NCBI GenBank assembly: GCA_030668875.1
Contig: DAOVER010000035.1
Coordinates: forward strand, 1 to 30,512
From: Candidatus Heimdallarchaeota archaeon
Lineage (GTDB): Archaea; Asgardarchaeota; Heimdallarchaeia; Heimdallarchaeales; Heimdallarchaeaceae
Length of the DNA: 30,512 nt
Direction of reading: 5' to 3'
Shown here: positions 1 to 30,512 of the stretch, one piece after another
How the letters are laid out: the number at the start of each line of letters is the position of its first letter
Numbering within the stretch: the stretch's first letter is position 1
The notes under the pieces: model-generated
What the model saw: only the letters and a program-made list of their open reading frames with translations
What the model was told of the DNA's origin: nothing
The model's database searches: none
Made by a program: the position numbers and the translations under genes

Positions 1-1
1 T

Positions 2-340
2 CAGTATCAATGTGTGAGGTCCTCCTTCAACCATTCTAGAAAGAGGAGTGTTTATCTTGTCAAGTATACAAATAACTGGAACTTCGTGTTCATAAGCATA
101 CATCAGTTCCATTCCTACACCATGTGAAGGTTCATTCACATCAGCAATGATAATACTAGATTGTTTTAACCAATTAAGATCCCTCTCGAAAATGGCTTTG
201 GATGGAGCATCATCCATCTTTCCTGGAACAAATGGATTATAACCTTGTCCTTGTGTGTATTTTATTAAATAATCCAATAGGGAGAAATCTAATTGTTGCG
301 CTTTGATCATTGAACAAGCAATGTACGCATTTTTTTCCAT
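2..340 (-). CDS. Nucleoside 2-deoxyribosyltransferase / deoxynucleoside 5'-monophosphate N-glycosidase (Rcl/DNPH1-like), partial, runs off the window's left edge
   Basis: Not in the ORF track. Manual translation from ATG at 340 is open to the edge: MEKNAYIACSMIK...AIFERDLNWLKQSSIIIADVNEPSHGVGMELMYAYEHEVPVICIL...LSRMVEG. This matches the family pattern (y.a.s..., RD..wl..sd..iA.v..pS.GvG.El, lS.MveG). Confidence 0.8.
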   Translation of the reverse strand, partial: MEKNAYIACSMIKAQQLDFSLLDYLIKYTQGQGYNPFVPGKMDDAPSKAIFERDLNWLKQSSIIIADVNEPSHGVGMELMYAYEHEVPVICILDKINTPLSRMVEGGPHTLIL

Positions 341-397
341 GATATATCTAACCTTTCACTTAACTTAGGATAAAAAAGTGTTATGAGCCGAAGCAAG

Positions 398-1867
398 TTA
401 TGCTGCTTCTTGTTCAGCCATCTTCTTAAGAACACCCAAAGCCCTTAATGCAATTGTTGTTTCTTCAATATTTGCTCCCCAAAGACCTCCTTTATCTTGA
501 ATTGCCAACAAATAAAGAGCAGCTTTTTTCAACAGCAATGAATCAGCTGTTTCACTTGGAGCTAATGCTTGAATGACATATCCTGTTGTTCCAATATTTC
601 CTGCCCATGAACCTTCAATGAATTGAGTCCCGCCAATAGCTTGAGTGAATTGCTGTCTTTTAGTTGGAGCTCTTCGTATATCATGTAAGGCAAGCATTAA
701 ACGGGCAAACATTTCAATAGGTGTTTTACCTGTTTGTGAGGTTGAGAATCTTGCATATCCTCGTTTTACTACAATTTCAATACAAGCTGAGAACAATGTT
801 GCTAATCTATCTAGCAACTTTATGTTTCCTGTTACATCAGCGACATAACTCATTGTTACATGTAGTGGAGTAGTTCTTGATCGTAAGTTTGGTGTAAATC
901 TATTTAATTTATTTATGAAATCCCATTCAGTATCCTCAAAAATAGAATTTCTGAACTCTTCGATATCATTTACCCTTTTATCGAATATTGTTGGGTCGTA
1001 CAAGCTTACCGCATACATAATGTAAAATTGTTCATATGACATTTCCAATGCTTCTACGGTTTCGACAATAGCTGATAAGTTCTCTATAGGTTTATGTAAG
1101 GTTACAGCTACTTTGCCTTCTTTTGTAGGTACAATCCATTCTGTATCAATATTGTACCCAAGGCTGAAGAAGAGTTCCAATACAGTAGCTGTTTCATATA
1201 TAGGGTTTATCTCACCCCAATACCCTTCTTCATTTATCCTTTTCTTCAAGGCATTGATTCCTTTGTCAAATGCTTTATCAATTGGTAAATCGCCTAATTT
1301 CTTTGATTTCAATGTTTCTTCAAGTTGAGAAAATTGGTACTCCAATCCAAATACCTCTGATCTTGCCACACGAGGATTGGCATATAGGAAATAAGCTGTT
1401 TCTATTACACTTAATAAGAAAAGTAAAACGATAAGAGCAATGTTTAAACCGTTTATTTCTTTTAGAGCATAGAGACCTGGAATTGTTGCATATAGTATAA
1501 TTACAATTAGAGAAGTGATACTCATTATTGCTAAAAATTTGTTCGTATTTTCCCCAAAGATGTCTAAATGATAGTGTGCTTCAATATAACTCAAAATAAG
1601 CGCAATCTCCACAAATAAGCCTATTGGAAAAAGTATGTATTTACCTGCAGGTGAGAATGCATACTGTGATTCGTCAGGACGTGTTAAAACGAATAAATAC
1701 ACAAAAGTAATAGCGAAAATTGTCATTCCAAATAATACTGTTTCGAAAAATCTTCTAATTCCGATTTTTTGACCAAATTTTAAAACTCTAGTGTAAATAC
1801 GATATGTCTCATAGGTCATTAGAAAAAATATTCTTTTCAAGATATAAAAAAATTGCTGATAAAACAA
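398..1867 (-). CDS. Multi-pass membrane protein with C-terminal alpha/alpha-toroid (prenyltransferase/squalene-cyclase QW-type) repeats
   Basis: About 4 hydrophobic helices in the first ~165 aa. The C-terminal helical region has QFIEGSW (nt 605-625), QDKGGLW (nt 479-499) and the degenerate INEEGYW, each followed by a T..a(l/v)..L helix. Start is TTG 1867 or ATG 1819. Confidence 0.6.
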   Translation of the reverse strand: MFYQQFFYILKRIFFLMTYETYRIYTRVLKFGQKIGIRRFFETVLFGMTIFAITFVYLFVLTRPDESQYAFSPAGKYILFPIGLFVEIALILSYIEAHYHLDIFGENTNKFLAIMSITSLIVIILYATIPGLYALKEINGLNIALIVLLFLLSVIETAYFLYANPRVARSEVFGLEYQFSQLEETLKSKKLGDLPIDKAFDKGINALKKRINEEGYWGEINPIYETATVLELFFSLGYNIDTEWIVPTKEGKVAVTLHKPIENLSAIVETVEALEMSYEQFYIMYAVSLYDPTIFDKRVNDIEEFRNSIFEDTEWDFINKLNRFTPNLRSRTTPLHVTMSYVADVTGNIKLLDRLATLFSACIEIVVKRGYARFSTSQTGKTPIEMFARLMLALHDIRRAPTKRQQFTQAIGGTQFIEGSWAGNIGTTGYVIQALAPSETADSLLLKKAALYLLAIQDKGGLWGANIEETTIALRALGVLKKMAEQEAA

Positions 1868-1873
1868 TAGTTT

Positions 1874-2215
1874 TTATGCTATAATAACACCAATAATGAT
1901 AACAATTATAGCAATTACTGTAATTGTCACCATTATCCATATCCAGTCATTGAATAATTTGGCAACTGATGCAGGATCTTCTCTTTTTCTCATTCTTGTA
2001 AAAGCTGCTACTCCTGAAACAATCACTGGATAAAGTATGAAAACAATATTTACAACATTGAATTTGCCACTAAGATACACGGTAATGAGTGAAACTATGA
2101 ATAATCCAAAACCAGTTATTGATATTAAATCCAATATTTTATCGCTGAGTTCAATCTTTCCGTATTCCTTTTTGATGTTACTAAATGTATCGCGTATTGT
2201 TTGTTTAATACTCAT
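1874..2215 (-). CDS. Small membrane protein (3 predicted TM helices), function unknown
   Basis: 113-aa ORF with three hydrophobic stretches. It ends 6 nt before the next minus-strand ORF, and a TATA-like element lies upstream. Confidence 0.7.
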   Translation of the reverse strand: MSIKQTIRDTFSNIKKEYGKIELSDKILDLISITGFGLFIVSLITVYLSGKFNVVNIVFILYPVIVSGVAAFTRMRKREDPASVAKLFNDWIWIMVTITVIAIIVIIIGVIIA

Positions 2216-2289
2216 GATAGTTACCCTGATTTGGCTTTCGTTCTTATGACGGAAAATCTATTTATAAGCGTTTTTGTTTCTAATCAAAA

Positions 2290-2664
2290 TTATTTTTGAA
2301 TTGACTCGATTCTAACTCCTGAAGATCTTTCAATTTTCTCAATCAACTTCATATTCTTGGTGATGAATCCAATATTTGCAACCTTTAGATCAAATCTTGT
2401 GTCTGCTAACAATATAACAACTGCTTTTGATCGTGGATCGAAAATTATGTCCCCTTTCTTACCTAAACTAACAGGTTTTTCAGCTGTATAATAAAAAGTA
2501 ACGGGAATTATGAAAAGATTCTCTCTCTTCAATGCTCTCGAGTTAACAGGTAAGTTTCTATTGAAGATTTCAGTTAAGTGTGGACCTTTAACTCGAATAA
2601 GTTCTCCTTCAGATTCTCCCTTGTTTGGAAAAATGAATTTGATTTTATACAATTCACCAGTCAT
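2290..2664 (-). CDS. Cyclophilin-like fold protein (archaeal DUF369/TM1367 type)
   Basis: 124 aa with LPV.s.a....n..iiPv and KGDIIFDPRSKAVVILL, resembling the GDi.ywp....l.if pattern of this family. Confidence 0.55.
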   Translation of the reverse strand: MTGELYKIKFIFPNKGESEGELIRVKGPHLTEIFNRNLPVNSRALKRENLFIIPVTFYYTAEKPVSLGKKGDIIFDPRSKAVVILLADTRFDLKVANIGFITKNMKLIEKIERSSGVRIESIQK

Positions 2665-2825
2665 TGCGTTTAGAAAAAACCACCCATATTTATATCTATC
2701 TCATGAAAAAAAAATTTGCCAAGGCATAACTTCCTAATATTTCTCGGAATTGGCTTAATTTTCTTGAAAAAAAACATATATTAATGGGTCTGTACAAGAT
2801 AAATATATACTATTTGTACTGAAAG

Positions 2826-3029
2826 GTGAAAGAAGTGTCAAGATACATCACTCCTAAAATGGATCCAAAGGAATTATTGTTAGTTTCAGAGGAGGAATCG
2901 GAAATAAAATGTGGAAAATGTGGGAAACCAATGAAGTATACTGTATTTTACAAAGACAAAGAATCCCATGATTTTCTGGTTTGCAGTGATTGCGAAATAT
3001 ACCTTCAACGAATAATTGATGAAGATTAA
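2826..3029 (+). CDS. Small zinc-ribbon protein (CxxC...CxxC)
   Basis: 67 aa with CGKC and CSDC pairs about 20 aa apart. GTG start, preceded by AT-rich TATA-like sequence. Confidence 0.6.
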   Translation: MKEVSRYITPKMDPKELLLVSEEESEIKCGKCGKPMKYTVFYKDKESHDFLVCSDCEIYLQRIIDED

Positions 3030-3127
3030 ATGCTATATTTCTAATAAATTTTTAATATCTTGAAAATTACGTAGGAAGGGAAAAATTAAATAATTATGTA
3101 AAAAAGAAGGGTTGTGGAAGCACAAAT

Positions 3128-3234
3128 AGCTCTGTAGTCTAGCGGTCAAGGATACGGGACTCTGAATCCTGAGACGGGTGTTCAAAACTGTTTAAATTGC
3201 GGTTTTAGCAGAGAATTTCACCCCAGGGCTACCA
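3128..3234 (+). tRNA. tRNA-Gln (anticodon CTG) with a 31-nt intron in the T-loop (position 59/60) and encoded CCA
   Basis: Acceptor stem AGCTCTG/CAGGGCT (A1-U72, typical of archaeal tRNA-Gln), D stem GTCT/GGAT, anticodon arm CGGGA-CTCTGAA-TCCTG (CTG at 3162-3164), T stem GGGTG/CACCC, discriminator A, CCA at 3232-3234. Removing 3187-3217 restores the T-loop TTCAAAT. Confidence 0.93.
3187..3217 (+). other. tRNA intron with relaxed bulge-helix-bulge motif
   Basis: Outer helix GGGTG/CACCC, central helix TTCA/AGAA (3 bp plus an A.A mismatch), bulges AAA and TTT, inner helix CTG/CAG. Cutting after the second nt of each bulge gives the 59/60 junction. Confidence 0.85.
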
Positions 3235-3301
3235 CTCTTATTTTTCTTCTTACAATTGACTTAAGCTTTCAGAATTTGTCTCAAAGAATAATTTACGGAT
3301 T

Positions 3302-3316
3302 AAGAAAATTTATTAA
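3302..3316 (+). promoter_or_regulatory. Putative archaeal BRE/TATA promoter
   Basis: AAGAAAA followed by TTTATTAA. The same AAGAAAA-TTTA arrangement occurs upstream of alba (8421-8434). Confidence 0.45.
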
Positions 3317-3360
3317 TGCATCTTTACCTCTTTCTCCTAATAAGGAGGTGTCATAGACAA

Positions 3361-3441
3361 ATGAATGCTGGAATAGAAAAACTAGAACTTTCAATTGTTT
3401 TCAAATCAACTGTCACAATGGCACCTGAATCACTAAGCTGA
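3361..3441 (+). CDS. Candidate 26-aa small ORF (MNAGIEKLELSIVFKSTVTMAPESLS)
   Basis: Strong Shine-Dalgarno GGAGGTG at 3344-3350, 10 nt before ATG 3361. A BRE/TATA lies upstream and a pyrimidine-rich tract downstream. No recognisable homology. Confidence 0.35.
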   Translation: MNAGIEKLELSIVFKSTVTMAPESLS

Positions 3442-3532
3442 TTTTCTTTTCCATTCCTTTGCTACTTCTTTTGATGTTTTAGTTTACATTTCTTTCTTTT
3501 GTCTATCTCCTCTTTGTGGAAGTGAAACAAAA

Positions 3533-4321
3533 GTGTTAAACGAAAAATATTGGAATAAACGAGAACAAAATGAAGAAATTCACGAGTTATCTGAACAAGA
3601 AGCTTTAGCGGAGGCTATCGAGAATAATCTTCTAGTTGAAGCTCGTCAGATTATAGGACAAGGAAAAGAAGCTTTTGTCTGTTGGGGTAAAGATCATTTA
3701 GATAGGTTAGTTGCTATTAAAAGTTACAAGCTCTTCAGAACTACACATAGAGGGGTTATACATGGATCACATCGTACTTCCCCCTATGAAGTCATAAAAC
3801 AATTCGCAAAGCTTGAATATTTCAAAAATCTCTATGCCTTCGAAGCTAAACTTCCTGTACCTCAACCATACAAATGGGCTGGGTATAGTTATTCAATGGA
3901 GTTAATCGGAAGTGAAGAAGGACCAGCTCCGTTGCTCGCTGACTTGAATAAAAATTTCTTTGATGATCCTTCTGAAATTCTAGAACGATGTGTAGATGTT
4001 CTGCATGACATGTTTCAAGCACAATTTGTACATGGTGATTTCAGCGAACATAACATTCTTTGGCACAAAGGAGAAATTTATGTGATTGATTTTCTTCAAT
4101 CAAAGAGGTTTGCTCTAAAAGATGCTGTTCATAGAAGTTCCCCCATTATACCTTTGACAAGAGCTTATAGAATTCTTAGAAGAGATTTAAAGGCTTTTCT
4201 CCCATTCTTCTCAAGATTGTTCCGAGTCGAAGTAAATTTTGAGGAAGTTCTGGATTATATCTTGGGAGATATTAAGGATGAAGTGGACAGAGAACTTGAA
4301 TTAATCAACGAGGTTCCATAA
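3533..4321 (+). CDS. RIO-family serine/threonine kinase (Rio1-like)
   Basis: IGQGKEAFV (P-loop), VAIKSYK, VHGDFSEHNIL (catalytic loop), IDFLQS (metal-binding loop). Confidence 0.9.
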   Translation: MLNEKYWNKREQNEEIHELSEQEALAEAIENNLLVEARQIIGQGKEAFVCWGKDHLDRLVAIKSYKLFRTTHRGVIHGSHRTSPYEVIKQFAKLEYFKNLYAFEAKLPVPQPYKWAGYSYSMELIGSEEGPAPLLADLNKNFFDDPSEILERCVDVLHDMFQAQFVHGDFSEHNILWHKGEIYVIDFLQSKRFALKDAVHRSSPIIPLTRAYRILRRDLKAFLPFFSRLFRVEVNFEEVLDYILGDIKDEVDRELELINEVP

Positions 4322-4332
4322 AATTAGATATA

Positions 4333-4356
4333 GGGAAGTTTCTTCCCATTTTTTTT
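4333..4356 (+). terminator. Hairpin plus T-tract terminator after the RIO kinase gene
   Basis: GGGAAG-TTT-CTTCCC (6-bp stem) followed by A and T8, between convergent genes. Confidence 0.5.
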
Positions 4357-5050
4357 AAAAATATTTCTGAATTATTTTTCCAACAGTTTCTAGACCATAA
4401 TTATCCATGAGAGCATTAAATTCTTCTTGCACTTCTTGTATCATCTCAATAGCTAAATCGCGTTTTTCAGGAAAAGAACTAAAATAAAACTTTGCTATCA
4501 TCAATCTTGTCCAAGTATCAATATCCTTCTCAGTAGGTTCTTCTATTGCTTGTTTAGCAGTATCTTCTAGAGTTCCCAGAGCCTTATCAACATCACCCTT
4601 AATGAACTCACTAATCCCTACTAACCATTTTGCCCACAACATTGGTCCTTTTTCACCAATTTTCTTGCGGATTTCATAATCTTTGACTGCAGCAAAATAA
4701 CCCGGTTCAATTAATCTCTCATCTACACCATCATCCATATTGGGGAAACAGAATGAAGCTTGGTTATGATATAAAATCCCTGCTGTGAGTTTGTTTTCCA
4801 TTTCAAGTGCTCTATTAACTGCAATTTCTGTAAATTCTATTATTTCATCTATGGTTTCTATCTGCTTTCCAACAGGGGGATATCCTCCACCTATTTCCTT
4901 TAGTTGAATTTGAATACTTATCAGAGCTTTTGGAAGCTGAATATCTTTCTCTAAGTTGTCTGAAATGAACTTTATAATATTATCTTTTTCATTATTGTGA
5001 ATCATTTTTAGAACAATTTTTGCTAGTTCTTTTATTTTCATCTTACTCAA
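4355..5050 (-). CDS. Hypothetical all-helical protein, possibly TPR-like
   Basis: 231-aa ORF with helix-turn-helix-like repeats (WLVGISEFIKGDVDKALGTLED; LMIAKFYF...RDLAIEMIQEV). Confidence 0.6.
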   Translation of the reverse strand: MSKMKIKELAKIVLKMIHNNEKDNIIKFISDNLEKDIQLPKALISIQIQLKEIGGGYPPVGKQIETIDEIIEFTEIAVNRALEMENKLTAGILYHNQASFCFPNMDDGVDERLIEPGYFAAVKDYEIRKKIGEKGPMLWAKWLVGISEFIKGDVDKALGTLEDTAKQAIEEPTEKDIDTWTRLMIAKFYFSSFPEKRDLAIEMIQEVQEEFNALMDNYGLETVGKIIQKYF

Positions 5051-5101
5051 TGAAAATCAGCTGTAATCAAATATATAAGTACTGTTTTCACACAAATAAG
5101 C

Positions 5102-5923
5102 TCATAGGAACCAGTAGTATAAAGCAAATAGAATATTCCCAAGAAAGATGTTTAGAATATATCCTAATAAGAGAAATACTATCCCTGGAGGAAGTACTTT
5201 CACCCAAATATTCTTTCTTTTTGTCTTTTCGATTTTTTCTTCAACTTCTTGCTTATACTTTTCTTCCTCTTCAATCTCAGGGACTTGCATAAAATGCTTG
5301 ATTTCCCATTCTTCATCTTCCTCATTATAAACTTCAGAATAAACAATATCTGTTCTATTCTTAGCTTTTTCTACTGGTATAAGATAACCAGAGATCATCA
5401 TCAAAAATTTACTAGCGAAATTTGCATTAGTGTTCTCAAATAATTTTTGTTTCTTAATTTTCAGATAGATATTGTAGAAGAGTAACGGTAGAGGATAGAT
5501 TAAAACAAGTGTTAGAAGCCAGTTAAAGAAAGTGTTGAAGATTGGTGGTACATAAAGCAACGTATAAACATCCAAATTGGTTAAATCGTATATGAAAGGA
5601 TAAATTGCAGTATTAAGTGATAGGGCCATAATAGCTTTTGCATCAGCTCCACCCATCATTCCAGTATAATACAAAACAAGCCCTATTGCAATACCTACAG
5701 CAAAATTGATTCCGATCCTAAGTCCATCAGACCCCTTATTTTCAGAAAAAACAATGTAAATAATTGTTGTTATCAAACCTACTACAGCCATAATAATCCA
5801 AGGTATGTCAGATACTTCCCTTTTCCTTAAATCCATATATGAACCAAACAATAGGCAAAGAATCACAGTTCCCATTTGTATAAGCAGCATTATGAATGTT
5901 GTAATTTCAGCCATAAGTATCAC
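5102..5923 (-). CDS. Prepilin/preflagellin peptidase, family A24 (FlaK/PibD-like)
   Basis: Multi-TM protein with both catalytic aspartate motifs, SYMDLRKREV and MGGADAKAIM. The C-terminal WVKVLPPGIVFLLLGY resembles the FlaK C-terminus. Confidence 0.85.
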   Translation of the reverse strand: MILMAEITTFIMLLIQMGTVILCLLFGSYMDLRKREVSDIPWIIMAVVGLITTIIYIVFSENKGSDGLRIGINFAVGIAIGLVLYYTGMMGGADAKAIMALSLNTAIYPFIYDLTNLDVYTLLYVPPIFNTFFNWLLTLVLIYPLPLLFYNIYLKIKKQKLFENTNANFASKFLMMISGYLIPVEKAKNRTDIVYSEVYNEEDEEWEIKHFMQVPEIEEEEKYKQEVEEKIEKTKRKNIWVKVLPPGIVFLLLGYILNIFLGNILFALYYWFL

Positions 5924-6066
5924 TTGTTCCTTACTGTGGTATATCTATCACATTCTCTCTCTTTTATAGATTTTGCGTATAGGTAAGATTGAGATGTAAT
6001 GTAGCAAGATTAATATTCTCTTATTTAGATTCTAAAAATGTAAAACATCTCCTTGAGGGCTACAAT

Positions 6067-6858
6067 TTGAACAACAATAATTTTGAACAACTACCTTTAG
6101 CTCCTATTAATTCTATTGTTAAAAAATTGAACTTGGTTGTAGGAAACAAAATGATCCTTATTGCTGGTAGATGTAAAGCAATTTTTGATGGAAGAATAAA
6201 ATCAACTCTAGCAGAGGGAGATAGATTTCTTATGATTAAGAAAGATCTTTCTATCGTTTTGCACGGACCTATAGGCGTAAAACCTCTTAATTGGCAAAAA
6301 CCATTAGCTGGACCAATTGAGTTCAAAATTTCTGATTCTTTATTAGAGATGGTTACACATCGAACAAAAACAAAGGAGACTTTGATAATTACTTTCACCA
6401 ATTTAACAAATGTTTCAACATGGCATGCAACAGATGAATCTGAGTTGGAAATATATGGTGACGAAAGTGACCTTGTAAAGTTTCTCGTAGCTAATCCAGA
6501 TATGATCGAGAAAGGTTTTCAAATATTACGCACTGAATATGGTACAGATGTTGGACCTGTAGATATAAGGGGAATGAGTGAAAGTGGAGAGGCAATAGTA
6601 GAAGTGAAGAAAAGGAATGCTACACCAGCAAATGCTCATCAGCTTAAAAGGTATATAGAATACTTTGAAAACACAGAAAAAAAATCTGTGAGAGGAATAT
6701 TAGTAGCTCAAGAGTTCCCTAAGAAAGTTTTAGAATATTTGGAAAAAAATAATCTCGAAGCAAAAATAATTCATTGGAAAGAAATTTTCCCGATGATTAA
6801 AAGACCAAAAAGTGCTAAATTAGAAGACTTTTTTGATAAAAAAAATGAACGAGCATAG
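6067..6858 (+). CDS. nucS: Mismatch-specific endonuclease NucS/EndoMS
   Basis: AGRC...FDGRIKSTLAEGDRFLMIKKD.S...H...PLNWQ, ESDL...NPDMIEKGF, GPVDI, VEVKKR, QLKRY. The TTG at 6067 (SD GAGGG at 6055-6059) gives a more typical length than the ORF-track start at 5989. Confidence 0.92.
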   Translation: MNNNNFEQLPLAPINSIVKKLNLVVGNKMILIAGRCKAIFDGRIKSTLAEGDRFLMIKKDLSIVLHGPIGVKPLNWQKPLAGPIEFKISDSLLEMVTHRTKTKETLIITFTNLTNVSTWHATDESELEIYGDESDLVKFLVANPDMIEKGFQILRTEYGTDVGPVDIRGMSESGEAIVEVKKRNATPANAHQLKRYIEYFENTEKKSVRGILVAQEFPKKVLEYLEKNNLEAKIIHWKEIFPMIKRPKSAKLEDFFDKKNERA

Positions 6859-6870
6859 ATTCTAATTTCT

Positions 6871-7197
6871 CTATTGCGCGGGAGCACAAGGAGCTTCTGG
6901 AAGAACTGCCCAAAGAATAAGGTAAGCTATCCCCATGGTAGAACCAGTCAAAAAGAATATTAGCACCGCAAGCAAACGAGTTGTACTTGTATCCATGTTG
7001 AGTTGCCTTCCAATACCGGCACATACTCCACCTAATACTCTATCATTTGTACATCTAACTAGTTCCTTCCTTGGTTGTTGAGGGGGCACTTGTTGATTCT
7101 GTGCCTTTGCAGATGGTACGGATTCTAAATCAGCACCACATTTTCCACAAAACCTTCCATGTTCAACATTTTCTGTTCCACAATTATAGCATTTCAT
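6871..7197 (-). CDS. Zinc-ribbon plus PspC-domain membrane protein
   Basis: CYNC...CGKC zinc ribbon, a Q/P linker, then LVRCTNDRVLGGVCAGIG...RLL...YLILWAVLP (PspC signature). Confidence 0.85.
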   Translation of the reverse strand: MKCYNCGTENVEHGRFCGKCGADLESVPSAKAQNQQVPPQQPRKELVRCTNDRVLGGVCAGIGRQLNMDTSTTRLLAVLIFFLTGSTMGIAYLILWAVLPEAPCAPAQ

Positions 7198-7314
7198 GTA
7201 ATCTCATCGAACAAATAACAAAACTAGTTTTAAAACATATTCATTTCATTTTTAATGGAGAAAGACTGTGAAACAGATTAATTTTATATACTACTTTTTA
7301 TTCAAGATGAAAAT

Positions 7315-8322
7315 ATGTCTTCAGATCCCTACATTATTGTGAATCCCAATGCAAACACTGGTAAATTGGGTAAAAAACTAGACACCGCTTTAGCATTAGC
7401 TAAAGAGTATATTGGCGATTTTGAATATGCGGTTACAGAGAAACCACAACAAGAGAAAGAACTTGCTGCAGAAGCAATCAAGAAGGGCTTCAAAACATTA
7501 ATAGCTTTAGGTGGAGATGGAACTGCAACCAACATGGGTGATGCCATAATAGGCCATTCTGATGTCACTTTAGGCTTACTATCAGCTGGTTCAATGTGCG
7601 ATTGGCACAAGACTCACTCAATCCCTTATGGTCTAGAAGATAGTCTTAAGATTCTTGTAGAGGGACATAGTGAGAGATTTCCAGCAATCAAATGTTCAGG
7701 AGATACAACAAACTATGCTTTTGACTTGACAGATGGTGGTTTTACAGCAAGAGCAGCTGCTGCAGCACATTACGAAATGAAATGGATGAAAATAGGTTTA
7801 ATCAAATACAACTATTTAGCATTAAAATATGTCTTGAAATCTAAGAACATTCCAGCAAAAATAACTTTAGATGATAGAGACCCAATTGTTATTCCTGAAC
7901 TTACAAATGCCTTTGCAGGTGTTGGTGATGAAATCTCCGGTTTTCTTGTGATGCCAGGTAATGTTGAATACAGTCAAAAAAACAAGGATCTAGGTGTAGT
8001 AATTGCACATGGAATGAAAGGGTTAAATCGTGTAAAAATGCTCATAAAGGCAATTCCTGGTAATCATGTAGGGATGAAGGGTATACATTTTGATCGTTGT
8101 AGAAAAATGATTGTTGAAACTGAAGAACCATTATGCTGGGAAAATGAAGGCGAGATTTACAGTGAAAATAGTGCTAGAATAGAAATTGAACTAATCGATG
8201 ATGCAATTAGTGTTATTGTTCCAAAGAAAAGGACAAACAAAGTAGATTACGATGAAGAAATCTATCATCAAAAATTCGAAGAATCTTATACAAACAGAAA
8301 ATTCGAAAAAATTAAATACTAA
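7315..8322 (+). CDS. Diacylglycerol-kinase-family lipid kinase (YegS/BmrU-like)
   Basis: IIVNPNA, LGGDGT, LGLLSAGSMCDW and C-terminal ENEGE follow the DAGK catalytic and accessory layout. Confidence 0.85.
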   Translation: MSSDPYIIVNPNANTGKLGKKLDTALALAKEYIGDFEYAVTEKPQQEKELAAEAIKKGFKTLIALGGDGTATNMGDAIIGHSDVTLGLLSAGSMCDWHKTHSIPYGLEDSLKILVEGHSERFPAIKCSGDTTNYAFDLTDGGFTARAAAAAHYEMKWMKIGLIKYNYLALKYVLKSKNIPAKITLDDRDPIVIPELTNAFAGVGDEISGFLVMPGNVEYSQKNKDLGVVIAHGMKGLNRVKMLIKAIPGNHVGMKGIHFDRCRKMIVETEEPLCWENEGEIYSENSARIEIELIDDAISVIVPKKRTNKVDYDEEIYHQKFEESYTNRKFEKIKY

Positions 8323-8420
8323 TCCACTGTATTGTTCCTAAATTATCTCTCTATTGCTTTTTCTCCATTTTTTCTGCTTAAATTTTTTTTTGATATGTTT
8401 TACAATGTTCTAAATGAAAA

Positions 8421-8434
8421 AAGAAAATTTAAAA
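8421..8434 (+). promoter_or_regulatory. BRE/TATA promoter of alba
   Basis: AAGAAAA followed by TTTAAAA, about 50 nt upstream of ATG 8486. Confidence 0.55.
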
Positions 8435-8485
8435 GTGAGCAAAGCTATATCTAAATAGTCTCAAATAAATGGTGAGCTGTAAAAA

Positions 8486-8770
8486 ATGTCTAAAGAAATA
8501 AACGCTGTCTATATTGGACGTAAAAGAACTATGGATTACTGTTTAGTTGTGGTAACTATTTTTAACAAAGGTGAAAACCAATGTACAATACGTGCAAGAG
8601 GACGCTCAATTAGTACAGCAGTAGATGTTGCTGAAATTACTAAAAGAAAATATCTGTCAGTGATAGAAGTTTCTGATGTTAAAATTGGTTCAGAAGTACT
8701 GGAAGGTGATCATGGACCAAAAACTGTTTCAACTATAGATATAACTCTAAAACGAAAATCAGACAAATAA
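8486..8770 (+). CDS. albA: DNA/RNA-binding protein Alba
   Basis: VYIGRKRTMDY, IRARGRSISTAVDVAE, V.IGSE and VSTIDITL, in a 94-aa protein. Confidence 0.95.
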   Translation: MSKEINAVYIGRKRTMDYCLVVVTIFNKGENQCTIRARGRSISTAVDVAEITKRKYLSVIEVSDVKIGSEVLEGDHGPKTVSTIDITLKRKSDK

Positions 8771-8837
8771 TAAACAAGCAAATTGCTTATTTCAGTTAAC
8801 CTTTTTGTATTGTGATAGGTATTCTAAGAAAGTTAGA

Positions 8838-9587
8838 TTAATGAAATATCTGAGTTATTGCTTTATCTAATTCCGAATCTTTTGGGCTACCATCAAATGC
8901 TATTACTTTGTTTATACAGACAATTCTGTGGCAATATGCTCTTAGAATTTCTATATTATGTCCTACGGTGATGATGGTGATTTTGTGTGTATAATTGAGA
9001 TACTCTAAAAGTTCCATAATATCCTCTGTCATTCGGAAATCTAAAGCGGAAGTGAATTCATCTAACAATAATACTTCAGCTTCAGCTGCTAATGCTTGCG
9101 CGATGAGGACCCTCTGTTGTTGCCCTCCACTAAGGTGCCCAATGGGTCTTTCAGCAGCATGTTCCATATCTACTAATCGTAAGGCATCCATAGCTTTTTG
9201 TTTGTCAATTTTTCTAATCCTGCTTACTAATCCTGCTTTTGCATATCTTCCCATCTCCACTACATCTTTTACTAGTGCTGGGAAATTTTTGTCTATAGTA
9301 GTAATTTGTGGGACATATCCTATTCGAAACCTAGTATGAACTGGAACAGTATCAATTATCTCTTCCCCATACAGTGTCATTCTTCCTGCAATTGGTTGAA
9401 TCAAACCTATCATTGTTTTTAGTAGTGTTGTTTTTCCACTTCCGTTTGGACCACAAATTCCAATAAAATCTCCTTTTTTTACATCTAAGTTTATCTCATA
9501 TAAAGCAGCAAAGTCACCATAAACGACACTTATATCCTTCATACAAGCAACTATATCGCTATCAGGTGATATATCATCGACCGTCAC
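8838..9587 (-). CDS. Zn/Mn ABC transporter ATP-binding subunit (ZnuC/MntA-like)
   Basis: Walker A GPNGSGKT, IGYVPQ, LSGGQQQRV, LLLDE and H-loop VGHN. It overlaps the permease stop by 4 nt. Confidence 0.93.
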   Translation of the reverse strand: MTVDDISPDSDIVACMKDISVVYGDFAALYEINLDVKKGDFIGICGPNGSGKTTLLKTMIGLIQPIAGRMTLYGEEIIDTVPVHTRFRIGYVPQITTIDKNFPALVKDVVEMGRYAKAGLVSRIRKIDKQKAMDALRLVDMEHAAERPIGHLSGGQQQRVLIAQALAAEAEVLLLDEFTSALDFRMTEDIMELLEYLNYTHKITIITVGHNIEILRAYCHRIVCINKVIAFDGSPKDSELDKAITQIFH

Positions 9588-10606
9588 TCTTCACCCTCCA
9601 TTTCATGTTTGTGTTTAGAAGGAGTACTTTTTTCCTTCAAATCTTTCTTATAAATAATCAACTCTCCCTCACTATGCTTGTGTGGAATTTCTCTGGCTAT
9701 ACAGCTTTCCTCTAAACAGAATTTTCTACCATCGATGGATTTCGCGCAATATTCACAATTCTCAATATCCTGTCCTGTTCCAGATTTCCTTCTCTTCGGA
9801 GACACAATAAATGATAAAGCAAAAATTAATGTTGCAACTCCAACAATAGTTGATCCAGAAGGTAGATCCCAGATAAATGAGAAAAATAATCCTAGAAAAG
9901 CTGAAATTACACCAAATAGTGCTGACAACAAAAGCATTTTGTTTAGCTTAAATGTCCATTGATAAGCTGCTGCAGCAGGTGTAATTATCATTGCAAAAAC
10001 TAAAATTGCTCCTATTGCTTTCAATGAAACATCAATTGTAATTGCTATAAGTATTAGAAAGAGATAATTAATAAATCTTATTGGAATACCTGCTACTGAA
10101 GCCATTTCTTCATTAAATGTTATCAAGTATAATTCCTTCTTTAGAGCAATAATGATGACTAAAACCCCTACAGCCATACTAATAAGTAAAATGAAATTTT
10201 CCCAAGAAATGAGGAGAATATCTCCAAATAATATTGAAGTTACGTCTGTTGAGTAAAATGGCATTAATCCTATGAAGAGTATAGCTAGAGCCATGAAACT
10301 GGTAAATACTACTCCAATAATTACTTCATCTTTCATAACCTTCTTCTCATTAACATAACCAATACCTACAGAAGCAGTGACTCCAAAAATCATAACTGTA
10401 ATAAGTGGGTCTATACCTAAGAGTATCCCCAATGCAGCTCCGGCAAAAGCTGAATGGGCTATTGCTTCACCAAGAAAAACCATGCCTTTTAACAGAACAA
10501 AAACCCCGACAATCCCCCCTAAAACTCCAATGATTACAGCTGTAAACAAAGCTTTAATCATTAACGGTGTTGCTAAAGAGTATATGAAATCAAGAATCGA
10601 TGCCAT
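9584..10606 (-). CDS. Zn/Mn ABC transporter permease (ZnuB/MntB-like) with a Cys/His-rich C-terminal tail
   Basis: GEAIAHSAFAG, ILFGDIL, GAILVFAMIITPAAAA and PSGSTIV motifs. The tail reads CEYC...CLEESC...HKH...HKH. Confidence 0.92.
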   Translation of the reverse strand: MASILDFIYSLATPLMIKALFTAVIIGVLGGIVGVFVLLKGMVFLGEAIAHSAFAGAALGILLGIDPLITVMIFGVTASVGIGYVNEKKVMKDEVIIGVVFTSFMALAILFIGLMPFYSTDVTSILFGDILLISWENFILLISMAVGVLVIIIALKKELYLITFNEEMASVAGIPIRFINYLFLILIAITIDVSLKAIGAILVFAMIITPAAAAYQWTFKLNKMLLLSALFGVISAFLGLFFSFIWDLPSGSTIVGVATLIFALSFIVSPKRRKSGTGQDIENCEYCAKSIDGRKFCLEESCIAREIPHKHSEGELIIYKKDLKEKSTPSKHKHEMEGEE

Positions 10607-10686
10607 GTACTAGAAGAGTTAAGTGAAATATAAAATGATTTTGGGTATGTACAAAAATTAATATAAAGAAGAATCAGTTTTTTTAC

Positions 10687-11757
10687 TTGATGTGTTCTAA
10701 AACGCAGAAAATAGTTGTTCTCATTTTTGCTATGTTTCTCTTTCTATCACCATATTCAGTTATGGCTAGTACGTCTTATAAGCCAGTTATAGTTTCTAAC
10801 ATAAATGAAACTAGTGGAGTAATTAGCGTTGTGACGACATTATCAATAATAGCCGATTGGGCTACTCAAGTGGGTGATACACTGTTCACTCCAGCTTCTG
10901 TTGTTACAGGTTCTGAGGATCCTCATACTTATTCCTTGACTTCAAGTGAGATTCAGATGATAGGTGAAGCAGATTTGTTTGTAAGACTGGGTTTACCTGG
11001 AATTGAACCTTGGGTTGAGAATATTTTAGACGCATTTCCTTCTCTGAATGTTCTTACACTAGCCTCAGAGGAGATGATGGAAATTGATCCTGTTTCAGGA
11101 TATCTAAATGCACATGTGTGGATGAGTCCTATAATTGCTAAAAACTTTGTTTCAAACATAACAGATAGTATTATACAACTGGACATTGCAAATAGAGAAC
11201 AATATGAAACAAACAGAGACAATTATCTATCTGATTTAGATGAGTTGATATTTGATATCGAAGATTATTATTTCAATAAGACCAACGGCTTAAAGGTAGT
11301 CGTACAACATCCTTCATTTTTCTACTTGTTAAATTTGCTTGGTGTTGAAAGAGTAGGAATAATTGAAGAGCATGAAGGTTCAGAACCTTCAGCACAACAC
11401 ATTCAAGAAATTATTAACATTATGATAGAACAAAATGTGTCCACTATTATCACCCAACCACAAATTGAGGAACAATTAGTTATACAGATTGCTAGAGATA
11501 CAAATTCTAAAATTGCTATATTAACACCAATGTTGCTCGATGATGAAGATGCCAATTATATCCAAATGATAATAGATGATATTAACGCGCTGTTGTCCCC
11601 AGAAGATATCGAAGACAATCAATGGATTGTAGCATCTTTAGCTATCGGTGGTGGATTTTTTGTGGGTAGTATTCTACTGCTTGTCTATCTACGTTTTAAG
11701 GGGAATATTTTCAAATTCAAGAAAGAAAAAATTAAACCAAAAACCAATAGGGAATGA
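10687..11757 (+). CDS. Zn/Mn ABC transporter substrate-binding protein (ZnuA/TroA-like) with a C-terminal TM anchor
   Basis: Signal peptide, metal-ligand motifs DPHTY, NAHVW, QHPSF and EPS, and a hydrophobic C-terminal helix followed by basic residues. Divergent from the permease/ATPase pair. Confidence 0.9.
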   Translation: MMCSKTQKIVVLIFAMFLFLSPYSVMASTSYKPVIVSNINETSGVISVVTTLSIIADWATQVGDTLFTPASVVTGSEDPHTYSLTSSEIQMIGEADLFVRLGLPGIEPWVENILDAFPSLNVLTLASEEMMEIDPVSGYLNAHVWMSPIIAKNFVSNITDSIIQLDIANREQYETNRDNYLSDLDELIFDIEDYYFNKTNGLKVVVQHPSFFYLLNLLGVERVGIIEEHEGSEPSAQHIQEIINIMIEQNVSTIITQPQIEEQLVIQIARDTNSKIAILTPMLLDDEDANYIQMIIDDINALLSPEDIEDNQWIVASLAIGGGFFVGSILLLVYLRFKGNIFKFKKEKIKPKTNRE

Positions 11758-11761
11758 TTTT

Positions 11762-12550
11762 GTGTCAGATAAAATCGCTCTTATAACTGGAGCTTCAAGT
11801 GGAATTGGTAAATCTTTTGCAGAAATTCTCGCAAAAGAAGGATATAATTTAATTTTAGTTGCAAGAAGAAAACAGAAGTTAAATGCATTAGCTGAAAATC
11901 TTACTAAGCAGTTTTCAATAGAATCTAAAGTATTGGTCGCAGACTTAGCTAAACTAGAACAAGTAAAAGTGGTGGAAGAAACTATAAAATCGTTAGAACA
12001 TATTGATATTTTAGTGAATAATGCTGGTTTTGGATTATATTCTAGTTTTACTGAAGATAATTATGAACGGCAGCTAGATATGGTAAATGTTCATGTTGTT
12101 GCAAGTTATATGTTCTGTCGTGCTGCAGTTCCTATCATGCTTAGAAAGAATGAAGGAATAATAATCAACGTTTCATCAATGAGTGGATTGATGACGAAGT
12201 ATGGGAATGTGACCTATACGACTACGAAAGCTTTTCTCATAGTACTTTCAGAATCACTACAAGAGGAATTGAGGAACACAAATATTAAGATTCAAGCTCT
12301 CTGTCCTGGAATGACTTATTCTGAATTTCATGACACCAAAGAACTTGAAGAATTCGACCGTTCTACAGTTCCAAAAAGACTATGGATGTGCTCTAACGAA
12401 GTTGTTACAAAATCCCTGAGAGCAGCTCGTAAAGGTAAGGTTGTTTATGTACCCGGTTTCCTGAATCGATTATCCTTGCTCTTCTTCAAGCTATTTTTAG
12501 TCAGGAAAATATCCCAATGTTTTATCTCGAGAAATGAAAAAAAGGCATAA
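11762..12550 (+). CDS. Short-chain dehydrogenase/reductase (classical SDR)
   Basis: TGASSGIG, LVNNAG, NVSS and catalytic YTTTK. The likely start is GTG 11762; the ORF-track start at 11648 overlaps the upstream gene. Confidence 0.92.
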   Translation: MSDKIALITGASSGIGKSFAEILAKEGYNLILVARRKQKLNALAENLTKQFSIESKVLVADLAKLEQVKVVEETIKSLEHIDILVNNAGFGLYSSFTEDNYERQLDMVNVHVVASYMFCRAAVPIMLRKNEGIIINVSSMSGLMTKYGNVTYTTTKAFLIVLSESLQEELRNTNIKIQALCPGMTYSEFHDTKELEEFDRSTVPKRLWMCSNEVVTKSLRAARKGKVVYVPGFLNRLSLLFFKLFLVRKISQCFISRNEKKA

Positions 12551-12565
12551 TGTTTCAGTGTTCAA

Positions 12566-13762
12566 TTATTCTAGCAATGGTTGAAATGCATTGGTTATTT
12601 GTACTGTTCCATTTTTACTAATTACATATGTATTTTCTGAACCTATAACCATCTCTTTCGGATAGATCAATTTTGGCTCTAACGCGATAACATTACCTAC
12701 TTTTAAAATATAATCCGATTTTCTGGTGATAACTGGAGGTTCACTTAGTTCTAAACCAACTCCGTGTCCCAAGAAAGGTATTTGCCCACCAAGCATTAGT
12801 TCATTTTTAACACCGAGTTCTTCAGCGAAGTCATATGTTTCATGATAAAGCTCACTAACTTGTTTCCCTTTTTTCATCTTGTTACTCATGAATTTCTCAA
12901 ATTCCAAGGTTTTTTGATACCTGTCTTTGATTTCTTCTGAAGCTTGACCTAGTACATGACATCTAGTTTCATCTGTAATGTAACCTTTGTAAGCAAGTGA
13001 AAAATCAACAAAAATAATTTCTCCTCGCTTAATCTTCTTGAAACTTGGTCCAGATGGGTGTGATTGATGTATCCCAGGACCTGCTGTAGCTGTCAGAGTA
13101 TAACTACTAATTGCAGTATTATTACCAGATAAAATAAGTCCTATTCCTCCTGTTTCTGTGTAAAAATCTCTACTTCTAACTGTGGGTTGAGCTCCTCTAA
13201 TTCTCATTTCGGAGTTAAGTTTCGAGCTAGCTTCAATTTCTGTTATACCTTCATAAATTATGGAAGGGAACAGATTATGGATTTCGTCTAGAATACTCGC
13301 AGATTTTTTCAAAACATCAATTTCATTTTCACTTTTAACAGATCGTATCTTCCGGAGCAAAGGACCAATAGAAATAGCTTGTTTTGTTGGGAATATTTTT
13401 TCAGCTTTGTGAAACATATCCGCAGGGAGAATGTCTCCTTCAAGACCAAATTTACCTCCTTTTACTCTAACCCCGCGATCATTTAAATGTGAGAAAATTT
13501 CTCTAGTATTTTTTATTGTAATAATATTGTCTAAAGCTGTTTCTTGCTTTATTCTATTGATGTCTCGCCTTCCAAAGAGTAATGGATCACTTTCAGCTGG
13601 TATCACTAGTATACAAGATTGACCAGTTCCTGAATAATAATAGAGATCGGATTTATATTGAATTATAGAAAAATCTATCTTAGATTCTATAATCTCTTTT
13701 TGATGATTCTCTATCCTACCCAAAAACTCTTTGTTAGGAAAAAAATCCTGTTCTAATATCAT
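12566..13762 (-). CDS. Xaa-Pro aminopeptidase/prolidase, family M24B
   Basis: Creatinase-like N domain and pita-bread metal ligands VDF...YITDETR, GHGVGLE, LEPK and SENT. Confidence 0.9.
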   Translation of the reverse strand: MILEQDFFPNKEFLGRIENHQKEIIESKIDFSIIQYKSDLYYYSGTGQSCILVIPAESDPLLFGRRDINRIKQETALDNIITIKNTREIFSHLNDRGVRVKGGKFGLEGDILPADMFHKAEKIFPTKQAISIGPLLRKIRSVKSENEIDVLKKSASILDEIHNLFPSIIYEGITEIEASSKLNSEMRIRGAQPTVRSRDFYTETGGIGLILSGNNTAISSYTLTATAGPGIHQSHPSGPSFKKIKRGEIIFVDFSLAYKGYITDETRCHVLGQASEEIKDRYQKTLEFEKFMSNKMKKGKQVSELYHETYDFAEELGVKNELMLGGQIPFLGHGVGLELSEPPVITRKSDYILKVGNVIALEPKLIYPKEMVIGSENTYVISKNGTVQITNAFQPLLE

Positions 13763-13812
13763 CTAAGTGCGGTAAACAAAGGAAATAAAATATTTTGTGA
13801 TGAGTGAATATT

Positions 13813-14469
13813 TCATACAACCTGTACCCATCTAGGTTCAAATTGATTTTTAGCAAACTTGATTCTAACAAGCTGTTGAGGACCAGTGGGTTCGTCTGTT
13901 CTTTTTGTTTCAGCTAGAACATCAACTATTGTATGGAGCGTCTTTTCTGTTTGTTCGTCTATAACTCCGGAGTCTAATAAGAGTAAGATAGCTTGATTCC
14001 TTTCTCTACTCCTTGCTGCTAATGTTTGAAGGAAGTTCAAAACCTGCATTGGTTGATTGTATAATGTTAGGAGAGCAAGTTGATCAAACACAATTCGTAG
14101 CTTCGACGCTTTTTTAGATTGCTCGTTCAAGGTTACAGAGAGAGTGAGTAAATCGTTTGCATTGTCTAAAAAGAATGTTTTAGGAGGTTTATCCTTTGGA
14201 ATTGATCTATAAGAAATAGCATCTATGATGTTAAGCTGACCTTTCTCAAGGCGTTTTTCATTCTTTTCATCTCGTTTTTTCAATTCCTCAAGATAATCAG
14301 TAGCTGAGTGTGCGAATAGGACTGCAATAACATTTTCTCCTTTCTGAAAACCATCCTCTACAAATCGGAATGCCATCTCTTCTTTTGCTGTTCCTGATTC
14401 ACCTATCATTAAGATTACTGAACTTTCAACGCTATCAACCAAAATATCAATACTAGTTCTTACTGACAT
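13813..14469 (-). CDS. KaiC/RAD55-like RecA-superfamily ATPase domain protein with degenerate motifs
   Basis: Walker A-like GESGTAKE, Walker B-like RIVFDQL, and C-terminal IVDVLAE...LVRIKFAK, following the single-domain KaiC layout. Confidence 0.75.
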   Translation of the reverse strand: MSVRTSIDILVDSVESSVILMIGESGTAKEEMAFRFVEDGFQKGENVIAVLFAHSATDYLEELKKRDEKNEKRLEKGQLNIIDAISYRSIPKDKPPKTFFLDNANDLLTLSVTLNEQSKKASKLRIVFDQLALLTLYNQPMQVLNFLQTLAARSRERNQAILLLLDSGVIDEQTEKTLHTIVDVLAETKRTDEPTGPQQLVRIKFAKNQFEPRWVQVV

Positions 14470-14482
14470 ACATAATCCTCTT

Positions 14483-15328
14483 TTATTTCAATTCAGCAAC
14501 AACTTTCTTGCAGAAGGCTAATGATTTAGGAATGAAGTCTTTTGTATCAAGAGTCTTTGCTGCTAGCCTTAATCTGTGACTAATTTGCATGGGATCAATA
14601 TCTATCTTACTATTGTATTTATCTTCAAAAAGAATTATAGCTGAACTTCGGTAAAATTCTTTTTCCCCATGGTAGTAGAGATATGCACACCCGCATCCAA
14701 GTACTGCTTCTACTGTTAAGTATAGTTTGTCATAGTCCTCAATCTCATCAGTCTCAATAATCTCCTCAAGTTGTTCTAGATAGACACTAGCCATCTCTTT
14801 AGCAGATATTTTGACATTTTCTTCGCTAATCTTAATCTTTGCAAAAGGATTGTCTCCTATTAGTGTTTTACCTCGCTGAGCTACCAACACTTTTGTCCAA
14901 GGATAATCTGTTTCACCTTTAGTGGGTACATCATTTGCTCCTAAAACTTCAACATCGATTATTGAACCATACAGTGGCTCTTCTAGATATTTGAAAACAA
15001 TCTCACTAATTGCTTCCATGGATTTTTGAAAATTGTCTCCTGATGCTTTTTCATCTAAGACTATAAGAAAATCACAATCAGATTCACCAGCAATGTGCTC
15101 TTTTGAGACATAGCTTCCGATTAAAAGAAGACTCTTAACTTCTTTGGACAACTCTTTTTTAACATCTTTAGTAAATTCATCAACCAGATTTTTATATTCA
15201 TCTCGCATAAACAAAGGACCCATTGGTTTTCCGTCAGGACCAAGTGGTCTGCCATCAGGGCCAACAGGACGAATACCAGGAGAACGAGCTGGAGGTTCAG
15301 CAGGAGGTTTAGAGGGAGGTGTGCTCAT
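14483..15328 (-). CDS. Pol-beta-superfamily nucleotidyltransferase with a helical C-terminal domain and a Pro/Gly-rich N-terminal extension
   Basis: LLLIGSYVSKEHIAGESDCDFLIVL (hGS..DxD) with a third acidic residue in IDVEVL, followed by a helical bundle. The N-terminus has PPxxPP and GPDG repeats. Confidence 0.8.
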   Translation of the reverse strand: MSTPPSKPPAEPPARSPGIRPVGPDGRPLGPDGKPMGPLFMRDEYKNLVDEFTKDVKKELSKEVKSLLLIGSYVSKEHIAGESDCDFLIVLDEKASGDNFQKSMEAISEIVFKYLEEPLYGSIIDVEVLGANDVPTKGETDYPWTKVLVAQRGKTLIGDNPFAKIKISEENVKISAKEMASVYLEQLEEIIETDEIEDYDKLYLTVEAVLGCGCAYLYYHGEKEFYRSSAIILFEDKYNSKIDIDPMQISHRLRLAAKTLDTKDFIPKSLAFCKKVVAELK

Positions 15329-15500
15329 TGTTAATCACTTGTAATTTTATTTTCGTTTGTCGCTAAACAAACAATTGTTGATACTCTCTTAAACTTTACT
15401 TAATTTGTAAAAGAAGTGTTGATTGTTAAATATTTCTCAACAAAACAGCTTAAACTTTATATTACTCGGTTTTGTTTATTTCTTACAAATAGCTGGTTGT

Positions 15501-18401
15501 ATGTTCATGGGAAAAAAAACCAAGCAAACAGATTTTTTAACTCAAGAATACTTATGTCCTCATCATCTTTCTACAGATAAAATAAGCGAGGAACTCAATA
15601 CCGATATTAGATTCGGATTACATGATGAAGAAGCAACTAAACGATTAAAACAATATGGTCCTAATATAATTCCTAAAATCAAAGGATCAATTTGGGAGAT
15701 ATATCTAGCTCCATTATTCAATTGGTTAATCAATATTTACTTGATCGTTTCTTCTATTTTAATATTCATGTCACTATTTGTTGAAGGCGTTATTGGGCAA
15801 ATTAGCTTTTGGTTGATAATAATTGTTTTCAATATTGGTTTTACAATTTTTCAACAAATAAGAGCTCAATTCAAATTGGATGCATTACACAAGTTAGCTG
15901 CTCCGAGATCTACCGTAATACGAGATGGTGTCCCTCGACAAATAGTTGCTGTAGATTTGGTACCTGGTGATTTAATCGAATTAGATCAAGGAGATAGGGT
16001 TCCTGCCGATTCAAGAATAATCTATTCAAGTAATTGTCTAGTAAATGAAAGCGCATTAACAGGAGAATCGGTAGCTGTTGAAAAGATTCACAATCCAAAA
16101 AATATTCTTCAAGAAGATACTCCCATATCGCTTAGAACTAATATGCTCTATACTGGTACATTTCTTGAAGTAGGTAGAGCAAATGCTATAGTAGTAAACA
16201 CAGGCATCTTTACAGAAATAGGAAAATTATCAACAGAATTACAGAAGATAGGAACGACAGATATCCCGATTCGAGCAAAAGTAAACAGATTAGCTAAATG
16301 GTTGGGATTAACTGTTCTAGCTTATCTAGTAATCTCAATAGTATACAAAACAATCTATTTTTGCACTATTGGAGGAGATACACCACTAGAGAATCAGATC
16401 GTAGATTCTATAACAACTTCAATGGCAATTATGCCAATTAGTATCCCATTATTGACGACTTTGATATTACTTACTGGAGTATTATCGATGGCAAAAGACA
16501 GAGTAATAATTCGGAATCTTTCTGCGGTAGAAACATTGGGTAGAAGTTCTGTTCTATGTACCGATAAAACAGGAACTATAACCACTAATATGATGACAAT
16601 CCAAAGGATTTGGGATACAAGTCAATTCTATGGTGTATCAGGAATAGGATATAGCAACAAAGGTGCAATAGTTCCTTTTGGTGATGAACCAGAAAATTTC
16701 TCTGAAGATATGTATATACCTGACACGATTAAACCTTTTGCAGAAGATTCAAAATTAGAGTATTTGCTTGTCGGAGGAATGTTAAATAACAATGCTCATT
16801 TGATAGTAGAAGAAGTTTTTGAACCTCATCATCAAATTTCATGGAAAACTACAGGGGATCCAACAGATGGGGCATTTTTAGCTTTATTCAATAAATCAGG
16901 ATTAAATGAGAAGGAAACAAAGAAACAATATGGATACATTATGGAATACAATTTCGATTCAACATTGAAACGTATGAGTAAAACATATCAAGATAAGGAA
17001 GGATATTCACTTTTTTGTAAAGGTGCAACAGAGACAATTTTACCTTTATGTAATAGGATTGGTAGTCCATCGGAATATAAGGAATTAACAAAAGAAGATA
17101 CAAAGAAAATAGATGAATATGTTAGTGAATTTGCATCAAAAGGTTACAGAGTAATCTCTTTAGCAATAAGACCAATGGATAAAGATACACTATTGAGCCA
17201 TGATAGAAAAGAATCAGAACAAGAATTAATCTACAATGGTTTTGTTTGTATGTTAGATCCAGCTCGTTATGGTGTTGGTGATGCAGTTAATATGTGTTAC
17301 AAGGCTGGTGTTACTCCAATAATGATTACTGGTGATAGCCCTCTAACTGCAAGAGCAATTGCCAAGGAAGTAGGAATCGTTCAAAAAGATGAATTAGTAG
17401 TAGAGGGGAATAACATAGAGAAACTTTCAGAAATGGATTTCTTCAATACAAGGATATTTGCTAGAGTTTCCCCTCAACACAAACAAGTGATTATAGAGAA
17501 ATACCAAGATAAGAACAAGATCATTTCTATGTGCGGAGATGGTGTAAATGATTGCTTGGCATTAACAATGGCTGATGTTGGGATTTGTATGGGGATTGCT
17601 GGAACAGAAACCGCTAAACAAGCTTCTGATGTTATTATTGCTGACGATAGCTTTACTAGTACTGTTCTTGGTATTAGAGAAGGAAGAGGGTTGTTTAACC
17701 GTATTAGAATTATGATTTTCTTTTACATTTCTCTAAACATTGCCGAAGCAATTCTATATTTCACAAGCTCATTTATTCCTGACTTTGCACTAGTTACCAG
17801 TTTTCAACGAGTTTATATTTTCTCTACTGCTCACTTAGTCCCACCCCTTGCCTTTATTTTTGATAGTATAACTCAGGAAATAATGGATTATCCTCCAAGA
17901 GATGATGAAGACATTTTCAACAGACGATATATAGGCGCTCTTGTAGTACTTGCACTTTCTTTAGCATTTGCTGCAGGATTAGTTTACATGTTAGCTTTAT
18001 ACGGTATTATACCTACTATTCTAAATGGGGCAGCTGAAGCTGGTATTCAAGCAGCTTTTCAACAATCTAAAGCCAGAACTATGTTTATCTCAATAATCGT
18101 TATTTCGGAGAGTTTAGTAGTTCTTATGCTTCGCAGATTAAACAAACCTGTTCATAAATCTATAAGAGAAGATTGGAAATGGGTAGTTATGATACTTATA
18201 ATAATTGTTCCAATTTTACATATTATCATAATGTACTCTAGTTGGCTTCAAGACATCATTCTCATGTTTTTTGATGATCCTTATGTTTTTATGCCACTTG
18301 GAATTACTGATTGGTTGATTGTTATGGGTGCAATAGCTATTCCTCTTACGGCTATAGAGATTTACAAATGTTTCGTTAGAAGGAAGAACAAGTACTTCTA
18401 G
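15501..18401 (+). CDS. P-type ATPase with P2-like architecture and atypical transport site
   Basis: GPN in the N domain, LVPGD, LTGES, phosphorylation motif DKTGT, KGA, MITGD, ARVSP, GDGVND and about 10 TM helices. M4 reads MPISIP. The likely start is ATG 15501 or 15507 rather than TTG 15423. Confidence 0.9.
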   Translation: MFMGKKTKQTDFLTQEYLCPHHLSTDKISEELNTDIRFGLHDEEATKRLKQYGPNIIPKIKGSIWEIYLAPLFNWLINIYLIVSSILIFMSLFVEGVIGQISFWLIIIVFNIGFTIFQQIRAQFKLDALHKLAAPRSTVIRDGVPRQIVAVDLVPGDLIELDQGDRVPADSRIIYSSNCLVNESALTGESVAVEKIHNPKNILQEDTPISLRTNMLYTGTFLEVGRANAIVVNTGIFTEIGKLSTELQKIGTTDIPIRAKVNRLAKWLGLTVLAYLVISIVYKTIYFCTIGGDTPLENQIVDSITTSMAIMPISIPLLTTLILLTGVLSMAKDRVIIRNLSAVETLGRSSVLCTDKTGTITTNMMTIQRIWDTSQFYGVSGIGYSNKGAIVPFGDEPENFSEDMYIPDTIKPFAEDSKLEYLLVGGMLNNNAHLIVEEVFEPHHQISWKTTGDPTDGAFLALFNKSGLNEKETKKQYGYIMEYNFDSTLKRMSKTYQDKEGYSLFCKGATETILPLCNRIGSPSEYKELTKEDTKKIDEYVSEFASKGYRVISLAIRPMDKDTLLSHDRKESEQELIYNGFVCMLDPARYGVGDAVNMCYKAGVTPIMITGDSPLTARAIAKEVGIVQKDELVVEGNNIEKLSEMDFFNTRIFARVSPQHKQVIIEKYQDKNKIISMCGDGVNDCLALTMADVGICMGIAGTETAKQASDVIIADDSFTSTVLGIREGRGLFNRIRIMIFFYISLNIAEAILYFTSSFIPDFALVTSFQRVYIFSTAHLVPPLAFIFDSITQEIMDYPPRDDEDIFNRRYIGALVVLALSLAFAAGLVYMLALYGIIPTILNGAAEAGIQAAFQQSKARTMFISIIVISESLVVLMLRRLNKPVHKSIREDWKWVVMILIIIVPILHIIIMYSSWLQDIILMFFDDPYVFMPLGITDWLIVMGAIAIPLTAIEIYKCFVRRKNKYF

Positions 18402-18439
18402 TTCTTTCTGTTTCTCTCTTTTTATGTAAGTCTCATAGT

Positions 18440-18450
18440 GAAAATTTATA
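18440..18450 (+). promoter_or_regulatory. Putative BRE/TATA promoter of the dehydrogenase operon
   Basis: GAAAA-TTTATA, about 45 nt upstream of ATG 18494. Confidence 0.45.
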
Positions 18451-18493
18451 TTTAGAATAAACCTTTCCCATTTAGATACTTTCTGGTGGATAA

Positions 18494-20599
18494 ATGAATC
18501 TCAAGGACCAACGACGAATTATTGATCATCCCATACTCACAGAGCAAGAGTATAAACTAGTTAATTTCAAATTTGAAGGTAAAAAATATCAAGCAAAAGA
18601 AAATGAGATGCTTTCTTCTGCTTTGATAGCAAATGGTATACAAATCTTTGGTTTTCATGCTAAAGACAATGCCCCCCAAGGGATTTTCTGTGCCAATGGA
18701 CAATGTGCTCAATGTACTGTCCTTGTTAACGGTGTTCCAGTAAAATCTTGTATGACACCAACAAAAGAAGGGATGATTGTTGAGCAAGTTCAAGGAATAC
18801 CCTCTTTACCTGAGGATGATTCTGAATTACAATCTGGTAAAATACCTATTTATGAGACCGATGTATTAATCATTGGTGGTGGTCCAGCAGGGTTACAAGC
18901 TGCTTTGACCTTAGCTCAATATAAAACTAATATTATTCTTATTGATGACAAAGATCACTTGGGTGGAAAACTCTTACTTCAAACTCACAAATTCTTTGGT
19001 TCAGTTGAAGATTCTTATGCAGGAACCAGAGGTAATGATATTGCGAAAAAACTGGAGAAAGAAGTTGAAGAATACAAGAATATTGACGTGTGGCTATCAA
19101 GCCCTGCAATTGCTGTTTATAATGATAAGTTAGTAGGTGTCCTTAAGGAAGAAGAGTATGTTCTTGTTAAACCAAGAAAATTGCTAATAGCTACTGGGGC
19201 AAGAGAAAAAATGCTATCATTTCCAGGAAACACACTTCCAGGGGTATATGGCGCCGGTGCCTTCCAAACGTTAGTTAATAGAGATTTGGTAAAATCGAGT
19301 GAAAAAATTTTCCTAATAGGGGGCGGAAATGTAGGGTTGATTACAGGCTATCATGCTATCCAAGCAGGTATTGAAGTAGTTGGTTTAGTGGAAGCTCTAC
19401 CTGAATGTGGTGGATATAAAGTTCACGAAGATAAACTGAGACGGTTAGGAGTACCTATTTACACTCGTCACACAATCTTAGCAGCTCATGGTAAAAATCA
19501 TGTGGATTCAATTACTATCGCACAGATAGACGAAAATTTTAAACCTATACAAGGAACAGAGAAAATATTTGCTGTAGATACAGTTTTGATAGCAATTGGG
19601 TTGGATCCTGTTAATGAATTCCACCTTAAAGCTCAAGAATTCGAGATGGATGTATGGGCTGCAGGTGATGCCTTAGAAATAGCTGAGGCTTCTTCAGCAA
19701 TGTTTAATGGTAAAATAGCTGGAATGGAGATAGCAATCAATTTAGGTTTAGTAGAAGAAGAAATACCGGTGGAGTGGAAAGAGAAATCTAGAATACTTAA
19801 GAGTCATCCTGGTCCAGTCATTGAGAGAAAATGTCAAATTGAAAAAGTAGGTGTGCATCCAATTATTCATTGTAATCAAGAAATACCGTGTAATCCTTGT
19901 ACAACGGTTTGTAGTGAAGGATTAATAAATATTAAAGGAGGAGGTTTGCTGGGTTTACCGCAGTATGAAGGGTGTGAAAATCTTGTTACATATACCTCAT
20001 CTTGTATTGGGTGTGGTCAATGTGTGGCAGTATGTCCGGGTCTAGCAATTACTTTAGTAGATTATAGAAAAAGTGAGAATACTCCTAGAGTAACACTCCC
20101 TGCTGAAATTTACAATAAGAAAATAGAGAAAGGTGAAATATTAACTGTTGTTGATGAGGATGGGAATGAATTAGGCGATTTTGAAGTTTATGGATCACGA
20201 ATTTTAGCTCGCCATCCAAAAACACAATTGGTCACTTTCGAGCTTCCTGCAGATATCGCTACAAAAGCAATATCTTTCAAAGTTCAGAAAACTATAGAAA
20301 AAGCAATTGAAGAGCAATATGAAGAAATCATTCCTGATGAAGCTATTATCTGTAGATGTGAAAGAGTTACTGCTGGAGAAATACGATCTTACATCCATAA
20401 AGGAATCAAAGATATGAATGAGTTGAAGTCAATTACAAAGGTTGGAATGGGAGCATGTGGAGGAAAAACTTGTACTAAATTGATTGAACGAATATTCAGA
20501 GAAGAAGGAGTACCTCAAGAAGAAGTAACAACATTTGTGCAACGACCACTATTTGTTGAAGTACCTCTCAAATATTTCTTAGGAACTAAGGAGGAATGA
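18494..20599 (+). CDS. Fused Fe-S flavoprotein (2Fe-2S, FAD/NAD(P)-binding, 2x4Fe-4S and BFD-like domains), similar to the alpha and ferredoxin subunits of proline/sarcosine dehydrogenase complexes
   Basis: GIFCANGQCAQC...SC (2Fe-2S), GGGPAG, ATGARE, GGGNVG, CNPCTTVC and CIGCGQCVAVCP (4Fe-4S), and CRCE...GMGACGGKTC (BFD-like). Confidence 0.88.
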   Translation: MNLKDQRRIIDHPILTEQEYKLVNFKFEGKKYQAKENEMLSSALIANGIQIFGFHAKDNAPQGIFCANGQCAQCTVLVNGVPVKSCMTPTKEGMIVEQVQGIPSLPEDDSELQSGKIPIYETDVLIIGGGPAGLQAALTLAQYKTNIILIDDKDHLGGKLLLQTHKFFGSVEDSYAGTRGNDIAKKLEKEVEEYKNIDVWLSSPAIAVYNDKLVGVLKEEEYVLVKPRKLLIATGAREKMLSFPGNTLPGVYGAGAFQTLVNRDLVKSSEKIFLIGGGNVGLITGYHAIQAGIEVVGLVEALPECGGYKVHEDKLRRLGVPIYTRHTILAAHGKNHVDSITIAQIDENFKPIQGTEKIFAVDTVLIAIGLDPVNEFHLKAQEFEMDVWAAGDALEIAEASSAMFNGKIAGMEIAINLGLVEEEIPVEWKEKSRILKSHPGPVIERKCQIEKVGVHPIIHCNQEIPCNPCTTVCSEGLINIKGGGLLGLPQYEGCENLVTYTSSCIGCGQCVAVCPGLAITLVDYRKSENTPRVTLPAEIYNKKIEKGEILTVVDEDGNELGDFEVYGSRILARHPKTQLVTFELPADIATKAISFKVQKTIEKAIEEQYEEIIPDEAIICRCERVTAGEIRSYIHKGIKDMNELKSITKVGMGACGGKTCTKLIERIFREEGVPQEEVTTFVQRPLFVEVPLKYFLGTKEE

Positions 20600-21756
20600 A
20601 GATGAGTTACAAATTCGATGCGATTATCATTGGTGCTGGAAGTGTAGGTGTTCCTTCAGCCTTAGCTTTAGCAAGAGATGGAATTAAAACGCTTGTTATT
20701 GATAATACTCCATCAGCTGGTCAAGGGCAGAATAAGAAAGCAATAGGTGGGATACGCGCAACTCATACAGCTCCTGCAAAAATTCATCTTTGCCTTGATT
20801 CAATTAAGATTTTCTCAACATGGGAAGAGAAATATGGTGACGATATTGAATGGTTTCAAGGAGGATATACCTTCATTGCATACAATGAAGAACATGAACA
20901 GTTTATGCAAGATAATCTGGTAATTCAGAAAAAAGCTGGTTTGGAAATTGATTGGGTGGACAAGGAAAGAATCCAAGACTTAGTTCCAGGTATTGTTGCT
21001 AGAGATTTAAGAGGAGGAACCCTTTCCTCTAAAGATGGTAATGCTTCACCGCTAAAATCTATCTATGCTTTTTACCGTCAATCAGTTGTGGAAGGAGCAG
21101 AATATCGTTTTAAAGAAAAAGTTACTTCCATTATAACAGAGAGCGGCTTTGCAAAGGGAGTTAAAACTGACAAAGGAGTTTATGAAGCTGATACAGTTAT
21201 CAATATTGCAGGAGCAGGAGCAAAAGCTGTTGGCAAGATGGTGGGAATAGATTTGCCTGTTTATCCAGATTCCCATGAATCAGGTATTAGTGAGCCAGTG
21301 AAAAAGTTTATTGATCCTTTAGTTGTTGATTTACGACCCGGCACTGGAACCAATAACTTCTATTTCTATCAGAACCAAGAAGGAAAGTTCATTTTATGCT
21401 TAACACCCGAACCAATTATCCCCGGTACAAATGAAATGGAAACATCTGCTTTTCTACCTCAAGTAGCTGAAAGAATTGTACAGCTAATTCCTAGAACAAA
21501 ACATCTGAAAATGAGAAGAACGTGGAGAGGATTATATCCAATGTCTCCAGATGGTTCTCCGATTGTTGGTAAAATCAAGGAATTAGAAGGATATATCAAC
21601 GCAGTTGGAATGTGCGGACAAGGATATATGCTAGGACCTGGGTTAGGTGAATTGATCAGCCGATTAGTTCAAGATAAACTAACTGAAAAAGATGAACGAA
21701 CTTTGAAAGAAATGTCAATGTATCGAGATTTCGGAAAGGTAGAAAAACTCAGATGA
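20596..21756 (+). CDS. FAD-dependent oxidoreductase, DAO family (sarcosine oxidase beta / dye-linked proline dehydrogenase catalytic-subunit-like)
   Basis: IIGAGSVG, AIGGIRA, RTWRGLYPMSPDGSPIVG and GMCGQGYMLGPG. It overlaps the upstream gene by 4 nt (ATGA). Confidence 0.9.
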   Translation: MKMSYKFDAIIIGAGSVGVPSALALARDGIKTLVIDNTPSAGQGQNKKAIGGIRATHTAPAKIHLCLDSIKIFSTWEEKYGDDIEWFQGGYTFIAYNEEHEQFMQDNLVIQKKAGLEIDWVDKERIQDLVPGIVARDLRGGTLSSKDGNASPLKSIYAFYRQSVVEGAEYRFKEKVTSIITESGFAKGVKTDKGVYEADTVINIAGAGAKAVGKMVGIDLPVYPDSHESGISEPVKKFIDPLVVDLRPGTGTNNFYFYQNQEGKFILCLTPEPIIPGTNEMETSAFLPQVAERIVQLIPRTKHLKMRRTWRGLYPMSPDGSPIVGKIKELEGYINAVGMCGQGYMLGPGLGELISRLVQDKLTEKDERTLKEMSMYRDFGKVEKLR

Positions 21757-21857
21757 AAGCATAGTTCCTTGCTCATCAATTAGTTGCACTTACAAATAGC
21801 TTTATAATCAAAAATCGTCATAAGTGGCTTTAAGGGTTCAATCATTTTATAAGCTGG

Positions 21858-22589
21858 TTGCTAATGGATTCAAGTAACAAAAAGAAACTACTCATTTGTC
21901 GAGAAACTGACATTATTTGTACGGGTGGAGTGGTGTTCATTGGCGATGGAGCAGTTGGAAAGACTCATACAGCTTTGAATTTGGCTAGTTATAGGAAAGG
22001 ATCATTCCATACTGTTGATTGTGCTAACTTATCCAAATCCGTTAATTTGGAATTCGATTATTTCATCCTATATTCAAATATTGAAAAATATAAAGTAACT
22101 ATAAGCTCACAATTATTCATTATGCCTGGACAGAAAGGGAAAGCTGAAGTAGGCGAAGGACTAGCCTTTGAAGATGCTGTTGATATGTATTTCAACGTAA
22201 GAAGCATCAATGATGTAATAGCTTTAATCTTAACTTACAGTTTAGCTGAAATTAAAACCTTCCAGAATCTGGAATATTGGCTAAACAGAGCAATTGATCA
22301 TGAACTAATATCAGATTATACAAATGTCATCTTGCTTGGAACACATCTTGATTATGTTATTTCTTCAGATGTAACTGATAAGATGATTAGTGATGGAGAA
22401 GAGTTTGTAAGACAGAGAATAAATGATAAACTAGGCATAGAAATGAGTACAAATCGAATAAGTTCAGTGAAAATTTCTAATTTAAATAGAACAGGAATTG
22501 ATGAACTACAAGATAGAGTGTCCAATGCCTTCTTCAGAGCATTTGAGATAGAAAAAGTTGTAAATAATAGCTTAAGTCAGAATAATTGA
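21858..22589 (+). CDS. Divergent Ras-superfamily (Rab/Rho-like) small GTPase
   Basis: G1 VVFIGDGAVGKT (nt 21942 onward), switch I SVNLEF, G3-like FIMPGQ, LTYSL...TFQNLEYWL, G4-like LGTHLD and G5-like ISNLNRTGIDEL. Start is TTG 21858 or ATG 21861. Confidence 0.8.
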   Translation: MLMDSSNKKKLLICRETDIICTGGVVFIGDGAVGKTHTALNLASYRKGSFHTVDCANLSKSVNLEFDYFILYSNIEKYKVTISSQLFIMPGQKGKAEVGEGLAFEDAVDMYFNVRSINDVIALILTYSLAEIKTFQNLEYWLNRAIDHELISDYTNVILLGTHLDYVISSDVTDKMISDGEEFVRQRINDKLGIEMSTNRISSVKISNLNRTGIDELQDRVSNAFFRAFEIEKVVNNSLSQNN

Positions 22590-22726
22590 AGCTTGCAAGA
22601 GCAATAATCTTTATTATTTGCGCAACTTATTGTTGAATATAATAAGAGCACAAAATCTTAACTGTCATGGTTTAGGAAATCTTGCGATATTAGAAGAACA
22701 AAAAATCAGGCCTAGAAGGGGATATC

Positions 22727-25700
22727 ATGTATAAAAATAAATCAAAACTATTTTCAATTTTTATTGTTACATTATTCATCAGTTCACTAATCTATTTTGA
22801 ACCTTCATTAAATGACGAAAAATTAACCGATACAGTTTTTCCTAATAAACCAATTCTTCCAGACACTGATAATGAAACAGATGAAAATATAAATAACCAA
22901 GATGATAGTGAAAACGCTCCAATAAAGAAGACAGAAGAAATTCCAGGGGACTACGAAACTTTTGCATTTTTCAGTGGTGGAACGGGATATATCTATGGAG
23001 CTCCAAGGGTCGGTGAATCGCTTATATTAGACCCTGCGGATGAAGATCCTCTACATCGTCGTAATGTCATTGAATGGGTATCTTATGATGATATTAAAGA
23101 TGATGGAACATTAGCAAAAGAGCTATATTGGAGAGCATTAAGTGTTGAACCTATAACTTGGCCTAATGATACTAACTGGTTTTATCTACGAGAAAGGGGA
23201 TACCCAAATGAACCATCAAAAATGTATAGTCCAACTTTTACAGAAGAGTTTGAGATAAGTGGAAGAGTACATTTCCTCTCCTATCTTGAGTTAAATAATG
23301 GTGCTACTTTTTCTGAAACAATAGATATTGGTTATAGATTAAGTCTTTATCTTTTTAATCCTGCTGACCCAAACAATCCTACATTAATTACAAGCAATAC
23401 GATCATCGAATCAACATCCTCAATGACTGTTGGGCAAAGGACTTTTTCAGCAGATATAGTTTCCCCTGTAACAATACCTGTAGGGTATAGATTAAGAATG
23501 GATATTGAGGCTAGATTTAGTACAGTACCAGTATCGGGTTCCTTTCTTCAATATACAGGGTGGTATTGGGGAGGTGGTGGAACTAACACTTGGACAATCA
23601 CTGATGGTATTTATTCTAACATTTATACGATTAATAATATTTCTAGGATGGCTGGTCTACAGCTTTACATGCGATCGAAAACATACCCCGAAATACAAAT
23701 ATTCAATGCTGTAAATGAGACTGTTTATTCTTCAGCAAGAGATATAACAATAGATGTAACGGATGGTTCAACGAGTAGCTTCAGATGGAATGGAGATAGT
23801 GTATGGACGCCAATTTACGATAGTATTCTGTCTCCATTACTTACAGAACATGGGTGGAATACTTTAGAAGTGAAAGCAAGTGATCCAATTTACAATAACA
23901 CGATAGTAGAACTTTATCAGTTTGGTTATGATGAATCTCCAGTAAATGTTGTTTTAGATAATGCAATCAATACTTCAATTATTCCCAGAAATTATGATCT
24001 ACAGTTTAGCGTCTATAATATTACTTCTGCAACGTTTGAGTGGGATAATAGTGGTTCTCCGACGTCGTTCATATCACCCTATAATATTACCGCAGAAAAT
24101 TATGAGGGTTTACATAATTTAACGATTATCACAATTGATTTCTACACAACGGAGTCATATTATTACGAGTTCACTTTTGAATCTTTACCACCAACAATCC
24201 TGTTAGACTCACCAGATAACAATACACTACAATCTCCAGGAAAAAATATTTACATACAGGTTAACGATTCATCAGGTATTGATATTGTGACTTATCACTG
24301 GGATGGTGATATAGAAGAGGTAATGACATTTCTAGGTGGACACATATATAGAACAAACTTACCCACCGCAGGAGGTTGGCATCAACTATATGTCACAGCA
24401 AATGATACTTATGGAAATCAAATCTCGTCACATTATACTTTCTTTACAGATCCTACCATACTTAATGTTGAATTAACAAATATGATAGATGATTCATATT
24501 ATATGGGAGGTAATGATGTTAATGTAACAATCACGTCTTCCAATGATACTATAAAATACAAATGGGATAATGGTGTCTGGAAAGATAAATCTGACGCGGA
24601 ATGGGATGGGGCCCTACTTAAACTTAAGGACGCTGAAGGGTTACCTTCAACTCTTGGGGTTCACATTTTGAAAATTCGGACTGGTACTCTTTTACATGTT
24701 GAAGAAACTTTCACTTTTACATTCACAATAGATCAACAAGCACCAGAATATGATTCTTCTGTGTTAGATTATAGTAATTTAAGATATCTGGGGGAGGAAA
24801 CACTAACATTTACTGTTACAGACAATTTTACTCTTTCTGCTGAAATTCTACTAAAAATCTCCATTGATGGAGGTTTTAATCAATCTCTATTCTTTCCGTT
24901 TATTTTACCACTATTTTCTTTCTTTGATGGTAATCATAGTATTGTGATATATGTTTGGGATATTGCTGGAAATGTAAATGTGACTACAATATATGTTATT
25001 GTTGATAACACTGCTCCTGACATAGATTACCTTATCCCAGACTTAGTTAATTATATTCATGTAGACGGTAATAGATATGTAAAGGCTGATGCTCTAGTTG
25101 ATGTCACATTAACAGACGACGACACTATTCTTTTCAGCTATTATTCAATTAATGGAACAGCATTTACTTCATTCGTTTCCGATTTTAATCTAGGGTTTCT
25201 TGAAGGTTATCTTGAAATAACTATACGTGCAAATGATAGCTTAGGCAATATATATGATTTATATTTTTATTTAATTCTTGATAATAGTCCACCAACGTTG
25301 GATCTCATATTTCCATTTAATTACATCTCGGAAATAAATGATTTAACCCCCTTACAGTTCAATACACAAGACCTTTCTGATAAAACTATCAATTCAGTTG
25401 AATATGAATGGGATGTTTTTCCAGGATTCACTGCAAATGCATTTCCTGATATAAATGGTGACTTCGAATTCAAGCTGCTCTCATTTATACAAGATTCTTA
25501 TGTATCAGGTAGTACTGCACAATTGACATTTTATCTTGAAGATATAGTTGGAAATATTGCTATAATTATGTATAATTTCACTGTTGATTATACGGCACCA
25601 ATTGCTGCATTCTATATTTATAATGAAACAGTCGTATACGAAGATATTAGTCTATTTTATTATGTAGAAGGAAATACTTCCATATTTTATAATAATACTG

Positions 25701-27580
25701 AAAATGATGATTTGATAAAACTAGAATATTACTGGGATGGAAATATATCAGAAGGATCAATTGTGACACTTATAAATGGTACAAACCCATTTCCGTGGTT
25801 CATAAATGTACCTCCAATTGACGGTGAACATAATTTAACAGTCAAGCTCTATGATGATGCTGGAGAAAAACTAAGTCAAAATATCAGAACTGAAACATAT
25901 TTCTTAAAAGTTGATGACATCTTGATTAGCCCAATATCTCCATCAGATTTATCAGATGAGTACCATACAACAATCTTGTATAAAGACAGCTTCAATTTCA
26001 GAATAAATGTTACAGATATTTTAGATGGACAACCTCTAGATAATGTTGATATTACCTATAACTATGATTCGACATACAATCTCAGTATTGAAATTGTTCA
26101 GATTGATAGTATAACTTATGATTTTACAATAACAGCATTCAACGTAACTAATGGCTTAGAAACAGCTATTGAATTTTATATATTTCAATTTGCAGACAAA
26201 AAGGAAATGAGAGTTATATATCTTACAGTAGATACTAGAGAAGGGAATTTATTTGTCTTACAAGGAGGATATAATAGTCTCTACTACAATGACATAGTTA
26301 ATTTCACACTGCAACTGAATGATCATTTGAATATCTCTGCTCAAGAAATTCTAAGTATAACAATTAATGGTACAGAAGTACCCTACCTCTATTTTTCAGA
26401 AAATGGAACTGCGAGAATATCCCTCTTTCTACCTGATTTTGTTGATAGTAAAGGGAACTATACCTTTGAAATTTACGCGGAGTCTTCAGAATATTATGAT
26501 ACTTTTATTGATTCATCTGTTATTTTGATAGAAGTGAAACCGATGCTTGTTTTATTAGACGTATGGGTATTAAATTCAACAATTCTAGAAGGTACTTCCG
26601 TAATAATTTATGCTAAATTGACCTTAGAAGATGGCACTCCCATAGTAGGTGCAGAGATTTATTTTATTATATATATTTACCTAAAAACTGATACAGAACT
26701 TCCATCTACAGTTGTTCGGCTATCTTTTGCAGATTATAATGAAAGTGTTACTAACAGTAGCTTCACTGGATCTGATGGTATAGCCCTTTTGTCTTATACA
26801 CTAAACTCCAGTATATCTTCAATCGAGATAGAAGCTAGTTATCTAGGGGATGACATTCGGGATCAAACACAATTTAGATTTGATGGCATAGTAATTACGT
26901 TTCCACCTCCTCAAGCTGAAGAGCTTCCTGTATGGCTCTTAGGTTTGATAATAGGTGGAAGTATTTTAATCGCAGGAATTATCTCATTCATCATATACAA
27001 AGCTACACGACCTAAACCTTTTGAAGAATTAATGAAGAAAATTACTGATGAGGAAATTGTTTTGAATTATTCCATTCTCTCTCCAGGTATTATGTTGTCA
27101 ATATTTGATCAACGTAAAGGTCCGATTCCCTTGGTAACTGATCATTCATTGAGTATTGGTCGATATATAGGAAGGATGCAGATTGGTATAGAAAATTTTC
27201 TACTTAAAATTGCTGATCAAGCTTATTCCAGCTTAGGTTTTGAGGAACATACCGATGAGAGAAGAGTTGGATCAATAGTACTACCTAGTGAGAAAATGGT
27301 CGGTTTCTTACAAGGGTTACAGTTAAAGAATCCTCAAGCTCGAGGAGGTTTTGAGAATCTTTCTCTAATTATTCTTGCTGATCGAGAGTACGGAAACTTA
27401 CTTCTTAACTACCAAGAGTATCTTTATCCAAAAATAGACGAATTGGATGTTGCACTCAAAGGCAAAGATTCGTTGAAGAAAGTAGAAATGTTGATAAAAG
27501 AAATCCGTAAAGAATCTGTTGTAATTATCCTTGCTGCACAAAAAGTTGAAAAAGCTCAAGAGAACGGAAGCAGCTCTTAA
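22727..27580 (+). CDS. 1617-aa single-pass surface protein: signal/anchor, tandem Ig-like domains, TM helix and cytoplasmic longin/uDENN-like domain
   Basis: Hydrophobic N-terminus. Repeating (Y/F)xWD/N, G.H.L.(I/V)...D and D..(A/P)P.I units with many NxS/T sequons. TM helix WLLGLIIGGSILIAGIISFIIY from about nt 26933, followed by a basic residue. The C-terminal domain has SIFDQRKGPIP and QARGGFENLSLIILA. Confidence 0.8.
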   Translation: MYKNKSKLFSIFIVTLFISSLIYFEPSLNDEKLTDTVFPNKPILPDTDNETDENINNQDDSENAPIKKTEEIPGDYETFAFFSGGTGYIYGAPRVGESLILDPADEDPLHRRNVIEWVSYDDIKDDGTLAKELYWRALSVEPITWPNDTNWFYLRERGYPNEPSKMYSPTFTEEFEISGRVHFLSYLELNNGATFSETIDIGYRLSLYLFNPADPNNPTLITSNTIIESTSSMTVGQRTFSADIVSPVTIPVGYRLRMDIEARFSTVPVSGSFLQYTGWYWGGGGTNTWTITDGIYSNIYTINNISRMAGLQLYMRSKTYPEIQIFNAVNETVYSSARDITIDVTDGSTSSFRWNGDSVWTPIYDSILSPLLTEHGWNTLEVKASDPIYNNTIVELYQFGYDESPVNVVLDNAINTSIIPRNYDLQFSVYNITSATFEWDNSGSPTSFISPYNITAENYEGLHNLTIITIDFYTTESYYYEFTFESLPPTILLDSPDNNTLQSPGKNIYIQVNDSSGIDIVTYHWDGDIEEVMTFLGGHIYRTNLPTAGGWHQLYVTANDTYGNQISSHYTFFTDPTILNVELTNMIDDSYYMGGNDVNVTITSSNDTIKYKWDNGVWKDKSDAEWDGALLKLKDAEGLPSTLGVHILKIRTGTLLHVEETFTFTFTIDQQAPEYDSSVLDYSNLRYLGEETLTFTVTDNFTLSAEILLKISIDGGFNQSLFFPFILPLFSFFDGNHSIVIYVWDIAGNVNVTTIYVIVDNTAPDIDYLIPDLVNYIHVDGNRYVKADALVDVTLTDDDTILFSYYSINGTAFTSFVSDFNLGFLEGYLEITIRANDSLGNIYDLYFYLILDNSPPTLDLIFPFNYISEINDLTPLQFNTQDLSDKTINSVEYEWDVFPGFTANAFPDINGDFEFKLLSFIQDSYVSGSTAQLTFYLEDIVGNIAIIMYNFTVDYTAPIAAFYIYNETVVYEDISLFYYVEGNTSIFYNNTENDDLIKLEYYWDGNISEGSIVTLINGTNPFPWFINVPPIDGEHNLTVKLYDDAGEKLSQNIRTETYFLKVDDILISPISPSDLSDEYHTTILYKDSFNFRINVTDILDGQPLDNVDITYNYDSTYNLSIEIVQIDSITYDFTITAFNVTNGLETAIEFYIFQFADKKEMRVIYLTVDTREGNLFVLQGGYNSLYYNDIVNFTLQLNDHLNISAQEILSITINGTEVPYLYFSENGTARISLFLPDFVDSKGNYTFEIYAESSEYYDTFIDSSVILIEVKPMLVLLDVWVLNSTILEGTSVIIYAKLTLEDGTPIVGAEIYFIIYIYLKTDTELPSTVVRLSFADYNESVTNSSFTGSDGIALLSYTLNSSISSIEIEASYLGDDIRDQTQFRFDGIVITFPPPQAEELPVWLLGLIIGGSILIAGIISFIIYKATRPKPFEELMKKITDEEIVLNYSILSPGIMLSIFDQRKGPIPLVTDHSLSIGRYIGRMQIGIENFLLKIADQAYSSLGFEEHTDERRVGSIVLPSEKMVGFLQGLQLKNPQARGGFENLSLIILADREYGNLLLNYQEYLYPKIDELDVALKGKDSLKKVEMLIKEIRKESVVIILAAQKVEKAQENGSSS
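23690..25920 (+). repeat. Protein-level tandem Ig-like (Big-type) repeats in the ectodomain
   Basis: Recurring strands FRWNG, FEWDN, YHWDG, YKWDN, YEWDV and YYWDG paired with GWNTLEV, GLHNLTI, GWHQLYV, GVHILKI, GNHSIVI and GEHNLTV. Boundaries are approximate. Confidence 0.65.
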
Positions 27581-27678
27581 GCAATTTTCTTTTTCTCAAG
27601 CCTTTATCGATAAATTGATAATTAAATAGACCGTTATATTCATAAAGAGGTCAAAGACGCTTTTAGGGGGCGCTATAT

Positions 27679-29592
27679 ATGTCATACTTGTTCGATGAAA
27701 TTTACGGTAAAAACGAAGAAGCTCCTGCAATAGAAGATAAGATTCTACTTATGGGTCTCCAAGCTGCAGGGAAAACTGCAATAAAGGATGTGGTTTTCTT
27801 TAACAAATCTCCAGAAGATATGGAAGATTATATGGCAACAGTTCACTATCAACGTCATTTCATTGACGAAGAAAAAAAAAGTATGGTTATTGATTCCGGT
27901 GGGCAAGAGAGTTATTGGAACGAAGCTGTAACGCATTTTCGACATCTTGTATTCTCAAATGTCAAATTGCTCGTCTGGATTGTTGATGTTACTCATCCTG
28001 AGATGTTTGAAGAATCGGAAAGACGATTCAGTTTTACAATTCGACAATATAAAAAAGAAAACCCCAATGGAAGAATAACTGTATTGTGCCACAAAGTCGA
28101 TCTTGTACAACCAGAGAGAATGGTTGTTATTCATCAACACATACGTGAGTCATTTAATGATCCAAAATATGAAATCGATTTTGAAAATACCAGCATCTAT
28201 TACAGAGAAAGTTTAAAGGAATTAATTTTTACGATTATGGCTGAAGCTGGAATAGATACTAAACGATTTGAGCTAATTTCCAACTTAGGTCAGAAAGTGG
28301 AGGAAAGTGATGAGTTCCAAAGCTATCTCATGGAACATCAAGAAGACCCAAGAATTGAACAACTTCTAGATTTTCTCAAACCTGATGCTGAAATTACTTT
28401 ACCCACTTTTGGTAACTTGGATTTACAATTCGACTTAACAGATTATGGTATTATAGAAATTGTTCTTATTGATAAGGATACATTTTCTCCTATAATAGGT
28501 GCTTCATCCAAAACAGATGTTACAACACAAAATTCAATGGATTATCTTATTGCACTTCACGACTTCAAACGTTATGTGAAGGAAAAAAGTCAAGAAATTG
28601 ACCCCACAGGTACTATTGTTAAATCTGCTGATGAGAAAGTTCATGGAATGGTTTTCAACCTTGCAAAAAATTTCTTGCTTGTAACTTCTTTCTCTGAAAT
28701 AACAAAAGAAAGGAAGAAGATGTTTTTTGATCTTATACTCAAGTTTGCAAAAGCAACTACTGATTCTGATGAAGCTGCTAAACCTGAACCAGTCCCTGTT
28801 CCTTTAGTACCTCAAGTTCCATCAGTTCCCGTTACCACAGAAACAGTTACTACTGAACCTGAATCATTCCCTGAAATTGTTGATGAACCAATAGTTATCG
28901 TTGAAGAAACAGTGGAAGCTCCTCAAATAGAGATAATGAAAACATCGTTAGTTGTAGAAGAAACAGATATCGTTGAACCCGAAATCATATTGCCACCTTC
29001 ACCTGCTTCAGTTGAACTTGTTACAGAGGAACAAAAAGAAGAGATTGAACAAGTTACACCAGAACCAATCGAAATAGAGCATGTAGAAGAACTTACTGAG
29101 CTACCAGAAACCCATGTAGAATCAAAACCCATAATTGTTGAAGAAACTCCAGAAGTTTTAGCTAAGTCAGCACCTCAAGTACCTGTCCCAACTGTTCCAG
29201 AGTCCACTGCTGTGCCAGACGTTCCAGATACCAAAGTAACAGAAGTACCTCCAGAACAACAAATCGTACCCGAATTTGTTGAGAAGATGGTTATAGAGTC
29301 AATCCCTGAACAAACCGAACAAATTGAAACAGCTGTTGAAGACAAGATTGAACATATTCCCGATACAACTGAACCTATTGCCACATTAAATGGTATAGGA
29401 GATTCAAGTGCAATAAATTTCAGTGCAGATGATATCTCAAGTTTTGCTAACTTCTTAGTTCAGAAGAAAGAAACAATACTTGAAGGCATATCATCAGATG
29501 ACATTAAAGGTATGTCTAACTTTCTTACAAAAGGATCAACTGCAGAAGTAGAAGAAATAAATGAAGAAAGAGAAGAACAAACTACAGAGTAG
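27679..29592 (+). CDS. Rag/Gtr1-like GTPase with a roadblock-like C-terminal domain and a long acidic Pro/Glu/Val/Thr-rich tail
   Basis: KILLMGLQAAGKTAIKDVVF (cf. Gtr1 KVLLMG.SGSGKSS..SIIF), ATV, DSGGQE, WIVDV, HKVDLV and TSIY. EIVLIDKDTFSPII resembles RagA EVLLFERATFLVI. Confidence 0.85.
   Translation: MSYLFDEIYGKNEEAPAIEDKILLMGLQAAGKTAIKDVVFFNKSPEDMEDYMATVHYQRHFIDEEKKSMVIDSGGQESYWNEAVTHFRHLVFSNVKLLVWIVDVTHPEMFEESERRFSFTIRQYKKENPNGRITVLCHKVDLVQPERMVVIHQHIRESFNDPKYEIDFENTSIYYRESLKELIFTIMAEAGIDTKRFELISNLGQKVEESDEFQSYLMEHQEDPRIEQLLDFLKPDAEITLPTFGNLDLQFDLTDYGIIEIVLIDKDTFSPIIGASSKTDVTTQNSMDYLIALHDFKRYVKEKSQEIDPTGTIVKSADEKVHGMVFNLAKNFLLVTSFSEITKERKKMFFDLILKFAKATTDSDEAAKPEPVPVPLVPQVPSVPVTTETVTTEPESFPEIVDEPIVIVEETVEAPQIEIMKTSLVVEETDIVEPEIILPPSPASVELVTEEQKEEIEQVTPEPIEIEHVEELTELPETHVESKPIIVEETPEVLAKSAPQVPVPTVPESTAVPDVPDTKVTEVPPEQQIVPEFVEKMVIESIPEQTEQIETAVEDKIEHIPDTTEPIATLNGIGDSSAINFSADDISSFANFLVQKKETILEGISSDDIKGMSNFLTKGSTAEVEEINEEREEQTTE
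28760..29400 (+). repeat. Low-complexity P/E/V/T-rich coding segment
   Basis: About 210 aa dominated by E, P, V, T and I (PEPVPVP, VPQVPSVP, VPTVPES, VPDVPD), with almost no aromatic residues. Confidence 0.8.
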
Positions 29593-29657
29593 TTTCTTTT
29601 AATCAACAATTGTATTTATTGCTTTTTCGTACAACTTCTTGAATATACCATGTTGAT

Positions 29658-30512
29658 TTAAACTGGACGACTGTCTCCATATCTTCTATATTCTAGTTGC
29701 GAATCTAGGAAGATTGGTATCTCTCGCATCTCTGTAACACATTCGTGGATAGGATAAATCTCAATGGATGTTGTACCAAATCCTTTCTGAACTTTAATAC
29801 CTCTTTCAAGTTGTTCAGAGTTTTCAACTGCGACATCAAGCATTGATTTCTGTAGATTTCTCCCACAAACATCACATCTAAAACTGATGTTCCTATCAAC
29901 TCTTCTTTCAACAACCTCGTCTTTTGGAATGCCATTTTTTGCTAAATAGTTAATGAGTGTGTCTCTCATCTTGATTTTAGCTCTTCCAAGAAGTTCGTCA
30001 GGTTGGAATAGTTGTTGCATTTCAACTGCTAAGGTATTGAAATATTCTTTTTCATTTACTTGGTCAGCATCTGGAGGAAAAACTGTTGTTAATACTAAAT
30101 CTTCGCTTATTTCTTTCATATAGACTCTGTTTTCTTCAAAAGAGAATATAACATGATCTAAAACTAATGTTGGTGAAAACATTTTTGCAAGGTCATTTTT
30201 CAATTTAATGAAATTATATCCAGCATACCTTTCAGGTTGAGAATATAACATTAAACCTTGAGCTGTTGATAGTGCGATAAAAACTAAATCCTGTTGTTTG
30301 AATGTTTCTTTGATTTTAACTGATTTAGAGTCATCTTTCGGATAAACATAGGCCAATACTTGTTGCATTGCATCCCATATTGTTTCTTCAAAAATTGATG
30401 TCCCAATAATTTCGGCATTTGGAAAATTCTCAATTTCGAAAATATCTTTAATTGATTGTAAAACAGGCTCTCGTTTATTTGGAGGTACTACATCCATCTT
30501 ATGTGCAAATAC
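29658..30512 (-). CDS. Second Rag/Gtr-like GTPase (C-terminal part; N-terminus lies beyond the window) with a roadblock domain and a Cys/His C-terminal domain
   Basis: The frame stays open to the window edge and reads VFAHKMDVVP (G4 HKxD), so ATG 30497 is internal. It also has TSIFEETIWDA (cf. Gtr1 TSIWDESLYKA), the roadblock pattern FIALSTAQGLMLYS...LVLTTVF and C-terminal CDVC...HEC. Confidence 0.8.
   Translation of the reverse strand, partial: VFAHKMDVVPPNKREPVLQSIKDIFEIENFPNAEIIGTSIFEETIWDAMQQVLAYVYPKDDSKSVKIKETFKQQDLVFIALSTAQGLMLYSQPERYAGYNFIKLKNDLAKMFSPTLVLDHVIFSFEENRVYMKEISEDLVLTTVFPPDADQVNEKEYFNTLAVEMQQLFQPDELLGRAKIKMRDTLINYLAKNGIPKDEVVERRVDRNISFRCDVCGRNLQKSMLDVAVENSEQLERGIKVQKGFGTTSIEIYPIHECVTEMREIPIFLDSQLEYRRYGDSRPV

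Follow-up and report, generated by a model that had tools for sequence, protein, structure and literature searches.

A Heimdallarchaeal P2-type ATPase with a predicted glutamate-histidine ion site, from a mostly Asgard clade

A 30,512-nucleotide stretch of DNA from a Heimdallarchaeal genome, referred to here as the window, encodes what is probably a functional P2-lineage P-type ATPase, which belongs to a large, old, mostly Asgard clade and carries a small cation other than calcium. Such a cargo is probable because, of the two Ca2+ sites of the P2 pump SERCA, one appears to have been lost and the other remodelled around a Glu-His pair. As judged from alignment, the binding site of the clade matches that of no characterised pump. 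Few transporters are understood as well as P-type ATPases. A 2023 review recognised P-type families P1 to P6 only, with further prokaryotic families expected (PMC10654040). That the clade is a new P-type subfamily, near-universal among Asgard archaea and with a Glu-His cargo known from no P2 or P3 pump (a transition metal, or a proton held by an inverted acid-base pair), can be suggested only tentatively, the idea falling somewhat short of an even chance.

Results

Gene, protein and motifs

The open reading frame lies on the forward strand, like all features below, at 15423-18401, and its listed translation opens at a TTG at 15423, from which the residues of the pump are numbered. Homologues are 964-966 aa long and match residues 27-992 in full, so the real start is probably an ATG at either 15501 or 15507; the likely coding sequence is consequently 15501-18401, encoding 966 or 964 aa. 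The protein contains five P2-type Pfam domains (Cation_ATPase_N, E1-E2_ATPase, Cation_ATPase, Hydrolase and Cation_ATPase_C), and no metal-binding N-terminal domain was found in it. The hallmarks of the superfamily are all present: the dephosphorylation motif TGES in the A domain (residues 213-216; 16059-16070), the phosphorylation motif DKTGT (381-385; 16563-16577), the TGD/GDGxND motifs of the P domain, including the hinge motif GDGVND (705-710; 17535-17552), and an unwound M4 with a conserved Pro. The original prediction had described TGES, DKTGT and GDGVND as intact, which translation bears out; the motifs are also kept in homologues, and the pump looks catalytically active. TGES is present in 119 of the 119 listed homologues that cover the A-domain region, which is missing from two fragments. 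Two homologues match a DGET pattern, but only through a fortuitous VIRDGET that precedes their TGES.

The membrane motifs on which the original prediction was based are likewise recovered by direct translation. M4 reads MAIMPISIP (16422-16448), with P338-I339-S340-I341 at 16434-16445; its unwound segment M-P-I-S-I-P (337-342; 16431-16448) is delimited by translation, HMMER alignment and the structural model. M5 reads SLNIAEA, with N772 and E775 (17730-17750), and the altered M6 reads YIFSTAHLVPPLA (17814-17852), within which lies STAHLVPP (17823-17846; H804 codon at 17832-17834). M8 includes VISESL (18099-18116; E896 codon at 18108-18110).

Ion-site residues compared with solved pumps

Alignment with HMMER to solved pumps places I339 under the Glu of 'aaipeal' in LMCA1, equivalent to E309 of SERCA. 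N772 and E775 align with the Asn and Glu of SERCA2 'ssnvgev' (N768 and E771), and E896 is paired with the 'vtiemc' Glu (E908), while F800, A803 and H804 fall under the Asn, Thr and Asp of 'wvnlvtdglp', replacing N796, T799 and D800. The proposed loss of the SERCA ligands E309, N796, T799 and D800 is therefore shown by alignment. Both residues peculiar to site II of SERCA are hydrophobic in the pump (E309 to Ile, N796 to Phe), three further acidic positions, in M2 and conserved in PEGLP pumps, are Gln, and overall five acidic positions are neutralised relative to those pumps. By this comparison site II of SERCA is erased, and a putative site-I-like pocket, consisting of N772, E775, H804 and E896, is retained. 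The second Pro of the P2/P3 M4 frame is also retained. To our knowledge, His is rare as a ligand of Na+, K+, Ca2+ or Mg2+ and is unprecedented in P2 and P3 sites, so that analogies for His804 are weak.

Conservation of the motifs

Conservation was assessed in 120 close homologues and in some 40 remote ones. The PISI motif is neither a chance occurrence nor a sequencing error, since homologues and further contigs agree: M4 reads MPI[N/S/T/A/M]IP in 120 of the 120 closest homologues, none of which has the PEGL that would have marked a private mutation or an error, every close homologue retains the motifs of the pump, and in one study of marine sediment the contigs of four runs span both motifs with zero differences. 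Within the clade the position of SERCA E309 is Ile in 94% of sequences, compared with Glu in 100% of PEGLP relatives; the M5 Asn (N772) is 96-100% conserved, the M5 Glu (E775) 100% and the M6 His (H804) 99-100%. The M8 Glu (E896) is found in 100% of the subclade containing the pump and in 78% of the rest of the clade, where 19% of sequences have Ile. The membrane-site residues and catalytic motifs are strongly constrained among sequences that are just 35-45% identical.

The exception is position 340 of M4, which is S in 82%, T in 7% and A in 7% of the Heimdall subclade, where Met also occurs, as against N in 97% of sequences elsewhere in the clade. PINIP dominates the clade and is its ancestral motif, and Ser340 is derived within the Heimdallarchaeal subclade; of the two features whose conservation had been in question, the M6 His is clade-wide and the Ser of PISI a local feature of the subclade. 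As Ser, Thr, Ala or Met can replace it in the subclade of the pump, the M4 Asn cannot be an essential ligand.

Family models and predicted fold

Both the sequence models and the predicted fold give P2 pumps as the closest match. With the superfamily model TIGR01494 the score is 242 bits (cut-off 62), and the pump falls under every curated NCBIfam subfamily cut-off, the models ranking IIA2 (417 bits), IID, IIA1, IIB, IIC, IIIB, IIIA, V and IV (93 bits) in descending order. The scores with the P2A equivalogs TIGR01522 (417 bits, cut-off 798) and TIGR01116 (381 bits, cut-off 703) compare with 683-823 and 670-732 bits in PEGLP controls; the ranking of models is near-identical in family members and these controls, with the family about 300 bits lower on P2A. 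The P3A model TIGR01647 gives 289 bits (cut-off 615), and the P1B models give 121-175 bits. The best PDB sequence match is LMCA1 (E 3e-108).

An AF2 model of the protein (pLDDT 87.4, pTM 0.83) has the ten-helix P2 fold, with the M4 helix predicted to break at 337-339 and M6 to be unwound over 802-808. P2 pumps account for all of its top 50 Foldseek matches (TMq up to 0.77), and VIA Z scores are 33.6-28.3 for P2 and P3 pumps, 28.1-25 for P4 pumps and <22.5 for P1 pumps. Placement relative to P3, P4, P5 and P6 rests on these HMM scores and fold ranks, and the tree described below compares the clade with PEGLP pumps.

A clade distinct from PEGLP pumps

The clade is monophyletic and distinct from PEGLP pumps. 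It comprises at least 45 sampled lineages, mostly of Asgard archaea (SH-aLRT 99), and is marked by four traits: an M4 of the form P-x-N-x-P/V, the M5 N..E, a His in M6 that is invariant and takes the place of SERCA D800, and the M8 Glu. The PEGLP pumps form a clade of their own (SH-aLRT 99), methanogen Na,K-like sequences included. The pump is nested inside the PINIP sequences in the tree and has the M5, M6 and M8 traits, but carries Ser340 in place of the M4 Asn.

Roughly two thirds of the genomes sampled from the phylum (about 200 of 300) carry a clade-level match (best E <= 1e-170), and the gene is often duplicated. A contig scan with generic P-type patterns returned almost only PEGLP pumps, which served as controls for the tree and not for estimating distribution. 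A search of the ESM Atlas gave generic P-type clusters only, and literature searches on the motif, FUPA and Asgard topics found no description of, or name for, a PINIP/M6-His clade. Also present in the genome of the pump are genes for a canonical pump with PEGLP and NxxTD motifs and for two CPC pumps; because these are kept, the gene studied here represents an extra function.

Gene neighbourhoods

Across 39 loci no conserved partner gene was found, no neighbour being common to more than four of 14 lineage groups, and individual look-ups of eight contigs revealed no consistent neighbour. In the gene neighbourhoods of the 39 loci no CDC50-type beta subunit is a conserved neighbour, and no polyamine genes lie near the pump loci. 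Searches with Rfam at E values up to 0.1 gave zero matches in the window and four homologous loci, including that of Dehalogenimonas. ZnuABC-like genes lie 3.7 kb upstream of the pump gene and recur in close relatives only, and one locus has a NiFe-hydrogenase context; both are treated as anecdotes, the latter being a single case.

Discussion

The ligand replacements are conserved across the clade, making a non-canonical substrate probable, as was originally proposed. The pump would follow a normal E1/E2 phosphoenzyme cycle and move one small inorganic non-Ca2+ cation per turn, bound in a single charge-reduced pocket beneath the unwound M4, a geometry taken solely from alignment. The Glu775-His804 pair would form the core of this pocket; His804 would either ligate the ion through nitrogen or supply an internal counter-charge by which the ion is driven out in E2P. 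A divalent transition metal (Mn, Fe, Co, Ni or Zn) is a tentative candidate for the cargo, and H+ or another monovalent cation may be entertained with the same caution. Specificity may have shifted again in the Heimdallarchaeal PISIP branch.

The P1B-4 pumps, with their SPC/HEGxT site, use a transport-site His-Glu pair to ligate Co2+, Zn2+ or Fe2+, and are a precedent for a His-containing P-type site that we draw on by analogy. Unlike the pump, they have an eight-helix architecture with the His-Glu pair in the last helix, and P1B structures match the model with Z <22.

For a proton cargo the comparison is with the P3A H+-ATPases, such as AHA2, whose structure matches the model with Z 29.8, and Pma1. 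These share with the pump a hydrophobic Ile or Val at the position of the PEGL Glu within a P-x-x-x-P frame, Ile being the rule in P3 H+-ATPases (PMC4937031). A single membrane acid-base pair, as in P3A, could serve in the pump as a proton site with its counter-charge. The layout is reversed, however: P3A has its acid, an Asp, in M6 and its base, an Arg, in M5 (PMC10654040), whereas M5 of the pump supplies the acid and M6 the basic His. The M6 Asp that accepts the proton in P3A is thus replaced by His in the pump. The P6 pump CtpE of Mycobacterium is likewise prokaryotic and P2-like with the M6 Asp replaced, and is assigned to a separate family on the strength of that replacement and of phylogeny (PMC10654040); it retains PEGL and has Ile at the M6 Asp position, whereas the clade lacks the PEGL Glu and has His instead.

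The closest overall likeness is to the P2A Ca2+-ATPases (LMCA1, SPCA1/PMR1 and SERCA), which have the same domain order, ten-helix fold and catalytic motifs, share the M5 Asn and Glu and the M8 Glu, and have M4 and M6 unwound at the same places. From these the pump differs in the replacement of the M4 Glu by Ile, the M6 Asn by Phe and the M6 Asp by His, and of three M2 acids by Gln. It could nevertheless be an ordinary pump of a hard cation (Ca2+, Mg2+, Na+ or K+) that uses the site-I residues and M4 carbonyls, with His804 tuning affinity: N772, E775 and E896 are the counterparts of SERCA N768, E771 and E908, the best folds and sequence models are those of Ca2+ and Na+ pumps, and members of the clade are labelled as Ca2+-transporting ATPases in public annotation. 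Those labels are automatic, however, five acidic positions have been lost, and a canonical PEGLP pump is already present in the genome. Site II is kept in LMCA1, SPCA and PMCA, and we know of no characterised single-site Ca2+ pump that relies on site I alone. The M6 Asp, omnipresent in Ca2+ efflux pumps (PMC10654040), is His here, and we regard such a function as unlikely.

Aromatic residues conserved across the clade in M1, M2, M5 and M6 (Y94, W101, Y106, W130, Y768, Y779, Y798 and F800), together with the reduced negative charge, would be compatible with an aromatic-lined cavity for an organic cation or small non-metal solute, for instance a polyamine, as in P5B pumps. This is a rather improbable reading, as the M4 frame is PxxxP and not PPALP, the P5 model gives 220-248 bits here, no higher than the 243-275 bits of PEGLP controls, P5B structures rank under P2, P3 and P4 in the VIA comparison, and polyamine genes are missing from the surroundings of the loci. 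Still harder to credit is a non-transporting ATP-driven sensor or scaffold, or an uncoupled enzyme; the heavily rewritten binding site, with no nameable substrate, would fit such a role, but purifying selection acts strongly on the membrane site and the catalytic motifs, and the gene is widespread and often duplicated in the phylum.

The original prediction had read PISI as a flippase-type motif and proposed a lipid substrate. P4 flippases (ATP8A1/2, Drs2p and Neo1p) do share with the pump the Ile at the PEGL Glu position, here in a local PISI, and the loss of the canonical site-II cation ligands. They are defined by DGET, an M5 Lys, CDC50 (in P4A), long regulatory tails and restriction to eukaryotes (PMC4937031, PMC10654040); of these traits DGET, the M5 Lys (K873 of ATP8A2, beside a conserved Asn) and long tails were not found in the pump. 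That the pump is a lipid flippase of prokaryotes, whether convergent with eukaryotic P4 ATPases or ancestral to them, is the least credible of the readings, given that the ancestral clade motif is PINIP, with Ser a local derivative, that Ile or Val occupies the same position in P3 H+ pumps (PMC4937031), that the A domain has TGES, that M5 position 771 is occupied by Leu in the pump and, clade-wide, by Leu, Val or Ile, that the P4 model TIGR01652, with a cut-off of 431 bits, scores the pump at 93 bits, level with the 91-103 bits of PEGLP controls, that P4 structures match by the general P-type fold (Z 27.6-28.1) and rank below P2 and P3, that the 39 loci share no partner gene, and that the invariant Asn, Glu, His and Glu are a polar set typical of an ion site, not a lipid groove. 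The statement, also made originally, that the pump is not a true P4 ATPase stands, on the grounds of TGES, the lack of an M5 Lys and the TIGR01652 score; nothing suggests that the clade has any bearing on the origin of lipid flippases.

Conclusions

A small cation other than calcium, carried by a P2-lineage pump, is the reading we prefer, and the identity of that cargo would add a new solution to ion selectivity on the P2 scaffold. The automatic 'Ca2+-transporting ATPase' label on proteins of the clade would be corrected. In a comparative study of transporters in Asgard archaea, a putative Ca2+ ATPase orthologue found in five of five Asgard proteomes was taken as support for Ca2+ signalling (PMC7997004); it could be either a member of the PINIP/M6-His clade or a PEGLP paralogue. 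Knowing the cargo would also inform our understanding of ion and metal homeostasis in Asgard archaea, the phylum nearest to eukaryotes.

Gene and sequence motifs

The pump is encoded on the forward strand by an ORF at 15423-18401, comprising 992 codons when counted from a TTG. Homologues of 964-966 residues align along the whole of residues 27-992, so translation is likely to start at the ATG at 15501 or that at 15507. Direct translation agrees with the motifs originally read from this DNA: on the same strand, M4 is MAIMPISIP (PISI at 16434-16445), M5 is SLNIAEA (17730-17750), retaining its Asn and Glu, and the altered M6 is YIFSTAHLVPPLA (17814-17852). The TGES (16059), DKTGT (16563) and GDGVND (17535) motifs are all intact. 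Both pump motifs appear unchanged in contigs from four runs of a single marine-sediment study.

Distribution and phylogeny

M4 reads MPI[N/S/T/A/M]IPLLTT in all 120 of the closest database proteins, which come from Heimdall-, Hod-, Thor-, Odin- and Promethearchaeota and the bacterium Dehalogenimonas etheniformans; both this motif and the M6 His, the features singled out in the original prediction, are conserved. Among representatives of 1.8 billion proteins, matches above about 480 bits have P-x-N-x-P/V, barring fragments lacking M4, and nearly all those below have PEGLP; remote members of the clade include Hel-, Kor- and Promethearchaeota. Over 142 members, conservation was 94% at I339, 96-100% at N772, 100% at E775, about 100% at Q795 and 99-100% at H804, with E896 found in 100% of the subclade and 78% elsewhere. 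Even the most divergent branches (PFNFP, PWNFP and PINLV) keep the M4 Asn, M5 N..E, M6 His and M8 Glu.

A tree of 100 sequences was built by a quick search under LG+G4, with the P1B pumps of this genome as the root. In it the clade had an SH-aLRT of 99, and all PEGLP sequences formed a separate clade, also with 99. The latter includes a methanogen sequence with an M4 of PEGLL, which we take to be Na,K-ATPase-like. The query's subclade, which is Heimdallarchaeal, has Ser, Ala or Met in place of Asn and is nested among PINIP sequences, so that PISI is on phylogenetic grounds a derived, Heimdallarchaeal state. A second, independent change from Asn to Ser is found near the Dehalogenimonas branch.

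By our count, clade-level matches (best E <= 1e-170) occur in some 200 of the 300 genomes sampled from the phylum. Several lineages have tandem paralogues, every one with the M6 His: two PINIP/His pumps lie side by side at loci L096, L100 and L112-L115 of other Asgard genomes, and the lineage group f14 pairs a PINIP with a PINLP pump, again with the His in both. No description of the clade was found in the literature searched, and public records label its proteins Ca2+- or cation-transporting ATPases. A 2023 review lists only families P1 to P6, with further prokaryotic families expected (PMC10654040).

Fold and family affinity

Five P2-type pump domains were found with Pfam. The best NCBIfam model was PMR1-type Ca2+ (417 bits), followed by the fungal Na/K, SERCA, PMCA, Na,K, MgtA, H+ and P5 models, all scores except that of the generic P-type model being below the curated cut-off. 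Among solved proteins, the best matches are LMCA1 (E 3e-108), SPCA1 and SERCA. An AlphaFold model from 70 family members was confident (pLDDT 87.4, pTM 0.83), with M4 unwound at M337-I339 and M6 at 802-808. All 50 best Foldseek matches were P2 pumps, with TMq reaching 0.77 for E2 and E2P states, and exhaustive structural comparison gave Z scores of 33.6 for PfATP4, 31.5 for LMCA1, 30.7 for MgtA, 29.8 for AHA2, 28.1-25 for P4 flippases, 26.7-24.8 for P5B pumps and below 22.5 for P1 pumps and the P5A pump Spf1. Relative to ordinary PEGLP pumps, clade members scored 88-115 against 91-103 bits with the P4 model, 220-248 against 243-275 with P5 and 415-500 against 683-823 with P2A; by these scores the clade branches off the P2 stem as a divergent lineage and is not especially close to P4 or P5.

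Membrane site

HMMER alignments to solved pumps bear out the proposed loss of canonical Ca2+ ligands. I339 aligns with the Glu in the M4 motif of LMCA1 and, relative to SERCA2, N772/E775 correspond to the M5 Asn/Glu, F800/A803/H804 to the M6 Asn/Thr/Asp and E896 to the M8 Glu; H933 aligns with a His that SERCA also has, and hence is not special. In SERCA terms, the residues specific to site II are erased (E309 to Ile, N796 to Phe), and those of site I are kept at four positions, with Asp800 now His. Ca2+ efflux pumps all have Asp at this M6 position (PMC10654040). At three M2 positions (columns 126, 145 and 149) the clade has Gln, where 93-100% of PEGLP relatives have an acidic residue. Together, these replacements indicate that five conserved negative charges are gone from the membrane domain, which has acquired one imidazole. 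Glu775 and His804 form an invariant pair, whereas two amides (N772 and the Asn of M4) and Glu896 are almost invariant yet replaceable.

The Heimdallarchaeal subclade without the M4 Asn has gained hydroxyl residues around the pocket, at TTS before M4 (residues 331-333), T141 in M2 and S801/T802 in M6, and R796 is fixed; these may represent compensation or a shift in specificity.

Genomic context

The genome, 92% complete, also carries genes for two CPC heavy-metal pumps and for a canonical PEGLP pump whose M6 has NxxTD, so this pump is an additional function. Upstream, on the opposite strand, are a KaiC-like ATPase and a nucleotidyltransferase. Directly downstream (18494-21756) is an Fe-S/FAD oxidoreductase pair. 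Its first member, of 701 aa, combines 2Fe-2S, FAD/NAD and 4Fe-4S domains and overlaps by 4 bases the second, a DAO-family FAD oxidoreductase; the two are reminiscent of an alpha/beta pair of opine or sarcosine oxidase, with synteny in L010, a related Heimdallarchaeal contig. A ZnuABC-like metal uptake system (8838-11757; ABC ATPase and ABC-3 permease on the reverse strand, ZnuA binding protein on the forward) lies 3.7 kb upstream, an arrangement also syntenic in L010, restricted to close relatives and absent from other lineages. No riboswitch was found with Rfam in the window and four homologous loci.

Further downstream, a Ras-like small GTPase (21858-22589) and a 637-aa Gtr1/RagA-like GTPase (27679-29592), eukaryote-like and typical of Asgard genomes, flank a 1617-aa protein (22727-27580) whose sole Pfam hit is one Ig-like domain. 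Elsewhere, a PVSIP clade member on a metagenomic contig has a HycI hydrogenase maturation protease on one side and a NiFe-hydrogenase large subunit on the other, adjoining tungsten-type aldehyde:ferredoxin oxidoreductases, a single, non-conserved case.

Putative substrate

The pump thus has an intact catalytic engine and a P2 fold, with one site erased and one rebuilt as a strongly conserved polar pocket. A normal Post-Albers cycle would then move a single small inorganic cation, not Ca2+. N/O ligand sets that include His are classically those of Mn, Fe, Co, Ni or Zn, and P1B-4 pumps use a His-Glu pair; by this analogy, one of these transition metals is a possible cargo. A proton, to which we give the same tentative weight, would be suggested by the hydrophobic M4 position, reduced charge and single acid-base pair, all reminiscent of P3A proton pumps except that the pair's polarity is inverted, the His acting as a built-in counter-charge. 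Ordinary hard cations are an improbable cargo and organic cations a slightly less probable one; that it transports nothing is very unlikely.

Lipid transport, the least probable reading, was raised because PISI was originally considered flippase-type. The Ile of PISL does occupy the position of the PEGL Glu, but P3 pumps such as AHA2 also have Ile or Val there (PMC4937031). The pump's M4 still has the second Pro of the P2/P3 frame. In P4 pumps the A-domain motif is DGET, M5 carries a critical Lys and CDC50 serves as partner; this pump has TGES, with Leu at M5 position 771 (Leu, Val or Ile across the clade), and no gene for a partner is conserved beside it in 39 loci from 14 lineage groups. The P4 lipid model, near the bottom of its NCBIfam matches at 93 bits, gives no gain over PEGLP pumps, in keeping with the original view that TGES argues against a true P4. 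The flippase-type reading of PISI thus finds no support, its Ser being derived from the Asn of PINIP, and what the window contributes to the clade is the PISIP variant, by its place in the tree a derived state of Heimdallarchaeal pumps.

Follow-up and report, generated by a model that had tools for sequence, protein, structure and literature searches.

Eukaryotic Rag GTPases are found at the lysosomal membrane, where they read luminal nutrients, and the longin GAPs of eukaryotes are heterodimers of two different longins that also carry DENN or other C-terminal domains; FLCN-FNIP (Lst7-Lst4 in yeast), NPRL2-NPRL3 of GATOR1 and C9orf72-SMCR8 are complexes of this kind, which serve as GAPs of Rag and Arf GTPases and are soluble and recruited to the lysosome; folliculin (FLCN) turns the Rags off. 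The GTPases themselves, RagA/B-RagC/D and Gtr1-Gtr2 as well as the Rag-like proteins of Lokiarchaeota (8yl2, 8zla, 9m28), combine a G domain having the HKxD motif with a C-terminal roadblock domain. In the bacterial pair MglA-MglB a small GTPase is regulated by a roadblock GAP, a member of the roadblock/longin superfamily. Asgard Rag GTPases are already published, and so are Asgard longins with a GP motif and an arginine (PMC12290439, PMC10933270). In PMC12290439 these two features are given as marks specific to GAP-type longins, and the partner GTPase is left open, being either Arf-related or a Rag. The longin-Rag fusion and the GTPase-roadblock protein are likewise described Asgard architectures (PMC10933270 and the preprint by Liu et al., 10.1101/2020.10.19.343400). 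In the text consulted, these three sources mention neither a transmembrane or ectodomain context nor synteny with Rag genes, and the literature searched yielded no paper describing the arrangement reported here, of which the initial annotation likewise knew no description.

An ORF check of the window (the whole stretch of 30,512 nt that was analysed) recovered the four genes, here termed A to D, which had been proposed to form a signalling module (Table 1). The ORF list begins gene A with a TTG at position 21858, but its true start is probably the ATG at 21864, as in the orthologs. The window is an entire contig and D is therefore truncated at its end, leaving the final 284 residues of a protein of approximately 412 aa, of which the first 128 are missing. 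Counterparts of Ragulator, TOR or SLC38A9 are not encoded in the cluster.

Table 1. Positions of the genes A to D and of their features in the window
Feature	Position	Strand	Description	Basis
Gene A	21864..22589	+	Divergent Ras-like small GTPase, ~241 aa	Pfam Ras
Gene B	22727..27580	+	Surface protein, single-pass, 1617 aa	
B N-terminal hydrophobic segment	22745..22801	+	Residues 7-25; signal peptide or anchor	Hydropathy scan
B ectodomain	22802..26923	+	~1370 aa, beta-rich; 40 N-x-S/T sequons, Big_13	
B Big_13 domain	25688-25882	+	Ig-like, one copy	Pfam, E 4.4e-8
B transmembrane helix	26924..27001	+	Residues 1400-1425	Hydropathy scan
B cytoplasmic tail	27008..27577	+	Residues 1428-1617 (190 aa); FLCN/SMCR8/NPRL2-type longin (predicted)	AF2, Foldseek, VIA
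B GP motif	27119..27124	+	G1465-P1466 in FDQxxGPIP, start of strand beta2	
B R1539	27341..27343	+	ARGG motif, beta4-beta5 loop; candidate arginine finger	Loop position from model
Gene C	27679..29592	+	Rag/Gtr1-like GTPase, 637 aa	Gtr1_RagA
C G domain	27727..28263	+	GLQAAGKT, DSGGQ, HKVD	Motif scan
C C-terminal domain	28291..28761	+	Roadblock-type	AF2 topology, Foldseek
C linker	28774..29373	+	Disordered, E/V/P-rich	Composition
C C-terminal twin motif	29410..29526	+	DDIxxFAxFL ... IKxMSxFL	Alignment of 20 sampled homologs
Gene D	29658..30512	-	Rag/Gtr1-like GTPase, 5' open, convergent to C	
D putative roadblock domain	29907..30332	-		phmmer to RagA; strand/helix pattern
D C-terminal Cys/His domain	29661..29906	-	Putative zinc-binding	Conservation in homologs
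D Cys/His motifs	29865-29876; 29739-29747	-	CDVC; HEC	

C and D are two paralogs, as are the subunits of the Rag/Gtr heterodimers, and their genes stand side by side. Gene C matches the Pfam family Gtr1_RagA (E 1.9e-26, 93.4 bits) and, in the PDB, Gtr1 (E 1.2e-14), RagA (E 2.7e-13) and RagC (E 4.9e-9); its 124 homologs are 350-690 aa long and mostly labelled Heimdallarchaeota. In the AF2 model a G domain is followed by residues 205-361 (block pLDDT ~58-91; 83-91 in the 290-350 core) in the roadblock order alpha-beta-beta-alpha-beta-beta-beta-alpha, the top 37 Foldseek matches are all full-length RagA/C, Gtr1/2 or LokiRagO, and VIA gives the G domain a Z of 17.8 to LokiRagO and Gtr1. The assignment of C as a Rag-like GTPase-roadblock protein, an architecture on record for Asgard archaea, is thereby borne out. 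Gene D can be judged from its 412-aa ortholog P0119, which is identical to it in 274 of the 284 residues (96%) and matches Gtr1_RagA with an E of 4.3e-33 (115.1 bits; the truncated D of the window reaches 21.3 bits at a cut-off of 22) as well as Gtr1 (E 6e-23), RagA (E 7e-23) and RagC (E 6e-11) in the PDB. Its description as a second, convergent Rag-like GTPase was correct; the roadblock domain also ascribed to it is putative, as it matches no Pfam family and is deduced from the strand/helix pattern and from a phmmer alignment of the ortholog to RagA that extends to residue 235. Because P-loop, DxxGQ and HKxD motifs are complete in both proteins (G4 of D is HKMD), C and D are plausible active switches. 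Other than in the Rag heterodimers, a RagA/RagC-type split is not evident, since in the comparison of PDB sequences both are nearer to RagA/Gtr1 than to RagC.

Both proteins also carry C-terminal additions which the Rag heterodimers lack and which the initial annotation had passed over. The E/V/P-rich region of C beyond the roadblock domain comprises about 270 aa; its linker has no Pfam match, and the strict pattern of the twin motif occurs in 30 of 107 homologs. In D the extra CxxC...HxC domain, likewise without a match in Pfam, contains four residues (C341, C344, H384 and C386) that are invariant among 29 homologs.

Gene B was taken to encode a single-pass surface protein with a cytoplasmic longin-like domain, and the hydropathy scan and the model agree with this: there is one transmembrane helix, directly followed by basic residues (positive-inside), and the tail is modelled as a longin with high confidence (AF2, pLDDT 93.8, pTM 0.90). 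The modelled elements (E27-34, E38-46, H61-76, E86-92, E97-107, E115-125, then helices) have the beta-beta-alpha-beta-beta-beta-alpha-alpha order of the longin fold. Foldseek places the Asgard longin 8yqg first (E 1.7e-5), followed by FLCN (8dhb_J, 24% identity), Lst4, FNIP2 and NPRL2/3; VIA ranks 8yqg (Z 12.4) together with C9orf72 (12.0), Lst4 (11.6) and FLCN (11.3), and its list of similar folds includes the roadblock proteins MglB and LAMTOR with Z 6-7. The Atlas neighbours belong to FLCN/SMCR8/C9orf72 clusters, and the best shape match there is a cluster of Arf/Ras GTPase-longin fusions. G1465-P1466 stands at the start of E38-46, the second strand, where PMC12290439 places the motif in GAP longins, and R1539 in its loop is a candidate counterpart of their arginine. 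The GP motif and R1539 are invariant both in A1 (43 tail sequences) and in A2 (25 sequences, fusion proteins included), and across the 25 diverse family members of A2 the GP and the R-G are the sole invariant columns. As these motifs match the marks of GAP longins, the pattern counts towards a GAP, and fold neighbours and motifs together support the assignment of the modelled tail to the FLCN/SMCR8/NPRL2 (GAP) type, the class and motifs reported for Asgard longins in PMC12290439.

The similarity to folliculin is remote at the level of sequence. Pfam Folliculin (PF11704) scores the tail of the window at 11.9 bits, far under the cut-off of 23.3, and the single, sub-threshold match (tail residues 103-153) covers R1539; 18 of the 43 tail-family members match the family weakly (best E 1.8e-4), more distant relatives pass the cut-off (L094, 28.3 bits; L085, 24.0 bits), and FLCN was not retrieved when the PDB was searched by sequence and by profile. 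In 8yqg, the nearest solved relative, the GP motif is present and the arginine is absent. The GAP activity of B is predicted, and B departs from the eukaryotic complexes in further respects: it has a single longin after whose helices the protein ends, without a DENN or other C-terminal domain; a profile search with A2 found no second such longin in the genome, which is 92% complete; and the longin is a covalent part of a giant transmembrane protein. MglB, by comparison, is a soluble roadblock homodimer that lacks the GP/Arg signature and a receptor fusion and has a non-Rag target; the regulation of a GTPase by B, which would parallel that of MglA, is predicted.

The ectodomain of B, rich in potential N-glycosylation sites, is hypervariable and mosaic among close relatives: compared with the locus in G021, identity per 100 residues ranges from 25 to 63%, whereas the flanking genes are 87-96% identical. 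At same-genus loci B is present in one to three tandem copies, and B-type tails are found on proteins of ~170 to ~10,400 aa with unrelated ectodomains. Gene A, annotated as a divergent small GTPase, does score above the Pfam Ras cut-off (E 2.2e-6, 27.8 bits; cut-off 21.6), its best PDB matches being weak (Rab11/Cdc42, E ~0.1). The P-loop is intact (GDGAVGKT), but switch II reads MPGQ instead of DxxGQ and G4 THLD instead of NKxD; these non-canonical forms, (M/L)PGQ and THxD, are kept in seven orthologs.

Whether the four genes belong together can be read from their distribution, and the linkage suggested earlier did hold up. The order A-B(x1-3)-C-D is present in all nine same-genus loci with enough contig; beyond the genus, G064 and G152 have the complete cluster and G119 has it in a rearranged order, which adds two more genera and a second family, and C and D have adjacent NCBI locus tags in six records. 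A to D thus constitute a conserved Heimdall-group gene module, with A as a cluster member in this family; A adjoins B in families f1 and f6. In the distant families f5 and f21 triads of a giant B, a long Rag and a short Rag occur, from which A is missing. Over ten Heimdall-group genomes, a Rag-like gene lies no more than 3 kb away from about 10 of 36 strong tail genes, where chance would give ~0.5 (a rate of ~1.5% per tail gene, given 72 Rag-like genes over 38 Mb); approximately 70% of the giant tail genes of distant genomes lack a Rag gene nearby. Of seven same-genus loci with B paralogs, all devoid of A, three adjoin a D-like G-only GTPase which forms a clade with D (SH-aLRT 99), and four have no Rag neighbour. 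Further, in one sample of 150 genomes the four families with strong tails (f1, f5, f6 and f21) are also those with the strongest matches to a D-type Rag (E 1e-37 or better); D-type matches of lower significance (1e-29 to 1e-34) are found in 5 of 25 genomes of family f13. The genomes compared are kin, and all these counts overstate independence.

Gene fusions offer another line of evidence. The next-nearest relatives of the tail elsewhere in Asgard archaea are proteins of 470-487 aa that join the longin to a G domain of the Gtr1_RagA family (E 1e-23 to 1e-25); these proteins (L085-L092) have the longin-Rag architecture already described. The G domain is of the Rag type in most fusion relatives, and in one genome of the same order a Ras-family G domain is fused to a B-type longin (L093). 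Conserved synteny and fusions taken together put the linkage of A to D far beyond chance, and the longin-Rag fusions, as judged from sequence, support independently that a B-type longin works with Rag G domains.

These observations on gene content, folds, motifs, synteny, fusions and ectodomain hypervariability are the basis of the following model, and from them we infer binding among B, C and D, GAP chemistry, the direction of signalling and its output. C and D would pair via their roadblock domains, by analogy to eukaryotic Rags. The longin tail of B, probably dimeric, would contact the G-domain face of the pair at the plasma membrane and set its nucleotide state, most likely as a GAP inserting R1539. 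The state of the ectodomain, be it ligand, clustering or contact, may in this way be coupled to a Rag-type switch. That B, within a conserved module, regulates the Rag-like pair through its membrane-tethered longin, probably as a GAP, has, in our estimate, an even chance of being right; the more specific proposal, in which B is truly a transmembrane receptor and its folliculin-type tail serves an archaeal Rag heterodimer as GAP, is put forward tentatively and may well fail.

It is also conceivable, though rather unlikely, that the tail is not a GAP but a tether, scaffold or GEF platform in the role of Ragulator or Mon1-Ccz1, bringing the lipid-free C and D to the plasma membrane or favouring nucleotide exchange, with the arginine and the GP as structural or binding residues. 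Dimers of longin and roadblock proteins are more often GEFs or platforms than GAPs (PMC10933270), C and D have no hydrophobic segment in a hydropathy scan and thus may need a tether, and both the presence of MglB and LAMTOR among the fold matches and the lack of the arginine in 8yqg fit such a role. However, arginine and GP alone persist in very divergent tails, a combination reported to set GAP longins apart, and the best fold matches are longins of GAP complexes, not TRAPP, Mon1 or LAMTOR. Signalling might instead run inside-out, so that the Rag-like GTPases use the tail as an effector site to control where a variable B, resembling an adhesin or an S-layer protein, is placed or clustered, or how it is turned over or secreted; B then would be cargo and not a sensor. 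Tandem copies and hypervariable, mosaic ectodomains are a common trait of adhesins and of surface proteins that undergo diversifying selection, the unrelated ectodomains of widely differing size are in accordance with this, and membrane traffic is the main service of eukaryotic longin-GTPase pairs; yet the cluster is devoid of trafficking machinery, nothing in the data implies internal membranes, and the conserved motifs of catalytic type lie on the receptor side, which makes this reading improbable.

That the tail acts on the Ras-like A, with a separate role for C and D, would agree with the position of A directly upstream of B, kept in f1 and f6 despite rearrangement, with L093 and with the Arf/Ras fusions as best shape match in the Atlas. 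We consider it very unlikely, as A is missing from the f5/f21 triads and the B-paralog loci where Rag-like genes are present, has lost the DxxG aspartate, and is not of the type found in most fusion relatives. The least credible reading, to which we assign hardly any weight, is that the genes are neighbours without functional link: most distant tail-bearing genes do lack a Rag neighbour, and Asgard GTPase genes generally lie outside operons with their regulators (Tran et al., PMC10933270), but synteny and fusions disfavour it, since the cluster extends over three genera and a second family, rearranged order included, adjacency recurs in distant families, and phyletic patterns coincide.

If the more specific proposal of a transmembrane receptor with a GAP tail is true, the partnership of Rags with longin GAPs is older than eukaryotes, and so is its site at the cytoplasmic side of a membrane that borders a non-cytoplasmic space; in topological terms, the archaeal cell surface would correspond to the lysosomal membrane. 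The hypervariable ectodomains would then represent an interchangeable family of sensors feeding one GTPase switch, and the module would offer an archaeal precursor of the Rag nutrient switch that can be put to the test.

The cytoplasmic longin domain of the surface protein B (the tail) would act as a membrane-tethered regulator of the Rag-like GTPases encoded with it, most likely as a GAP that uses R1539 together with a GP loop, and its target would be the pair formed by C and D through their roadblock domains; we give this reading even chances, and nutrient signalling serves as a label for the module by analogy only. The four genes lie, as the initial annotation had it, at 21858-30512, where four ORFs and no other sizeable one are found (see table). 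The window makes up an entire contig of 30.5 kb, and the genome to which it belongs measures 3.23 Mb (92% complete). The DNA is present in four sequencing runs of one marine-sediment metagenome study, no RNA run being listed, and close homologs of the window proteins are found in MAGs labelled Heimdallarchaeaceae or Heimdallarchaeota. The P-type ATPase and FAD/Fe-S oxidoreductase genes upstream are unrelated to the module, and their place beside it is not conserved; the window's genes for ZnuA/ABC-3 metal uptake and for a KaiC-like ATPase are ordinary and likewise unrelated. The intergenic spacers carry, by eye, TATA-like A/T boxes and T-runs, which leave the operon structure undecided. Against NCBIfam, the four proteins have sub-threshold matches only.

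Location of the genes, domains and related features discussed in the text (G, C and L numbers denote related genomes, their contigs and related loci)
Feature	Location	Strand	Description
Metal-uptake set and KaiC-like ATPase gene	8838-11757 and 13813-14469
Gene A	21864-22589		Pfam Ras above cut-off, E 2.2e-6
Gene B	22727-27580		1617 aa; N-terminal hydrophobic segment, ectodomain, TM helix, tail
Ectodomain of B as compared	22802-26923
Longin tail of B	27008-27577	plus	residues 1428-1617
Gene C	27679-29592		Gtr1_RagA G domain, E 1.9e-26; GLQAAGKT, DSGGQ, HKVD
Twin motif of C	29410-29526		DDIxxFAxFL ... IKxMSxFL
Gene D	29658-30512	minus	without first 128 residues
Extra domain of D	29661-29906	minus	roughly 80 aa, C-terminal
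Tail ending a giant frame	G097:C193:39679-40221
Tail ending a giant frame	G133:C10:124873-125421
Tail ending a giant frame	G148:C87:16350-16889
Tail/B case with in-frame stop	G097:C101:14866-15111
Tail/B case with in-frame stop	G001:C13:97032-97589
Tail/B case with in-frame stop	G004:C97
Rearranged module, L106	G119:C52:1-16000
Ras-longin fusion	L093:229-1305
Longin-winged-helix fusion	L088:2037-2747
Longin-winged-helix fusion	L089:2030-2770

Modelled from a 43-sequence alignment, the tail is confidently predicted (pLDDT 93.8) to have a longin fold, beta-beta-alpha-beta-beta-beta plus helices, in line with the cytoplasmic longin-like domain claimed for B. Its best Foldseek match is 8yqg, the longin domain of a Lokiarchaeota roadblock-longin protein (E 1.7e-5), followed by FLCN (24% identity), Lst4, FNIP2 and NPRL2/3; a second, independent aligner returns 8yqg (Z 12.4), C9orf72 (12.0), Lst4 (11.6), FLCN (11.3; rmsd 2.6 over 132 residues) and SMCR8 (10.5). 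In the ESM Atlas its neighbours comprise fusions of Asgard GTPases with longins, a Heimdall cluster in which some members carry Pfam Folliculin, and eukaryotic FLCN/SMCR8/C9orf72 clusters; Pfam Folliculin itself matches the window tail at 11.9 bits, under threshold, and weakly matches 18 of 43 relatives, always across the segment with the ARG loop. Among 25 very diverse members, fusion proteins included, the sole invariant columns are a G-P at the start of beta2 and an R-G in the beta4-beta5 loop, corresponding to G1465-P1466 and R1539 of B. In PMC12290439, these GP and Arg features are described as specific to GAP-type longins (FLCN, NPRL2, SMCR8, C9orf72) and as shared by one class of Asgard longins. 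R1539 is likely the counterpart of the catalytic arginine of FLCN; FLCN, SMCR8 and NPRL2 were not retrieved from PDB sequences by phmmer with the tail, by the profiles of the 43 and the 25 sequences, or by phmmer with L094, a Pfam Folliculin-positive relative.

The Rag-like GTPase-roadblock protein proposed for C is borne out: besides the G domain, a second domain has roadblock topology in an AF2 model, and the best 37 Foldseek matches are full-length RagA/C, Gtr1/2 and the solved Lokiarchaeota Rag-like protein, with both domains aligned. A linker of about 200 aa, rich in E, V and P, follows the roadblock domain and leads to a conserved twin motif, two short, amphipathic-looking elements with which C ends; it could be a tethered peptide for the longin tail, for D or for the membrane. 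D is truncated because the contig ends; an ortholog of 412 aa (96% identical) matches Gtr1_RagA with E 4.3e-33 and aligns with Gtr1/RagA at E 6e-23, the alignment extending into the C-terminal domain. In the extra domain of D, CxxC...HxC is invariant and EYRRY nearly so; to our knowledge, eukaryotic Rags have no domain of this kind. The best match of the D C-terminus in a Protein Atlas feature search (0.80) is a lead only, and Pfam found nothing on the roadblock domain of C, the putative roadblock domain of D, the Cys/His domain of D or the tail of C. A split into one RagA-like and one RagC-like protein was rejected, as C and D are each nearer RagA/Gtr1 than RagC; the tree gave no resolution as to whether C corresponds to the "long" and D to the "short" Rag of f5, one of the Heimdall-group families. 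A predicted complex of the tail with C (residues 1-365), the D ortholog (1-335) and two GTP scored 0.00, which speaks neither for nor against the pairing.

Seventeen of 23 genomes of the genus encode the tail, frequently several times, and always as the C-terminal part of ORFs of 1450-1640 aa. Each of the nine loci of the genus that have enough contig shows the order A, B (one to three tandem copies), C and convergent D. The whole module recurs in two further genera of the family and in a second family; the refuting condition named in the initial annotation, genes unlinked in related genomes, does not hold. In six NCBI records the locus tags of C and D orthologs are neighbours. Related loci were searched with a single distant tail member; the 43-sequence alignment has no sufficiently conserved stretch. 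At one of the loci outside the genus, L106, the four genes are kept in the order D, B, A and then C, with C moved to the other side and divergently oriented. In distant Heimdall-group families the tail terminates proteins whose length ranges from about 170 to about 10,400 aa, and it repeatedly adjoins two Rag-like genes, one of them long (564-739 aa) and the other short (300-319 aa). In ten genomes a Rag-like gene lies within 3 kb of about 10 of 36 strong tail genes, where about 0.5 would be expected from 72 Rag-like genes in 38 Mb; since the ten genomes are kin, this is an enrichment and no formal test. Within a 150-genome sample of the phylum, strong tails and the strongest D-type Rag matches fall into the same four families, with weaker D-type matches in one further family. 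B paralogs elsewhere in same-genus genomes are adjoined in three of seven cases by a D-like, G-only GTPase gene that forms a clade with D, a hint that it is the D type that stays constant as the partner.

The pairing of tail and Rags is proposed because synteny is conserved and retained through rearrangement, and because of fusion proteins and phyletic co-occurrence; that A, B, C and D stand together without a functional link is extremely improbable. Outside the four families the tail is most closely related to cytoplasmic proteins of 470-487 aa that combine the longin with a Gtr1_RagA G domain; as gene fusions they argue that longin and Rag are direct partners. Further fusion proteins carry the longin with a winged-helix domain or with a G domain of the Ras family. 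In one of them, L093 from the same order as the window's genome, the longin is C-terminal to the Ras-family domain (Pfam Ras, E 2.5e-35), so this longin class is not tied to Rag G domains alone. A tail that acts on A, not on the Rags, is very unlikely in our estimate. A has the Pfam match of the divergent small GTPase it had been called, and finds solved GTPases weakly (E about 0.1); its orthologs keep the P-loop, with (M/L)PGQ replacing DxxGQ and THxD replacing NKxD, and A is a divergent GTPase switch, possibly an atypical one. In other Asgard families a GP/Arg longin is joined to an ArsR/TrmB-like winged helix in proteins of 236-246 aa (L088, L089), through which this longin class may be linked directly to transcription.

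Two further readings give the tail another role. That it is a tether or GEF platform is rather unlikely; TRAPP, SNARE, adaptor and roadblock proteins align with it at Z 6-8, below 8yqg, C9orf72, Lst4, FLCN and SMCR8. Inside-out control, or the handling of a variable adhesin, is clearly unlikely. The ectodomain spans about 1370 aa, with one Big_13 Ig-like match and 40 N-x-S/T sequons, and is followed by a single TM helix (residues 1400-1425) and the 190-aa cytoplasmic tail. The closest relative matches A, the tail, C and D at 87-96% identity but the ectodomain at 25-63% (per 100 residues), and the value rises to 98% precisely at the TM helix. Compared in 100-residue blocks with L039, L049, L040, L037 and L041, the ectodomain is, for example, 52-65% identical to L040 in residues 500-900 and 55-59% identical to L039 in residues 100-400. 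Different segments being common to different relatives, the outer part of B is mosaic and fast-changing and the inner part constant, a pattern that suggests recombination or cassette exchange confined to the outer part. In the genomes G097, G133 and G148 the tail terminates open frames of 8,800-10,400 aa, which are among the largest proteins encoded there. A tail fragment beside a Rag pair has two in-frame TAG codons and some tandem B copies have a single in-frame TAA; such copies may be decaying or reflect assembly errors.

In its architecture the module departs from FLCN-FNIP, GATOR1 and C9orf72-SMCR8: it has one longin and no DENN domain, a second longin was not detectable in the window's genome (92% complete), and its longin is covalently part of a receptor-like giant protein. 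We know of no receptor-like wiring of this kind among eukaryotic Rag regulators. Asgard Rag-like GTPases, GTPase-roadblock and longin-GTPase fusions and FLCN/NPRL2-like longins have already been published (PMC10933270, PMC12290439). According to Tran et al. (PMC10933270), Asgard genome layout gives no matching of small GTPases to regulators, and both papers leave the question of the GTPase partner open. This longin as the tail of a TM surface protein, or in synteny with Rags, was not found in the literature searched on Asgard longins, Rags and folliculin, LokiRag structures included, in keeping with the novelty claimed for the arrangement. The locus and its relatives offer a concrete, proposed regulator-GTPase pairing, that of a folliculin-type longin with Rag-like GTPases, in the unexpected context of a cytoplasmic tail on a giant, rapidly diversifying surface protein; with such a pairing, whether the Rag-FLCN/GATOR switch arose in archaea could be tested directly, using three or four small recombinant proteins and two point mutants.
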